In this document: positions 1 to 64,000 of the stretch, one piece after another
Numbering within the stretch: the first letter of the stretch is position 1
Layout: each line of letters opens with the position of its first letter
Assembly (NCBI GenBank): GCA_030295235.1
Contig: AP026152.1
Location: forward strand, 496,001 to 560,000
From: Fistulifera solaris
Taxonomy: Eukaryota
DNA: 64,000 nt
Reading direction: 5' to 3'
Translations under genes and position numbers: made by a program
Notes under the pieces: model-generated
The model's database searches: none
The model's input: the letters and a program-made list of their open reading frames with translations, nothing else
What the model was told of the DNA's origin: nothing

Positions 1-1675
1 CAGTGTATCGGGGGACCTTCCACACTGACTATTCAAGTTTATCTTTCCAAAAATAGCAGAAAACCGATCTAAGATGAGAGCAGTTTCCTTTGGATTTTCG
101 GTAAATATAGAAACTTGCTGTGCATAAGGACCCTCTTTACCAAACTTGAGGACCTGTTCAAGACTATCGTACGGAGCGATAGGGACTAGTGGACCGAATT
201 GTTCCTCCTAAATTGTTCGTTGATTAGACCACTGATAATTGTGAAGCAATGTACAAGAAACAAAGATACTTACATGGAAGATTTCCATATTCTCACTGAT
301 GGACAAAAATAATTAGGTACTCGGAGTATACGAAAACAAATGAGCACTGTCCAGAAAAAAGAAAAAGACTTACCTGACGGGATAAAGAACAGCGGGGATC
401 ATTAATGTACTGTCGTTACCACCAATGATTTTACCACCATTTTCATTCATTACTCGCGCTCCCTTGCTCACTGCGTCTGTTAACAACGAATTCATATATT
501 GGATACGTCCTTCATTGGGAAGTGGGGTGATGTTCGAGGGGGAGGGGTTGAGCTGTGTCTTCCGCATGATTCTGCCAAGGAAGACCGACGCGTAGCGCTT
601 CTACTTTCTTCGTCAAAAGCAATGCAAAGTCTTCCGCACTTGCACGAGGCACAAAAATTAATTTCAAAGCAGTGCACCTTTGTCCATTAAAGGAAAGGCT
701 TCCCAATACGATTTCGTTCAATGCATTGTCCAGAAGCGCTTCCTTCCCACTCTCAAAGATATCCGGAAGAACGATACCCATATTATTAGCTTCCAGCTGT
801 AAAAAGACTTTAAGACGATGGGGATGTGGATGACTATGAATCAATTGATCGGCAGCCTTAGAGCCCCCGATAAATGCCAGGCCATCAATGAGGCCCGATT
901 CCATGAGGGGAGGCATGGTTTTGCGACCCGAACCCGATAGGAAATTGACAGTACCCGGCGGTAACACCTTATTGAAAGCTTCCATGGTGAGCAAATGAGC
1001 AAGGCCTCCCACAGCGGGGATCTTCATGAGAATAATGTTGCCTGTGAGCAGCGCCGGAATCATGGCGGCATAACTCTCGTTGATGGGATAATTGTAAGGC
1101 GCCAAGCACATAATGATCCCAATGGCAGCTCGACGAATGATCGCCCGAGTCGAGCCGATCGATTGCCATACTCCTTTGTACTCATCGTCGCTTTTGATGG
1201 TTTGAATGACCCGTTTGGCGAAATCAACGGTGCGATCAAATTCGGCTTCGGCATCCTTCCGATTCTTTCCAATCTCCCACATGAGCGTCGTAACAATTTC
1301 CTCTCGAACTTTCGCCAACTCTTCAAATACTGCTTCAATCGCACGGCATCGTTCCGCTAAACTCATCTGAGGCCACACGCCCATGCCTCCATCCCAAGCT
1401 TGGACGGCGACTTGCAGAACTTGTAAAGCATCCTGCGATGTGAATTGTGGCATTTTCCCTATAACTACTTTCTTGAATGGCTTGGAGCCATCTTCCAGAC
1501 AAGTGTCGGCATCCTCATCAATTTGACAGCACGCGACAACGTCTTGCCAAGGTCGTTCGGCCGTTTCTTCGAACGAGGTGGAGACCGGCGACCAAATTTG
1601 AGGAGTGACGTTCGGAGCGTCGGCAGCGCAGCTGACGCTGACGATCAATAGCGCAGCGGCAAATGTAAGCTTCAT
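1..1675 (-). CDS. Aldehyde dehydrogenase, non-phosphorylating NADP-GAPDH (GapN)-like; 3' end runs off window
   Basis: Motifs APYNYPINE, FIGGS, FNGQRCTA, EEQFGP. Frameshift near 540 (G run). Introns 296-373 and 208-273 restore ...LYPVSENMEIFHEEQFGP. N-terminal signal peptide. Confidence 0.85.
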
Positions 1676-2143
1676 TTCTCTGTGAGGAGCTTCTAAAGTG
1701 GATTGAAGTTATAAAGAGGGTGTATTATTGAATACCTATGGCAATGTCACCTGGCGAACGTGAAAGAATGTGAATGTTGTTGATGTGAAACAAAAGCAAC
1801 ACGTCACCATAACTTAGTGAACACGTTCAGTACATATCACTGTCGCATCGTAAGCAGTTAGTTAATCAACAAACATCAAAAGCCTTGACTATAGTTCAAG
1901 GTGTATATTACTTTTCTCATGACTAACTTCCAGTCGCGAGCTGGGTTACATTTGCTCTCCTTTTCTTCATAGTTTCTCCGCTAACATTTAATGAGGAGCG
2001 CAAGCACAAAAACAAATGACCCAACAAATTACCGTACGTTTGAATATAAACTACAAAAATATCTTACAAGCTTCAAATTAATGTCAAATTCCGGCCTTTC
2101 ACACAAATAATGCCAGACCATTTTACTGCTTGGCCCCGCAAGC

Positions 2144-3430
2144 CTATAAAAACCGAACATTCCCCGACTCATCAAAAGTCGCACTTGGCTTCAAAAGCCA
2201 GCTCTCTTCCGAAACTACTTGCACAAGATTTGGATCTTCCATTCGGTGACGCAACCGATCGGCTGCGGCCATTCCATCCACATCCAGGATGGTCAAGTAA
2301 GTATCTTCAAACGCTATTTTGGCGACCGCTCTGCAAGATAGCCGACACAACGTGTCAGAACACCAGCGACCCTTGCCATAAACTTAGCATATTACTTACA
2401 AGTTGTTGAAATCATTCGCGTCGTCTCCAAAGGGATCATCCAATTCGATGGCGACTAACTCCAATCCCACAAATCCGTACGTCAAAACAAAGGCTTGACA
2501 GCAGTGCGCTATCACGGAAGAGCTGTCCCCAATCAACACAAAGGGAACCGTAAAAACATAGAAAAACAGGAACATCCGTGCCATTTGCACCAGCGGAAAG
2601 GGCACTGGTGTCATCAAAAATCCTTGTATGCCATAATAACCTCCCATAAACACATCGACACTTTGCAATAATTTATTCTCTTGATTCACTTGTAAATATG
2701 CCGGATCCGCCAGTCGCAACAGATTCGAATGAATGGTTTTACGCAATAAGTACGCCACCCGCACGGGAACTCGCATGGAAACTTCCCACTCGGACCGTTC
2801 CGCATGCGCCCACCGAGCCCCTTGCGTCATGGCCTGCACAATTTCGTCCCGCTCGATGCCATTCAATTCGGGCACTTGCCACGCCGGACACTGTGTCGTG
2901 GGATAATTGATGACCGCCATGGCCGTCCGCAGCAAAAGCAAAGAACGATACGCCACTTCGTGACGCCACGCGACGGCACTCTCGTCGATGGCCGCAATGG
3001 AAAAGACGGTCGCCGTCTGCACCAATTCTCGTGTTTCGCGGTACATGACCCCCAAATAATTGCGTGCCTCATTGTACCGTCCCAAGGCAATGTTGACCCG
3101 CGACACTAACAAAAACGCCACCACAATCGAAAGGAAGGAATGTCCTTGATTGCTGATTTCGAGGAAATGTTTCGCATTTACGAGGCTTCGATCGAAACAT
3201 GTCAAGAGAAGCGTCAGTAAAACATTGAAGATGCAATACGGTAAGACCTGAGGACGTTATGCGATCATGAGAGTCAGGAAAGTCGTCGTTTAGCAAAAGA
3301 CGAACCTCCACAAACGCACCTTCAACCAAATACTGCCGTGCAATTGACTCAACACACTCCAGTGAGATTTGGAGTCATACGATACGGTATACGCGGCAAG
3401 TGATGGTTTATGCTTGCTTGAACTCGTCAT
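2144..3430 (-). CDS. Bestrophin-like (UPF0187/RFP-TM) anion channel
   Basis: RYNEAR, TPVPFPLVQ and GLELVAIELDDPFGDDANDF motifs. Introns ~3248-3319 and 2331-2399 join three ORF pieces in frame. Confidence 0.85.
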
Positions 3431-3514
3431 TGATATATTTGTTTGTGTTGCGTTTTGGTATGAAAATGAAGTTACTGGAGTATTATTTGCGTTTTGCGAC
3501 AATGACAACAAATA

Positions 3515-3838
3515 TTTTTTCGATCGGACCGAAATTCTGTGAACGACAAAATGTTTTGGATCATTACGAAAAGACAGTGAGCGTTCCAGAAATTCTGGAA
3601 AAATAATTTCTGGTCAAACAGAAATTCTGCGATGGTCCAGAAATTCTGGACCAGTTTTTCTCGATCCAACCGAAATGCTGTGCACGTTCCAGAAACGCTG
3701 CAAACGGTGTTTTGGATCATACAGAAACGTGAGCACGTTCCAGAAATTCTGGAAAATGTGTTTTGGTTATCCAACGAGAGAAAGTGCACGTTCCAGAAAT
3801 TTCAGGTCATACAGAAATTCTGCGATGGTCCAGAAATG
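3515..3838. repeat. Diverged short copy (~1.5 monomers) of the palindromic satellite at 17917-21290
   Basis: TCCAGAAATTCTGGA or variants at 3585, 3636, 3688, 3739, 3792 and 3829 (mostly 51-53 bp apart), interleaved with TTTTGGATCA..CGAAA boxes in the same subunit order as the large array. Confidence 0.92.
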
Positions 3839-3950
3839 ATCCTTATATACCAGGTACCGATAAAAACTGATGTGCACATATGCACGCATTCATTTCTTTT
3901 CATAGACTAAGAAAAGACTTAATCAAACAATATATTAATACACATTTTAT

Positions 3951-6587
3951 ATGACATCACATCCTCGAAAACAGATCCTTTTACTCCATGGCAATCGACA
4001 AACGGGGCAATTATTACTGGGGCGTATGGATCGATTCCGTCGGCGCCTCGCAAAGGAAGGTTTTGATTTGATCGCCCCCGATGCACCCTTCCCTCATCCC
4101 GAACAGGAACTCTTACGAATGTGGTGGGATCGTCAGAATGATTCGTATGAGGGGATTCATCAATCGATACAGTTACTGCAAGAAATATGGCTCGGACAAC
4201 AATTTGTCGGAATGATTGGATTTTCACAAGGAGCTCGTTTCGTCGAACTTTTGTTGCGATGGCATTTTCAAAATCCCGAGACGTCCGGCTTTTCGGGTCT
4301 CCAATTCGGAATCATGATTGCCGGATATGACGCACCTCTTCCGACCAACTGGTGTCTTTCGACAAATCACCAGCAGCTAGTGCAAATACCCACACTCCAT
4401 GTGATGGGATTACAGGATGAGCTCGTACCTCCCGAGAAAAGTCGAAAGGCGGCTACGTACTTTCACAATCCACAATTTCTGGAGCACGAAGGAGGTCATC
4501 ATGTACCGGTGCAAAGTCCGCGAGTCACAGCCTATGTGGAATTCATTCAAAACGCACTGCAACAATCAACGACACCCGAAGAAACCATTTCTACTCTCAT
4601 GCCCGACCCAGAAATAGCCGAATTGCAACGGGATGAGCTAGAAGCACTGCAAGCAATATTTCCAGAAGAATTTACTTTGCCAGACGGACTACCGCAATAT
4701 CCTATTACATTTCAAATAGCATTACCACAAACGGAGGAAGGATGGTGGCCTCCACATCCCGTTGCACTCGAGTTTACGTTTCCTCCTCAATATCCAACAG
4801 AAAGCATGCCCATCATTAATCTCCTTCACAACAACAATGTCATGGAATTTTCATCATTACAGAAAGAGCGATGTATGCAGGCAATGCATCATGCTTGTCA
4901 GCTCGAAGAAGGGATGCCTAGTGTCATGTCGTGTGTATATGCGGTCAAGGAATTGTTCGAATCGGGTGAGCTCGCGACGGCTACACATCCAGGTGCAATC
5001 GGCGAAACAGCCAGCGATCATCAAAATGACGAAACGCATGTAGAAGGGAATACAGAGAACGTCTTTCTTAGCACATGCTCCGCAGAACGGATACAGGCTT
5101 GCATCGACGAAGGATTAGAAATAGCCGAGAAAGTATTGCAAAAAGCAGCGAATGACATCGATAATATCATGGACAAAAAGGAGGACACTATCGATTGACG
5201 CTGGGACTCGTCGGGAAACCTTCGGCCGGAAAATCGACGTTCTTCAATGCCGCCACGGGATTTGCACGACAGCGTGGTGACAACGAAAGCTCCTTGGGAG
5301 GCGCCACGATGGCATCGCATCCATTTACGACCATTGACGCCAATATTGGGTACTGTCTCGTCCCGGCTCCAGCAGGAAGCTGTCCGGAAGAAGATTACAC
5401 TGGTGACCAAATCATTGGGTGCACACACGGCCGTGACAGTCAAGGCCGCCGACTGATCCCGGTTCTGCTGAAAGATGTAGCAGGTTTAGTGCCAGGGGCC
5501 TACAAGGGACGTGGTCGTGGTAACAAGTTTTTGAATGATTTGACGGATGCACACGTTCTCATTCACATTTTAGATGCCAGTGGTACATCCGATGAAGGAG
5601 GAAACGCGCTGGGAGAAGACTTCGACACCGGCTCCAATGGGGCTTCACATCCGCTTCATGATCTCGAATTTATCAGAAAAGAGTTAATTGAATGGGTTTA
5701 TTCGAATGTGATACAAAAGTGGGAGTCGATTCGGAGGAAAGGAAAAACGAAACTTTCGGATATGTTCAGCGGATACGGGCAGACAGAAGGCGTGACGGCG
5801 GCAGTCATTGGAGAGGTGGAGTCGTTCATGACTGCGTCGATTGGACAAGCTTATTCTTTCGACGATTTGAGCAAGTGGGATAGCGGTGATTTGCACCGTT
5901 TAGTGTCGGCATTTTTAGGTGTTCGATTCCCAGTTGTCTTGGCCTTGAATAAGATGGACCTTCCCTCAAGCAAAGAGAAGATTCGGGAGGTTCAGGAAGC
6001 TCTTCCAATTCATGGAGCACACATTGGAGTTCCCTTATCGGCAAATCAGGAAATGATTTTCGTGAAATCAACTATCGAAAGAGTTTTAGTGCGCGACTCG
6101 CGTCCAGCTACGCTACTTGAAGCAAACTCTCCCCCCTCTCGGAGTGTGGCAATGTCTAAATGAAGCAGTATTCTTGACAAACCCAATGCTTGTTTTTCCC
6201 GTCTCTGACTTTTCAACACTTTCGCCTTTGCCTGGCTTGAGAAAAATTGCTATAGAAAATTCCTCGCTACCGAGCTCTGGAATGATTAGCTGCTTGGTGA
6301 CAGCTGGTGGGAAGGCTCCGACACATTGGAATGCAGAAGATCAATTGTATCGTCCAGCAGCGTCCGGAATCTCGCTTCGTGACGTGATTGTTATGAAGCC
6401 CGGTTCGACTGTCGAAGATTTATTTTTTGTTTTGAAGCGATTAGGCGCCTTTGGAGGAGAGTTTGTGAGGGCGGAAGGAATATACGCAATAGGAGATTCT
6501 CCCAAGCAAGTTCCAAAGGGAAGAATGCTGGCTAAAGATATCCGCATCATTAAAATCATGACCAATAAAAAGGCATCTTGGCAATGA
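3951..6587 (+). CDS. Probable fusion: FSH1 serine hydrolase + RWD domain + Obg-family (Ygr210-like) GTPase
   Basis: LLHG, GFSQG, D, GGHH (FSH1); ELEALQAIF..FPPQYP (RWD); GKPSAGKST, HPFTT, DVAGLVPGA..GRGRGNKFL, NKMD (GTPase). Three overlapping ORFs joined by frameshifts at ~5175 (A run) and ~6130 (C run). Confidence 0.75.
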
Positions 6588-7028
6588 ACAGATGGTTGTC
6601 AAAAGGTTCGTTGTGGTTTCTGGAGTGGTATTGATAAGCGATAAGATATTTAATCAGTTCCGATGGCATCATTTGATACAAGCAATCGGGTGTTGGTTCA
6701 CTGTTGTCCCGGTTGGGATTCAGTAAGTCAAAACTAATCTTTTCCGGGAGTAAATGAAGTTAGCGTCCGTCTGAGTCACGAGTTCTCGTTGTTGAATGTG
6801 ACAATAACTCAAAAAGTAGTCTCCATAGTTGACGTCAGCTTTTTCTGACCTCGACGGAGTGCATTTCGTCACGTTTTCTCATAAAAATGCCGTTGCAGCA
6901 GTTCTGCAAAAGAGGGAAAAGAACCAAAAGATACCATTCATTACTTTTGTCTGTTTCGTCTTGTGTTGCTGATAAAGTCACCTTATCAATAACTCTCACC
7001 AAACAGCCTTCATTTATCGGATAAAAGG

Positions 7029-7847
7029 ATGACCATAAAACGAAAGCAGTGCAAGGCCTTTTTGTTTCTTTTCCTTTGCGTATGTTCCTTGCAAGGAAGC
7101 GACGCTTTTCGAGTCGGCAGCTCAGTGCTTTCTACTCCTCGTCCGGATCCAAAAAACCCAATTTTCATTGCAAGGACGCGTGGTAGGCAAGTCACCGAGC
7201 GAAGCATGCTGAGCGAGGCGTTCTTAACTGTCGAAAATTTCTACATTACTTCGCCTTATGTTGCTGCCGCCATAACTTGCGGTGTAAAAGCGTCCGCAGC
7301 CGACTTTGTTGCCCAGAAGAGACAGATTCGCAAGAGAGAAGAAGTCACCGGAAGCGTCAAGAGTACCTTTCAGAGCGCGAGAAATGTTGCCTTTCTGATT
7401 TATGGGGCCTTGTATCAAGGCATGGCTCAAGAGTTCATCTACAATGATCTCTATCCTATGTGGTTTGGGACTTCGTCGATGCCCCTAACAGTTCTAAAAA
7501 AGACGGTCTTCGACGTTTTTGTACAGACACCGTTGCTCACGCTACCCATTGCTTATTTCTTCAAAGCAATTGTATTCCAACATTCTCCCAGAGAAGCAAT
7601 CCGAAGGTATGTGGAAGACGTCACGAAAAAGGGCCTTTTACAGAAGTACGTCCTACTGTGGGCTCCCGTCCAATGCTTGACTTTTAGCGTGATTCCTCCC
7701 CATCTACGTATATCCTTCATCGCCTTTGTATCATTCTTTTGGCTGATCATCTTCTCATCGGTATCTGGAAAGCGACAAGAAATCAAGACCAGGGACAGCG
7801 ATACATGCGATCTCGTAGACGGAACGACGTGCAACATTGACGGTTAA
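7029..7847 (+). CDS. Mpv17/PMP22 family membrane protein, probably plastid-targeted
   Basis: AADFVAQ, WAPVQCLTFSVIPPHLRISFIAFVSFFW. Signal peptide ending SDA-F. Confidence 0.85.
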   Translation: MTIKRKQCKAFLFLFLCVCSLQGSDAFRVGSSVLSTPRPDPKNPIFIARTRGRQVTERSMLSEAFLTVENFYITSPYVAAAITCGVKASAADFVAQKRQIRKREEVTGSVKSTFQSARNVAFLIYGALYQGMAQEFIYNDLYPMWFGTSSMPLTVLKKTVFDVFVQTPLLTLPIAYFFKAIVFQHSPREAIRRYVEDVTKKGLLQKYVLLWAPVQCLTFSVIPPHLRISFIAFVSFFWLIIFSSVSGKRQEIKTRDSDTCDLVDGTTCNIDG

Positions 7848-8327
7848 GATGAGTAAAATTACGGTTTCCCACACACAAAGAATCTTGCATTACTGGTAGC
7901 TCAAACCGGAGGCGTTCGTTCCTTGTCTCGCAACAAATTTACCAATGAAGTGGACGTGCTAATTAAAATTTTACTGGAGCCTAGGCCTAAAAGATTCATT
8001 CCCAGCTTTCTCCAGACCGCTTATCGATCCCCAAATAATTTGAAAAATCGTTGCCTCGCAACACGTTTTCCGTTCATCCACTCTAGTATTGTAGTTGTTG
8101 AAGTGTAACATAGCGGAAATTTACCTCTGCTACGACTCAGGTAGATTTCAGTCCCGAACTCGTGATTGTCACCAAATTAGATTTTTGTCGATCTCATTAT
8201 ATCTGGTCGTTAGCTCGACAGTGACGACGACAATACTTAATTTCCAGTTTAACAGAAGCCGTAGTTTGTAAAAGCGGTGGTTCAAAGCGACAAGAAAGGT
8301 TGTGAATGTTGGCTTCTCCATCTTGAA

Positions 8328-9420
8328 ATGCAAAGCCTTTCCGCCGTCAATATCCTCCTGCTTCTGAATCTTGGCCCCATCAGCGCATTCTTTCCAGCAT
8401 CTTCCCCCGGTTTCATTCCGAAAAGAACCACGCATCTGCTTGTCAAACCTCCTCGATTGCCGGACAATGTCGATGGCGTTCTGTACGTCAACGACCAGTG
8501 TATCAACTGCGCCGCCTGTAGTCAGTTTGCACCACACAGTTTTGCACGAAGCCGAAACTTTCATGTTGTTTCCAAACAACCACAATCTGCACTGGAAATC
8601 CAACAAGCTCGACAAGCGTTACTGGCGTGTCCCGTGGCGGCGATCCGTGTCGAAACCAAAGGAGAACGGCAAAAGCGAAGCAACGATCCAGAATGGAAAG
8701 AGAGGGATCAAGAGCTCGTGAACCAATTGAGCGGAAAAAACGAGGAGGGGCTGGCGTTTCCGAGGCCTTTTCCGAACACCCGATCACGTTTGGGTCATGG
8801 TGGATACACCCAAATACGGTTCCAGTGCCATTCAAGCGGTGACTTCGTTGACCGGACCCCATGGACCCGATTACATGGTTTTGACGCACGTGGATGATAC
8901 GGCCGATCACCAAAAATGGGCCGATCGCTTCGCACCGCATCTGCAACGAATCTTTCATTCCGGCGATTTGGGTCCGCACAACTGGTTGGGTGATACGACA
9001 CTGGAGGATGTGGAAATTCTCTTGGAAGATGCTTCATCCTTGGACGAATTGACCGTATTTTCGCTGAACGGAACAAAACGGCACGTGCTAGACTGGGCAA
9101 CACTAACGGAGCCTGTTATTATTCACACCCCAGGACATTCACCCGGTAGTATTTCTCTGTTCCACAACGCCGGAGCGAGTTGCAAGATATTGTTCTCGGG
9201 CGATACGTATGCCTTTTCTACCCGCACAAATACAATGACAGGGTTCCCACGCTATGGGCATGATCGAACGTTGCAAGCCAAAACGCTCGAGAAATTACTG
9301 GATGTCAACTTCACCGTCGTAGCCCTGGGCCATGGTCACCCACGGGATTATCGCGGGATGGATCTTCAACGGCGCAACGAAGAGTTATTGCCAGCATTAA
9401 AAGAACTCCGAAACGGGTAG
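8328..9420 (+). CDS. Ferredoxin + metallo-beta-lactamase-fold protein, probably plastid-targeted
   Basis: CINCAAC...ACP Fe-S motif, then THVDD, HTPGHSPG, FSGD, GHG. Presequence ISA-FFP. Frameshift ~8770-8795. Confidence 0.8.
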
Positions 9421-9960
9421 TGTGCGGTGTCTGTGAATAACAAACAGGCGTTCACTCCGTAGACTTGTAAAAATTCTGCAGAATACTCATGGAGGATATG
9501 GACGAACTAGGTTCTGTTAGAGGACCTCTTGGAGTGAGTGGCATCAATGGCTCTAGCTAAATCGTGGAACCAGTTTTTTTGTGGCGCGCTCTTTTTTTCC
9601 CGCAGAAGAAAATGCGGGGCAAAAGAAGCAAATGTTGCTTTCCGTTGTAGTTTTGAATCTGTCCGTTGATTTCTACGTCTTGATATTGCAATATAGTTCT
9701 TTTGTCCGTTGGTATAAGCTGATCTCTATCTATGCAAAGTACTGTATGTAAGTCGTTTGAATGATCCACTCGTTCCATTGGCGCGCACCGTTATAATTCC
9801 TCTCTTTGTTTTGCGTGGCGCGAGAGACCAATGTTTGCAACTGCACACAAAAAGAGTGCAAAACAACCACCATAAACTTATTGTCAAAAAGGAATGACAT
9901 TTTCGTCTGTTCAATTACAATTTACTTGATTGGTATTATCGAGAAAGGCAATAAATAAAA

Positions 9961-12587
9961 ATGCTGCGGAAGTTTAGTCTGTTGACTTGTTTAACTGCAT
10001 TCGCAACACTCTTCGAGCAAAGCAATGCTGAACCTTGTGTGAATCCAGCGTACGAGGATATTTACACTTGCACCGACCCGGAAGTGATGCTCGCGGATCT
10101 GACGATTCAATGTGATCCGGCGACGTGTTTATGGAATTTGAACGCTTTCAATCCGGGGCAACCGCCCGAGCCGTGTGCGGCGATCTTACTTCTCGAACAG
10201 CAAATCGCCGATCTTCCGGATTTGCTCGAACCCTGTTTGTGGTGGGAAATGTTGTATGGAGATCTCGGCTATCTTTTGCCTCAGCCGGCAGTCGTCGTCC
10301 CCAGTCCCAATCCGTCGCCTTTGGGCGATCTATCGATGGCGCCTACCTTGGTCGGTGAGTCCCTTTCTTGCGACTGTAATTATGAAAGTTACAAACTTCT
10401 TCTTCTGTCTCACCTCGTACGTTGTTTTTGTGTCAAAGAATCTGATACACCTTCTGTCGACTATACGGTGGGTCCGTCGTATTCTTTACTGGATACTTAT
10501 CCGCCTTCATCCATCGCCGTCGACAAAGATGTGACGCCGAGTCCGAGTCGCGTCGGGAAACTTTCGATTCCGTTGCAAAGCATGCTGTTGACCTTTGTGT
10601 TTGAACGTTATAGTGGCTTTCGACTGCGCCGTCGTCTGAACGAAAACAGCTTACTTGCCACGGACGAGTCACGGGACGCACTGATGAAAGTCACCCGCGA
10701 GCACTTGATGGCCAATATTCCCCAAGTCGTGGACGCGGATTTGACCATGAGTCGGGTCGATTCGTCCGATGAAAACATGGAGACTTTGCTGTTGATGGGC
10801 ACATTGTACTTTGCCGCCGAAGCCGCCGCGGAAGATCGATTGCCCGATCTCAGTCCCACCAGTGTGCGGCGACAAGTGGAAGACGTCTTTGACGACAATG
10901 ATTCCGTTCTGCGGTTCATTCACGCACTGCGAGAAACCGATCAAGCCGCGTTCCAAGACATTGTCTTGGTGTATCCCGGTATTGTCTCGCCGGATTCTGA
11001 TCTTCAAAGTACATCCAACGACGAGGAAGAAAGTTTCTGGGAATCGTTCTTCTTCAACTGGCAGAACCCCGTGTGGATTGTTGTAGCGGCCGGTATTTCC
11101 GCCGCTCTCTTGGGATTGTGTGCCGTGCTCGGCGTCACCTGCTACGTTCGTGCGGAGCGACGCAAGGAACTCGCCCATCACCAGCTGGCCACTCGAAAGT
11201 CGGACGACACGTCCAAGACCGCCGGAGACAGAAACCTATACAATGTGGAAGAGAGCTTGCACGAGGACGACATTAGTATGAATGGTCAGAGCGAAATTGG
11301 ATATCAAGAAAGTGAAGTTACTTCCGTTTACTCGTACCTTGACAACAACAATACCATGCTGGACGATCAATCGTTCTCTGTGGCACCGTCCTATACGTTC
11401 CCTGGACCGGAATACGATGATAACCGATCCGTTATGTGGAGTGTCATTCATGACGCCAAGAAGAATGATATTTTAGACGATTTGGACAGTATCGCTGGCG
11501 TATCACTTGCGACGAGACAGACCACTGCAGGAAATCGTTCGGTGGTCCGCGAGCGCCAGTTAAGCGTTGATAGCGACGACGATGTTTTCTCACTCTTGAG
11601 TCAGAACGGCGGCCCCTCCCCGTCTGAAACGAAACGAAAAAGTGCAACACCAACATTACAAGATAATCCTGCCAGCTCCGAGAAAGCCGCCGCACATGGT
11701 GCGGCAAGTAAAACGAGCCCCGAATCTATTTCGGGTGCTTCGCAAGCTTCACGGGAGTCACTAAGCAAGCTTTCCAAATTGGTGACTGGATTCCGATCCA
11801 AAAATAGCAGCAGCACCAAAGTGTCGCCCAAGAACTATCAGCAGCTGGATGATTCGGATGGCTCCCACCACAGCTGGGACAAGGAGCTGGGCATTCAGCC
11901 CTCACCGGACGATCTCGATGAAGACAGTGTGTTTATGGATGATTCGGAAGAAGATGAAACGGTCGCGTCGCATCTTGCTCCTCTTTCATCCATTCAAAGA
12001 ATCTCATCCGGAGGAGTGAATGACGACAGCGACGCATCTTCAGACGAAAACGCCGATGCCCCAAATGATGACAATAATTCAGTTGGCTCAAGTGCTTCCC
12101 ATGGACAAGAGGTTGAACCGGCTCAATTTGTTGTTCCTAACAGTGATACAATCGACACAGGATACCTAGCAACGTACAGCGAAGACACAACTCATTCTGA
12201 CGGAAAAAGAGTACATCATCCGAAAAAGAGAACATCAGCTCGGAAACAGCTCTTGATGGAGATTTGAATAATGTTGAAAACACTTCTGATGAAGCACAGA
12301 ATGGCACGGAGACGAATAGCGACAATCCTGAACAAGAACGGCCCGACGAGTTAAGTGCGCCGCCCCTGACTGAGAAGATCGAGTGCTCGGATAACATACA
12401 AATTTCGGATTCCGATACGGGCAATTCCAGTACAGAGTTAGCCGAAAAAGAGAAGATCGACCTTGACCAGTTACCGAAAGAGCATTCGCCGGAGGAAGAG
12501 GCACCGGTCGTCCTTAATGACACTAAGCCTCCTGACCTCGTAGTTGAAGACGACGTACCTGCGATATACACACTGGCATCGTTTTGA
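9961..12587 (+). CDS. Type I membrane protein: signal peptide, Cys-rich N-terminus, RxL motif, single TM, long acidic/Ser-rich tail
   Basis: 768-aa ORF plus overlapping acidic ORF 12264-12587 (probable frameshift ~12200-12230). Probable in-frame intron near 10355-10438 (GTGAGT donor). Confidence 0.65.
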
Positions 12588-12693
12588 AATAATAGAAGCG
12601 TTCATCAGTTTTATTTATAAACTGACTCGCTCATTATAAATCGTTTTAAATACATATTCCTACAAATAGTTACGAATGGCTGCTGCGATTTTG

Positions 12694-14433
12694 TTAAATA
12701 TTGTCTTCACGACGCAATCCAGGAATGCTCCTTGACTTGGATGTCAATGAACTGTTTCTTGTCGACTTCGAATCGGAACTTTTCTTACTCCTCGACGACC
12801 CAGTGGAAGCGTCGGATTCTGACGGACCTTCTCTGTCAGAGTAATGATCAGGTAATACTAGAGCAAGGTCATCTAATTGCTGATCCTGCCAACGACGTCT
12901 CTGCTCCGCGTAGTCATCATCTCCAGCAGTTGATCCTACGTCATGACTCGTTGCGCTAACCGACCATACTGGGCTGGCCGGAGCCGTAGGAAGTTTGGGT
13001 TTTGATTCCAGTATCTGCCTAGGAATGTGAGCAAAGAGCTCGAACTCTGGATATTCTTTACTCAGTTCCGATCTTTCTTGATCAAGACAAGTCAAGGCAC
13101 CAGAAGCAACCAGACCATCTTCCAGACGGCCGACGCTTTCGTCATCTGTGTCATCATCAATAACAAAATTCGATTCGCGTGGCTTTGCACCAAGTCTATT
13201 AACGTGCAAGAAAGGCTGATGGGACCGAACAAAGTTGCTACCAAAGCTTTTGTCGCTGTACGAAAATCCATCCAGTGAACTTGTCTCCATTTGTCGTGCC
13301 TGTTCTTCCTCTCGTTTTCGTCGAAGATGCAGTGCGGCGGGCTTAATGCCACCCGACACAGTCGACGATACTGAGCTATCAGAGTACGAAGAGGAGCTCT
13401 TGGAGCCAGAAAGCGAACCCAACACCGTCTTGATGTTCTTTCGGAGCTCACGCCTTGAGATCAGTACAACGGCCACGAGAGCGAAAAACATGATAGCTCC
13501 ACTGGCCAACGCAGCGTAAAGAACAGTGTTGTTACCAGACTTCTTGCCATTCGAAGAGCTTACAGCAGGTTGATACTTATCGCCTGTCTCACTCCGAGGT
13601 ATATCTTCGGGCAAACTGGTGAAAAGTTGAGCATCTTTGATCTTGAGACCCTTGGCGCTCAAACGCCGTTTCAATCGTGTCAAATGAGTTCCCGAAAAGA
13701 ATCGTTCGACCAGTTTCGTTGCTTTATTGCTCGAAAACTGGGCGATTTCATCCATATCGTAGCTGGTTACGTAAAAGTCAACGTCCACATCGAAGTACAT
13801 GGTCATGAGGGGATGTCCGTCTACCGACGTCAGGTGATCGTATTCATGATAGAAAATGAGGGATAACTCAAAGCTGTCCAAGATATCTCCTCCGTACGTA
13901 TTCATATAAGTTCTCATGAGAGATTCTGTGGCTTGGAATATAATTTGCTCCGATTGGAGAGGATCAAAATCACCTTTCAGTTGAATCGTTCTCGGTGCTG
14001 CGGCAACCGTAGCCTTTTGTAGAGTCGGTCGGTCGACCACCAGGACCTCCTCCTCGTCTTCTTCTTCGTCCGCTATGGCGGAAAGCGTCGTGTATGCAGT
14101 AGGACTCGGAGTGGGTCTCGATGTGGGAGACGATTTGGGAGATTTGGACTCTCCTTTCTTTCTCGCTTCGCTGGCGACAGTGGGGGATGGCGTGCCACTG
14201 TCCGAACTTCGTTTCCCCACGGGTTCGAAACCGGAACCAGTCCAAGCACTGCTCGTGACCTCATCGCCTACAAATATAGAAGAAAATGACTTTTTTCGCT
14301 TGGTGCGATGCCCGGAGGTTGTTGACGACACCCCTTGATGGAACACTCCGTGTTGTTGTTGCGCGTTCGTGGTCACCCAAGTCGCCGCAAATAGTACGCC
14401 GAACCACCAAACGGAATGAAGAACGGATTTCAT
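12694..14433 (-). CDS. Type I membrane protein: signal peptide, SPT-rich linker, luminal domain, single TM, Ser/Asp-rich tail
   Basis: Intact 579-aa ORF; TM VLYAALASGAIMFFALVAVVLI followed by RR. Confidence 0.75.
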   Translation of the reverse strand: MKSVLHSVWWFGVLFAATWVTTNAQQQHGVFHQGVSSTTSGHRTKRKKSFSSIFVGDEVTSSAWTGSGFEPVGKRSSDSGTPSPTVASEARKKGESKSPKSSPTSRPTPSPTAYTTLSAIADEEEDEEEVLVVDRPTLQKATVAAAPRTIQLKGDFDPLQSEQIIFQATESLMRTYMNTYGGDILDSFELSLIFYHEYDHLTSVDGHPLMTMYFDVDVDFYVTSYDMDEIAQFSSNKATKLVERFFSGTHLTRLKRRLSAKGLKIKDAQLFTSLPEDIPRSETGDKYQPAVSSSNGKKSGNNTVLYAALASGAIMFFALVAVVLISRRELRKNIKTVLGSLSGSKSSSSYSDSSVSSTVSGGIKPAALHLRRKREEEQARQMETSSLDGFSYSDKSFGSNFVRSHQPFLHVNRLGAKPRESNFVIDDDTDDESVGRLEDGLVASGALTCLDQERSELSKEYPEFELFAHIPRQILESKPKLPTAPASPVWSVSATSHDVGSTAGDDDYAEQRRRWQDQQLDDLALVLPDHYSDREGPSESDASTGSSRSKKSSDSKSTRNSSLTSKSRSIPGLRREDNI

Positions 14434-14938
14434 AGTCTATCTATACTGGTTTTGCTGACTTTCTTTTGGTTGCCTGCTTATGCATTGATTCGTTTCAAAT
14501 GGATGGGTTGTTGTGTTTTGGTGAAATGGAATGGATGGTTGTTTCCAAAAAGTGAGCGCGTTGACCGTTGGCCGTTGAGAAGTGGAGGAGTGCGCACACC
14601 GATTGGAGGGAGAACCCGGTCTACTATAAAGTTGATACATCAAAACAAGTTAGAAAACGCGGTACGACCATCATTAATACTGAGCACCGCATACTACACA
14701 AACCGTTTTTAGAACCGCGAACACCAGAGAACATGAAAAAATGGCGCGAAAAAAATGGGCTCGAGCAGAAAGAAAGAAAATGAGCATCATCATTCTTCAT
14801 TTTCGACGATGACAAAACCGTGTGCGGTCGACCAATAACACCCCTGACGCCTCTGCGCTCATTACAAGCCGTCTATTGTTGTTCTACTGTATTTGATTCA
14901 GTGACATTACGCCAATATAATACTGCTCACCATTTGTC

Positions 14939-16384
14939 ATGACGTCTTCTCTGCAAAGTAGCCAGCATGATGAACATGCCAACACCGAAGGCAAACAAAA
15001 TAATGAAGAAAGTTTACGTTCCCTGTCTCCATTGGAAATGTGGAATTTGATATTTTCGCTACTCGCATGGGCCTGTACCGTATCCAATGTCACATTAGGT
15101 AAGTGCTCGTTCTGTCACATTCCTGGTGGAGACCCATCCTCATCACGTTTTGTTGATAGTTGTCGGATCGAGTGGCGTCGTTGTATTATCCATCGGCGGT
15201 GATGATAGTGCATCATCCTTACCACTGGGTGGTTTTGTGATTGGAAGTGCGGCCGTCAGTCTAGCGATCACTCCATGGCTGTTTCGTTTGTGCACCCGAC
15301 GCACGAGTTTTTGACGGGTCTGGGTCTGGGATTTGTGGGAACGATCATCTGTTGTATCTCCATTGTGATCGAGTCACTCGCTATGCTGGTGATAGGAAAC
15401 TTTTTCTTTGGAATGGCCACGGGTGTCGGCTTTTATTGGCGATTCACTGCAGTGGAATTGGTGCCGCCGCATTGGGCGGCTCGTGCTGTTACTTTGGTAG
15501 TATCGGGCGGATGTTTGGCGGCCTTTGCTGGACCCGAATCCGCACAAGCCACCAAGGACATGTTCAGTGATGATCTGGAATATATGGGTGTATTTGTCAT
15601 GACCGCTGTGTTTGGCGTGCTCAATTTTCTCTTCACAATGTTGGTTCAGTTTCCAGAAAGTACAAACCCGAAATCCAACGCCATAGAATCCAGTCATTCG
15701 AACGAAACGAATCAAGGACCTGCACTCACGTCCATTCTTTACTCCAGTGACTTTCTCCTACCCATGATTATATCAGGGTTAGCTTGGTCCATCATGGCCG
15801 TGCCCATGAGCGTCGTGCGAGTGGCCATGCATCAAGTCGGCTATTCGGTCCGGCAGTCACTCACCGTCATTGAAATTCATTTCTTGGGCATGTATAGTCC
15901 TGGTTTTGTGGCAGGACCACTGATCAAACAATATGGACCAAAGAAGGTCTGTGCGATGGGTGGAGTCCTTTTCGCCGTTTCCGTGATTTGCATGCTGTTT
16001 GCAGAATCCGAACCAGAGGGGAATATGGGACTCTGGTTGGTGGGTCTGTTCGTAGTTGGTGCCGGATGGAACTTTGCATTTACGGGTGCGACGGTATGGA
16101 CGGCCAATTTGTATCGTAAGTCGCCGATCCACAAGGAGAAAGTGCAGGCGGCAAACGACTGTTTAATGTTTCTATTTTCGGGTGCATGGATTTTTGCTTC
16201 GAGCTACATCTTTGAGGCTGGTGGAAGCCAGTTGGATGGATGGAAGACAATGAACTATGTTGTTGTCGGAATGCTTGTCGTATTTTTCTTTGTGACGGGA
16301 GTTGGGTTGCATCTAGATATCGCTGCTAGTAGACAAGCTGAGGAGATCGCTAGTACTGCCAAAAATGGTACGGAAGAAGCATAA
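14939..16384 (+). CDS. Major facilitator superfamily transporter
   Basis: About 12 hydrophobic segments; YWRFTAVE, AAFAGPE, HFLGMYSPG, GAGWNFAF. Intron 15099-15159; frameshift ~15290. Confidence 0.85.
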
Positions 16385-16461
16385 ACGCATAACCAACAAA
16401 GATAGTGAAGCGTTTCTATAAAATGGCGCTAAAAATCTCTACTTAATTTTGTGACATCCGT

Positions 16462-17700
16462 TTACCGTGGCGGTTTCTTGCTCCACATCCAAGCAAAGCT
16501 TTCCGGTCCAAGAAAGGCGTTCGCCAAACAAGCCGATACGATCAATGCACCTCCTAATGCATCGGACGGCGAAAGTGATTGACCTAGAAACACAGCAGCA
16601 AAAAGAGCGGCCCAGAGAGGCTCAGATGCCAATATGACCGAAGCTTCTGACGGATTGATTCGGCCCAGTGCCATAAGTTCCACCCAAAAGGTCAGTGAAG
16701 TCGATATAAGTCCAGTCCAGACAATAGCACCTGCTACCAAAGCCATGTCAGGATTCAACAACAAACCAGGCAACGCTAAGGTGTTCTGCCAGTCGGGATT
16801 TGTAAACATCCATCCATCCGCCAGTGACCATAGCATGCTCACAAACGACGTCGTGGCCACCAAGGTCGCCGTAACAGGAAGAGCTTGATCCGGCTCTTTC
16901 GCCAGCATCCGCGAAGTCCAAAACACCCCTGTCCCAAATCCCACTGCTTGTAACAAGGCCAATACATCACCTGCAGTGATACTGAACGACGCATTCTGCA
17001 ATGTATCGGCGGTGAGTTCGAGTGAAGCGACCCCCGCCATACACAAAATGGCGGCTAGCCAGGTTTGCGGAGATTCCTTGAGACCCATGGGCTTTTTGTC
17101 TATCCACAGTTCCAACAATGGACACCAAAGGACTGTAGCCGAACCCAGAAAAGACACACGAGCCGGATCGATTTCAACCAACGCCAACGACTGGGTAATG
17201 TAGCCCGCGGCCGTGAAACAGCCGCACAGGACGGCAGGTATCCGCAAGGACGGTGTGAGACGAGGAACAAAGGGCGAAAGTGCCAAGGCCGCTAATACCA
17301 TTCGTCCCGTCGTGGCGGCCGAAGCGGGTAACTGTTCGTTCATAATGGATCCCAAAGGAAAATTTGTCGCGTACGAAGCTGCCAGGAGTGCGAGGATGAT
17401 GCGAGGACCCAAATAGGTCGAGAGAATCGTTTCCCAGAGTGAATTGTCAGGATTGGCGTCGTGCTTCGGTGTCTCCATATTTCTCAATGTAGAAGATAAT
17501 TGAGATTGACGATTGTAGAACATTAAATTCTCGTCTACGCCATATTGTTTTCGTTTGCGAGGGAACGGCAGAGTAGAGCGAAAGATCGGCAACGGAGTAA
17601 TTCTAGACTGATGATCTATGATGAAAGCTTCGCTCGGCGTACCCCACCAAAGCGCTGTAAGGATCACACTGTATGGAATAAGACTGGTTATCATCGTCAT
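16462..17700 (-). CDS. EamA/DMT superfamily transporter, probably plastid-targeted
   Basis: Two 5-TM halves; GDVLALLQAVGFG, ASVILASEPLWAALFA. Presequence SEA-FII. Confidence 0.85.
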   Translation of the reverse strand: MTMITSLIPYSVILTALWWGTPSEAFIIDHQSRITPLPIFRSTLPFPRKRKQYGVDENLMFYNRQSQLSSTLRNMETPKHDANPDNSLWETILSTYLGPRIILALLAASYATNFPLGSIMNEQLPASAATTGRMVLAALALSPFVPRLTPSLRIPAVLCGCFTAAGYITQSLALVEIDPARVSFLGSATVLWCPLLELWIDKKPMGLKESPQTWLAAILCMAGVASLELTADTLQNASFSITAGDVLALLQAVGFGTGVFWTSRMLAKEPDQALPVTATLVATTSFVSMLWSLADGWMFTNPDWQNTLALPGLLLNPDMALVAGAIVWTGLISTSLTFWVELMALGRINPSEASVILASEPLWAALFAAVFLGQSLSPSDALGGALIVSACLANAFLGPESFAWMWSKKPPR

Positions 17701-17916
17701 GGTAGAAAAGAACTTGTTTTCAGCAGTTTGGTTTTTATGAGAGTGCCATGAAGCTTTGCATTGCGAAAGCGAAGGTCTTCGAACTTCGGGTGGGTGCTTG
17801 ATGGCGACGAGGGTATCTTTTGGCTATTAATTATCGGACATTGGAAGTACTATATCTCAAATAGTACACGGGATACCGAACCGATCTACATTCGATCCAA
17901 GACTCCTCCTCCTCCT

Positions 17917-20900
17917 AAATTCTGTGTTGGTCCAGAAATTCTGGACCAGTCCTTTCGATCCTACCGAAATGCTGGGCATGTTCCAGAAAATCTGGACACC
18001 GTGTTTTGGATCATAACAAAAATGTGCACATTCCAAAAATTCTGGAAACTTTGCTTTGGATCGTAACGAAGGCAACTGCAAATTCCAGAAATTTTGGAAA
18101 TGTTAGTCCGAATTGTTACTGATCATACAGAAATTCTGTGATGGTCCAGAAATTCTGGACCAGTCCTTTCGATCCTACCGAAATGCTGTGCATTGTTCCA
18201 GAACTTCTGGACACCGTGTTTTGGATCAATGCGAAAGAGAATGCGCGTTCCAGAAATTCTGGAAAAGTTGTTTTGGATCACAACGAAAGAGACTGGGCGT
18301 TCCAGAAATTCTGGAAATGTAATTTCGCACAATTTCTGATCACACAGGAATTCTGTGATGGTCCAGAAATTCTGGACCAGTCCTTTCGATCCTACCGAAA
18401 TGCTGTGCATTGTTCCAGAACTTCTGGACACCGTGTTTTGGATCAATGCGAAAGAGAATGCGCGTTCCAGAAATTCTGGAAAAGTTGTTTTGGATCACAA
18501 CGAAAGAGACTGGGCGTTCCAGAAATTCTGGAAATGTAATTTCGCACAATTTCTGATCACACAGGAATTCTGTGGTGGTCCAGAAATTCTGGACCAGTCC
18601 TTTCGATCCTACCGAAATGCTGTGCATTGTTCCAGAACTTCTGGACACCGTGTTTTGGATCAATGCGAAAGAGAATGCGCGTTCCAGAAATTCTGGAAAA
18701 GTTGTTTTGGATCACAACGAAAGAGACTGGGCGTTCCAGAAATTCTGGAAAAGTAATGTCGCACAATTTTCTGATCACACAGGAATTCTGTGGTGGTCCA
18801 GAAATTCTGGACCAGTCCTTTCGATCCTACCGAAATGCTGTGCATTGTTCCAGAACTTCTGGACACCGTGTTTTGGATCATAACGAAAAATGTGCACATT
18901 CCAAAAATTCTGGAAACTTTGCTTTGGATCGTAACGAAGGCAACTGCAAATTCCAGAAATTCTGGAAATGTTAGTCCGAATTATTACTGATCATACTGAA
19001 ATTCTGTGATGGTCCAGAAATTCTGGACCAGTCCTTTCGATCCTACCGAAATGCTGTGCATTGTTCCAGAACTTCTGGACACCGTATTTTGGATCAATGC
19101 GAAAGAGAATGCGCGTTCCAGAAATTCTGGAAAAGTTGTTTTGGATCACAACGAAAGAGACTGGGCGTTCCAGAAATTCTGGAAATGTAATTTCGCACAA
19201 TTTTCTGATCACACAGGAATTCTGTGGTGGTCCAGAAATTCTGGACCAGTCCTTTCGATCCTACCGAAATGCTGTGCATTGTTCCAGAACTTCTGGACAC
19301 CGTGTTTTGGATCAATGCGAAAGAGAATGCGCGTTCCAGAAATTCTGGAAAAGTTGTTTTGGATCACAACGAAAGAGACTGGGCGTTCCAGAAATTCTGG
19401 AAAAGTAATGTCGCACAATTTTCTGATCACACAGGAATTCTGTGGTGGTCCAGAAATTCTGGACCAGTCCTTTCGATCCTACCGAAATGCTGTGCATTGT
19501 TCCAGAACTTCTGGACACCGTGTTTTGGATCAATGCGAAAGAGAATGCGCGTTCCAGAAATTCTGGAAAAGTTGTTTTGGATCACAACGAAAGAGACTGG
19601 GCGTTCCAGAAATTCTGGAAAAGTAATGTCGCACAATTTTCTGATCACACAGGAATTCTGTGGTGGTCCAGATATTCTGGACCAGTCCTTTCGATCCTAC
19701 CGAAATGCTGTGCATTGTTCCAGAAAATCTGGACACCGTGTTTTGGATCATAACGAAAAATGTGCACATTCCAAAAATTCTGGAAACTTTGCTTTGGATC
19801 GTAACGAAGGCAACTGCAAATTCCAGAAATTCTGGAAATGTTAGTCCGAATTATTACTGATCATACAGAAATTCTGTGATGGTCCAGAAATTCTGGACCA
19901 GTCCTTTCGATCCTACCGAAATGCTGTGCATTGTTCCAGAACTTCTGGACACCGTGTTTTGGATCAATGCGAAAGAGAATGCGCGTTCCAGAAATTCTGG
20001 AAAAGTTGTTTTGGATCACAACGAAAGAGACTGGGCGTTCCAGAAATTCTGGAAATGTAATTTCGCACAATTTTCTGATCACACAGGAATTCTGTGGTGG
20101 TCCAGAAATTCTGTGGTGGTCCAGAAATTCTGGACCAGTCCTTTCGATCCTACCGAAATGCTGTGCATTGTTCCAGAACTTCTGGACACCGTGTTTTGGA
20201 TCAATGCGAAAGAGAATGCGCGTTCCAGAAATTCTGGAAAAGTTGTTTTGGATCACAACGAAAGAGACTGGGCGTTCCAGAAATTCTGGAAATGTAATGT
20301 CGCACAATTTTCTGATCACACAGGAATTCTGTGGTGGTCCAGATATTCTGGACCAGTCCTTTCGATCCTACCGAAATGCTGTGCATTGTTCCAGAAAATC
20401 TGGACACCGTGTTTTGGATCATAACGAAAAATGTGCACATTCCAAAAATTCTGGAAACTTTGCTTTGGATCGTAACGAAGGCAACTGCAAATTCCAGAAA
20501 TTCTGGAAATGTTAGTCCGAATTATTACTGATCATACAGAAATTCTGTGATGGTCCAGAAATTCTGGACCAGTCCTTTCGATCCTACCGAAATGCTGTGC
20601 ATTGTTCCAGAACTTCTGGACACCGTGTTTTGGATCAATGCGAAAGAGAATGCGCGTTCCAGAAATTCTGGAAAAGTTGTTTTGGATCACAACGAAAGAG
20701 ACTGGGCGTTCCAGAAATTCTGGAAATGTAATTTCGCACAATTTCTGATCACACAGGAATTCTGTGGTGGTCCAGAAATTCTGGACCAGTCCTTTCGATC
20801 CTACCGAAATGCTGTGCATTGTTCCAGAACTTCTGGACACCGTGTTTTGGATCAATGCGAAAGAGAATGCGCGTTCCAGAAATTCTGGAAAAGTTGTTTT

Positions 20901-21290
20901 GGATCACAACGAAAGAGACTGGGCGTTCCAGAAATTCTGGAAAAGTAATGTCGCACAATTTTCTGATCACACAGGAATTCTGTGGTGGTCCAGAAATTCT
21001 GGACCAGTCCTTTCGATCCTACCGAAATGCTGTGCATTGTTCCAGAACTTCTGGACACCGTGTTTTGGATCAATGCGAAAGAGAATGCGCGTTCCAGAAA
21101 TTCTGGAAAAGTTGTTTTGGATCACAACGAAAGAGACTGGGCGTTCCAGAAATTCTGGAAATGTAATTTCGCACAATTTTCTGATCACACAGAAATTCTG
21201 TGATGGTCCAGAAATTCTGGACCAGTCCTTTCGATCCTACCGAAATGCTGTGCATTGTTCCAGAACTTCTGGACACCGTGTTTTGGATCT
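17917..21290. repeat. Higher-order tandem satellite: ~15.5 monomers of ~217 bp built from 52-bp palindrome-bearing subunits
   Basis: Palindromes at 18145, 18197, 18249, 18301, 18362 (52+52+52+61=217). Type A monomers start ~18123, 18340, 18557, 18991, 19209, 19427, 19861, ~20098, 20532, 20749, 20967; type B at ~17917, 18775, 19645, 20316. Confidence 0.98.
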
Positions 21291-21528
21291 AACAAAAAAT
21301 GTTCCTTGGTCGAAACGGCCACCACTTTGTGTCGTATAGGTATAACTGTACTTCGTAGACTGCCAGTATGAATGAGACTGTTGTTTTTTATGTGTTGTCT
21401 CTTTTCTAACCGGTAATAACGACGAAAACAAAAAATGACGACGATAACGATTAACGATCAACGCAATGAAAAAAATAATCGAGCCGTGCATAATCATTAA
21501 CGAGTCAATAATCAAGTGACTTCGAACC

Positions 21529-21896
21529 ATGGGATTCTCCTAGTAAGTAATAAAGCAGATATTGCGGAAATTTTGTTGCGAATGACTTCAACTAACACTT
21601 GTCTTATATAAACAACACAGTCTGTTAGATCCACAAAATCGCGAAGTCGGTCAAAACTCGGCATCGCTACGCTCCTTATGTTTACTTTACCGATAATAAC
21701 GTACTATGTCAGTGAGCGCTACTTTGCCGACAAGCAGCATCCCGATAATTGGGCCGCACTTTCGGCCATCATCATGACCAACCTGATTGTAGGAGGATAT
21801 TGTTACGCGGCCTATGTCGAAGATGCCGAGGAAAAAGCCGCGGAAGAGAAGGGTGTACCACCGCGTGTTGGAATATACAAAGAACGCACCGATTGA
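21529..21896 (+). CDS. VMA21-like V-ATPase assembly factor
   Basis: Two-TM small protein MFTLPIITYY...AALSAIIMTNLIVGGYCYAAYVED. Probable short first exon and intron ~21543-21620; start uncertain. Confidence 0.7.
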
Positions 21897-22085
21897 CATG
21901 ACAGAAAAACAACAATTTGCGCCATTCTACTACCGCACATATAGATTGGCTTGTCTTACACGAATGGTATTACGTAGAAAACCACCCCACGGGCATCCGC
22001 CATTTCCAGGATTGATACACGACGATTCTGGCGTTTCATTAATACAACTTTATTACTTCTTAAACACAATCTTTTCAATACACAA

Positions 22086-23101
22086 TTACTGCGCCGCCTC
22101 AGGATCATATTGGACCATTCGCATAGTTTTGATGGCCACATAATGTTGCATGCGCTTGTAGCTTCCTTCTTGTACGGCCGATTTGTGGATGCGATCGGCT
22201 ACGGCAAACCCTTGGACGACTTTGGCAAAACAGGGATCGGCCTCGGTGGGATCTTCGTAACTTCCTTGTCCGCCCGGTCCGTGATTGCGCGTATTGTCCT
22301 GCATGCTAATGTAGAAATCGGGTCCACCCGGTCGTCCGGCGTACCCTAATGTGTATTTGACGTGCGGATACTTTTCGGAATACTCTTGAAACAACACACT
22401 CTCCACTCCGCTTTCTTTGAAATGCTTGACCAAGCCCGCATTGGGTGGGGTCAAAAGTTTGGCGCTGGGCCTCCTTGTATGACGTGACCGGCATTGCGAT
22501 GAAACGAGCATCCATCATACAGTCGACGATCGACTTGATCTAAGAACCACAGTACAGTGTGGGGCATGTCTTCTTCGGAAGCGAGCTCGATCGTAATATG
22601 GTCCGTGTCGGGGCCATCTCCGTAAATATTCGAGCTGGGATCGAACGCGACTTCAATGTCCACGTAATGAGGTCCTGCGCCGTACTTGGCCAATAGCCTT
22701 TCTTTGGACCATTTTGCAAATTGTCCTTCATTTTTTGTTTGAATTTGAGTAAATTGTCAATGCGCTTCTGCATCGCCTCGGTCGATGGCGTATTTCCAGC
22801 GACGACCGGCGCTTGGAGCTTTCGTTCCAGGTTTGCCTTTTCTTCCGATAAGGCCATGAGTCTGCTGTTGAGACTCGAAAGTTGGTTCTCTGCCGTAGAA
22901 TCATTGGAAAGATAATAGTACACTCCACCGCCTCCCAAAGCCGCCGAGCCCGCCAAGGCTACCAGCAAAGAAGCGTGGCTCCGGCGGCACTGGAGGTTCC
23001 CCGTCGCTTCTTCTTTTCCGACGACGCAGGGGGAGCGATAAATCTCGGGCAGGAGATTTATTACTGCTGCTACGGTGCTTGAGACGATCGGTTGTTTCCA
23101 T
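22086..23101 (-). CDS. Membrane-anchored cyclophilin-like (PPIase fold) protein
   Basis: MPHTV..FLDQV..LYDGCSFHRNAGHVIQGG, FQEYS..PH..YTLGYAGRPGGPDFYI, DPCFAKVV. N-terminal TM and coiled coil; several frameshifts. Confidence 0.75.
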
Positions 23102-23754
23102 TCTTCTTCAATAATTTCCAGGTAATGAAACAAAAATGACTGTTTTCGCGGCACAAGGCACGAAGACTTTTTTCGTTCACTTCAGATGACGTCGCCTCAA
23201 TAACACTATAGGCCTAAGTGTATGCGACTATTTTCGAGACTGCTTTTCAGTCATGAGTCTATCATAATATTTGAAACAGCTTGCTATGTGACCGCGGTTT
23301 GTTCAATTTGCCAGCTGGTTTAACTACGGAATGAATCCCCATTAAAGTCACCGTCCTGGCACGGGCAACACAAGTTTCGATTATTCATCATTCATTATTC
23401 ATCAATAAGTCTTTCATCTCTCACCTCTCACTTATTATCTCGAGTCCGACAAAAACTCGCAGCGGTAAAGTGCCGAAGAAGGCCGTCTCTCCTTCTACCC
23501 GCCACCAAAACTGCAACCAACCAAAATCTTCCAATCCGCGTCTCGCGTATTGCGACGATGACAATGAAGCGTCCGCAAAGTCGGATCGGATTAGTCAATT
23601 AACAATAACAACAAGAGAAGCAACTACGCAATTCTCTGTTATCGCAATTCATTTGATCGGCCATTTGTGGAGTCTCATAGCCTCGACTAAAACGCAGTCG
23701 AGACGAATCGAATAGACTTAAGCTAGCTGGATATTTTTCCAAGTTCGGAAGATC

Positions 23755-25415
23755 ATGTTGGTTCTATTTGAGACACCTGCAGGCTACTCCTTGTTCAAAG
23801 TAAGTTTTTTTTCAAAGTTGTTAACTAAACGAGCCATAACTAAATTGTTCTTGATAGGTCGCCGATGCCAAAAAGCTGGCGAAGACGGAACCCGATGATA
23901 TCTTTGACACATTCTTCGCCGATGAGAAAAAGGCATCCAAGAATATACAGCTCGTGAGTTTTCAGCCCTTTGAAGACACGGCAGATGCCGTGACAGCAGC
24001 CACTTCCGCCATTGAGGGAAAGGTGAGCAAAACTCTCAAATCTTTCTTGAAAAGAAGCTGAAAAAATCCGCCGAATCGGCCCTCGCTGTAGCGGACAAAA
24101 CGATGGCGGTTTCTCTCAAAGAAAGTTCGGTTACGGAAAAGGGTGACTTGAAAATTGTCAGTGACAAGAAATCGCACGAAATTTTTCGAGGAATTCGTTG
24201 CTACATGGACCAGTTACTTGGCAGTGGGGCAGATGGCAGTGAGGGGGGCATTTCTCCGGACGATATGAAGGCGATGCAATTGGGTTTGTCGCATTCCTTG
24301 TCCCGATACAAGTTGAAATTTTCGGCCGACAAGGTAGATACTATGGTCATACAAGCTGTCGGGTTGTTGGATGAGTTAGACAAGGAAATCAACACGTACG
24401 CTATGCGTGTTAAAGAGTGGTACGGTTGGCACTTTCCTGAATTGCAAGCGCTGGTTCCGGACAACGCTTCTTACAGCCAGCTCGTGTTGGCTTGTGGAAT
24501 GAGAACAAACTTCAAGGATCAAGATCTTTCAAGTATTTTTGGAGGATGAGGCTCAAGAAGCTGCTGTCAAAGAAGCTGCTGAAATATCCATGGGAACAGA
24601 GATTGCCGATCTCGATATTTTGAACATATCGTCACTGGCCAAGCAGGTTCTGAGTCTCACTGAATACAGATCACAACTTTTTGAGTACTTGAAAAACCGC
24701 ATGAACGCGATTGCTCCAAACTTGACAATTCTTGTAGGAGAGTTAGTCGGTGCGCGTCTTATTTCTCACGCCGGTAGCTTGATGAACTTAGCTAAGCAAC
24801 CAGCGTCCACCGTACAAATTTTGGGGGCCGAAAAGGCGCTGTTCCGAGCACTTAAGACAAAGCACGACACACCTAAGTACGGTTTGATCTATCATGCATC
24901 ACTGATTGGCCAAGCCGCTCCGAAGCACAAAGGTAAAATTAGTCGTGTACTTGCGGCCAAGGCCGCACTTGCCATTCGAGTGGACGCTCTGTCGGACGAG
25001 ACCGCTGTCGCAGATACAACCATCGGTTTCGAAGGTCGCGCCAAAGTTGAGGCGCGATTACGACAACTGGATGGCGGAACCTTCGTAACCTCTACTTTGT
25101 CCGCCCAGAAGACTGCCAAGTATGATGCAGTTGCCGCCAAGAGCGCCGCTTCTGGAACATCTTATAATGCCGCCAGTGATATTGCCATGGACATTGGAAA
25201 CACCGAAAAAAGACAAGAAGGAAAAGAAAGACAAGAAACGCAGTCGAGAATCGATGGAATCGGCAGCGACTGAAGATGGTGATAAATCCGCAAAGAAATC
25301 CAAGAAAAGCAAGAAAGGTAAAACGGAAGATTTCGTGAACGGAGACGATGAGGAGAAGAAATCAGCCAAGAAGGCCAAGAAAGAGAAAAAGGAGAAGAGG
25401 AAATCTCAGGAGTGA
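23755..25415 (+). CDS. NOP58: Nucleolar protein 58 (box C/D snoRNP)
   Basis: [70 protein letters not shown] tail. Intron 23800-23857; frameshifts ~24050, ~24540, ~25205. Confidence 0.95.
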
Positions 25416-25611
25416 ACATTGCCATGTGTTAATACAGACGTTGTAGATCGTGTGGACTCTTATAAATTCGAACTAGCTTATTTGATACGGAATAAGTGTT
25501 TTGTGTTCTTGTCGATTTCGATGCCTAAGCCGAAGATAGAGCGGCAGTAACATTATCTGTTGCTCTTTCATTGGATTGTAGTCATTTTAGGTATCAGATG
25601 TTTAGAAAACC

Positions 25612-26007
25612 TCATTTGTCCCAGAAAAATTTCTTTTTCTTCATTTCCACCTTAGGCTTTGCCTCGGATTGAACGTACGTCGAACCCATGCGCTTCATCA
25701 TAGCCGCGTGCTTCGCTTCGTGTTCTTTCATCATGAGATCCAGATGATTGACGGAAGGATCTTTGTACTTTTGTTTCATGTGAGCCTTGTCCATATTCCC
25801 GGTGCGCCTCGCCTTCAGCAGAGCCTGTTGAGCGGCCCATTGTTCGTCCAAATGCTCTTTACCCGAACCCGACCCGTGCACGGGTGTAAAGTCGAAGAAT
25901 CCCATCGACAGGTGAGTTGCGGGGCGGTGAAGTGCTGGAAGAGGAGAGAATCCCCTCACAAGACCGGCCAGAATCACAAGTTCTGAGAAAACGAGAAGTA
26001 GTTTCAT
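25612..26007 (-). CDS. Small basic protein of unknown function, probably plastid-targeted
   Basis: Signal peptide ending VRG-FSP, transit-like segment ending THLSM, intact 131-aa ORF. Confidence 0.65.
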   Translation of the reverse strand: MKLLLVFSELVILAGLVRGFSPLPALHRPATHLSMGFFDFTPVHGSGSGKEHLDEQWAAQQALLKARRTGNMDKAHMKQKYKDPSVNHLDLMMKEHEAKHAAMMKRMGSTYVQSEAKPKVEMKKKKFFWDK

Positions 26008-26329
26008 TTTTTATCTATTCAAATTATGCGAACATAGGTTAATGATAGGAACAGGAATCGAACAAATAGAATAGTTGAGCGCACGACCTCAAACAGAACA
26101 ATGCATTGAAGCATTGAGAACTTCGCTGTCATGAATGTCAACAGGCTCTTGCGACTTTTGTGATCCGCTTTTGTGATTTTGTGATGGGATTTTGTCCGTT
26201 TGTCTGAAATGTCACGGCAAGAGTTTCCGGCCGTCCATCTCCTCGGGACTCAGATTTTTGCAGTCAACAGTAACCTTTTTTCATAATGAATAGTTGTCGG
26301 GCGCACATTGATACGACGGCACATCGATC

Positions 26330-27627
26330 CTAACCAATACCATGACAAGGAAACATCCCAAAGAGAAAGTCTATGAGATCCTCATTAAGTGATTTCGATT
26401 TCCCCGCCGTTGTTTCGGCGATTCTTTCGTCGTTTTCGCTTTTCTCTTTCGAAGGACCCCACAGTAATGTTTCTAAACGCTGAAAACCAGGCTCGGGCAA
26501 GTTCCCTCGCCGAATGGCATATACGGCATAGGCTAGAGTGCCAATCAATAGGGCGAGCGACAAAAACGCTATTTCTTGATGGGACGATCGATACTTTGTC
26601 GTAATTTCCGCCCGATCCATTTCGTCGCGAGCGATTGTGACTCCGTCCATAATTTGTTCAGCCATGGCAATGGCCATCGCTTGTCCAATTGCCATCATCG
26701 TATCCGCCCGTCCGGAATAGTGCTGATAGGTATCTCGCTCCGCGGCTTCCGGATCCATTTCTTGGACCACGTACGGAGCAGTGGGCACATAAGTCGTAAT
26801 CCGACGCATGCGGGCGAGATTCACCACCGACTTTTGCATTTCCCGAAAATCCAGTTCTTTTTTCATGGCATTGACCGTTCCTTGTCCACCCAGTTCACCC
26901 ACCAAGATAGGTAGCCCCGATTTGATCTTGGTTCTCATGAACGTCAACAGTATGGTCAAATTGTCCTTGTAATTTCGGTTCGCGACGACATCTTCCAAAT
27001 CGGAGTAGCCATGCCACCACACTAGTCCTTTGATATCGTAGCGCGCGTGTTTGTACTCGGGACCAAGGATCGTATCCAGGTGTTTCACTGCGTCTTTGAT
27101 GTTCGATAAGAGCCGAAACCATTGAAAGCCACCGGGTTCTTTGCCCAAGGGCGGCCGAAAATCTTTTGCAAGGTTCTTCCACTCCACGCCGATTTAATCA
27201 ACAACACAGGTTCGTCAAAGAATTCCCCCAAGACGTGACCAAACTCGACTTCGGGGCCGAACAAATTGGCGTGTGCACCAAATCCCTTGACCGTCAAATT
27301 TCCGTGCAGAAACGGTTTCCCTCGTTCGTGATCGTAATAGACAAAGACATCGTCCCGTGATTTCCACGTAACACCGTCGTCTTCCAACCAGTGTCGATAA
27401 CGGTCTTTTGTAGCTTCTTGCGTCGCTAATTCGTGAAGGTGTGGCAACGAAGCGTAACCTTCGACATTGTCGTCACCGGCTAAAATAAACACGTGTACAA
27501 GCGGGCGTTGGAACCAGCTGGCTTCTACTTCTTGAACCAGAAGTCCTATTATTAGACTAGTCGTTAGAAACAACGGTTGCAGTAAACGAATTGTCATTCT
27601 TATAAAACGACGACGAGGGTCCGCCAT
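26330..27627 (-). CDS. SGNH/sialate O-acetylesterase (SASA)-like membrane-anchored protein
   Basis: VFILAGDDNVEG, FGPEVEFG, VLLIKSAWSG, DFRPP, GLVWWHGYSD, HYSGRADT; C-terminal TM. Frameshift ~27180. Confidence 0.75.
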
Positions 27628-28810
27628 GGTCGTTTTTGCCAAAATGTGTGTGCGATATGTTTGAGTGACTTTTTTTGGGCGGAAAATGACCCCTGACGGA
27701 AATCCAGTAAGTCCCGTCGGAACACGGAAGATCAATTCAATTGTGTATGATAGAGTCCGAAAACGGCACTTCACAAACATCCAACATGATTGCTCCTGCT
27801 GTTGCAATATATTCCATTCACAACAAACGCCAGCAATGGAACTTGTATTGCAGCCTTCATTTTATAATTTTATAACTGACATCCAGTCGTGGCTACCTAG
27901 AACCTACACGTTTGCACTATAGTAAATTTTAAACAAAACGAATGGCAAGGATTTTAGACGACAACAATGAAGAGGAGAGCTGCAAATTAGATTTCAAAAA
28001 ACAAAGAGTCGTGTTTAAGTCACATCAGTCAACAAGCTCATGATCCAAAGGGAATGTAGGCTGCAGTCGGGGTCGAGCAATTTGGACTCATGACTGAAAT
28101 AATGCAGTCGTGAATACCGTAAAGTTACACTTTGTACCTATACAAAAAATGCAAACTAAATTTACAGGAATGGTTATCGAGAGAGAACTGCTAGACTAGA
28201 GGGTTTAAAGTTAATGATAACGTGATTTAAAAATGACAGAGTCATCTAAACAAGCAAGGAGGCTTCATAGACACTCATGATATGAAAAATCTTGCTTTCA
28301 TGGCTGAAATATTGTTTTCGTAACATTAAACCATTTCGCTACAATTGGGGCTATAGTAAAGTAGACGGCTAAGCTTTTCCCGCACCGCTCGCGTGAAAAC
28401 ATCACGTGCCCACATTAAAAACATTCTCTGGAAACATTCTCTGGACACGTGAAAACCCACACCACGCTCACACCTCCACATTTTCTGGACAAACGAAACT
28501 GAACGAAAGGCGCCTCGAAAAACAAAAGGACATCATGCATTGCTCTGATATGTGGATAATTACCAGGTAAGCTGTCTAGGTGCATTGCAAATATTGCTGA
28601 AGGTGATACAAGAATTATACTGTTTCGTGCTGACGATAAGTTGGAGGGAAGCATGTCAAGAGCGTTCTAAGAAATCCACCGGTGCCTGCGATCGTTGTTA
28701 AAAACAATCTAAATTACAGCTGTGACATGAAATACGTGTAATGTGATGTAAATGAGCGATCTCAAAACCACTTTTCAAGTCTCTGACATGTTTCAAAGCC
28801 GCAATCAAAA

Positions 28811-29408
28811 ATGACTCGACTAGATGTCGAATTCGGGTCCATCACAGCCGACAATATCGAGCACGTAAGTCGATCATTAAGACAATCATTGTTTCATTGA
28901 TGAAGGTCCCTTCTCCCGGAGTTGCCGAAAACATTTCACTCACTTTGCCTGAAACGCACAGTTGCGTAGAATAAACGGGGCATCGTTTCCAATAGTGTAC
29001 AATCAGGCCTACTACAAGGACTTGTTAGATCAAGACGACGCCTCGCAACTCAACCAGTTTGCTTTTTATAAAGGTCAAATTGTGGGAGCCATTTGTGCGG
29101 TTTTGCAAGACATTGCTGCAGGAGATCAACACGTTTACATCCGGACCCTGGCTGTACTTGCCGCGTACCGTGGACGAGGGATTGGGAGTCAGTTGATGGA
29201 GAGATTACTGCACTATTGCGAGCAACGACCTTCGGTGATGGAAGTCTCGTTGCATGTTCAGATTTCGAATGACGATGCTATCGATTTTTACACAAACAAA
29301 TTTCAATTCACGAAAGGAGAACTGGTAGAAAACTATTACCGGCGCGTCGATCCGCCGCATTGCTATCGTTTGTATCGAGTCATTCGCAAGGGTGATTCGA
29401 ACGCTTGA
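28811..29408 (+). CDS. NAA50: N-alpha-acetyltransferase, NAA50/NatE-like
   Basis: FPIVY, YIRTLAVLAAYRGRGIGS, LHVQISNDDAIDFY, NYYRR. Intron 28865-28961. Confidence 0.85.
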
Positions 29409-29460
29409 CGCGAAGCTTGAACATAAATGAAGGTTCTCTGCTAAATAACAAATGTTTAGA

Positions 29461-30838
29461 CTACATGAATTCTCTTCTTATGACTTTTCTTTCGCAAAGG
29501 TTCGCAAGCGCTGCAAACTCAACGCAAACTCTTCCTCGGTGGCTGCAGTAAACACGCAGCGAAAAAAAGCCGGGCTGTTCATTCTTCATGCTTAATCCCG
29601 GCGTCAGAAGAAGACCATACGTATGCACCAGCTCCAAATAAAGCTTCCGTTCCTGTTCACTGGGAGTCAAATGACTGTCGCTCGGTAAATAGCGTGACAA
29701 GTCGATCCAAACAAAAAAGTCCCGCGGTCGGTGTCAAATACGGTATACGGAATTCATCCAACACTGCGGTCAATTGTGCACTGCGTTGCGCTAAACGACT
29801 GTGATTCATACGTCGAAAGGCGTGGACCCACGATTCACCTCCTTCCATTTCGTGTTCCAAGATCATCTTGGTCCACAATTGCGTCGTGGACGAAATGCAA
29901 CACAAATCGTTCAACTTTTGTAGGGGCAACACAATTTCTTCATTTTCCGTATACGCGGCCCCGACCCGCAGCCCCGATAACGCAAAATCTTTGCTCAAGG
30001 CGTACACCCAATGCACGTAGGGACCCAAACCTTGGTCGTGGCGATCGGCCAATTGCAATGCCGACACAAAGGTCTCTCCATAGACCGATCCGGCATAAAT
30101 TTCGTCACTAATGAGATGAATCTGTCGTTCCCGACACCATTGAATGCATTCTTGAACGACCGAGGGTGGATAACAAATGCCCAGTGGATTGTGCGGATGA
30201 CTCAGTAAGAGTATTTTGGGAGTACTTTGCTGTTGAAGGCATCGTTCGTAGGCGGCATTGAGTGCGGCCGTGTTGGGAAAGTAGATTTGTGCGTCGTTCT
30301 GCTGTTTGGTTGGATGATAGGCGTGTGTCGTCACGGGTTCGACTCGCAATCCCGCCCGTGCGACGAGATCAAATTCAAAGGCGGCATAATACGGTGTTGG
30401 TAGGAGGACGGATTCACCCGCCTCGGCCAAAGTAAAGCAGAGATTTTCCAAGACGGCATTGCAACCGGCTCCCAAAACGAGATTTTCTCGTTTCAACCGC
30501 AGTGGCTGTAATTGGAGCAAATCTTCAATGTACGTAGCCATCGTGTCAATAAAGTCGGCCCGGCCCTGTGTCGGCTGATAGTAAATGGCATTTGCCGGAA
30601 TGGAGACCGGTCGATTCAGAGCCGGCACCAACCAATCTTCCAACAGGAGAGATTCGGCAACTCCCAATTGTAAAGCTCCTTGAGGATGTTCGGGACTGTA
30701 TCGAACAACCGATCGCGCATCGGCGAGATAGGAAGGCAACAAACGGACGGCATCTCGTCCGCGTGCGGAACTGAGCGACGACGCGAGTCGTTTTGTGGCG
30801 GTGACAAATGAAGGATTGCGGCTCGCGGGTGTTGCCAT
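29461..30838 (-). CDS. PLP-dependent aminotransferase class I/II, ACC-synthase-like
   Basis: LGVAE, PTPYYAAFEFDL, PHNPLG, ISDEIYA, SKDFALSGLRVG. Frameshifts in A runs ~29715 and ~29565; 3' end approximate. Confidence 0.85.
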
Positions 30839-31245
30839 TCTTGAATATCTAGTTTATATTAGAATGAAGATGGTTTTCAAGACAAAGATGATAAGCAATG
30901 GTCCGATTTTGTTATCTAACTGCAACACTGCATAGAGATTGGAGGGAGTTTATTATTATTTTGTGTTTGTTTTCTGTGGACGAAAACATGCCGATACGAG
31001 TCACTATACGACGTCAGTATGTATCGCTTATAATGTACCTCTTGTACGTTTCTTTCTTTTCTTTCAGCTTCAACAAAAGCATCAACATAAAACGCATCAT
31101 CAACATGATGTTGTAATCATCTTTCAATTAAACTGGTTCAACACAAATCCCTACTATCTTGTAAAAGCAGATCGCACTCACACGTTGTAGCTGAAATCAT
31201 ATCCGTTGCCTTGAAGCCTCCGAACTTAAAATAAATATCATAAAG

Positions 31246-32262
31246 ATGCGCACCTTCCCTCTATTCGGCTGCATCGCGATCAGCATGGCATTCCTGCCGT
31301 CACGCCTGCTGGCATTCCAGCTGATAACACAGCAACATTGCTCTAGATCTAGTACACATCACAGTATGATTGCGAATTTATTCAGTACCGACAACAACAA
31401 GAATTTGCCGTCATTGCCGAAAGACGTAAAAGAAGCCGTCAGCAAATGCCGCGAGGCGACCCAAGAAGCCTTGAAGAACCGCATCAGTCGGATGGATATC
31501 GAATTTCCCGTTGGAACCAAATTCAATGTCGAAAAATCTGCCACCAAGAGCAAAGGACCACCGTCGTTACAAGACTTTCAACGATCCGATCGGGAATTGG
31601 CGCGATTGTTTGTCGATATGTTTCAACCGGTCGGAGGAGATCGGATTGCCGTCATTTTCAAAGACGATGATCAGGCGAAGCAAGCCAAGAACCTCTGGAA
31701 AGGGGATGCTTCGGCGGCTTCGCGTATCTTGGCATTAAATCGCGGCAAGAAACAAAGAACAGCCAAAAAGTCCTTGGGATTTGCCAACAAATTGGCCGCC
31801 GAACTCGAGGAAGAAAAATCCTCGGGACCGTTTTCCTTGCCGGAGAATATTGAAGTCGCTCTGTTTGTTAGTCCGGGACCGAAAGAACTTGTCGTCGTGG
31901 AAAAATATGCGATCAAGTCGGTGATGGCACCTTGGTTGTTCTGCTCAACACACGATTGGCATCTATTTCCAATTTCGGATCGACGGCCGCCACGAAACTG
32001 TTTACGCAAACATTTGAGTCGGTCTTTCATTTAGCGGCAGCGCCTCAAGATGCCGCGCCGAATTGTCTGTTGCACCGAGCCTACCCGAAGGACTGGGTGC
32101 TGGCGAGGAAAACCCGCCGTCGGTCCACCAAAATCCATGGGACGATGGTCGCAACGACCCACCCTGGAAGAATGTGCGTCGACGTTTCAGTCGCTGCAGC
32201 TATCCGACGTGGAACGAGGGGTGGAAAATGTTGTGGAGAATGTGGCCAGTTGGCTGAAATAG
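31246..32262 (+). CDS. DUF1995-like plastid protein
   Basis: Presequence LLA-FQL; ALKNRISRMDIEFP, VVLLN, LHRAYPKDW...QRPT pattern. Frameshifts ~31905 and ~32110. Confidence 0.65.
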
Positions 32263-32663
32263 ACAAAGGAAATCACGACGTTCTTCAAGAGTCAACTAAA
32301 AGGATGCGTGGACAGTTGGAGGGTGCGCGGGCCGTCAACGCTAAAGTAACCAACAGCTGGTATCTCTTAATCGTTTGTACTAAAGTCTCTCTAGAGATAA
32401 CATCTAATGATAATAAGCGACTACGTATATTAAGTAACGATACTAGCCTGAGCATGATGATTTATAAATGGTACAATACACGACCATATACCACATTCCA
32501 TCATCCAACCAAAGGAACACAGCTGATCCCGAAAACCGGCTTACACAGCGTAGAACAAAGACACAGATCTACACACCGGCACACATCTCGGTAACCAACA
32601 CCTTCAATTGTTTCAAGAAAGACACAGATAGATGGCCAGGTAGACTCACATCACATCAAATAC

Positions 32664-34641
32664 TTATTTTCTCCAGCCGCCATCGCAGTAGCTGACGCAG
32701 ACGTATTCACATCCATCGCCAGTTGCGAGACCTCGGAACTTGCGGCCGTACTGCCAGAAGCACCAGATTCACCCGTGGGGCATATCTTCTCGTATTCGCA
32801 GCACTCTAATGAACCTTCGCCGCTCTTGCTACCACTCTTGCTACCGGAATCAGGGCAATAACAATCGCAACTGCAGACAACATCGTCGGTGGGGCAGTGG
32901 TGTCCCTTGCCCTTTCCTTTACCGTGGTGATGTCCCTTGCCTTTACCCTTTCCTTTGCCGCCCTTGCCCTTTCCTTTACCCTTGCCGCTCTTCTTCAAGA
33001 TACGACCGCCACGCTTGCCGGCGTAATCGTCATCAGCAGCGTCGTCGTCTTCTTCAACGACGTAGTCGTCACCATCATCGTCAGTCGGGTGTTCGCCACC
33101 AACGCAGCACTCGCAGTCACAGTCGCAACCGGCACCGTCGGTGTAAGAGTGAGTGGGGTAGCAGACACCAGTAGTGTCATCGTCTTCCACAATCATAGCG
33201 TCGTCGAAGTCCGGGCAGGGTTCAATGCAGACGTATCCACATCCAGCTCCCTTGCTCGAGCCACCGTCGCACTCATAAGAATACTTCAAGCAGCACTCAT
33301 CGTCACTGATGGCGACAGGAGGAGATACAGGGGGTTGGACGGGTGGTCGAACCGGAGGAGACACAGGGGTCGAACCGGTGGGCTCACAGGAGCAGTGGGG
33401 ACAATCTCGTCATCGTCGCAGAAGTCAACGCAGACGTAGTAGCACTCTTCACCGCTCTTGGATCCGTTGTACTCGCAGACCTCTTCATATCCACAGCATT
33501 CGATCTCATCATCAGTGTGGTCGTCATCGTAGTAACCACCCTTTCCTTTGCCTTTACCCTTGGAGCTTCCCTTGCCCTTTCCTTTACCCTTTCCTTTGCC
33601 TTCAGGAGTAGGAGGAGAGACAGGAGGACGGACGGGGGGCGACACAGGAGGTCGCACAGGCGGCGAAACAGGAACAGTTGGAATAATATCCGGGGTAGGA
33701 GGAGATACCGGAGGTCGAACAGGTGGCGCAACCGGAACAGTTGGAATAATATCCGGGGTAGGAGGAGATACCGGAGGTCGAACAGGTGGCGCAACCGGAA
33801 CAGTTGGAATAATATCCGGGGTAGGAGGAGATACCGGAGGTCGAACAGGTGGCGCAACCGGAACAGTTGGAATGATATCCGGAGTAGGAGGCTCCACCGG
33901 GGGTCTGACCGGAGGCGGAACAGGAGGTCGCACAGGCGGCGTAACCGGGACCGTCGGAACGATATCCGGGGTAGGAGGCGAAACCGGAGGACGGACCGGA
34001 GGCGAAACAGGAGGACTGACCGGAGGAGACACTGGCGGCGAAACCGGTGGAGGAACCGGGGGTGTCACAGGAACTGTCGGAATGATATCCGGGGTAGGTG
34101 CCGGAACAGGCGCAGGGACGGGCACTGGAAACGGAGGTGTCACTGGAACTGTCGGAATGATATCCGGAGTCGGTGCTGGCACCGGAGCAGGGACGGGCAC
34201 AGGGACCGGAACAGGCACGGGGACCGGAACTGGCGCCGGAACCGGTACAGGCACTGGAACCGGCACAGGGACCGGAACGGGCACGGGAACAGGTCTTGTG
34301 GGGACAATATCCGGAGTAGGAGCAGGAGGAATGGGAGCATCCGTCGGTGCCTCGCCGGTTGGTTCAGGGCTGGGCGCGTTTTCGGGGAATTCGCAATCGC
34401 ATACTAGCTCATCACCAACCTCGTCACAGAAACAGCATTCGTCCTCACAAGCGGAGCAATCTTGGAAGCAGGCAGGATGAGGAGCGTCGGGGGACGGCTT
34501 CGGGGGGCATTTCTCGTAGCAGCAGGCGCTGAGGACGCTCAGCTCGCGAGAACGAGTTTTGTCGCAGCCAGCTTTCGCAGGCTTCGCGCTGACAGCAGAC
34601 ACCACTGAGAGCAGTGCCAAAGTCACTGAAAGAAACTTCAT
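32664..34641 (-). CDS. Secreted Pro/Val-rich, Cys-rich protein with GKGK blocks (candidate cell-wall/biosilica protein), paralog 1
   Basis: Signal peptide, (PV)n, PPVS/PPVR repeats, ECC modules. Frameshifts ~33370 and ~32765; restored C-terminus [18 protein letters not shown]. Confidence 0.85.
33660..33900. repeat. Coding tandem repeat, 63-bp unit ([21 protein letters not shown])
   Basis: GGAACAGTTGGAAT recurs at 63-bp spacing, about 4 copies. Confidence 0.9.
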
Positions 34642-35324
34642 TGTGCAAGATACTCAATACAGTACTTGAATGTCCACGTAATGAGTTAATAACGCGTCTG
34701 TAATTTTTTGTGAGGATGCAAAGGAGGTGCAAAGTGAGAGAGATGCGACTCGAAAGGAGTGCTGACGAGGCGTGCGACACGAACTGTCCAACGGAGTGTC
34801 CGCCCGACTCAAGCACTTAGGGGTAAGTCGACGCAAAAAAATCGCATGGTACTAAAAATTTCGCACGGTCGGTGAGAATTTCCCGTGCCAAAGTCGACCG
34901 AGGTGCACCATGGCCGTTTTGGCTAGAGGATGCGTCGCTTTCCCGAATCAATGAAAAGAAACTCCATCAGGGGTAATAGCTGATAGAAAGCCTGAAGTCG
35001 CCTTCAACAACCCTGTTTGTCAAGCGAGTCGTGCCGTTGCTGGATGGTCGTTCGAACCGATCAACGAGAAGCTGTTTTACCGAAGCTCGAGCCTTTTGTT
35101 GTCGCTTTGATTGCTGCTTCTTACGCTCCGACAGCCATGACGAAGCGATCCATGGTGATTATTCCCAAGCATTTCGACGACGACAAGGGAAGAGGCTTAG
35201 CACACCAGCCAAAATTGCGATACGAATTCTAATGCCCGATGACTCAAACCTCCCCGCGAACTTTCGATGCGATTGCCCAAAACACACAACGAAATTCATA
35301 CAAACATTCCGTCGTCTTCTAAGC

Positions 35325-35660
35325 AATCATCATTCATAGTTTCATTTGCCGTACCTTACTTTTATCGCAAATTGGTGTGAAACAACTGCGAGAGCACAAT
35401 TTTATAATGACGAGAGGGAGGTGCAAGCGCCGTGCGCCTTCCGTTTGTTTCGACTCCCATCCACTGGCTTTGCTGCCAACACAGCGTCTAAGTAAATTTG
35501 AACAAGATTGGCTTGCTGGCGCTCGGAATTTTTGAAGATTGTTTGTCACATAGACACTATCTATCGTTTCAAATTTATTCATACATACAAGTACGTATGT
35601 TCAGTACACTATGTATCAATACTCAACCGGTGACAAAAACCAAAATTTTTATTCCCACCG
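35325..35660. repeat. Non-coding block duplicated at ~38318-38610, upstream of both Pro-rich paralogs
   Basis: TCATCATTCATAGTTTCATTTGCCGTACCTTACTTTTATCGCAAATTG vs TCATCATTCATTGTTTCATTTGTCGTACCTTACTTTTGTCGCGAATTG; colinear to TCAACCGG..TTCCCACCG. Confidence 0.85.
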
Positions 35661-36726
35661 CATCACGACAAAAAAGTCCCACGTATGTCGGATGGAGAGA
35701 GCCGGCCGGCATTACTACTCAACTAGTGTGTGGAGTAGTCTCCGTTGTGCATTTCCGTTAGCTAGAGTTCATGAGGTCGTGGCTCCCAGCTCACCGCTCA
35801 CCGGTGACCGGTGGAAGGGTGGAAGGTGAAATAATCAAAAACAACACCAAGCACCACGAAGTCGGCATTCACACAAAAACTCGAAACAAGGTACCCGGTA
35901 CCTAGTATCGAACTCGAAATTTGAATGCCGTCACTTCCACTATGTTCGATGATTCCATACAATGGTTAACAAATACTGGTAAAGTGCTTCAGAGGTGCTA
36001 ACGTAACTTTTCAAAGGATGTATTGCACTTCAGCATTTTTCTTTCTATCTAACCTTACGGACGACTAGTGACAGTGGCTCAAAAAGACCGAAGTGCTGAA
36101 GGTTGCTGGGAAAAAATGAATATTTTGGCCGCAAAACGGGAGGCAATATCTTTTTTTAAGCAAGGAACCACCCTTACGGCTCGCATGGTCAGTAGTCAAG
36201 TTCCTTCGGTCTTGAAAAAAAAAACAATGCTTTCTGCAAAAAGCTGTCTCTTTCAACAAGCGACTGATCCAAAGCATTACTTGCTTGAGGACGCCTAAAA
36301 TGATATTTGCTACGAAAGATGCGATTCGCTAAGTAGTAGAGACAAGCTTGTAGCGGTGCAGCAGTAGCGTTCGCAGATTTGCAGAATAGTCGGGTTTCTT
36401 GTCTTTTGACGCCAGTACGGACAAGATGCTATGATAGGTTCAGATGCCGGGGTTCATGCTCATGCCGCTGGCAGAGTTCAGCATGTACAGCTCGAGCATC
36501 ATAAAGGTTGCTGATGTCGTGAGTTCGAGCTAAGGAAAGAATCATTATCTACTAGAATGAATGAAAACACAATTTTCTATTTAACAGTAATCAGCGATTA
36601 CAAATAAAGCTCGTACTTGTGAGTTATTGCGCCAGCAACAAAGTAAACAAGACCAAATGCGAGTGCTTAAGGGTGCCTTTTAACAGATAGATGGCTAGGA
36701 AGATTGACTCGGATCATATGGAGTTT

Positions 36727-37938
36727 TTAGTTTCTCCAGCCGCCGTCGCAGTAGCTGACGCAGACATATTCACATCCGTCTCCGGTTCCAAGCTTTCGAC
36801 CGTGGGAGTGTGTGGGGCAGATCTTCTCGTATTCGCAGCACTCCTCGGCACTGTCGCTGCTCTCGTTAGGACAATAGCAATCACAGCTGCACACAACATC
36901 GTCGGTAGGGCAGTGGTGTCCCTTGCCCTTTCCTTTGCCGCCCTTGCCTTTGCTTGACCCTTTACCGCCCTTGCCTTTGCTCGATCCTTTACCGCCCTTG
37001 CCCTTGCCTTTACTACTGTGTTCGCCGCCTGTGCAGCACTCGCAATCACAGTCGCAACCATCGCTGTCGGTGTAAGAGTGTGCGGGGAAGCAAATGTCCA
37101 CGGGGACGTAATCGTCCTCTTCCACAATGTCTGCCACAGGGGGTTTGACAGGTGGGGTCACAGGAGCAGTGGGAACAATCTCCTCATCGTCGCAGTAGTC
37201 GACACAGACGTAGTAGCACTCTTCGCCGCTCTTGGATCCGTTGTGCTCGCAAACCTCCTCGTATCCGCAGCACTCGATTTCAGGAACAGGCGGAGACACC
37301 GGAGGTCGGACGGGAGGAGAAACCGGAGGTCGGATAGGAGGAGAAACCGGAGGTCGGACGGGAGGAGAAACAGGGGGTCGCACCGGCGGCGAAACCGGAA
37401 CAGTTGGAATGATATCGGGGGTAGGAGGCGAGACCGGAGGAGAAACAGGAGGCGAGACCGGAGGACTGACCGGAGGAGACACCGGGGGACTGACCGGGGG
37501 GAGAAACAGGCGGCGAAACAGGAACAGGAACAGGCACCGGAGGTCTCACTGGAACGGTTGGGATAATGTCCGGAGTTGGTGCTGGTACAGGCGCAGGGAC
37601 TGGTACAGGGACCGGAACAGGCACCGGAACGGGCACGGGGACTGGAGCCGGTACAGGGACAGGAACAGGCACCGGGACGGGGACGATTTCGCATTCGCAA
37701 TCGCAGTTGAGCTCGTCACCAACCTCGGAACAGATGCAGCATTCGTCTTCGCAGGCAGAGCAATCCTCGAAACAAGCAGGATGAGGAGCGTCGGGGGTCG
37801 GTTTCGGGGGCATCGCTGGTAGCAGCAGTTGTTGAGAGCACTTAAGTCCCGAGTAAGTTTGCGGCGGCAGTCATCGGGCTGTGCGCTGACAGCGGACAAC
37901 AGGGATAGCAGCGACACTGACGCTGAAAGGAACTTCAT
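36727..37938 (-). CDS. Secreted Pro/Val-rich, Cys-rich protein with GKGK blocks, paralog 2
   Basis: [19 protein letters not shown] signal; same modules as paralog 1; ends [15 protein letters not shown]. Frameshifts ~37810 and ~37500 (G runs). Confidence 0.85.
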
Positions 37939-38317
37939 CGGGAAGGACACTCAGTAGCAGATGCTTTGTTGGGAATCTTCTGCGTTGTAGACGACGAGAA
38001 AGAGATGTTTGGGTGAGAATAGTTCTTTGAGAGTGATAACAAGCTCAGAATGAGCCAAGCTAGACCATATGCACTGATCATTGCTGGATGGCAATTCGAT
38101 CGATCAATCCAGAAGCTGTTTTAACGGAATTTGGGTTTCCCCTTTTCGCTTCGTTTGCCGTAGTTGTCAGTGCCAACACATGAACTGAGTGCAAGCGAAA
38201 ATTCCGAACGTTCCATCATCAAGTATATTGCCCGATGGCTTAGCTTCCTCTTCGAACGGCCGATGCGATGATGCAAAACAAAAACAAAAGCCAAGAACAT
38301 TCTGCAGTCTTTCAGGC

Positions 38318-38610
38318 ATTCATCATTCATTGTTTCATTTGTCGTACCTTACTTTTGTCGCGAATTGATGAAACAATTGCGAGGGAACGATTTATGATGA
38401 CGAGAAGAATTGCAAGCGCAGTGCTCCCTTCTTTGTTCCAAGCCACAAGCGCCAGCTCTGTTGCCAGTCCCGTGGGCTAATCAATTTGTACAAGACTGAC
38501 TTGTCTGGCGCTCTGAATATTATTTGACGATTGTTCTATTGTTTGTCGATCGCTAGACTACATGGTATCTTTTCAACCGGCGACCAAGAACAAAAATTTG
38601 TTCCCACCGG
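38318..38610. repeat. Second copy of the duplicated upstream block
   Basis: Colinear similarity with 35325-35660. Confidence 0.85.
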
Positions 38611-39364
38611 ATGCCTGTGCACGTTTTACGTATCGAGCATGATAATTATTTACGAAAAAAGTCTTACCGGTCTAAACTCTCATGCATGCTTTCCATAGTT
38701 GGAAACGTGAGCTACTTCCTCTGCAAGTAATTAATGTACTGTCTTCTTCCGAAAGTACTATGAAGAAAAATGAACAGCTAACGCATGGCTACTTTTTTTG
38801 TTGTTCAAATTTTCAAAACACGATCGAATGTTAAGAGCGGTTCGGGTGAAGGTCAGACGCATAGGGAAGTGGGAAGTGGATGGATGGACAGACATGTGCC
38901 GGCGTCGTGCTAATGCTATATGCTATAGCTTGCGGCTTGCACGATCTCCACGTCAGACATTAACAAAGGGAGGAAAAAATGAAAATGCTCAGTGTGTTTC
39001 CGCATAGGCCCCAGTCCATTCCCTCTGTACATTGTGCGGCAAGTCTACTTGCGCACGGCTTGGAATCATTCATCAGCGTCAACATTAGACCACGTGGAGA
39101 TCGTCATATCGCCAAGAGCATAGAGCCGACGAGCCGGTAACTTTATCACATAAAAACTAGGTCGGGCAATAGAAGCTCTTACTTAAACCTCAGCGCACTA
39201 GACTACTTGATGGTGTAGAACCTAACAACGTTGCAGCCTTCGCATATAGAACATTATACGAAGAAAGAAGACATGTTGCTTAAGAATTCTATGCAGCTAA
39301 AGAAAAAAGCAGATCAATGCACTCTCCATCCTTCTTCGATTCCAACACAAATTTAGCAATTTAT

Positions 39365-40173
39365 CTACTTCTTGTCACTTTTTCCAGACGCAAGAGCCTC
39401 CCGTTCAAGTCGTTTAACTTCTTCGCGTTCCGCTGTCGCTCTAGCACCATCTCGTTCCGCCTGCTGCTGCAACAGAAACCATTTCTTCTTTTGATTCAGC
39501 GAAGGTGCCTGATAAATTCGCAACTTGAAGTCGATTTCACGGAGAACGAGTCGAATGTGTGAATGTTTGTGCTCCATTCGTCCGGACCTTCCTCTCCCCA
39601 TTGTTTTGATACGCTTGAGGGGAGTTCCTTTGGTAGCAAAACACTCTGCCACTTCCAACTGACTCGGTTGCAAGCCGTCCTGGAGATCGGCCCGATTCGC
39701 CGTGCGCTTCAAAGCTTTTTGCACAATGGGAGCTTTGGCTTTTGGCAGAATTCCAGCTGCGTCAACGCCTCGGGCAATGGCAGACCCGATACCAATTGAC
39801 AGATGCGATTCAATTTCCAAGGCGAGTGTCGAATATTCTTTTCCTGTCCAACGTAAGTCCGCATGCGACTGAGACGACGTTTGACAATATGCGGCTTGAG
39901 TTTGGGATGTTTTTGCATGTCAAAAGCGGCGAAACGACGGCCGTCTTCGGTATGAATGATTTGGGGAGCAATGAGTGTCGGCGCTGCCTGAATTTCGGAA
40001 GCTGCTACCGTACTTTGCGATCGTGTTAAGAGTATATTGTTAAGATTTTTCATCACTAAAGACAAGGATGAATATAGTGACGTTGATGATGAGCCAAATC
40101 GACTTAAGCTTGTGGAGAGTTGCGAAGAAGAACTGATCGAAAGAGCCGATCTCTTTGTGACGATGCCGCGCAC
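39365..40173 (-). CDS. MRPL22: Mitochondrial ribosomal protein uL22
   Basis: IRHSPWKLNRICQLVSGLPLPEALTQLEF, KRIKTMGRGRSGRMEHKHSHIRLVLRE; Ser/Arg-rich presequence. Frameshift ~39718. Confidence 0.88.
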
Positions 40174-40520
40174 TGCGGACGCTTCATTTTTAGCGTCAAA
40201 CCGGCCAGTTTACGACACAATGAACCCGTTAGCAAAGAAGACATCGCGAATTGTTAAGTTGATACGAAGTTCTTTCTAAAAAGATGTACGGAATAGATGT
40301 TTTGCTGACATCGGCATGGTTTATTGCTTTGTGAGGTCGCTGTTTGTTTTCGTGCAAGTCGAAATATCGACGGCCTTTTTCAACCGGCCGGATGGATGAC
40401 AGACGTATACAGTACTATTACTAACTACGCTACGTATAAGTCGCGCTGTTTGCTGTTTTGTGTTTTGTGTTGTCTTTCATCTTATTTTACATTTTTTACC
40501 ATGTTCGATTTCATAGATCG

Positions 40521-41681
40521 ATGTATGCGTTTATTTATTTTATTTTACTTGAGTTAACAGTACTTTCCAAGGCATGGGTCCCAGACAAAGTCTCGATTCT
40601 TCCCGGCACCAAGCGGTTGTCGCTCACAGTCGACGCAAATACCGATGATTGCTGGACCTTCAACGAAACATGGCCACAGAAACAAATGCGACGGTTGTGG
40701 GAGAAGGAGCCGCACAGCCTACTTACTTTACATGTGCGGCGCATGATAAGCGGTCAAGAGTCTGTTCTGAATACGACAGCAATCACCGATAGTGTATTTT
40801 CATTACCCTTTCAATCGACATTCGATCCTACCTTTCAGGCGTTCTATGAAGGTCGTTTTCCCATCCAAAACAACCAAACAAACGCATCAATTCCCTCAAA
40901 AAGCGAAAGAAAATATCCTACCGACTGGATTTTTGCTTATGATGGCACGCAATTCGCTGGATGGCAGAGACAAGCCGATGCCAAGCTGGTAACAGTACAG
41001 GAGTGCATCGAGCAGTACTTTTGTCGATTGACGGGAGAAGAAACAGTGGATGTACGGGTCGCTGGGAGGACCGATGCGGGTGTCCATGCCGTGGGTCAGG
41101 TGGGCCGTATTCGCTTAAGCCAACCCTTGATGCATCGACAAATTTGGATGAAAGATCTGTGTGTTTGGTCCATCACCGAGGTTCCGTCGAATTTCCATCC
41201 CTCGTTCGGTTCGAAAAGTAGATCTTACGTTTATATGATTGATGCGGCGGCTCTGGATAACCTTTTATTACAAGAATTGTCAGAAAAGGGTATCTCGGAT
41301 TCAATCAAGCAAGATAATCTGTTACATCTTGTCGAGCGAATGAATGACTTGCTGGAAACATTTGTGGGTCAGGAGCTAGACTACTTTGCTTTTAGTTACG
41401 GTCGCGTCAAGACGGAAACAACACTCTGTTGCCTTTCGCAGGCTTGCGCTCGACTTGTGCAAAATGGCGACGCAGGACATCGTGCGATTGTCATCGAACT
41501 GACGGGAAACCGATTCCTTCGGAGGATGGTTCGAATTCTTGTTGCCACTGTTTTACAGTCTGCTTTGTTTCCCGACTCTTCGGATGGAACGCTGCTGGAT
41601 CTTGTAGAGTTGCGCGATCGATCCAAAACGGCACCTCCCGCACCCGCAGCGGGCCTTGTTTTTGTTAGTGCTGATTGCTAG
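40521..41681 (+). CDS. tRNA pseudouridine synthase, TruA family, probably plastid-targeted
   Basis: AYDGTQFAGWQRQ, AGRTDAGVHA, RSYVY, GNRFLRRMVR, APAAGL. Presequence SKA-WVP. Confidence 0.92.
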   Translation: MYAFIYFILLELTVLSKAWVPDKVSILPGTKRLSLTVDANTDDCWTFNETWPQKQMRRLWEKEPHSLLTLHVRRMISGQESVLNTTAITDSVFSLPFQSTFDPTFQAFYEGRFPIQNNQTNASIPSKSERKYPTDWIFAYDGTQFAGWQRQADAKLVTVQECIEQYFCRLTGEETVDVRVAGRTDAGVHAVGQVGRIRLSQPLMHRQIWMKDLCVWSITEVPSNFHPSFGSKSRSYVYMIDAAALDNLLLQELSEKGISDSIKQDNLLHLVERMNDLLETFVGQELDYFAFSYGRVKTETTLCCLSQACARLVQNGDAGHRAIVIELTGNRFLRRMVRILVATVLQSALFPDSSDGTLLDLVELRDRSKTAPPAPAAGLVFVSADC

Positions 41682-42696
41682 CTTCTTGCCGAGATGCACA
41701 CGTAAACCTAGATCCTCGTCAATATTTTTTATTAAATTAGTGTTTCATCGGAAAAGCTAGAGATGCTAGAGACTTGAGATACTTTTACAAGTATACGGAG
41801 TAGTTTGCAAACCCGCATTCCGTACGGCGTTCGGCGTTGTTCATGGGGGTGCGGGACTGAAGAACGGTTTTGGACGGAGTCTCTCACAAAATAATGTACA
41901 TGACGAGCCATTCGTGCAGCAACCCCCTTTCCAAGCATCGGATACCTCGCGACCAGTCCTCTTCCTTCCTCGCCATCTCACGAATTTTTGATCATTCACC
42001 ATATTATCTTGTGATTTAGGTGAGTTTTGATAAGAGGTTGATTTGCATTCGCAATGGTTGGATTGCGACCGCTAAAGACTATAACCGTTCCATTTTCAAA
42101 TCAGTCGTGAATCACTCGTGACTTCGTCACTTTCCGTTGGCATTATTCATTCTTGTCCGTTCGTCCGCGAGACTACTGTTTAGACTACAGTCGAATGGTG
42201 ACACCACTCGTGTCAGTGATTTGACGCCGATTGATACGTCAGCACTCGATAACGCTGACAGGACAGACGGTTCTTCGTTTTTCACGCGGAATATTTGCCG
42301 AAGGTTCTTTCTTCGAATTCTCATCGATTTCCGAAGAGCAGTTTTTTGGTGGTTTTGTTCTCTTCCCGTTGATAGCTGATAGCAATTCAAAAACATTCGG
42401 GTCATCCATCGATTATCAAAGACCAAAGTCAACGCTTGATCACAAAATTACAAACACACTTTATAAGTTGACTCAACAATGACACAACATCATACAAGGT
42501 GCGGTTGCTTTCAACGAAACTGCAAGCAGTTTGAGATTCGTAGATTCTATAGAAGCGCGTGCTTCGCGTGTGTTTCGCGTGTATCATTGGTCGTTCGGTT
42601 TTTCTTTTCTTTCTTTCTACTTCTGTGACTGAGTTCTTACCGCTCTTTTGTTTCGTTTCAATATTGATTCATTGCATTCATAGATTAAAAGCAACC

Positions 42697-44593
42697 ATGA
42701 AGACGAATAACACTCGAAAACGAACCGCACTCTTGATGACATTTATGTTGACACGTTTGGAACCGGCACAATGCTTTCATGCCACGAATACCGCCACGAG
42801 ACCCTCCCGCACCACGGCGTCCTATTTTCGCGAATCCGACGAGTCGGAGAGCGCGGCTGTTTCGTATTTTGCCTTTCTGGCCGACACATTGACACCGCAA
42901 CAACTCCCGGCCTGGCTTGCGATTCCGCAGAGTCACCTCGCGGAAGCGAACATGAAAAGCACTGCAATCGGAAATGAGAGAATCGTCCTATTTTACCGAA
43001 ACGGAATCCCGAAAATTGATGCTGGCGATTGAAGACGCGGCGGCCGGAGATCGCAGTAAAGTGGCGGGGGCGGCGGAGTTTTGTTTGTTGCTGCAAGAAA
43101 CGGTAGAAATTGGTTTCAATGCGTTGGTGGCGGCGTGTTATCACTACTGTTCGTGTGTGACCGCACGAAAACGTGTCAGTGGCTGGTATTTGGATGATTC
43201 GCATGAGCATTTGCATTCGTACGGTGCGCATGTTATGAAGATTTCGGAAGATACGGACCGCTTGAAGCGTTTGGAGATGGTGGCTGCCACCGTGACATCG
43301 TCCGAGCCAGCGGATCGCGTTCGGCCGGATTCGAAAGATGCGGAGAATTTAAGGAAGCTATTGTTATCGGAAACACATGATTGGAGAGCACTAGCCATCC
43401 GATCGGGTGCTTGCTTGTATCGCCTTCGGGGCATCTTAAAGTCTTCCGTGGAAGGAGAACGCCGGACACGAGAAGCGGCACGTACCGCACGAGAAGCACT
43501 CAGTATTTATGCGCCGTTGTCGAGTCGCCTGGGTCTACACAAGCTGAAAAACGAGTTGGAAGGAGATGCCTTTCGGATCCTTTATCCGCGTCAGTTCGCG
43601 GCTGTCAACTCCTTGGCGCACGAAACCATTGGTGGTGATAATGATGTCGGGCAAAACATGAAGCAGCTTCTGGCGGAAGTGCAACAAGAAATGACGACTA
43701 TGCTGGAGAATGACGAAGAATTCAGCAAACTGGTGGAGAACTTTAGTGTCACTGCTCGAGTCAAGGAGCCCTTTTCCATGTGGAAGAAGATGTTGCGCGA
43801 CGGATACAAGCATGTGTTGCAAGTTCCGGATGCTTTGGCGTTACGAATTATTGTTGATGCTAAGAAGCTAACGCCAGATGAACCAGCTGAGGTAACGCGA
43901 GCTCGGGATCGGGCGCTGTGTTACTATGCGGAACGTCTTTGCGCAGCACGCTGGAAGCCCGCACCTGATAACCCAAGATTCAAGGACTACATCAAGTCTC
44001 CCAAGCGTAATGGATACCAGAGCTTGCATTACACAGCTCACACTGAGTTCCGCGGTCAAATGTGGAGCTTGGAGATTCAAGTGCGCTCAGGTGAAATGCA
44101 CAAGGTGGCCGAGTTTGGTCTCGCGAGTCATTGGGACTATAAGATTGCAAAAGGTCCGGAAAGCAGCTCCGACGTCTCTGTCGAGATAACGGGAAATTAC
44201 TTCAAGAATGTCAAGCAATGGCATTGGGAGCAGCATGGTGGCTCTGTCAAAGTCGATGCCAGTCCAGCATCCTCCGTGCCCGTAACCATGTCAGATATCT
44301 GGCAGAGCCGTCGTCGTGTCGATAGAATACGAGAGCGAACAGCCAAGTTAGAGCCCTATTTGCAAGCAATGACTGCAGCTCAAGAGAACTTGGCTCGCGA
44401 GCAAGTCTTTGTGTTCTTTGGTTCGAAACTGATGGCTCTGCCGGCTGGTTCTTGTGTGCTAGATGCAGTCCGTAGTGTCAACCCTGCTCGTGTACAAGAA
44501 GACGACTTGGTGTTGAACGGATCTTCAACTTCTCTGACGCATTTGCTGAGCAATGGTGATGTCCTGTCTGTTGTGCAAGAGGCTCGAGTGTAA
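42697..44593 (+). CDS. RelA/SpoT homologue ((p)ppGpp synthetase) with TGS domain
   Basis: IYAPLSSRLG, ARVKEPFSMWKKM, KDYIKSPKRNGYQSLH, EIQVRSGEMHKVAEFGLASHWDYK, LSNGDVL. Presequence AQC-FHA; frameshift ~42960. Confidence 0.92.
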
Positions 44594-44714
44594 TTTGGAA
44601 AGTGTACAGAAACAATTGTTTGAATTGAGAAAAACAGCCGTATTACTAGATCACATTTTTGTTTCCAAAAGAAGTCTCTAGCGTATCTACATTTTATTAG
44701 GACTGTATTGTGTG

Positions 44715-46152
44715 TTATCGATTCTTTCGAACGAACATGTGATATCGTTTTCGAAACAATTTATCATCCTCAAAGATGAGCGATTTTGCATCGAGATTGT
44801 ACCCTTTGTTTCGTGCTGCTTGCGTCCAAAAATCTTTCGATACACCGCCCCAATCAAACGTGGCTTCACAAAACCTGAACAAGAAAAGTGAGATCAGCGC
44901 ATTGTAGTTGTCAAGTATATATGTGCTCTCGAGAACCAACTTACGGATAGGATACGTGCTCGACAATAATGGGTGCACCCTTTTTCGCCACTCGAACCAT
45001 TTCGGCAAACCATTGTGCAAACCATCGATCTTGTCGATGCTGCGCATCTCGTTTTTGCTTCATTGCTTCTTCATCGCCATTTTCGGCCTTCTTACACAAG
45101 GTTAGGTACGCATTTAGTGGGTCACCGGAGGGATGCCATTCCAAGGGATCCGATAGGGGAGGAATGTAAGCCGTAAAGACCAAATCAAACGACTCGGAGG
45201 GTACAAAGGCTAGTTGCGTCGAGTCTGCCTGACAGATGGTACCCAATTTTCCTCCTGTCGGTAAGTATTTTTGTTTCCCGAGAGCGGTGGCGACTTGTAC
45301 CGATCCTGACGAACGATCGTTGCCGTACACGGTGATGTTATGAATTTGTTTCACTTCTTTCATTATATCCAAGACCATGTGCAAATGCAGTCCGTCTCCG
45401 AGTGCACTTTCGTAAATCAGACTATTATCCGCCAAATAAGGGGCATACCGTTGGGCAATCCAGTCGTGCATTCCCTTTTTGACTTCGGCATACGAATGCC
45501 CCCAATCATCCAATTCCATGTGTCGAAATGTTTTCATGAATTTTGTCAGGTTGGATATTATTTGCGAGCTGTGATCGGGGAACATGGAATGGGTCGGTGG
45601 TTGTTGGTCTGCGTCGAACGTACAGGGGCAGGCATATTTCAAGGAATCGTCGTCGGTATTGATGAGAATGGGACTGTCTCCGGTTTGAAAACAGGAATTT
45701 GGGTCAATCGATGCGTTCGGTGTGTCGTTTGTAGGTTTCTTTCCCTGATTATTGTTGTTAGGAACTGGCTTTTTGTTGTCATCTGGAATGACTGGCACCT
45801 TATCATCGTCACTGTTGTCGTCATCGTCATTATCATTCTTGTCGTCGTCGTCATTCGCGGGAAGCTTTTCGCCTTCGGAACCTCCTGGAGTAATTTTTCG
45901 ATTCCATTTAAAGGCAAATAAAGCCAGTATTACCACAAGAAGTAAACACAGGCGTCGTCGCCATTGTTTGCGAGGACCCGGGTTGTTTCGTGACCGTGCT
46001 ATTGGCGCCGTGGGACGCAATAAACCCGCTTGTTCGACGCCATCTTCGTAGTCACTCAATTCCTCATCGTCGTGTTCCTCTTCGATTTCTAAATAAAAGG
46101 GATTCACGTGCCCATTCGTGCTGCTGTTGTTGTTGTTGTGCTTGTTCGTCAT
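44715..46152 (-). CDS. Type II membrane SAM-dependent methyltransferase-like protein
   Basis: N-terminal TM, Asp-rich stalk, YESALGDG, CQADS, SFDLVF, EMVRVAKKG. Intron ~44875-44944 joins YP|FCEATFDWGGV. Confidence 0.7.
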
Positions 46153-46556
46153 ATTGTGTATGAAATAGTAAGTCGGGAGAGGAATACAAGAACAACAATA
46201 ACAGCAACAACTCCTCAAGGCGGAATAAAGAGAAAAAGGCGCAAAAACGATTTCGTCGTTCATCGATCGATCCGTTGGACGCGTGTGGACGGACGCACGT
46301 GTGGCGGCAGATTCATTCCACTCTTTATGAGAAAAGAGTAGGCGGAGATTCATGAGTACCGTATCTTAAGTACAAAACGCCAATAAAAGCCGGACGCACA
46401 AGGCGGTTGATTATGATGTAAAATACCAGGTAAATGTACAGCGGTTCCACGAGGATCGCTGCTGAAGGCTATTATTATTTCATTGCAACAACGACAACTG
46501 TAGCCCAAGATGATTTAGCTAGAGCTAACGAAATTGTAGACTAGGCAGCTTTGTCG

Positions 46557-47090
46557 CTGGAAAGAATATTGATTCATGACTGAAATGCAGTCGTGGTCTC
46601 CGTAAACCAACACTTTGGGTCCATAGTAAAATAAGGCAGACAACGTTTCGCAAGGCTCTGCGACGCTAATATAATGACGTATGATGCTAACACTGTTGAA
46701 GACTGTTTCATTGCGTCAATGACAAATAAAGCTCAAGAAACTGTTCGATCGAAGGACTTGTACGTAACTTCCGTCGATGGAAAGAATATTGATTCATGAC
46801 TGAAATGCAGTCGTGGTCTCCGTAAACCAACACTTTGGGTCCATAGTAAAATAAGGCAGACAACGTTTCGCAAGGCTCTGCGACGCTAATATAATGACGT
46901 ATGATGCTAACACTGTTGAAGACTGTTTCATTGCGTCAATGACAAATAAAGCTCAAGAAACTGTGAGATCGAAGGACTTGTACGTAACTTCCGTCGATGG
47001 AAAGAATATTGATTCAAGACTGAAATGCAGTCGTGGTCTCCGTAAACCAACACTTTGGGTCAATAGTAAAATAAGGCAGACAACGTTTCG
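46557..47090. repeat. Tandem repeat, 220-bp unit, ~2.4 near-identical copies
   Basis: AAAGAATATTGATTCA at 46561, 46781 and 47001. Confidence 0.97.
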
Positions 47091-47188
47091 GTTTTTTGTT
47101 TGCACGCACTTAATTTCTTCCCTTAAGCCTTAGTACAAATGGCATTTGTACTAATATTTCTTCCTTCAACCACATTCCTACTTCCACC

Positions 47189-48139
47189 ATGTCGCCTTCT
47201 GTTATTACACTGACATCCTTGATGAAAGCCGATCACACGGCCGTCGTGACGGGCGCCTCGTCGGGCATCGGTCGGGCCGCGTGTCTCCGGTTCGCGCAAG
47301 CGGGGATGCACGTGTGGATGATTGACAATGATGCCGAAGAATTATTGTTGGCGCAAAGTTTGGTAAAACGTCATGCAGCCAATGAAACACAAATCATTTT
47401 GGCGGAAGTCATTGATGTTGCGGATGCAACCGCCATGCAGCAATTGGCGGAACAAGTCTTTGCGGCCGGACACGGGTGTCATGTTTTATTCAACAATGCC
47501 GGCATCGGGCTCGGTGGGGGTGCTTTGACCGAAATCGAACAAGTTCATCGTACGATGAATGTCAATACGTACGGTCCGATTCACGGATGTCTGGCGTTTG
47601 TTCCGAGAATGCAAGCATCGGGACAACCGGGCCTCGTCATTAATACTGGATCCAAGCAGGGAATTACCATGCCGCCCGGCAATTTGACCTATAATATGAG
47701 CAAGGCCGCACTCAAATGTGATACCGAAGGGCTCGAACACGAATTCATGAAAACACGCTATGAACAAGGTGGAAAATTGCGAGCTGCTTTGTTGATTCCG
47801 GGATGGGTCAATACGAGTATTTTGCTCAAGGCGGAACGAGCGAAAGCACACGCCAAGGGCGAATCGTACGATCCGGCGCAAGCCTTCTTTCATGAAACCA
47901 AACCACAAGCGGGAGCGTGGATGCCGTCTCAAGTCATTGATTTTCTACAACAAGAATTGGAAGAAGACAAGTTTTATATTGTGTGTCCCGACAATGATGT
48001 CGATCGAGAAACCGACAATCTGCGCATGATTTGGACCATGAATGATATTGTGCAAGATAGACCGCCCTTGTCGCGATGGCATCCGGATTATAAAGACAAG
48101 TTTGATGCGTTTGTTCAGGAACAGAAGCAAAAGAAATAG
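47189..48139 (+). CDS. Short-chain dehydrogenase/reductase
   Basis: TGASSGIG, NNAG, S...YNMSK, PGWVNT. Confidence 0.92.
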   Translation: MSPSVITLTSLMKADHTAVVTGASSGIGRAACLRFAQAGMHVWMIDNDAEELLLAQSLVKRHAANETQIILAEVIDVADATAMQQLAEQVFAAGHGCHVLFNNAGIGLGGGALTEIEQVHRTMNVNTYGPIHGCLAFVPRMQASGQPGLVINTGSKQGITMPPGNLTYNMSKAALKCDTEGLEHEFMKTRYEQGGKLRAALLIPGWVNTSILLKAERAKAHAKGESYDPAQAFFHETKPQAGAWMPSQVIDFLQQELEEDKFYIVCPDNDVDRETDNLRMIWTMNDIVQDRPPLSRWHPDYKDKFDAFVQEQKQKK

Positions 48140-48358
48140 AAAGTTGGAATAAGGGAAGTAAATGAAAACAGAATCACGCAACTACGTAGACATTAGACAG
48201 CCTTCACATAGTTGTAGGAGATTAGAATGACTTTTTTAAAAAAAAAAGTGTCGTCAGCCCTGTTATATTTATTGCCCGAGGCCATTGCTAATTCTCTTAG
48301 TTGATTAAAGACGCTTCGCAAGACAAAAAAAGTCATACGCACAAGAATGTTTCTCGCA

Positions 48359-49481
48359 TTAAGCATGCCATTGCAGGGCTTCTTCATGTCGAAAACAATC
48401 GGGACAGCATCTCATGTCACTTTGTGCTCCGCAATCTCTGCAGGAGGCAGCATGCATACAAGAGGGATAGGAACACTGCGTTCGACAAAGGATACCACCC
48501 GCACAGTCGATGCGTGTCTTTCCCAAACAATCCACTCGAGATGCCACCACCCCGCGACAGAGTCCAGCGGGTGCAAAAATACCGAATCCACGACAGTTTG
48601 TACAATGAATTGCCAGAGCGTGTTTGAAATCTTCATGCTGAATTGACTCCTCGTCACTGTCATCACCTACCGGTGGTGCTGTCTGGCCCGGAATGATCAA
48701 ATCGGGGACCAAGGGCGGAAAGCGAGGTGGATGGTGGGTACGAGCACGCTTGCGTTGTGGTTCCAAGGAAGGAGTAAAAGTCAGCATGTTTTTCAAAGCT
48801 CCTTGTGCGGCTTCTTCCGGCACGGGATACGACATTTCCGTCAACAACAGTGTCCTCCGTTCTGTCACACGACACAGCGGACAAATCAAATCACGGGGTA
48901 GATTGGGAACGCACTTGACAAAATACTCGTCCAACACGAGTATTTCCCGAGAACTTGACGGCAATTTGTAACACGGAATCCAGTTTGCTTTCTTTTTGTG
49001 TCGGCCGCGGTTTGCGGGGAATCTTGAAACGGCAGGTCTCACAATTCTGCTTGCCTCGCCCACAGGGAACGTGTCGCACATCATCGATCGAAAGGATGTG
49101 ACGGCCAAATTTTCCCGAAAATACAACAGCTACCTCTTTCGGGATACTTTTACAAACTCGAAGACATCTCAACAATGAGTCCAGAGGAGATTGTGCGTTG
49201 CTAGAGACAAAGTAATTCAAGAAGACATCAGGGTCGTCATGACAGGCATCCATCCAATTTCGATCCACATTTCCAGGAATGAAGAACAAGTTACGATCCC
49301 GGAACTCTCTATGTAGCCATAAACTACAGTCCGAGGGAAGTAATTCTTCGTGTATTCGTGAAGCGACGCCCGTGCTGACTAGTCGACACGAGAGCATTTC
49401 TGGTAATTGAAGAAACGCGACGACACGTCCCCACGGAAGGGACTCCGTGTCGAGCGAAGGTGGTCGTTGAACGGGATCCAT
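48359..49481 (-). CDS. Hypothetical protein with F-box-like N-terminus and Cys-rich C-terminus
   Basis: SLPWGRVVAFLQLPEMLSCRLVS; several CxxC pairs. Two ORFs joined by a frameshift ~48995. Confidence 0.55.
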
Positions 49482-50168
49482 GATCCTTTATTCATCTAGC
49501 TAGAAGAGAGCAGCAGAATGAAATAAGGAATAAACGGCCAAGGGGGGCGGCAATCGCATCATCATGGTCGACCGCAAGGAATGCGGAAAAGCAGCATTGC
49601 ATGTCGCGACATGAGAACTACATCTCGTCGTAACGCCAATCACCGTACATTAAAATGCAAGTGTCGTATACCGTATCTATAAAAATGACCAATAATGACA
49701 TACGTAGTATAATTATGACCACATCCCTAATTCCTATGGATTGTAGAGCTAATTGTACGTTTTTTAAAAGAACAATAGAACAAAGAGTAATTTAGATAGT
49801 GCTTAGGGCGTAAGAGTGGTAAAAGATCTACATTGTAGATCACAATCCAGTTCAGAATACGAAACTCACCATATGTTTTGATTGGCCCACTCGGCCCACA
49901 TTCTAGAATTCACCCATACAATAAGTATGGATATTCTATCACTGTAACATTGAAACACAGATTCACATAAGAGTCGCTCAAGAGAGTCACGAGACGATTT
50001 TCGCCTCGCAATCATCATTCTTGCTTCATGATTCTTGCTTCTTGTGTGAACATTCATAAGAACAAAAAGAAAACAAGTGGCACGTGCGGAGCCGTTCATT
50101 CATTGCTGCTCGCGCGCATTCCTTTTTGTCCAAACGCTCTCCAGTTTTCACGCTTTCCGATCATCACC

Positions 50169-50879
50169 ATGGCGTGTCATCCTCCAGCTCCCATCATGAG
50201 AGACCACCGAATACCGGCAACTTATACGGGGTCGTTTGGTCAATCCGGGAAACGACACGGACAGGGAGAACTGCATTGGGGAAATGGTGATATATATATA
50301 GGTAACTTTGTCAATGGGATGAGGGAAGGACACGGCACGCTGGTTTTTGCCTCCGAATCCGGTGATGGTGGTGAATACGTTGGAGAATGGCAAAACAATC
50401 TCATGCACGGCTCTGGAACATGGCGTTATCCCAATGGTGAAATGTACGTGGGAGAGTACAAAGCCGGAAAGCGATACGGCGAAGGCCGCTTCTACCACGC
50501 CAATGGTGATCTGTACGTCGGTTCCTGGTTCAACAATGAAATGCATGGCCTGGGACGATATTATTTCGCCCATGGGCTGCAGTTTGAAGGAACATTTGTA
50601 CGAAACAAACGAAATGGAAAGGGAAAATTGCAACGAGAAGATGGGACAATCGAGATCTTTCAGTACATTAACAATGAACGCGTAGGGCAAGGCGTTCGAT
50701 GGTCGGCCGACCGAAGCAAGGCGTGGAGGCTATGGATACCGAACAAACGCAACATATTGACCGGTCACGCAGTGACATACGAGAGGAAATCAATTTCGAT
50801 TGCGGAAGCTGTAAGTTTGGTTTATGATATCGAACGATGTGCAACAAATCACGATCATCCCTCCTTCATTGCCGCTTGA
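50169..50879 (+). CDS. MORN-repeat protein
   Basis: About 7 repeats of YxGxW/FxNxxxHGxG. Confidence 0.92.
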   Translation: MACHPPAPIMRDHRIPATYTGSFGQSGKRHGQGELHWGNGDIYIGNFVNGMREGHGTLVFASESGDGGEYVGEWQNNLMHGSGTWRYPNGEMYVGEYKAGKRYGEGRFYHANGDLYVGSWFNNEMHGLGRYYFAHGLQFEGTFVRNKRNGKGKLQREDGTIEIFQYINNERVGQGVRWSADRSKAWRLWIPNKRNILTGHAVTYERKSISIAEAVSLVYDIERCATNHDHPSFIAA

Positions 50880-50971
50880 AAAGCCCCTTTCCTCGATCAA
50901 GGGCAAGACATATCCAGACGTTGTAAAGAACTATAGTCATCACATTATGTACCTTTCTATTCAAAATGCTA

Positions 50972-52379
50972 TCACGGAGATAGGCTTTGATAGTTCGGTG
51001 AAGTGCTACCAGCTGAATTTGTCTTCATTTCGGACTTGGCACTGTCATTGAGAAACCACTGAACGTGCTCCTCTGCAGAAAGACCAATTCCGCTGGTTAT
51101 TTTGTGAAGGGGGAGCACAGAAAAAGGTTCTTCCAACTGCACTCCAAGCTCTTCAATACCCAGTAGAAAATAGCTCAACAGCACTGTGATGGGGATCCTG
51201 TGGTACGAGAGATCTGACTGGTGAGAAAGAGACGTAACAGGAGACATCCGTACGTAATTCCTGCTACCATCACCACTTACATGGCAATATGATTCCAACT
51301 ATTCGTAAAATCAGGCCACAGTCCGAGAGGTAACATCAATAGCCACACTTCCAAAAAGCGAGCCAAATGGCGTGTGTACACCAATGGTACTGGTGAGCTA
51401 AGGATTCGATCATTGGCTCCCATGGCATCGCAAAGTTGATTGACCGAATATTCCAGTGTCGCCTTTTGGATATCACTCAGCGGCAAATCATTAATGGCGC
51501 ACGAAATTTCGTAGGTAGCACGAGTGGGCTTATGACGGGCCGCAATCAAATCTTCCGCTAAATCCGGACGCAAATTGGCACGACAGTCTTCGGCATAAGC
51601 CGCATCATCTTCGCGGGCACTCAGCACGTGTCGCGTCATGGAGCGGGGAAAACACCACACGGCCGCTGCCAAACGAGCAATGAGTCTAATTTTGTCACGT
51701 TCGGGAATGTTTGTCTCTTGAAGCCACGCGGCTCCCTGTCGTAGGATGGTGCGAGAGCTGTTGACTATGACGCCCCACGCTTTCCGGGCTTCGTCCCAAC
51801 GTCCGTAGGATGTGTTTGTTTTAAATACTGTAATGACAATGGTCAGAGTGAATCAATCACTTTCGAATATTAAAACGAATAAGGATTCATTAAATAGCAC
51901 GCACCGAGAAGAAGAGAGAGAGCTGGGCTACTGAATGTAAAGAATTCACTTGGCATTTGCAGTGTCGGGAAAAACGGTAAGAGACCTTCGTGATGGACAC
52001 CGTTCAAGTCATCGTACCCCGCGGCCGTCAAACAGTTAATAGCCCACACCGCCGTGGCTACAGCAGTAATAAAGAGGACTTCATTTGTGAGCTGACGAAT
52101 GACACCGGATCGCGTGATGCTCAACAGATTTCCCTTGAATCGATTTCTGGATCGATGTTTTTCCCAATCGGGCTGTGTGTAGAAATTGCGACGAAAAGGT
52201 CGACTTCGTTCACCGTACGATAATCCCGATCCATCATTCCTTGGTACAGTCGAGACATCCAGTGCACTCTTCGATGCTTTGGATGATCCAACGACCGAAG
52301 GCGTAACGAATGCGAATGCTCCGTGAAGCGATGCAGTCAAAGCGATTCCGACTATGAGCTGCCTGGTTGTGAATCTCAT
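50972..52379 (-). CDS. Plastid-targeted bestrophin-like (UPF0187) channel
   Basis: Presequence AFA-FVT; LLLVFKTNTSYGRWDEARKAWG, ILSSPVPLVYTRH, LGIEELGVQLEEPFSVLPL. Introns ~51829-51904 and ~51198-51280. Confidence 0.9.
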
Positions 52380-52782
52380 CCCTTTAACTTACTTCCGGTT
52401 AAATCGTTTGGTAGTTAAAGAATAGCTTATCGAATGAAAGCATGTTTAGAATCTCAACCATTGATCGCCACCATCGCCATATCAAAATCATTAACCGAAC
52501 AAAAAGATACCCCGCGAACAATTCTGTACCTGTTCGCGTCACACTGGCATTATGCCATCTGCTGACAGTGCGGTTCTGCAAAACCAAAACCCGAACCCTT
52601 CGATGCAAATTACTATGACTTGACACTGTACCCCGAAATGCCGAAAGCACGCGACCGACCCGTGCTCATTTTTTCGAAAAATGAAGCGTGTTTGGTATCT
52701 TTTGGGTGGACGCCGATGATCGAGGTGATGGCACAATCTTGCTCATTCTTTTACCACTCACGACAACAGATTGCATCGAACC

Positions 52783-54246
52783 ATGAAGTTTGTATTCTCC
52801 TCGTTCCTTGTTTTGCTCGCCGCGTTGCAGTCGGCGACGGCTCAAGGCATCGACTGTGTCGCGACATGCGTCGACGATGTGTGCACCTTTACGGCTAAAG
52901 TCAACCTCTATGCTGGAGAGCTCGGATACTTTACATTTGAGGAATGTGGTGGCATTCGCAGTCCTACTTTGGGCATCGAATTGGGAAAGACTTACCGCTT
53001 TGTTCAGGTACGAAGAGTGCTGGGGTAATTCTTTCCTCATTTCTGTGTTCTTTGTGGCTCAACGGACGGGGTATCTTACGCACCCTTATTACCACAGGCC
53101 GACCGAACCAATTACTACCATCCATTGGGTTTCGCTTACTTCCCCGATGGTGCTCATGCGGACAAAGATGAACTGGAACCATCCATTGTGCCGCCAGGAT
53201 CCAGCAGCACTTGTAACACGACGGAAACCTGTCCTGCACCCAAGTACTTTCAAGACGGAGTCTACTTGGGAGACTGGATGCACCAAGATACCAGCATCGA
53301 CTCCACGGGAGACTTTGGTCTCGATCATTACGAGCCCAAATTTTTCATCCGCTCGGTGATTGGTTGGGCTATGGTGCTTTTGAAGTTCAACTGACCTTTG
53401 ACGTCGACGACTTTGCTCAGGATTTGTTTTATTTCTGTCACGTAAGTGTTTTACAAGAGAAAAGCTTGCATGGTCAGGACTTATAATTATCGCTAATAAC
53501 CGCGTTTTCGTTTCGCATTTTAGATCCACGAGTTCATGACCGGACGTATCAAGTTAATGAATGAAGCGGGAGAACCATTGGTGGCGGAAAACATCCCTGC
53601 TTTGGAGTACACGTATGATGAGGTCGACGCGTTCGATGAAACGTGCGGTACTTTTAATACTTCCAGCTACCGACTCCCCGATGGAGAGTTTGCCGGTCAG
53701 TGCCCTGAACGCTTTGTCTGCGAAACCGCGGAGTCGCGATTTCTGCAGAGTGACGGCAATACATCGAGCCCCCTACAAGCCTTCTCGACGTGCTTGGATG
53801 CTATGAATTGCGCCATGATGGTTGGAATGACGACCCACGCCACGAGTCCTATTGGTTTATTCATTCATCAGATGATCCCTCACCATCAAAACGCCGTCAA
53901 TATGGCCAAGGCATTGTTAAAAACGGGAGGAATGGGAGCCTGTGAGGATTTGACCAATGAAGAAGATCCCAATTGCATTATGGAATATATGATGTATGAA
54001 ATTATTAATAACCAAAATCATCAGATTCAAACCATGCGAGCCGTCTTGGAGACCTTGCAAGAGCCTGCCTACGCCGATTGTGTCGTAACCGCCGGACACG
54101 ATCACGACGAAGAAGTCACCGGAAGCGATGATGCGTTAGCCAATGAGACAAGCACGAATGGTGAAGGCACTGGTTCATCGGGCGCATGGACTCTGGGTCA
54201 CAGTCTGTTTACCGTCCTAGTTGCAGCTTTATGGATTTTGGCGTAA
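52783..54246 (+). CDS. Secreted, probably GPI-anchored protein with cupredoxin-like motif and DUF305 domain
   Basis: Signal peptide; introns 53008-53097 and ~53442-53523; YFCH|IHEFMTGRI; FIHQMIPHHQNAVNMAKALL; hydrophobic C-terminus after GSSG. Frameshift ~53350. Confidence 0.75.
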
Positions 54247-54459
54247 AAAAGTTTGTCAGTTATAGTGGTTGCCCATAAAAGTAAATATTGAAACCTTATT
54301 AGATAGGTCTGTAATGATAATTATTTGTAAGACTCATGCCCTTCGTGAGCGTTTCGCCACAAACAATGAATGCAGCTGATAAGATAGTTTCTTTCGTGCA
54401 AGCTTTGCTGGGTGGTTTCCATTTATGCGTACAGCCTTTTCCATCTCGCTTCATTTACA

Positions 54460-56437
54460 TCACTTCTCTGGGAGCTTGATTTTTCCCAACATGTTAAAAT
54501 GGTCACCGACAGAGACCAAAGTGTTCGCCGTGATTGCTCCTGAGGCAGCGGTAGCCGGAACGCCGATGCTAGGGAACGTGTAATCTCCGCACATGTAAAA
54601 GCCATTCAGCGGTGTCTTGTGTCCGGGCAAAGTCTGACCTAAGCCTACATCAACACGTGGTCCATAACTTCCCTTGCTTCTTCTTAAAAAATCGCTCGTG
54701 GGTCAAGGGAGTTCCTATTTGCAAAGTCCCAGGAACCAGTCTTTCTCTTGCGTTTGGCACATACTCTTCAAAGCAACTCCAGAGAAAGTCTGCAGCTTCT
54801 TCTTTTTCTTTCGATATTCCTCGGAATTCCTATCCATGTTCTCCCACCATTCATCTGTTAAAACTTGTAAGCATGCATCCAAAATGCATCTTGAAAACAA
54901 AAGTAAAAGTACTTACATGGCTCTGTTGCTGGTGTGTAACAGTGTATCTGTGGAAACGTCAAAACTTGCACTGAGTGTCGGCGATGATTGCACGAAAGTG
55001 ATGCTCATCAGCTTACCACATGTTTGCCTTCAGGTGCCATGCTAGGATCTATCAAAGAGGGCATGCTGCACAATACAATATTGCGAGGAGCTTCCACGCC
55101 TCCCGGTAGATTCCAATCTCGAATCACAGCCCATTGTGCAGGGGAAATCGGCGCTCGCTTCGGTCGGCAGACCGGTTGCGTCAATACCCGCATGAAGATG
55201 AATAAATGACCTCAGATCTTTTACTCCTCCTTCTGCCGGGTCTGTACTGATCATTTTGTCCATGTGTGCTACCATTTCCTTTGAAAGTGCGCTACTTTTC
55301 TTTGCGGATGACAATAGCAGGTTGGTGACGTACGGATCCGCATTCGACACAACGGCTTCCTTCGCCCTTACAACTTTCCCACCTCTTAACCTTACTCCAA
55401 CGGCCTTTCCATTTTCAACTAGGATTTCGTCCACGTGACTATTCAAACACACCTTGGAAGGAGAGTGTTTACGAACGGCTCGAACGAGCGCATTAACAAT
55501 AGCCCCGAACCTCCTTTTGGATAATCCAATGTCACCCCCGGACGATACCAATCGGCCAACATGTACGACATGACCGTGTTAAGTGTACCTCGTGCGGGAA
55601 GTCCTTGCAAAAGAAAGCACAGCATATCGAGCCAATTGCGAACAAATTCATCCTTGATTTGCATCTCATCCATGATGTTACCGAATGGTTCCGTCAGCTT
55701 GGATCCTTGTGAAAATGTCATGAGCAACTCTTTGGGATATTTCAAAAGCGTCAAAACGACCGCCGGATCTTCTCGCAACGCCATAGACGTCAATGCCTGC
55801 GAGGCATCCGACAAGGGTTTCATTCGTTCCATTAATGCGGCAAACTCGGCTTGTGCGTGCGGACCTCCGTATTTTTGTAATACATCTCCAAATTCTTCCG
55901 GACCAATTTTGGCGGCGAATTTTTCTCCACTCGGTAACACGGTCCCCCAACGATCGTATTTGATCCATTCACAATCTTCTCCGACAATTTGAAAGATGTT
56001 TTTGAGCGGATTTGGGGATCGTTCGGAACTAAACCCCGAATAGAGGGATGGTCCGCTCTCAAAATGAAAGCCGCGTCGTTCCCATGTGTGAGCGCATCCG
56101 CCCGGTGCATCGTGTGACTCCAAAATCACCACTTTATATTCGACAAAAGAGCAGAAATCAGAGAGAGAAAAATGGAATCGACAGAGCAATGGATAATGCA
56201 TCACCGTCATTCCTTACCCACTTTATATCTTACCATTCTTTTGCAATGCGACAAAAGAGCCCCACACGAAAGACCTGCCAAGCCTGAACCTATGATAACG
56301 ACATCGGCCTCAGAGGGAACTTCATCACTTTTCACCGTTGCCGATAAGTGCGATGATCTGCCGACAACTTGGGCAGGGCCAAAGGCATTCACACAGGACG
56401 CCATAGAGCAAAGACAAAGTGCAGAATGCAATTTCAT
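54460..56437 (-). CDS. Carotenoid isomerase (CRTISO)-like FAD oxidoreductase, plastid-targeted
   Basis: VNA-FGP presequence; IIGSGLAGLSC, PGGCAH, FESGPSLYSG, YPKGG, GTPLTHERFLRR, CGDYTFP. Several introns and frameshifts. Confidence 0.88.
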
Positions 56438-56773
56438 GATTTTTTCCTTATGCAGATGCACCTTCTATCTCCCAGCTGCTTGCAGAGTTGTCAATGGTTT
56501 GGTTCTCGCTATTCTAAGCCTACTCGTCATCGTCATCGTATCGCGATCATGGCTATACTTTTATCTTTTTGCGCGAGGAAAACGAATGAGGTGGTAAAAT
56601 TTCGATCCGGTATTCAAAGGAATTATTTGGAGTACCGTTTCCTTCTGGATCGGTACTCATCCGTTGACGCCAAATTTTCCTCATATTTTGCGTCCGTTGA
56701 AAAACCGAGGTGCACCGCCCCGAACAACAAACAAACCACTCAACAATTCTGCCATCTCTTACCTTTCTTAACC

Positions 56774-59049
56774 ATGAAGTCTTGGTTTATACAGCATTCG
56801 AGCCGCTTGTGGTCGTGGCTGCCCAGTAGCAAGACGTCCATTTTATTGGCCTGTATGGTGACGTGGGCATTGAGCATCACTACGGTCTCACGATGTACAT
56901 TTGTTCGGCAACGATCGCTTTCGGGCGAAACTCCTTCGATCGAATTGGGAATGTTCTCGAAAGCCGTCTACGATGACCGTGGTAGCCTTTTAGGATGCGT
57001 GTCTTACACGGACACCCATTTTGATGCCATGTTTCGAGTGGCCCGCATCGCCGGTGTCATCTCTTCTGTCTGCAGTACCATGGTATTGTTCGGCGTGTCG
57101 GCGGCGATTCTTTTTGTCCTCGTGCTTGCAACAGCCTCTGGTCCTGGTCTCGTTTTCTCCTGGCCACGGGCACGGTGGCACAGCTCTTTACTTTTTCGAT
57201 CATGAATAGCACACAATGTCAGGGCGGAGACACATCCTGCCAACTCCATAGTGTCGGAAAGTTGACCATCTTCAATATTCTGTTACTGGCCGGACTGGCA
57301 GTCGCGTTGTTTTGGGAGAATCGACCGTTTCATCCTGCACTATATTTACGGGCCGATGCACTCGAAACGGATACCATTTTGAGTGACCGGACTCCTCCCC
57401 ATCACACCAAAACAAATGGCGCTCAACACACACATCCCAATCGTAGCACAGAAGATATGCAAGAGACGGGTCAAGTCCATCATGCCTCGCTACAAGGGCA
57501 AATCGAAGCATATGGCTTTGTCGACCCGTCGAGCAGTGTCGCCGAAAATGAATTGAGCATTCAGCATTTGAGAAGCTTTCGGTTTCTTACCATGCTTCTC
57601 GTCACTGTGGCTTGGATTGTGTCAATTGTGGGGACCAGTCGCTGTACGCTCTTGCTGGTAGGACCGAATGGTGGATCTCGCGCGGACTATGCCGGACTCG
57701 GACTTTTCAGCCGTGCGGCCTACGACGACTCAATCTCATTGGGTGTCTGGCCTATCCGAAGTACGCCACGAACGATTTTGACGCAGCCTTCCAGGCCAGT
57801 CGAGTGTTTGGAGCGATTGCCGCATTTTGTTGTCCGCAATCTTCTTTTTGTGCAGTCTTCTGCTCTTTTCAAACGAGCCAAGGATGAGATCTGGATTATC
57901 ACGAGGATTCTAATGCCCTGTGCCACAATATCGCAACTATTGGTGTTTGTGGCGTTCAAGACCAAGACTTGTTCCGCATCTGATCTGATAGAATGTCGTC
58001 CCGGACCGTCTGCGGTTGTTGTGATCCTGAACGTTTTTCTTCTTGTTGTACTTTCTGTCGGGTTTTTCATTTTTCCGCCGCCACCTGGACCAATTTTCCG
58101 GTTTCACAATGATCAAAGTGATACATCTACGATGGTATCTCGTCCGAATCGACAGGATGGACAAAATGCAGTGAGCACACCAGAAAGGGCGCAGAATGGA
58201 AAACGGAACCATTCGAGGAGAGTAGTTGCGGTTCGACCTCCCGGATCTCCCATATCGGCTACGTCACTCGATCTTCCCAGTCTGGAGCACTCGCCATGTC
58301 CAGATCGGTCTCATCATGATACTTCAAACTCGAGCGAGAATCCGCCGAAGCGAGTACGCATTGCCGCCGAGCCTGCCGAAACCATCATGGTGCAAGTGGA
58401 GTATACGGAAAAGGAAAAGCGTACTACCAAGACTGTCACTCATCCAGATGGATCGAAAACAATAACAACAACCATCGAACGATATCAAGACCCGAAAACT
58501 AAGAATATCAAGAAGAAAACAAAGCCGTTACCGCAAGCCAAGGAATCGGCCCCGGCTCGAACACAAAAACCAATCATTCCAGCACAAAAAGATATGCCAA
58601 AAAGGGAGGAGGCGACCAAGGCAAAAACGTTTGAACCAAAGCAATCTAGTGTGACGACAATCCCAGACGCAGCGACGAAACCATTGGAAGCTTCCGGTGA
58701 CGGACCTCAAGTGCCTGAATTTTTCCTCAAACTAGGCTCTCTGAAGAAAACCGATTGTCTTTCTGCACAGGAAATGGCCGAACAGGCTAAACAACAAAGC
58801 GCCGAAGTCGAAAAAGTGGTAAGTTGACCAAATGCAGACCAAGGATTGTGTTGTTCACCTGATTCAAAACTAACCAACCTTGTTTGTTATGCACAGGAGA
58901 AGCCAAGGCCTGTTTTACCAAAGGATTTCTTTGAGCAAAAGGATCCTACGTCTATGGCGAACAACCCTGACGACAAAGAAGCATCAAACGAACCAATAAC
59001 TCCCGGTGTAAAGAATCTTCGAGAAATGTTTGAAAAGAGTACAAAATAG
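56774..59049 (+). CDS. Multi-pass membrane protein with two tandem claudin-like 4-TM modules and a low-complexity tail
   Basis: Duplicated SRCT..LGxFSxAxYDD..GC..Y..FDAxFxxxRxxG. Frameshifts ~57120, ~57730, ~57830; intron ~58819-58896. Confidence 0.65.
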
Positions 59050-59190
59050 TCAACGTAGCGTATATTAGTGCATATGTTTTTATAACAGTTACGGTATTGT
59101 TGGCAAAAGGCTTTGAGTTAACCGAAAATAGTCTGTGCAAAGTGATTGAATCGCAACGCCAGAGCGAGTCGCGATGAACCAGAGCAAAAC

Positions 59191-60415
59191 TTAATCTTCC
59201 TTAAGATGTAAATATTTCGGATCAGCCAGTTTTCTTGGTTTGTAAAACAGTTTAAAGCCGAAAAGAGTCCAGCCACGATGAAAAAGTATCCCGGACCCAA
59301 AAAGACGGTAGCAAATGTACTGTTTCGTCCACCAAATATCGATGTAGTGCCCATTATGAGAGTCTTGGAGCCCCGAAACCTTTGCACAACGTAGTTGTTG
59401 TTGATTTGAAAGGTTATCTTTTCACCCGCGGCGATCGGTTGATCAATCCATCCATACAATTTTCGAAAGTCGGGATTCACAGCAATCCGCATCCAAACGG
59501 CAAAATGTTCATTTTGAACATGCTCCAAAGGACTGACGATCTTGGGATAGGTTTCATACAAATACTGAACCGTATCTTCATCAGGATAAAAGTAGCGATA
59601 ACAAAGGCCGTCTCTCTTGTCTACCGCTGGCTCTTGACACGACCAATCCTCACCTTCGCAACACGCTGGTGTGCATCCAATATCGTCGGGACATACCTCT
59701 TTTTAAAACCTCGCGCGGGCTGAAATTTGTACTCAAGATCCGTTCCCCACGCGATTCCCTCTTCGATCATTTGCAGATCCGCCCCGGACGCATCTTTGCC
59801 TTCAACTAACGTAATGATATCATTGAACATGGTGTTGGCCGTCAATCCGCAAGGATTTAGGTAAATGTTGCCCAATTTGTGCAGCGGACTGCAAAGAGAT
59901 CATCACCGGTGATGGTCTCCCCCGCAACTGATACTCATCGCGATTCGTATAATAACTGCGATGATTCTGATAGAAATTACTGAGTTCATAATGAATAAAG
60001 ATCGGCGGATTCATATCCCGGGGTGCCGTCAGCGTAATATTGCAATTGTGATCCGCATTGTACGTATTGTTAATGCCACATTGCCGGACAATCGGATCGT
60101 CGTCATGACCATAAGCGTCGTACGTGACTTTCATTTCCACGACGTCTTTCTGAATGGAATCAATTTTGTAGCCTTTCAAAGACAAGCGAAAGGTCAGAAT
60201 CGGTTATTGAAGCACTTCCGAGTTGAATTACACATACCGACGGGTACCATGATAATTCCAAGATAAAGCAATGCGATACTGACCCATTTCGGGTCCAAAA
60301 TAGGTGACCATGCTTCGATTCTCTGCTGATTGAAGGCATTATCGACCGGCCGATTGAGTTGCTCCGACGGATCCAGCGCAGACTCGTTCTCGTCATCGTG
60401 TTCGCTGCCTGCCAT
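59191..60415 (-). CDS. CDC50/LEM3 flippase beta subunit
   Basis: AFNQQRIEAWSPIL, YELSNFYQNHRSY, PCGLTANTMFND, NEHFAVWMR, FRKLYG, GGRN. Intron ~60174-60237; frameshifts. Confidence 0.92.
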
Positions 60416-60929
60416 TCTTATAAGCTTATTACAGGATTAGAGACCAAGATAAGTCTATGAAAGAGAAACAATCGGTTATTATACCATGTACTGTAGCGAG
60501 GTCTTTTGTTGTTTGCGTTCGTTTTGCTTTGGGCGGTCGTCGCCTTGTTGCGGTCTTTTTTTGCCAAGTGCGGCCACTCAGTACCGGTCCGGCATTTTTT
60601 CGTAGGAACGACGAGGAAGCTCCGCAGCGAGTATGAAACAAAGAGAACGTTTCGACTATACGAGTGAAATGTTCCGTTACGAGTACACATCGTTATTGAC
60701 TAGATTCCGTTGGTGTTGGTATATAGGTCTTAATGTATATTACTTTTTCTTTTTCTGTTTTTTACATAAGCAGTACCCTTTAAATAGATCTGTAATGAGC
60801 GAGGCGGTGTGATGGATGCATGTTTTTGCTTTTTGTCAACACAAAAATGGGCAAAGAGCTTGATGACACTGGTGCCATTTCTATCCTTCTCAAACGATCT
60901 CTAGAAAAAAGTCTTAGGACAAGCCAAAC

Positions 60930-61217
60930 ATGAACTCCATGTCCTTTCTGTTGCTGGGGATGCTGATCAGCTATGCCCAAGGCGAACAATATCTCCGTGC
61001 TTTACCAGGGGCCGAGGATTACTTTGATATGCATCGAATTTCTTCCATTGAACTCGGCTTTGCTGCGGGAGTTTCCGCGACAGTTCTTCTCTTAATTCTC
61101 TTTATTTGCTGCTGTTGCTGCGGTAGATGGAGTCTGTGGGATATTGTGGCATTAGTCTGTATATGGGATATGTGTTGTGATCGAAGGGGCGTCGATCCGT
61201 GCTTTGTCGCATTGTAA
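60930..61217 (+). CDS. Small signal-peptide + TM protein with Cys-rich tail
   Basis: Signal peptide, LRAL, TM, then CCCCCGRWSLWD..CIWDMCCD. Confidence 0.6.
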   Translation: MNSMSFLLLGMLISYAQGEQYLRALPGAEDYFDMHRISSIELGFAAGVSATVLLLILFICCCCCGRWSLWDIVALVCIWDMCCDRRGVDPCFVAL

Positions 61218-61649
61218 TGTGAAATGCATGGTGATGGTCGGTCGCCCTTAGCTTATCTACTGCACATATGAATCAAAAATGCTGATTATACATGCAATGA
61301 ACCGAATGATATTCAGAAAAAGACTTACACGCAAAGCAAAGAGCGCTTTGTAACGTCACTTTCGGTCTCATGCTTTCGAACTCTTTGAACACATTATGAC
61401 AAGGGTCTTTGAGTTTCTTACAATGCTTACTTTTTACCAATAACAAGACGCGAGCAAGCAAGTAAGTTTGGTGAGCTAGTCCTTGCAGACGTCGCACGAA
61501 CTCATGTTTGTGGTGTTTGATTCCGTTTTCGAAGATAGTCAAATTAGCTTAAACGGAGTAAATAGTTAAACAGATTGTACCGCCCAATTATTTTGAAGCA
61601 GTAATTTCAATGAACTCAAGTGATTTCGTCAGGGCTTTAAATTAACCAT

Positions 61650-62264
61650 TTATGCCTGCAATTCGTTGTGATCATCCTCGCAAAAGCTGTCCTCTTTTGT
61701 AAGACCCGGCCAATTGACTGAACAGAATTCGACCCAACTTTGCTGCTTGAGTACAGCATCGTCGCAGTCATACTGTTCTTTTGAAGCTACATGAATCGAC
61801 TTGTTCGGATTTTCGCGGCAGTATACGGCACTGCGACCCCATTGATCCTCAGTAAACCTTTTATTGTGTCCACCCCATAAACAAATGGGCTTTTGGGCAA
61901 TCACCGCACTCGATTGCAGCTCACCGAGTGTGTGCAATACACGACCACAAGAAGCCCCACACCAGCCGTCCTTTTGAATTGGCCAGTTCACGACCAAGCC
62001 ACAGACACGAAACTCTTGTACAACAGATGACAGTTCGTCGAGTACTTGCGAGCGCAACCGTTTGCGATTGTTGACCAACTTGTGCTCCAAGCGTATCGAC
62101 GGAATGGCTTCCGGTGACTCTCCTAAAGAAGGATGCGAAGCTACCGTAAGATCCATTTGTTGCTTGCGTATGGTGACATTGAGAACGCTCCCTGACGCTT
62201 TGTGCCAGTCGAGTGCTTGAGCGATACGCTTGGGTGACTTGAGCAGATGAGTGATGGATGACAT
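61650..62264 (-). CDS. YqgF/RuvX-like RNase H-fold protein (degenerate)
   Basis: VLDELSSVVQEFRVCGLVVNWPIQKDGWCGASCGRV resembles the YqgF core. Start uncertain (ORF open to 62459). Confidence 0.55.
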   Translation of the reverse strand: MSSITHLLKSPKRIAQALDWHKASGSVLNVTIRKQQMDLTVASHPSLGESPEAIPSIRLEHKLVNNRKRLRSQVLDELSSVVQEFRVCGLVVNWPIQKDGWCGASCGRVLHTLGELQSSAVIAQKPICLWGGHNKRFTEDQWGRSAVYCRENPNKSIHVASKEQYDCDDAVLKQQSWVEFCSVNWPGLTKEDSFCEDDHNELQA

Positions 62265-62800
62265 TGCTTCTTGCTTCCTTATGGGTTCGTTTCCATCCGA
62301 AAAACTTTTACTTTCTACATTCAACAGCTTTCTTGCTTCAGCTAGGCATGATGTGCAGGAAGATGAAGAAAGCTTTTGTTCTTGTAATGTTGTGATGTTT
62401 TCTTTTCTCGTGTCTTTTCGTTGTCGCCAGATTTTGTTGTGCGAGAAAAAAGAATTCAAAGGAAGAAAAGGTGCGGCGTTTTGGAGTGCAATAGAATGTA
62501 GGCGGAAGGAAAAAGACTCTCAAAGTGTACCCAATACGGTACTCGTGTTCGGTAGCCATCGCACTGTTTTGTATCGATCCTGCAAGAAGATTTTGTTGCT
62601 GCCGGAGTATTTTCCGATCGCTGAAAAGTCAACAAGTCGTAGCAGCTAGGTATCCGTGATTTCGAATCATCCCACCGATCATAGACTAGATAGAAAAAGG
62701 TATTGGATAAAATGCTAGAATCATATCGGACAATACCCAAGTTCTGATCAACAATGCTACAGTAATGTCTGCATCATCCCTCGAGGTCAAACATGTCCTT

Positions 62801-64000
62801 CTATCCCAACCACTCTTGGAAGAAGTCCTCTCCCTTATCATCGACCACAATAAACGCAGGGAAGTTCTCAACGTCAATCTTCCAAACCGCTTCCATGCCA
62901 TCCTCTTCGTTGTCAAGTACTTCCACTTTCTTGATACAGTTCTTGGCCAAGATCGCCGCCGGGCCACCAATCGATCCCAAATAAAACCCTCCGTACTTCT
63001 TACACGCATTGGTAACAGCCTTGGATCGATTACCTTTCGCCAGTGTAATAAAAGAGCCTCCTGCTTCCATAAATCGATCTACGTAGGCATCCATACGGCC
63101 CGCTGTGGTGGGGCCAAAACTACCGCTCGCGTAGCCCTCGGGTGTCTTGGCAGGACCGGCATAGTAAATGATGTGATTCTTGGCGTAATCGGGAAGCCCT
63201 TCTCCGCTCTCAATGCGTTGCAACAACTTGGCGTGGGCAATGTCACGCGCCACGACTATGGTGCCGGTTAGTGACAGCCGCGTCCGAATGGGATACTGCG
63301 ATAGCTTTTGTCGAAGCTCTGTCATGCTGAGCTCATTCATATTGATGCGAACGACATCGTCCGAAAGATGCTTGTCCGTGACGTCCGGTAAGTATTTCGC
63401 CACATCCCGTTCTAAGCGCTCGATGAAAACTCCATCTTTGTTAATTTTCCCCAACACTTGTCGATCGGCCGAACAACTCACACCAATTCCTACCGGACAG
63501 GATGCACCATGACGCGGCAATCGAATGACTCGAACGTCGTGGCAGAAATATTTCCCCCCAAACTGTGCTCCAATTCCCAGATTTCGAGTCATATCCAGGA
63601 TATATTGCTCCCATTTGGTGTCACGAAAGGCTCGTCCTGTGGCATCACCCGAAGTGGGCAAGTCGTCATAATACTTGGTGCTAGCTAGCTTGACTGTCTT
63701 TAAAGTCAACTCAGCACTTAAGCCGCCGACCACGATCGCAAGGTGGTAGGGAGGGCACGCGCTCGTGCCGATCGTCTTTATCTTTTCGTTTAAAAACGTC
63801 TCGAGACTCCCCGAATTCAACAAAGCCTTAGTTTGTTGATATAAGAACGTCTTGTTCGCGGATCCTCCTCCCTTGGCAATGAACTGAAACTTGTACTGCT
63901 CTCCTTTATCGGCAAACAAATCAATCTGCGCTGGCATATTGTTCCCTGTATTCTTTTCAGAGAACATATCCAATGGTGCTACTTGACTGTAGCGCAAATT
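62801..64000 (-). CDS. Class I (Fe-S) fumarate hydratase, C-terminal part; 5' end off window
   Basis: [58 protein letters not shown]. Confidence 0.96.

Follow-up and report, generated by a model that had tools for sequence, protein, structure and literature searches.

Nuclear satellite families of diatoms are, to our knowledge, scarcely described. The stretch of the Fistulifera solaris genome analysed here (64,000 nt, contig AP026152.1, positions 496,001 to 560,000; hereafter the window) holds, between two genes, a repeat in which a short palindromic box recurs at intervals of about 52 bp, and this raised the question of what kind of DNA it is and why the box is so well kept. A preliminary description of the locus had proposed that the boxes and their phasing are constrained, as expected for an array of binding sites for a dimeric protein or for a template of processed hairpin RNAs, rather than for a neutral satellite.

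Results

Architecture of the array

Tandem Repeats Finder reported at positions 17918-21289 a repeat with a period of 217, 15.4 copies, 90% matches and sub-periods of 51-52 (array 1). Three periods, of ~52 bp, 217 bp and ~869 bp, are nested in this array. The 217-bp unit is composed of four subunits of 52, 52, 52 and 61-62 bp (a to d), which align as paralogues. The unit itself occurs in a major (M) and a minor (m) form, which are ~16% different (35/217 aligned cells, with 4 differences inside boxes). The monomer types A and B of the preliminary description correspond to these two forms, which are diverged versions of the whole 217-bp unit. Because m is interleaved with M as m-M-M-M, a third period of ~869 bp arises, consisting of one minor and three major units; through array 1 the units follow one another as mMMM mMMM mMM mMMM, with a partial unit at the end. 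Compared with the reference M unit, the eleven M units reach scores of 195-217 out of 217, and a b subunit at 18849 is recombinant in that it combines an M box with an m tail. One unit measures 237 bp due to a local 19-bp repeat at its d/a junction. The positions of these features, together with those of the neighbouring genes, are given in Table 1.

Table 1. Positions of the repeats and of the genes next to them in the window
Feature	Position	Strand	Details
Array 1	17918..21289	.	15.4 x 217-bp unit; 62 subunits, each opening with TCCAGAA-N-TTCTGGA
Major unit M, example	18362..18578	.	subunits a (52), b (52), c (52), d (61)
Minor unit m, example	19667..19882	.	216 bp
Third-tier unit m-M-M-M, example	18797..19666	.	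870 bp
17-bp palindrome TTCCAGAAATTCTGGAA, example	18465..18481	.	subunit c
Local 19-bp repeat	20084..20132	.	2.6 copies at one d/a junction
Array 2	3509..3843	.	~1.5 copies of four-subunit unit, order c-d-a-b-c-d
EamA-family transporter gene	16462..17700	-	ATG 218 bp from left end of array 1; points away
VMA21-like gene	21678..21896	+	ATG 389 bp from right end of array 1; points away
Bestrophin-like open frame	2396..3256	-	5' side toward array 2
FSH1 serine hydrolase / RWD gene	3951..5198	+	ATG ~108 bp from right end of array 2

The 61 box-to-box spacings in array 1 were 52 (41), 51 (4), 50 (1), 61 (7), 62 (7) and 81 bp (1). The repeat unit proper is the one of 217 bp with its four subunits, and not the 52-bp unit named in the preliminary description. 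The phasing on five helical turns was a matter of arithmetic only and was given no weight: 52 bp comes close to 5 turns, but neither the 61-62-bp subunit nor the 217-bp unit corresponds to an integral number of turns, and both break the phase. The GATC site is found once per subunit (64 in array 1), and the predicted fragments (n=63) measure 50-53 bp (45), 62-63 bp (16), 11 bp (1) and 69 bp (1), where the preliminary description had foreseen ~50-60 bp.

The palindromic box and the second box

When array 1 was searched with TCCAGAAATTCTGGA, allowing at most one mismatch, 62 boxes were detected, 39 of them exact and 23 with one mismatch. All 62 subunit slots open with TCCAGAA-N-TTCTGGA at this threshold, as the preliminary description had stated for TCCAGAA(A/C)TTCTGGA, and the variable segments that it listed (ccagtcc, caccgtg, aaagttg and aactttg) are present exactly as noted. 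In 13 of the 23 one-mismatch boxes the change (A to C) is confined to the free central base, and consequently 52/62 boxes are perfect palindromes. The symmetry can extend beyond 15 bp, reaching 17 bp in the example from subunit c and 19 bp in subunit a (GGTCCAGAAATTCTGGACC); positions +/-8 are occupied by G...C in subunit a and by T...A in subunits c and d, with the dyad preserved. The sequence TTCNNGAANTTCNNGAA occurs 27 times in the window, always within the two arrays (0.00 expected from 100 shuffles), and the box is absent from the ~30 other intergenic gaps of the window. The STAT-type consensus is TTCnnnGAA, and a STAT-type reading of the box was rejected by inspection for its misfitting spacing.

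A second box, TTT(C/G)GATCnnnnCGAAA, had been attributed to each subunit. It was found in subunits a, b and c and is absent from d, where only its GATC is retained. At its end, 19 bp ahead of the next box, subunit d has the core palindrome, CAGAAATTCTG, once more.

A second array, gene context and coding potential

The preliminary description had placed the repeat at 17917..21290. A second array of the same family (array 2) is located at 3509-3843, ~14 kb from array 1, in this gene-dense diatom. It is ~81% identical to array 1 and has the a-b-c-d order in common with it; its d subunit is 51 bp long and its b box is degraded, with 3 mismatches. Array 2 is an older copy of the 217-bp unit of array 1. 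Both arrays, 3.4 kb and 0.33 kb in length, lie between expressed-looking genes, and their flanks have nothing in common beyond the repeats (self-BLAST, nhmmer). Moreover, both occupy head-to-head gene gaps (2/2), which makes a promoter-related role possible, rather than mere tolerance.

None of the three open reading frames tested from array 1 (205, 181 and 95 aa) had a Pfam family, and 217 is not a multiple of 3; array 1 is therefore non-coding. Its copies are arranged head to tail, the subunits are much more diverged than the units and the family is multi-copy (see below), as in a satellite with higher-order repeats. Neither window array attains the tens of kb or more of the long heterochromatic arrays of classical satellites, and by size the family is a short-array, minisatellite-scale satellite.

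Unequal conservation of the box

In every comparison made, the box differed 3 to 16 times less than the remaining subunit, the compared rows being related family copies and not independent lineages, so that the strength of the evidence is exaggerated by the Fisher p-values. Relative to the subunit consensus, differences were counted in 7/180 box cells and 118/436 non-box cells, those between the M and m units in 4/60 box cells and 31/157 non-box cells, and those between the four subunit types within M in 3/90 and 136/255 cells, respectively. Between arrays 1 and 2, 4/60 cells differed in the box and 48/159 outside it. The edges of the box are sharp, with 0-1 differences inside and 3-7 immediately outside. 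The same was seen in variant family pieces from public contigs, where the box is kept, the adjoining letters differ and many variant spacers link intact boxes. Conservation, though weaker than that of the 15-bp palindrome, was likewise seen in the GATC box and the GAAA island.

These data bear out the earlier observation that the boxes are better kept than the intervening segments. The accompanying opposition of a constrained array to a neutral satellite proved to be a false one: it is well known that a satellite can keep a single motif while its monomers otherwise vary, and more than one explanation competes for this pattern (PMC5615363, section 3.4.3.4). The preliminary interpretation was thus supported in part, namely for box conservation, and was not supported with respect to this choice, helical phasing and hairpin RNAs (see Discussion).

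Family copies in public contigs and a second copy of the locus

Among public contigs of the same organism, 430 in run X1 and 455 in run X2 fitted the stretch, and 244/430 and 252/455 of them, respectively, were less than 95% alike to it. These runs contain hundreds of diverged pieces of the family. The family is multi-copy by the number and diversity of contigs and not by depth: the summed contig depth in X1, up to 852 in array bins vs 16-52 in flanks, is not a copy number, and bins 19192-19559, which had no contig cover, are uninformative. Run X1 was treated as DNA, with no bearing on expression, because coding-to-intergenic contigs share similar depths (~16-19) and two haplotype-like forms are present.

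Both junctions of array 1 with unique DNA were bridged by X1 contigs identical to the window (record 3, 17068-17946; record 6, 21280-21893), and the left junction was bridged in X2 too (record 11). The copy number of array 1 comes from the window assembly alone, as no public record spans the array. Another X1 contig, record 4 (1,426 letters), fits 17068-17448 with 39 differences and 21528-21893 with 45 differences, and between them it has 673 letters of its own vs 4,079 in the window, of which ~707 are non-repeat. This single short-read contig, whose 673 unaligned letters could hide up to about one unit, appears to represent a ~10% diverged second copy of the locus, apparently without the array. 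Thus, the array appears to be dispensable at the second locus copy, which argues against an indispensable local function.

Searches outside this organism

Scanning metagenome contigs for two boxes 30-50 bp apart returned one AT-rich unrelated contig with a 59-bp duplication, and a scan of the same type in prokaryote genome contigs returned none. In viral contigs the 17-mer had 25 single occurrences, and matches of these to an HMM built from the 217-bp unit were limited to the surroundings of the seeded word (≤18.5 bits). No copy from another species was found in these metagenome, prokaryote and viral contig scans, so that the conservation described here is that among family copies in this organism. 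Literature searches found the motif in no paper, and none of the papers listed describes a diatom nuclear satellite with a conserved box.

Discussion

We consider it probable, at somewhat better than even confidence, that the arrays belong to a lineage-specific, dispersed satellite family of the diatom nuclear genome, the box of which is held nearly constant, most likely as the site of a dimeric protein. An ancestral ~52-bp subunit would have been duplicated into a four-subunit unit of ~208-217 bp, which would then have spread to several genomic places. At the array 1 locus, recent amplification by unequal exchange or replication slippage may have given rise to 15 copies and to a further period, m-M-M-M, so that the array would occupy the gap between two head-to-head genes without being needed there. 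Within the family the 15-bp palindrome would remain near constant while the rest drifts, the palindrome probably serving as the recognition site of a dimeric DNA-binding protein that acts on the whole repeat family, as the CENP-B box does elsewhere. The CENP-B box is bound by a protein that recognises its sequence (PMC5615363, section 3.4.3.4), and a predicted site of this kind is the most likely explanation of the palindrome; as a secondary possibility, palindromes could be favoured by the exchange machinery that homogenises repeats. Any role beyond that of an ordinary satellite is hypothetical.

The organisation of the family resembles that of the primate alpha-satellite with its CENP-B box and of the mouse minor satellite in that diverged monomers are assembled into near-identical higher-order units, and, as in CENP-B-box satellites, one short motif, of 17 bp in those satellites and 15-17 bp in the diatom, is kept in an otherwise variable monomer. 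However, the subunit is 52 bp here vs 171 bp in the alpha-satellite, and the 3.4-kb array lies in a gene-dense region and has no centromeric look, whereas alpha-satellite arrays extend over megabases at the centromere. The box described here is a perfect palindrome, which the CENP-B box is not known to be, and the protein binding the diatom box is only putative. In yeast, tandem repeats inside promoters tune expression; most of them are short, AT-rich sequences that work by excluding nucleosomes. The diatom arrays are similar to them as variable-copy repeats situated between a gene and its upstream neighbour, with copy number differing between alleles, but differ in being a 217-bp hierarchical repeat of a dispersed family.

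The heat-shock-factor (HSF) family is hugely expanded in diatoms, and there is a small chance that the arrays are host regulatory DNA, that is, stacked predicted HSF-type sites working as a bidirectional enhancer, insulator or factor sink, tunable by copy number, for the flanking genes. The 17-bp palindrome can be read as TTC-ca-GAA-a-TTC-tg-GAA, with two perfect TTCnnGAA units, its dyad is kept at +/-8, and both arrays are placed between head-to-head genes, 108-389 bp from start codons, although 2/2 is too few to tell from chance. The canonical heat-shock element has at least three contiguous inverted nGAAn units with 2-nt gaps (excerpt of PMC11267843). With its TTC-2-GAA-1-TTC-2-GAA spacing the box is not a canonical three-unit element, because the central gap is 1 nt, each half being a canonical TTCnnGAA dimer. 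For the HSFs of another stramenopile, binding to TTCTAGAA, TTCNGAA, GAATTC and TTCGAATTC was demonstrated, and the gap in these sites can thus be 0, 1 or 2 nt (PMC11267843). On the other hand, none of the ~30 other intergenic gaps of the window has the box, the neighbours (EamA, VMA21, bestrophin, FSH1) are no stress genes, the second locus copy apparently manages without the array, and for the one diatom HSF with published CUT&Tag motifs the top motif is telomere-like and differs from the box (excerpt of PMC11986044). We regard the HSF-type resemblance of the box as a lead only.

In a narrower form of this proposal, the palindrome would be a candidate site of one diatom HSF, and the arrays would be either HSF-bound satellites, a counterpart of the human satellite III stress bodies, or copy-number-tunable bidirectional promoter modules, which we find rather unlikely. 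Satellite III is a pericentromeric simple repeat. Its human form, with units of the GAA/TTC type, is bound and transcribed by HSF1 under heat shock (PMC5615363, section 3.5.4). The diatom repeat likewise has GAA/TTC-type units; its link to HSF is a resemblance of motifs only, and its 1-nt central gap is non-canonical. If the HSF reading were true, array-bearing and array-less copies of the gene pair would differ in their stress response.

It is similarly improbable that the family was derived from or spread by a mobile element (MITE, Helitron-like or foldback), the arrays being tandemly amplified element ends. The palindrome could then be the recognition or hairpin sequence of the element. A dispersed multi-copy family whose arrays differ in age and occupy separate intergenic gaps, and an array present in one locus copy and missing from the other in an insertion-like manner, would suit such an origin, and a perfect palindrome would be expected from two abutted terminal inverted repeats or from a rolling-circle hairpin. 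However, outside the repeats no sequence is common to the flanks of the two arrays in the window, no terminal inverted repeats or target-site duplication were seen by eye at either array, and a scan of 21 large ORFs gave no transposase domain.

It is very unlikely that phased small RNAs or hairpin RNAs are made from the array, as the preliminary description had allowed. The 217-nt unit does have a much lower folding energy than its shuffled controls (z = -6.6 and -5.6 for the + and - strands, respectively), but the predicted fold, in which boxes of different subunits pair with each other, is equal on both strands, because repeated DNA palindromes give symmetric folding by construction. We rejected this signal as uninformative. 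Moreover, the box variants are uncompensated (2/4 variant kinds break the dyad outright and 2/4 give G-U on opposite strands), and a palindrome of 15 bp would make a poor RNA hairpin, as its centre is a single base. An Rfam search of the array gave 0 matches; thus, the array exhibits neither a described RNA family nor a strand-specific structure with compensated changes.

A role as a centromere or replication origin is highly improbable, and the centromere was rejected on GC and multiplicity. The array is a gene-free tandem repeat with GC somewhat under the window mean (42.5% vs 47.0%), and small repeated elements are reported from 3/16 predicted centromeres of an allopolyploid diatom (excerpt of the preprint 10.1101/2021.11.10.468027). 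However, the diatom centromere signature given there is a cluster of 100-bp windows with ≤32% GC, found once per chromosome, whereas no 100-bp window of the array is at or below 32% (lowest 36%), its GC equals that of the other intergenic gaps (38-44%), two arrays lie 14 kb apart with many more elsewhere, and the second locus copy apparently has none. The family resembles the dispersed 'centromere/ARS' motifs of F. solaris as conserved non-coding motifs recurring at intervals along diatom chromosomes (10.1101/2021.11.10.468027). The sequences are unrelated, as judged from 16 nt taken from one of the three motifs, for which one 3-mismatch match was found in the window with 1.28 expected by chance, and in the excerpt those motifs are not described as tandem arrays. 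Finally, an assembly artefact, in which the length or existence of the array was inflated by repeat mis-assembly, is hardly credible, for although short-read contigs break inside the array and none spans it, both junctions are bridged, the family is abundant in X1 and X2, and an ordered m-M-M-M pattern with private variants is unlike a collapsed or inflated assembly.

If the box of this satellite family is a protein site, as we favour, it would open a way to one of the DNA-binding proteins of diatoms, many of which are uncharacterised, and the gene pair, with the array in one copy and apparently without it in the other, would constitute a natural experiment on how a promoter-embedded satellite affects expression. 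If the repeat is a mere satellite, its use would be practical: the family should be masked when genes are annotated, and it could serve to mark where the two genome copies have rapidly come to differ in structure.

Repeat structure of the array

The sequence between the EamA and VMA21-like genes (array 1) is a higher-order tandem repeat, for which Tandem Repeats Finder gave a period of 217, 15.4 copies, 90% matches and sub-periods of 51-52. A search with TCCAGAAATTCTGGA, allowing at most one mismatch, located 62 copies of the 15-bp palindrome TCCAGAA-N-TTCTGGA (the box) in it, 39 of them exact and 23 with one mismatch. In 13 of these 23 the central base alone was changed (A to C), so that, with the centre left free, the palindrome is perfect in 52 of the 62 boxes. 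The 61 box-to-box spacings were 52 (41 cases), 51 (4), 50 (1), 61 (7), 62 (7) and 81 bp (1). Moreover, the pattern TTCNNGAANTTCNNGAA occurred 27 times in the window, always within the satellite family, against 0.00 expected in shuffles.

The preliminary description had proposed a 52-bp dual-box subunit in which the palindrome and a second box, TTT(C/G)GATCnnnnCGAAA, are followed by variable segments of 7 and ~12 nt, respectively. This layout is right for subunits a, b and c, but not for subunit d, which is 61-62 bp long, has the second box reduced to GATC and closes with the core palindrome (CAGAAATTCTG) once more, 19 bp ahead of the next box. The real unit is a-b-c-d (52+52+52+61/62 = 217/218 bp). 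Its major (M) and minor (m) versions differ in 35 of 217 aligned cells and follow each other as mMMM / mMMM / mMM / mMMM / partial. This series, from which one M unit has been lost, adds a third period of ~869 bp to the other two. The b subunit at 18849 is a recombinant of an M-type box and an m-type tail, and a 19-bp local repeat is present at one junction. Because the periods are nested, the variants interleaved and recombinants present, we infer from the repeat pattern that array 1 grew by unequal exchange or slippage.

Conservation of the box

Subunit slots in array 1 and in the related array 2 were chosen by position and not by the presence of a box, so that no rows were selected within the arrays. 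The box differed less than the remaining positions in every comparison available, which bears out the earlier claim that the boxes are constrained relative to the variable segments. Fisher p-values for box versus rest ranged from 0.02 to 7e-20 and overstate the case, because the compared rows are related copies.

Differences in the box and in the remaining positions
Comparison	Box	Rest
12 subunits vs their consensus	7/180	118/436
M vs m	4/60	31/157
Array 1 (M) vs array 2	4/60	48/159
Array 1 (m) vs array 2	5/60	43/158
Among four subunits of M	3/90	136/255
Among four subunits of array 2	9/90	103/224

The number of differences per column was 0-2 throughout the 15-column box and rose to 3-7 directly outside it. 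Such sharp edges would agree better with site-specific constraint than with the spread of conversion tracts from the palindrome. Lesser conserved islands (TTT..GATC, A..GAAA and TG.G) lie outside the box. At positions +/-8 the dyad is extended by G...C in subunit a (19 bp) and by T...A in c and d (17 bp), and the extension is broken in b; within the box, four kinds of variant were found, none of them compensated.

Motif scans also returned two related GC-rich phage contigs (L018 and L004, both at 590-660) sharing the same 17-bp palindrome, with a second, similar one (TTCCAGC-TTT-TCTGGAA type) 20 bp later, just upstream of a gene start; this pair looks like repressor operators unrelated to the diatom repeat. 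The AT-rich metagenome contig L001 (1-120) has a 59-bp direct duplication with a chance 17-mer, beside long ORFs of giant-virus-like composition, and is likewise unrelated to the satellite.

Genomic setting and family copies

Genes are densely packed in the window. Its open frames are long, and their Pfam matches include RelA/SpoT, DUF1995, bestrophin, Nop and aldehyde dehydrogenase. The EamA and VMA21-like genes point outward from a gap of 3,977 bp that is mostly array 1. All organism-named matches of the EamA protein down to 50% identity were diatoms, including Seminavis, Stephanodiscus, Cyclotella, Thalassiosira and Cylindrotheca, and the best match overall was 88% identical; the window therefore comes from the nuclear genome of a diatom.

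Features of the window
Feature	Position	Strand	Remarks
Bestrophin-like frame		minus	flanks array 2
Array 2	3509-3843		~1.5 units, order c-d-a-b-c-d; ~81% identical to array 1
FSH1/RWD gene	ATG at 3951		flanks array 2
Long open frame, 770 aa	9955-12267	plus	no Pfam family at E <= 0.001
Long open frame, 580 aa	12694-14436	minus	no Pfam family at E <= 0.001
EamA transporter gene	ATG at 17700	minus	left neighbour of array 1
Array 1	17918-21289		tandem array, Tandem Repeats Finder
VMA21-like gene	ATG at 21678	plus	right neighbour of array 1; Pfam E = 1.7e-9
Two paralogous secreted proline-rich repeat protein genes	32600-34700, 36700-38000	minus
Unrelated tandem repeat	46553-47090		period 220, 2.4 copies, 98% identity
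Long open frame, 600 aa	57025-58827	plus	no Pfam family at E <= 0.001

A profile search of the window with the 217-bp unit found one further family copy, array 2, in which subunit d is 51 bp and the b box is degraded. As array 2 has the same units at this level of identity, the four-subunit unit predates both arrays, of which array 2 is an old and short relic. Array 2, too, is flanked by head-to-head genes, a placement that is suggestive, two of two arrays being too few to weigh. The unrelated tandem repeat likewise occupies a head-to-head gap, between 44941-46365 (minus) and a short-chain dehydrogenase from 47114 (plus); the resemblance of its period to 217 bp may be coincidental. Most Tandem Repeats Finder rows at 32.9-37.7 kb belong to the proline-rich paralogues, which have a signal-peptide-like start, long PV and 10-letter repeats, a KG run and Cys-rich ends; they matched no Pfam family and may be diatom cell-wall proteins.

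Contigs of four public runs were aligned to 16800-22300. In two runs, X1 and the wetland metagenome X2, 430 and 455 contigs, respectively, fitted inside array 1, of which 244 and 252 were <95% alike, and contig joints and loose ends showed intact boxes next to many other spacer variants, among them further d-type spacers of 28-35 letters with ACAGAAATTCTG after them. Contigs so numerous and diverged, with variant spacers, indicate many further diverged family copies at other places in this genome, summed depth not being equal to copy number.

The unique flanks of array 1 occurred in X1 and X2 in two forms, one equal to the window and the other ~10% different (at 16800-17450 and 21530-22300), in the culture-like run as well as in the wetland metagenome. 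Together with the 88%-identical EamA relative, the two forms would fit a genome that is allopolyploid or highly heterozygous. Record 4 of X1, a contig of 1,426 letters, has the diverged form; its first 381 letters fit 17068-17448 and its last 372 fit 21528-21893, leaving 673 letters in the middle versus 4,079 in the window. Since the non-repeat flank of this interval in the window is ~707 bases, the second locus copy, as represented by this one short-read contig, probably lacks the array or holds at most ~1 unit. This apparent absence argues against a necessary local role for the array.

Interpretation

Higher-order satellites that keep one short motif constant and let the other monomer positions drift are a known pattern, the CENP-B box being the classic case; such motifs have been attributed to functional constraint, to features favoured by homogenisation or to remnants of a shorter ancestral repeat (PMC5615363). 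Array 1 is structurally like these satellites, but unlike them it is small (3.4 kb), sits between active-looking genes, is built on a 52-bp subunit and has a perfect palindrome as its motif. We found no publication containing the box motif, and none of the papers listed by keyword searches of the open-access literature described a nuclear satellite of diatoms that has a conserved box. We rather favour array 1 as a lineage-specific dispersed satellite, recently expanded at this locus, whose palindrome is probably a protein site. The putative site would act on the satellite family as a whole.

The 17-bp form of the palindrome, TTC-ca-GAA-a-TTC-tg-GAA, contains two perfect units of TTCnnGAA, the heat-shock element's dimeric core. 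The two units are joined by a 1-nt gap, not a 2-nt one, and the palindrome falls outside the canonical heat-shock element definition. HSFs of the stramenopile Phytophthora infestans are reported to bind TTCTAGAA, TTCNGAA, GAATTC and TTCGAATTC in protein-binding arrays and EMSA, which makes the gap variable in length in this lineage (PMC11267843). For the single diatom HSF profiled, the reported top motif is telomere-like and unlike the palindrome (PMC11986044); transcription of human satellite III is described as driven by HSF1 (PMC5615363). An HSF as binder of the box would thus be a lead drawn from motif resemblance, the canonical definition not covering the palindrome. A host regulatory array of HSF-type sites is an unlikely explanation of array 1. 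A mobile-element origin of the satellite, which would be compatible with the favoured reading, appears quite unlikely.

None of three array ORFs searched has a Pfam family, so the array is not coding, and the window has no Rfam match, so the array is not a described RNA. On either strand, the fold of the 217-bp unit is much more stable than those of shuffled sequences (z = -6.6 and -5.6), with boxes of different subunits paired with each other; this is no evidence for RNA, because repeated DNA palindromes yield such folds by construction. With this strand-symmetric type of signal and no Rfam match, an RNA template is very improbable. Of the preliminary description, the array structure, as refined, and the constraint on the boxes stand, so that its interpretation is supported in part; protein binding, RNA processing and a host benefit are putative. 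Array GC (mean 42.5%, minimum 36% per 100 bp) resembles that of the window's other intergenic gaps and is not centromere-like by the low-GC diatom criterion. Three dispersed 'centromere/ARS' motifs have been described in an allopolyploid diatom (preprint 10.1101/2021.11.10.468027), and 16 nt of one of them did not occur in the window beyond chance. A centromere or origin seems barely plausible. Both junctions of array 1 are bridged by window-identical X1 contigs (record 3, 17068-17946; record 6, 21280-21893), and an artefact is scarcely credible.

To return to the dispersed satellite with a putative protein site, at its boldest the palindrome's likeness to heat-shock elements may point to an HSF-bound satellite in a group of organisms with massively expanded HSFs.
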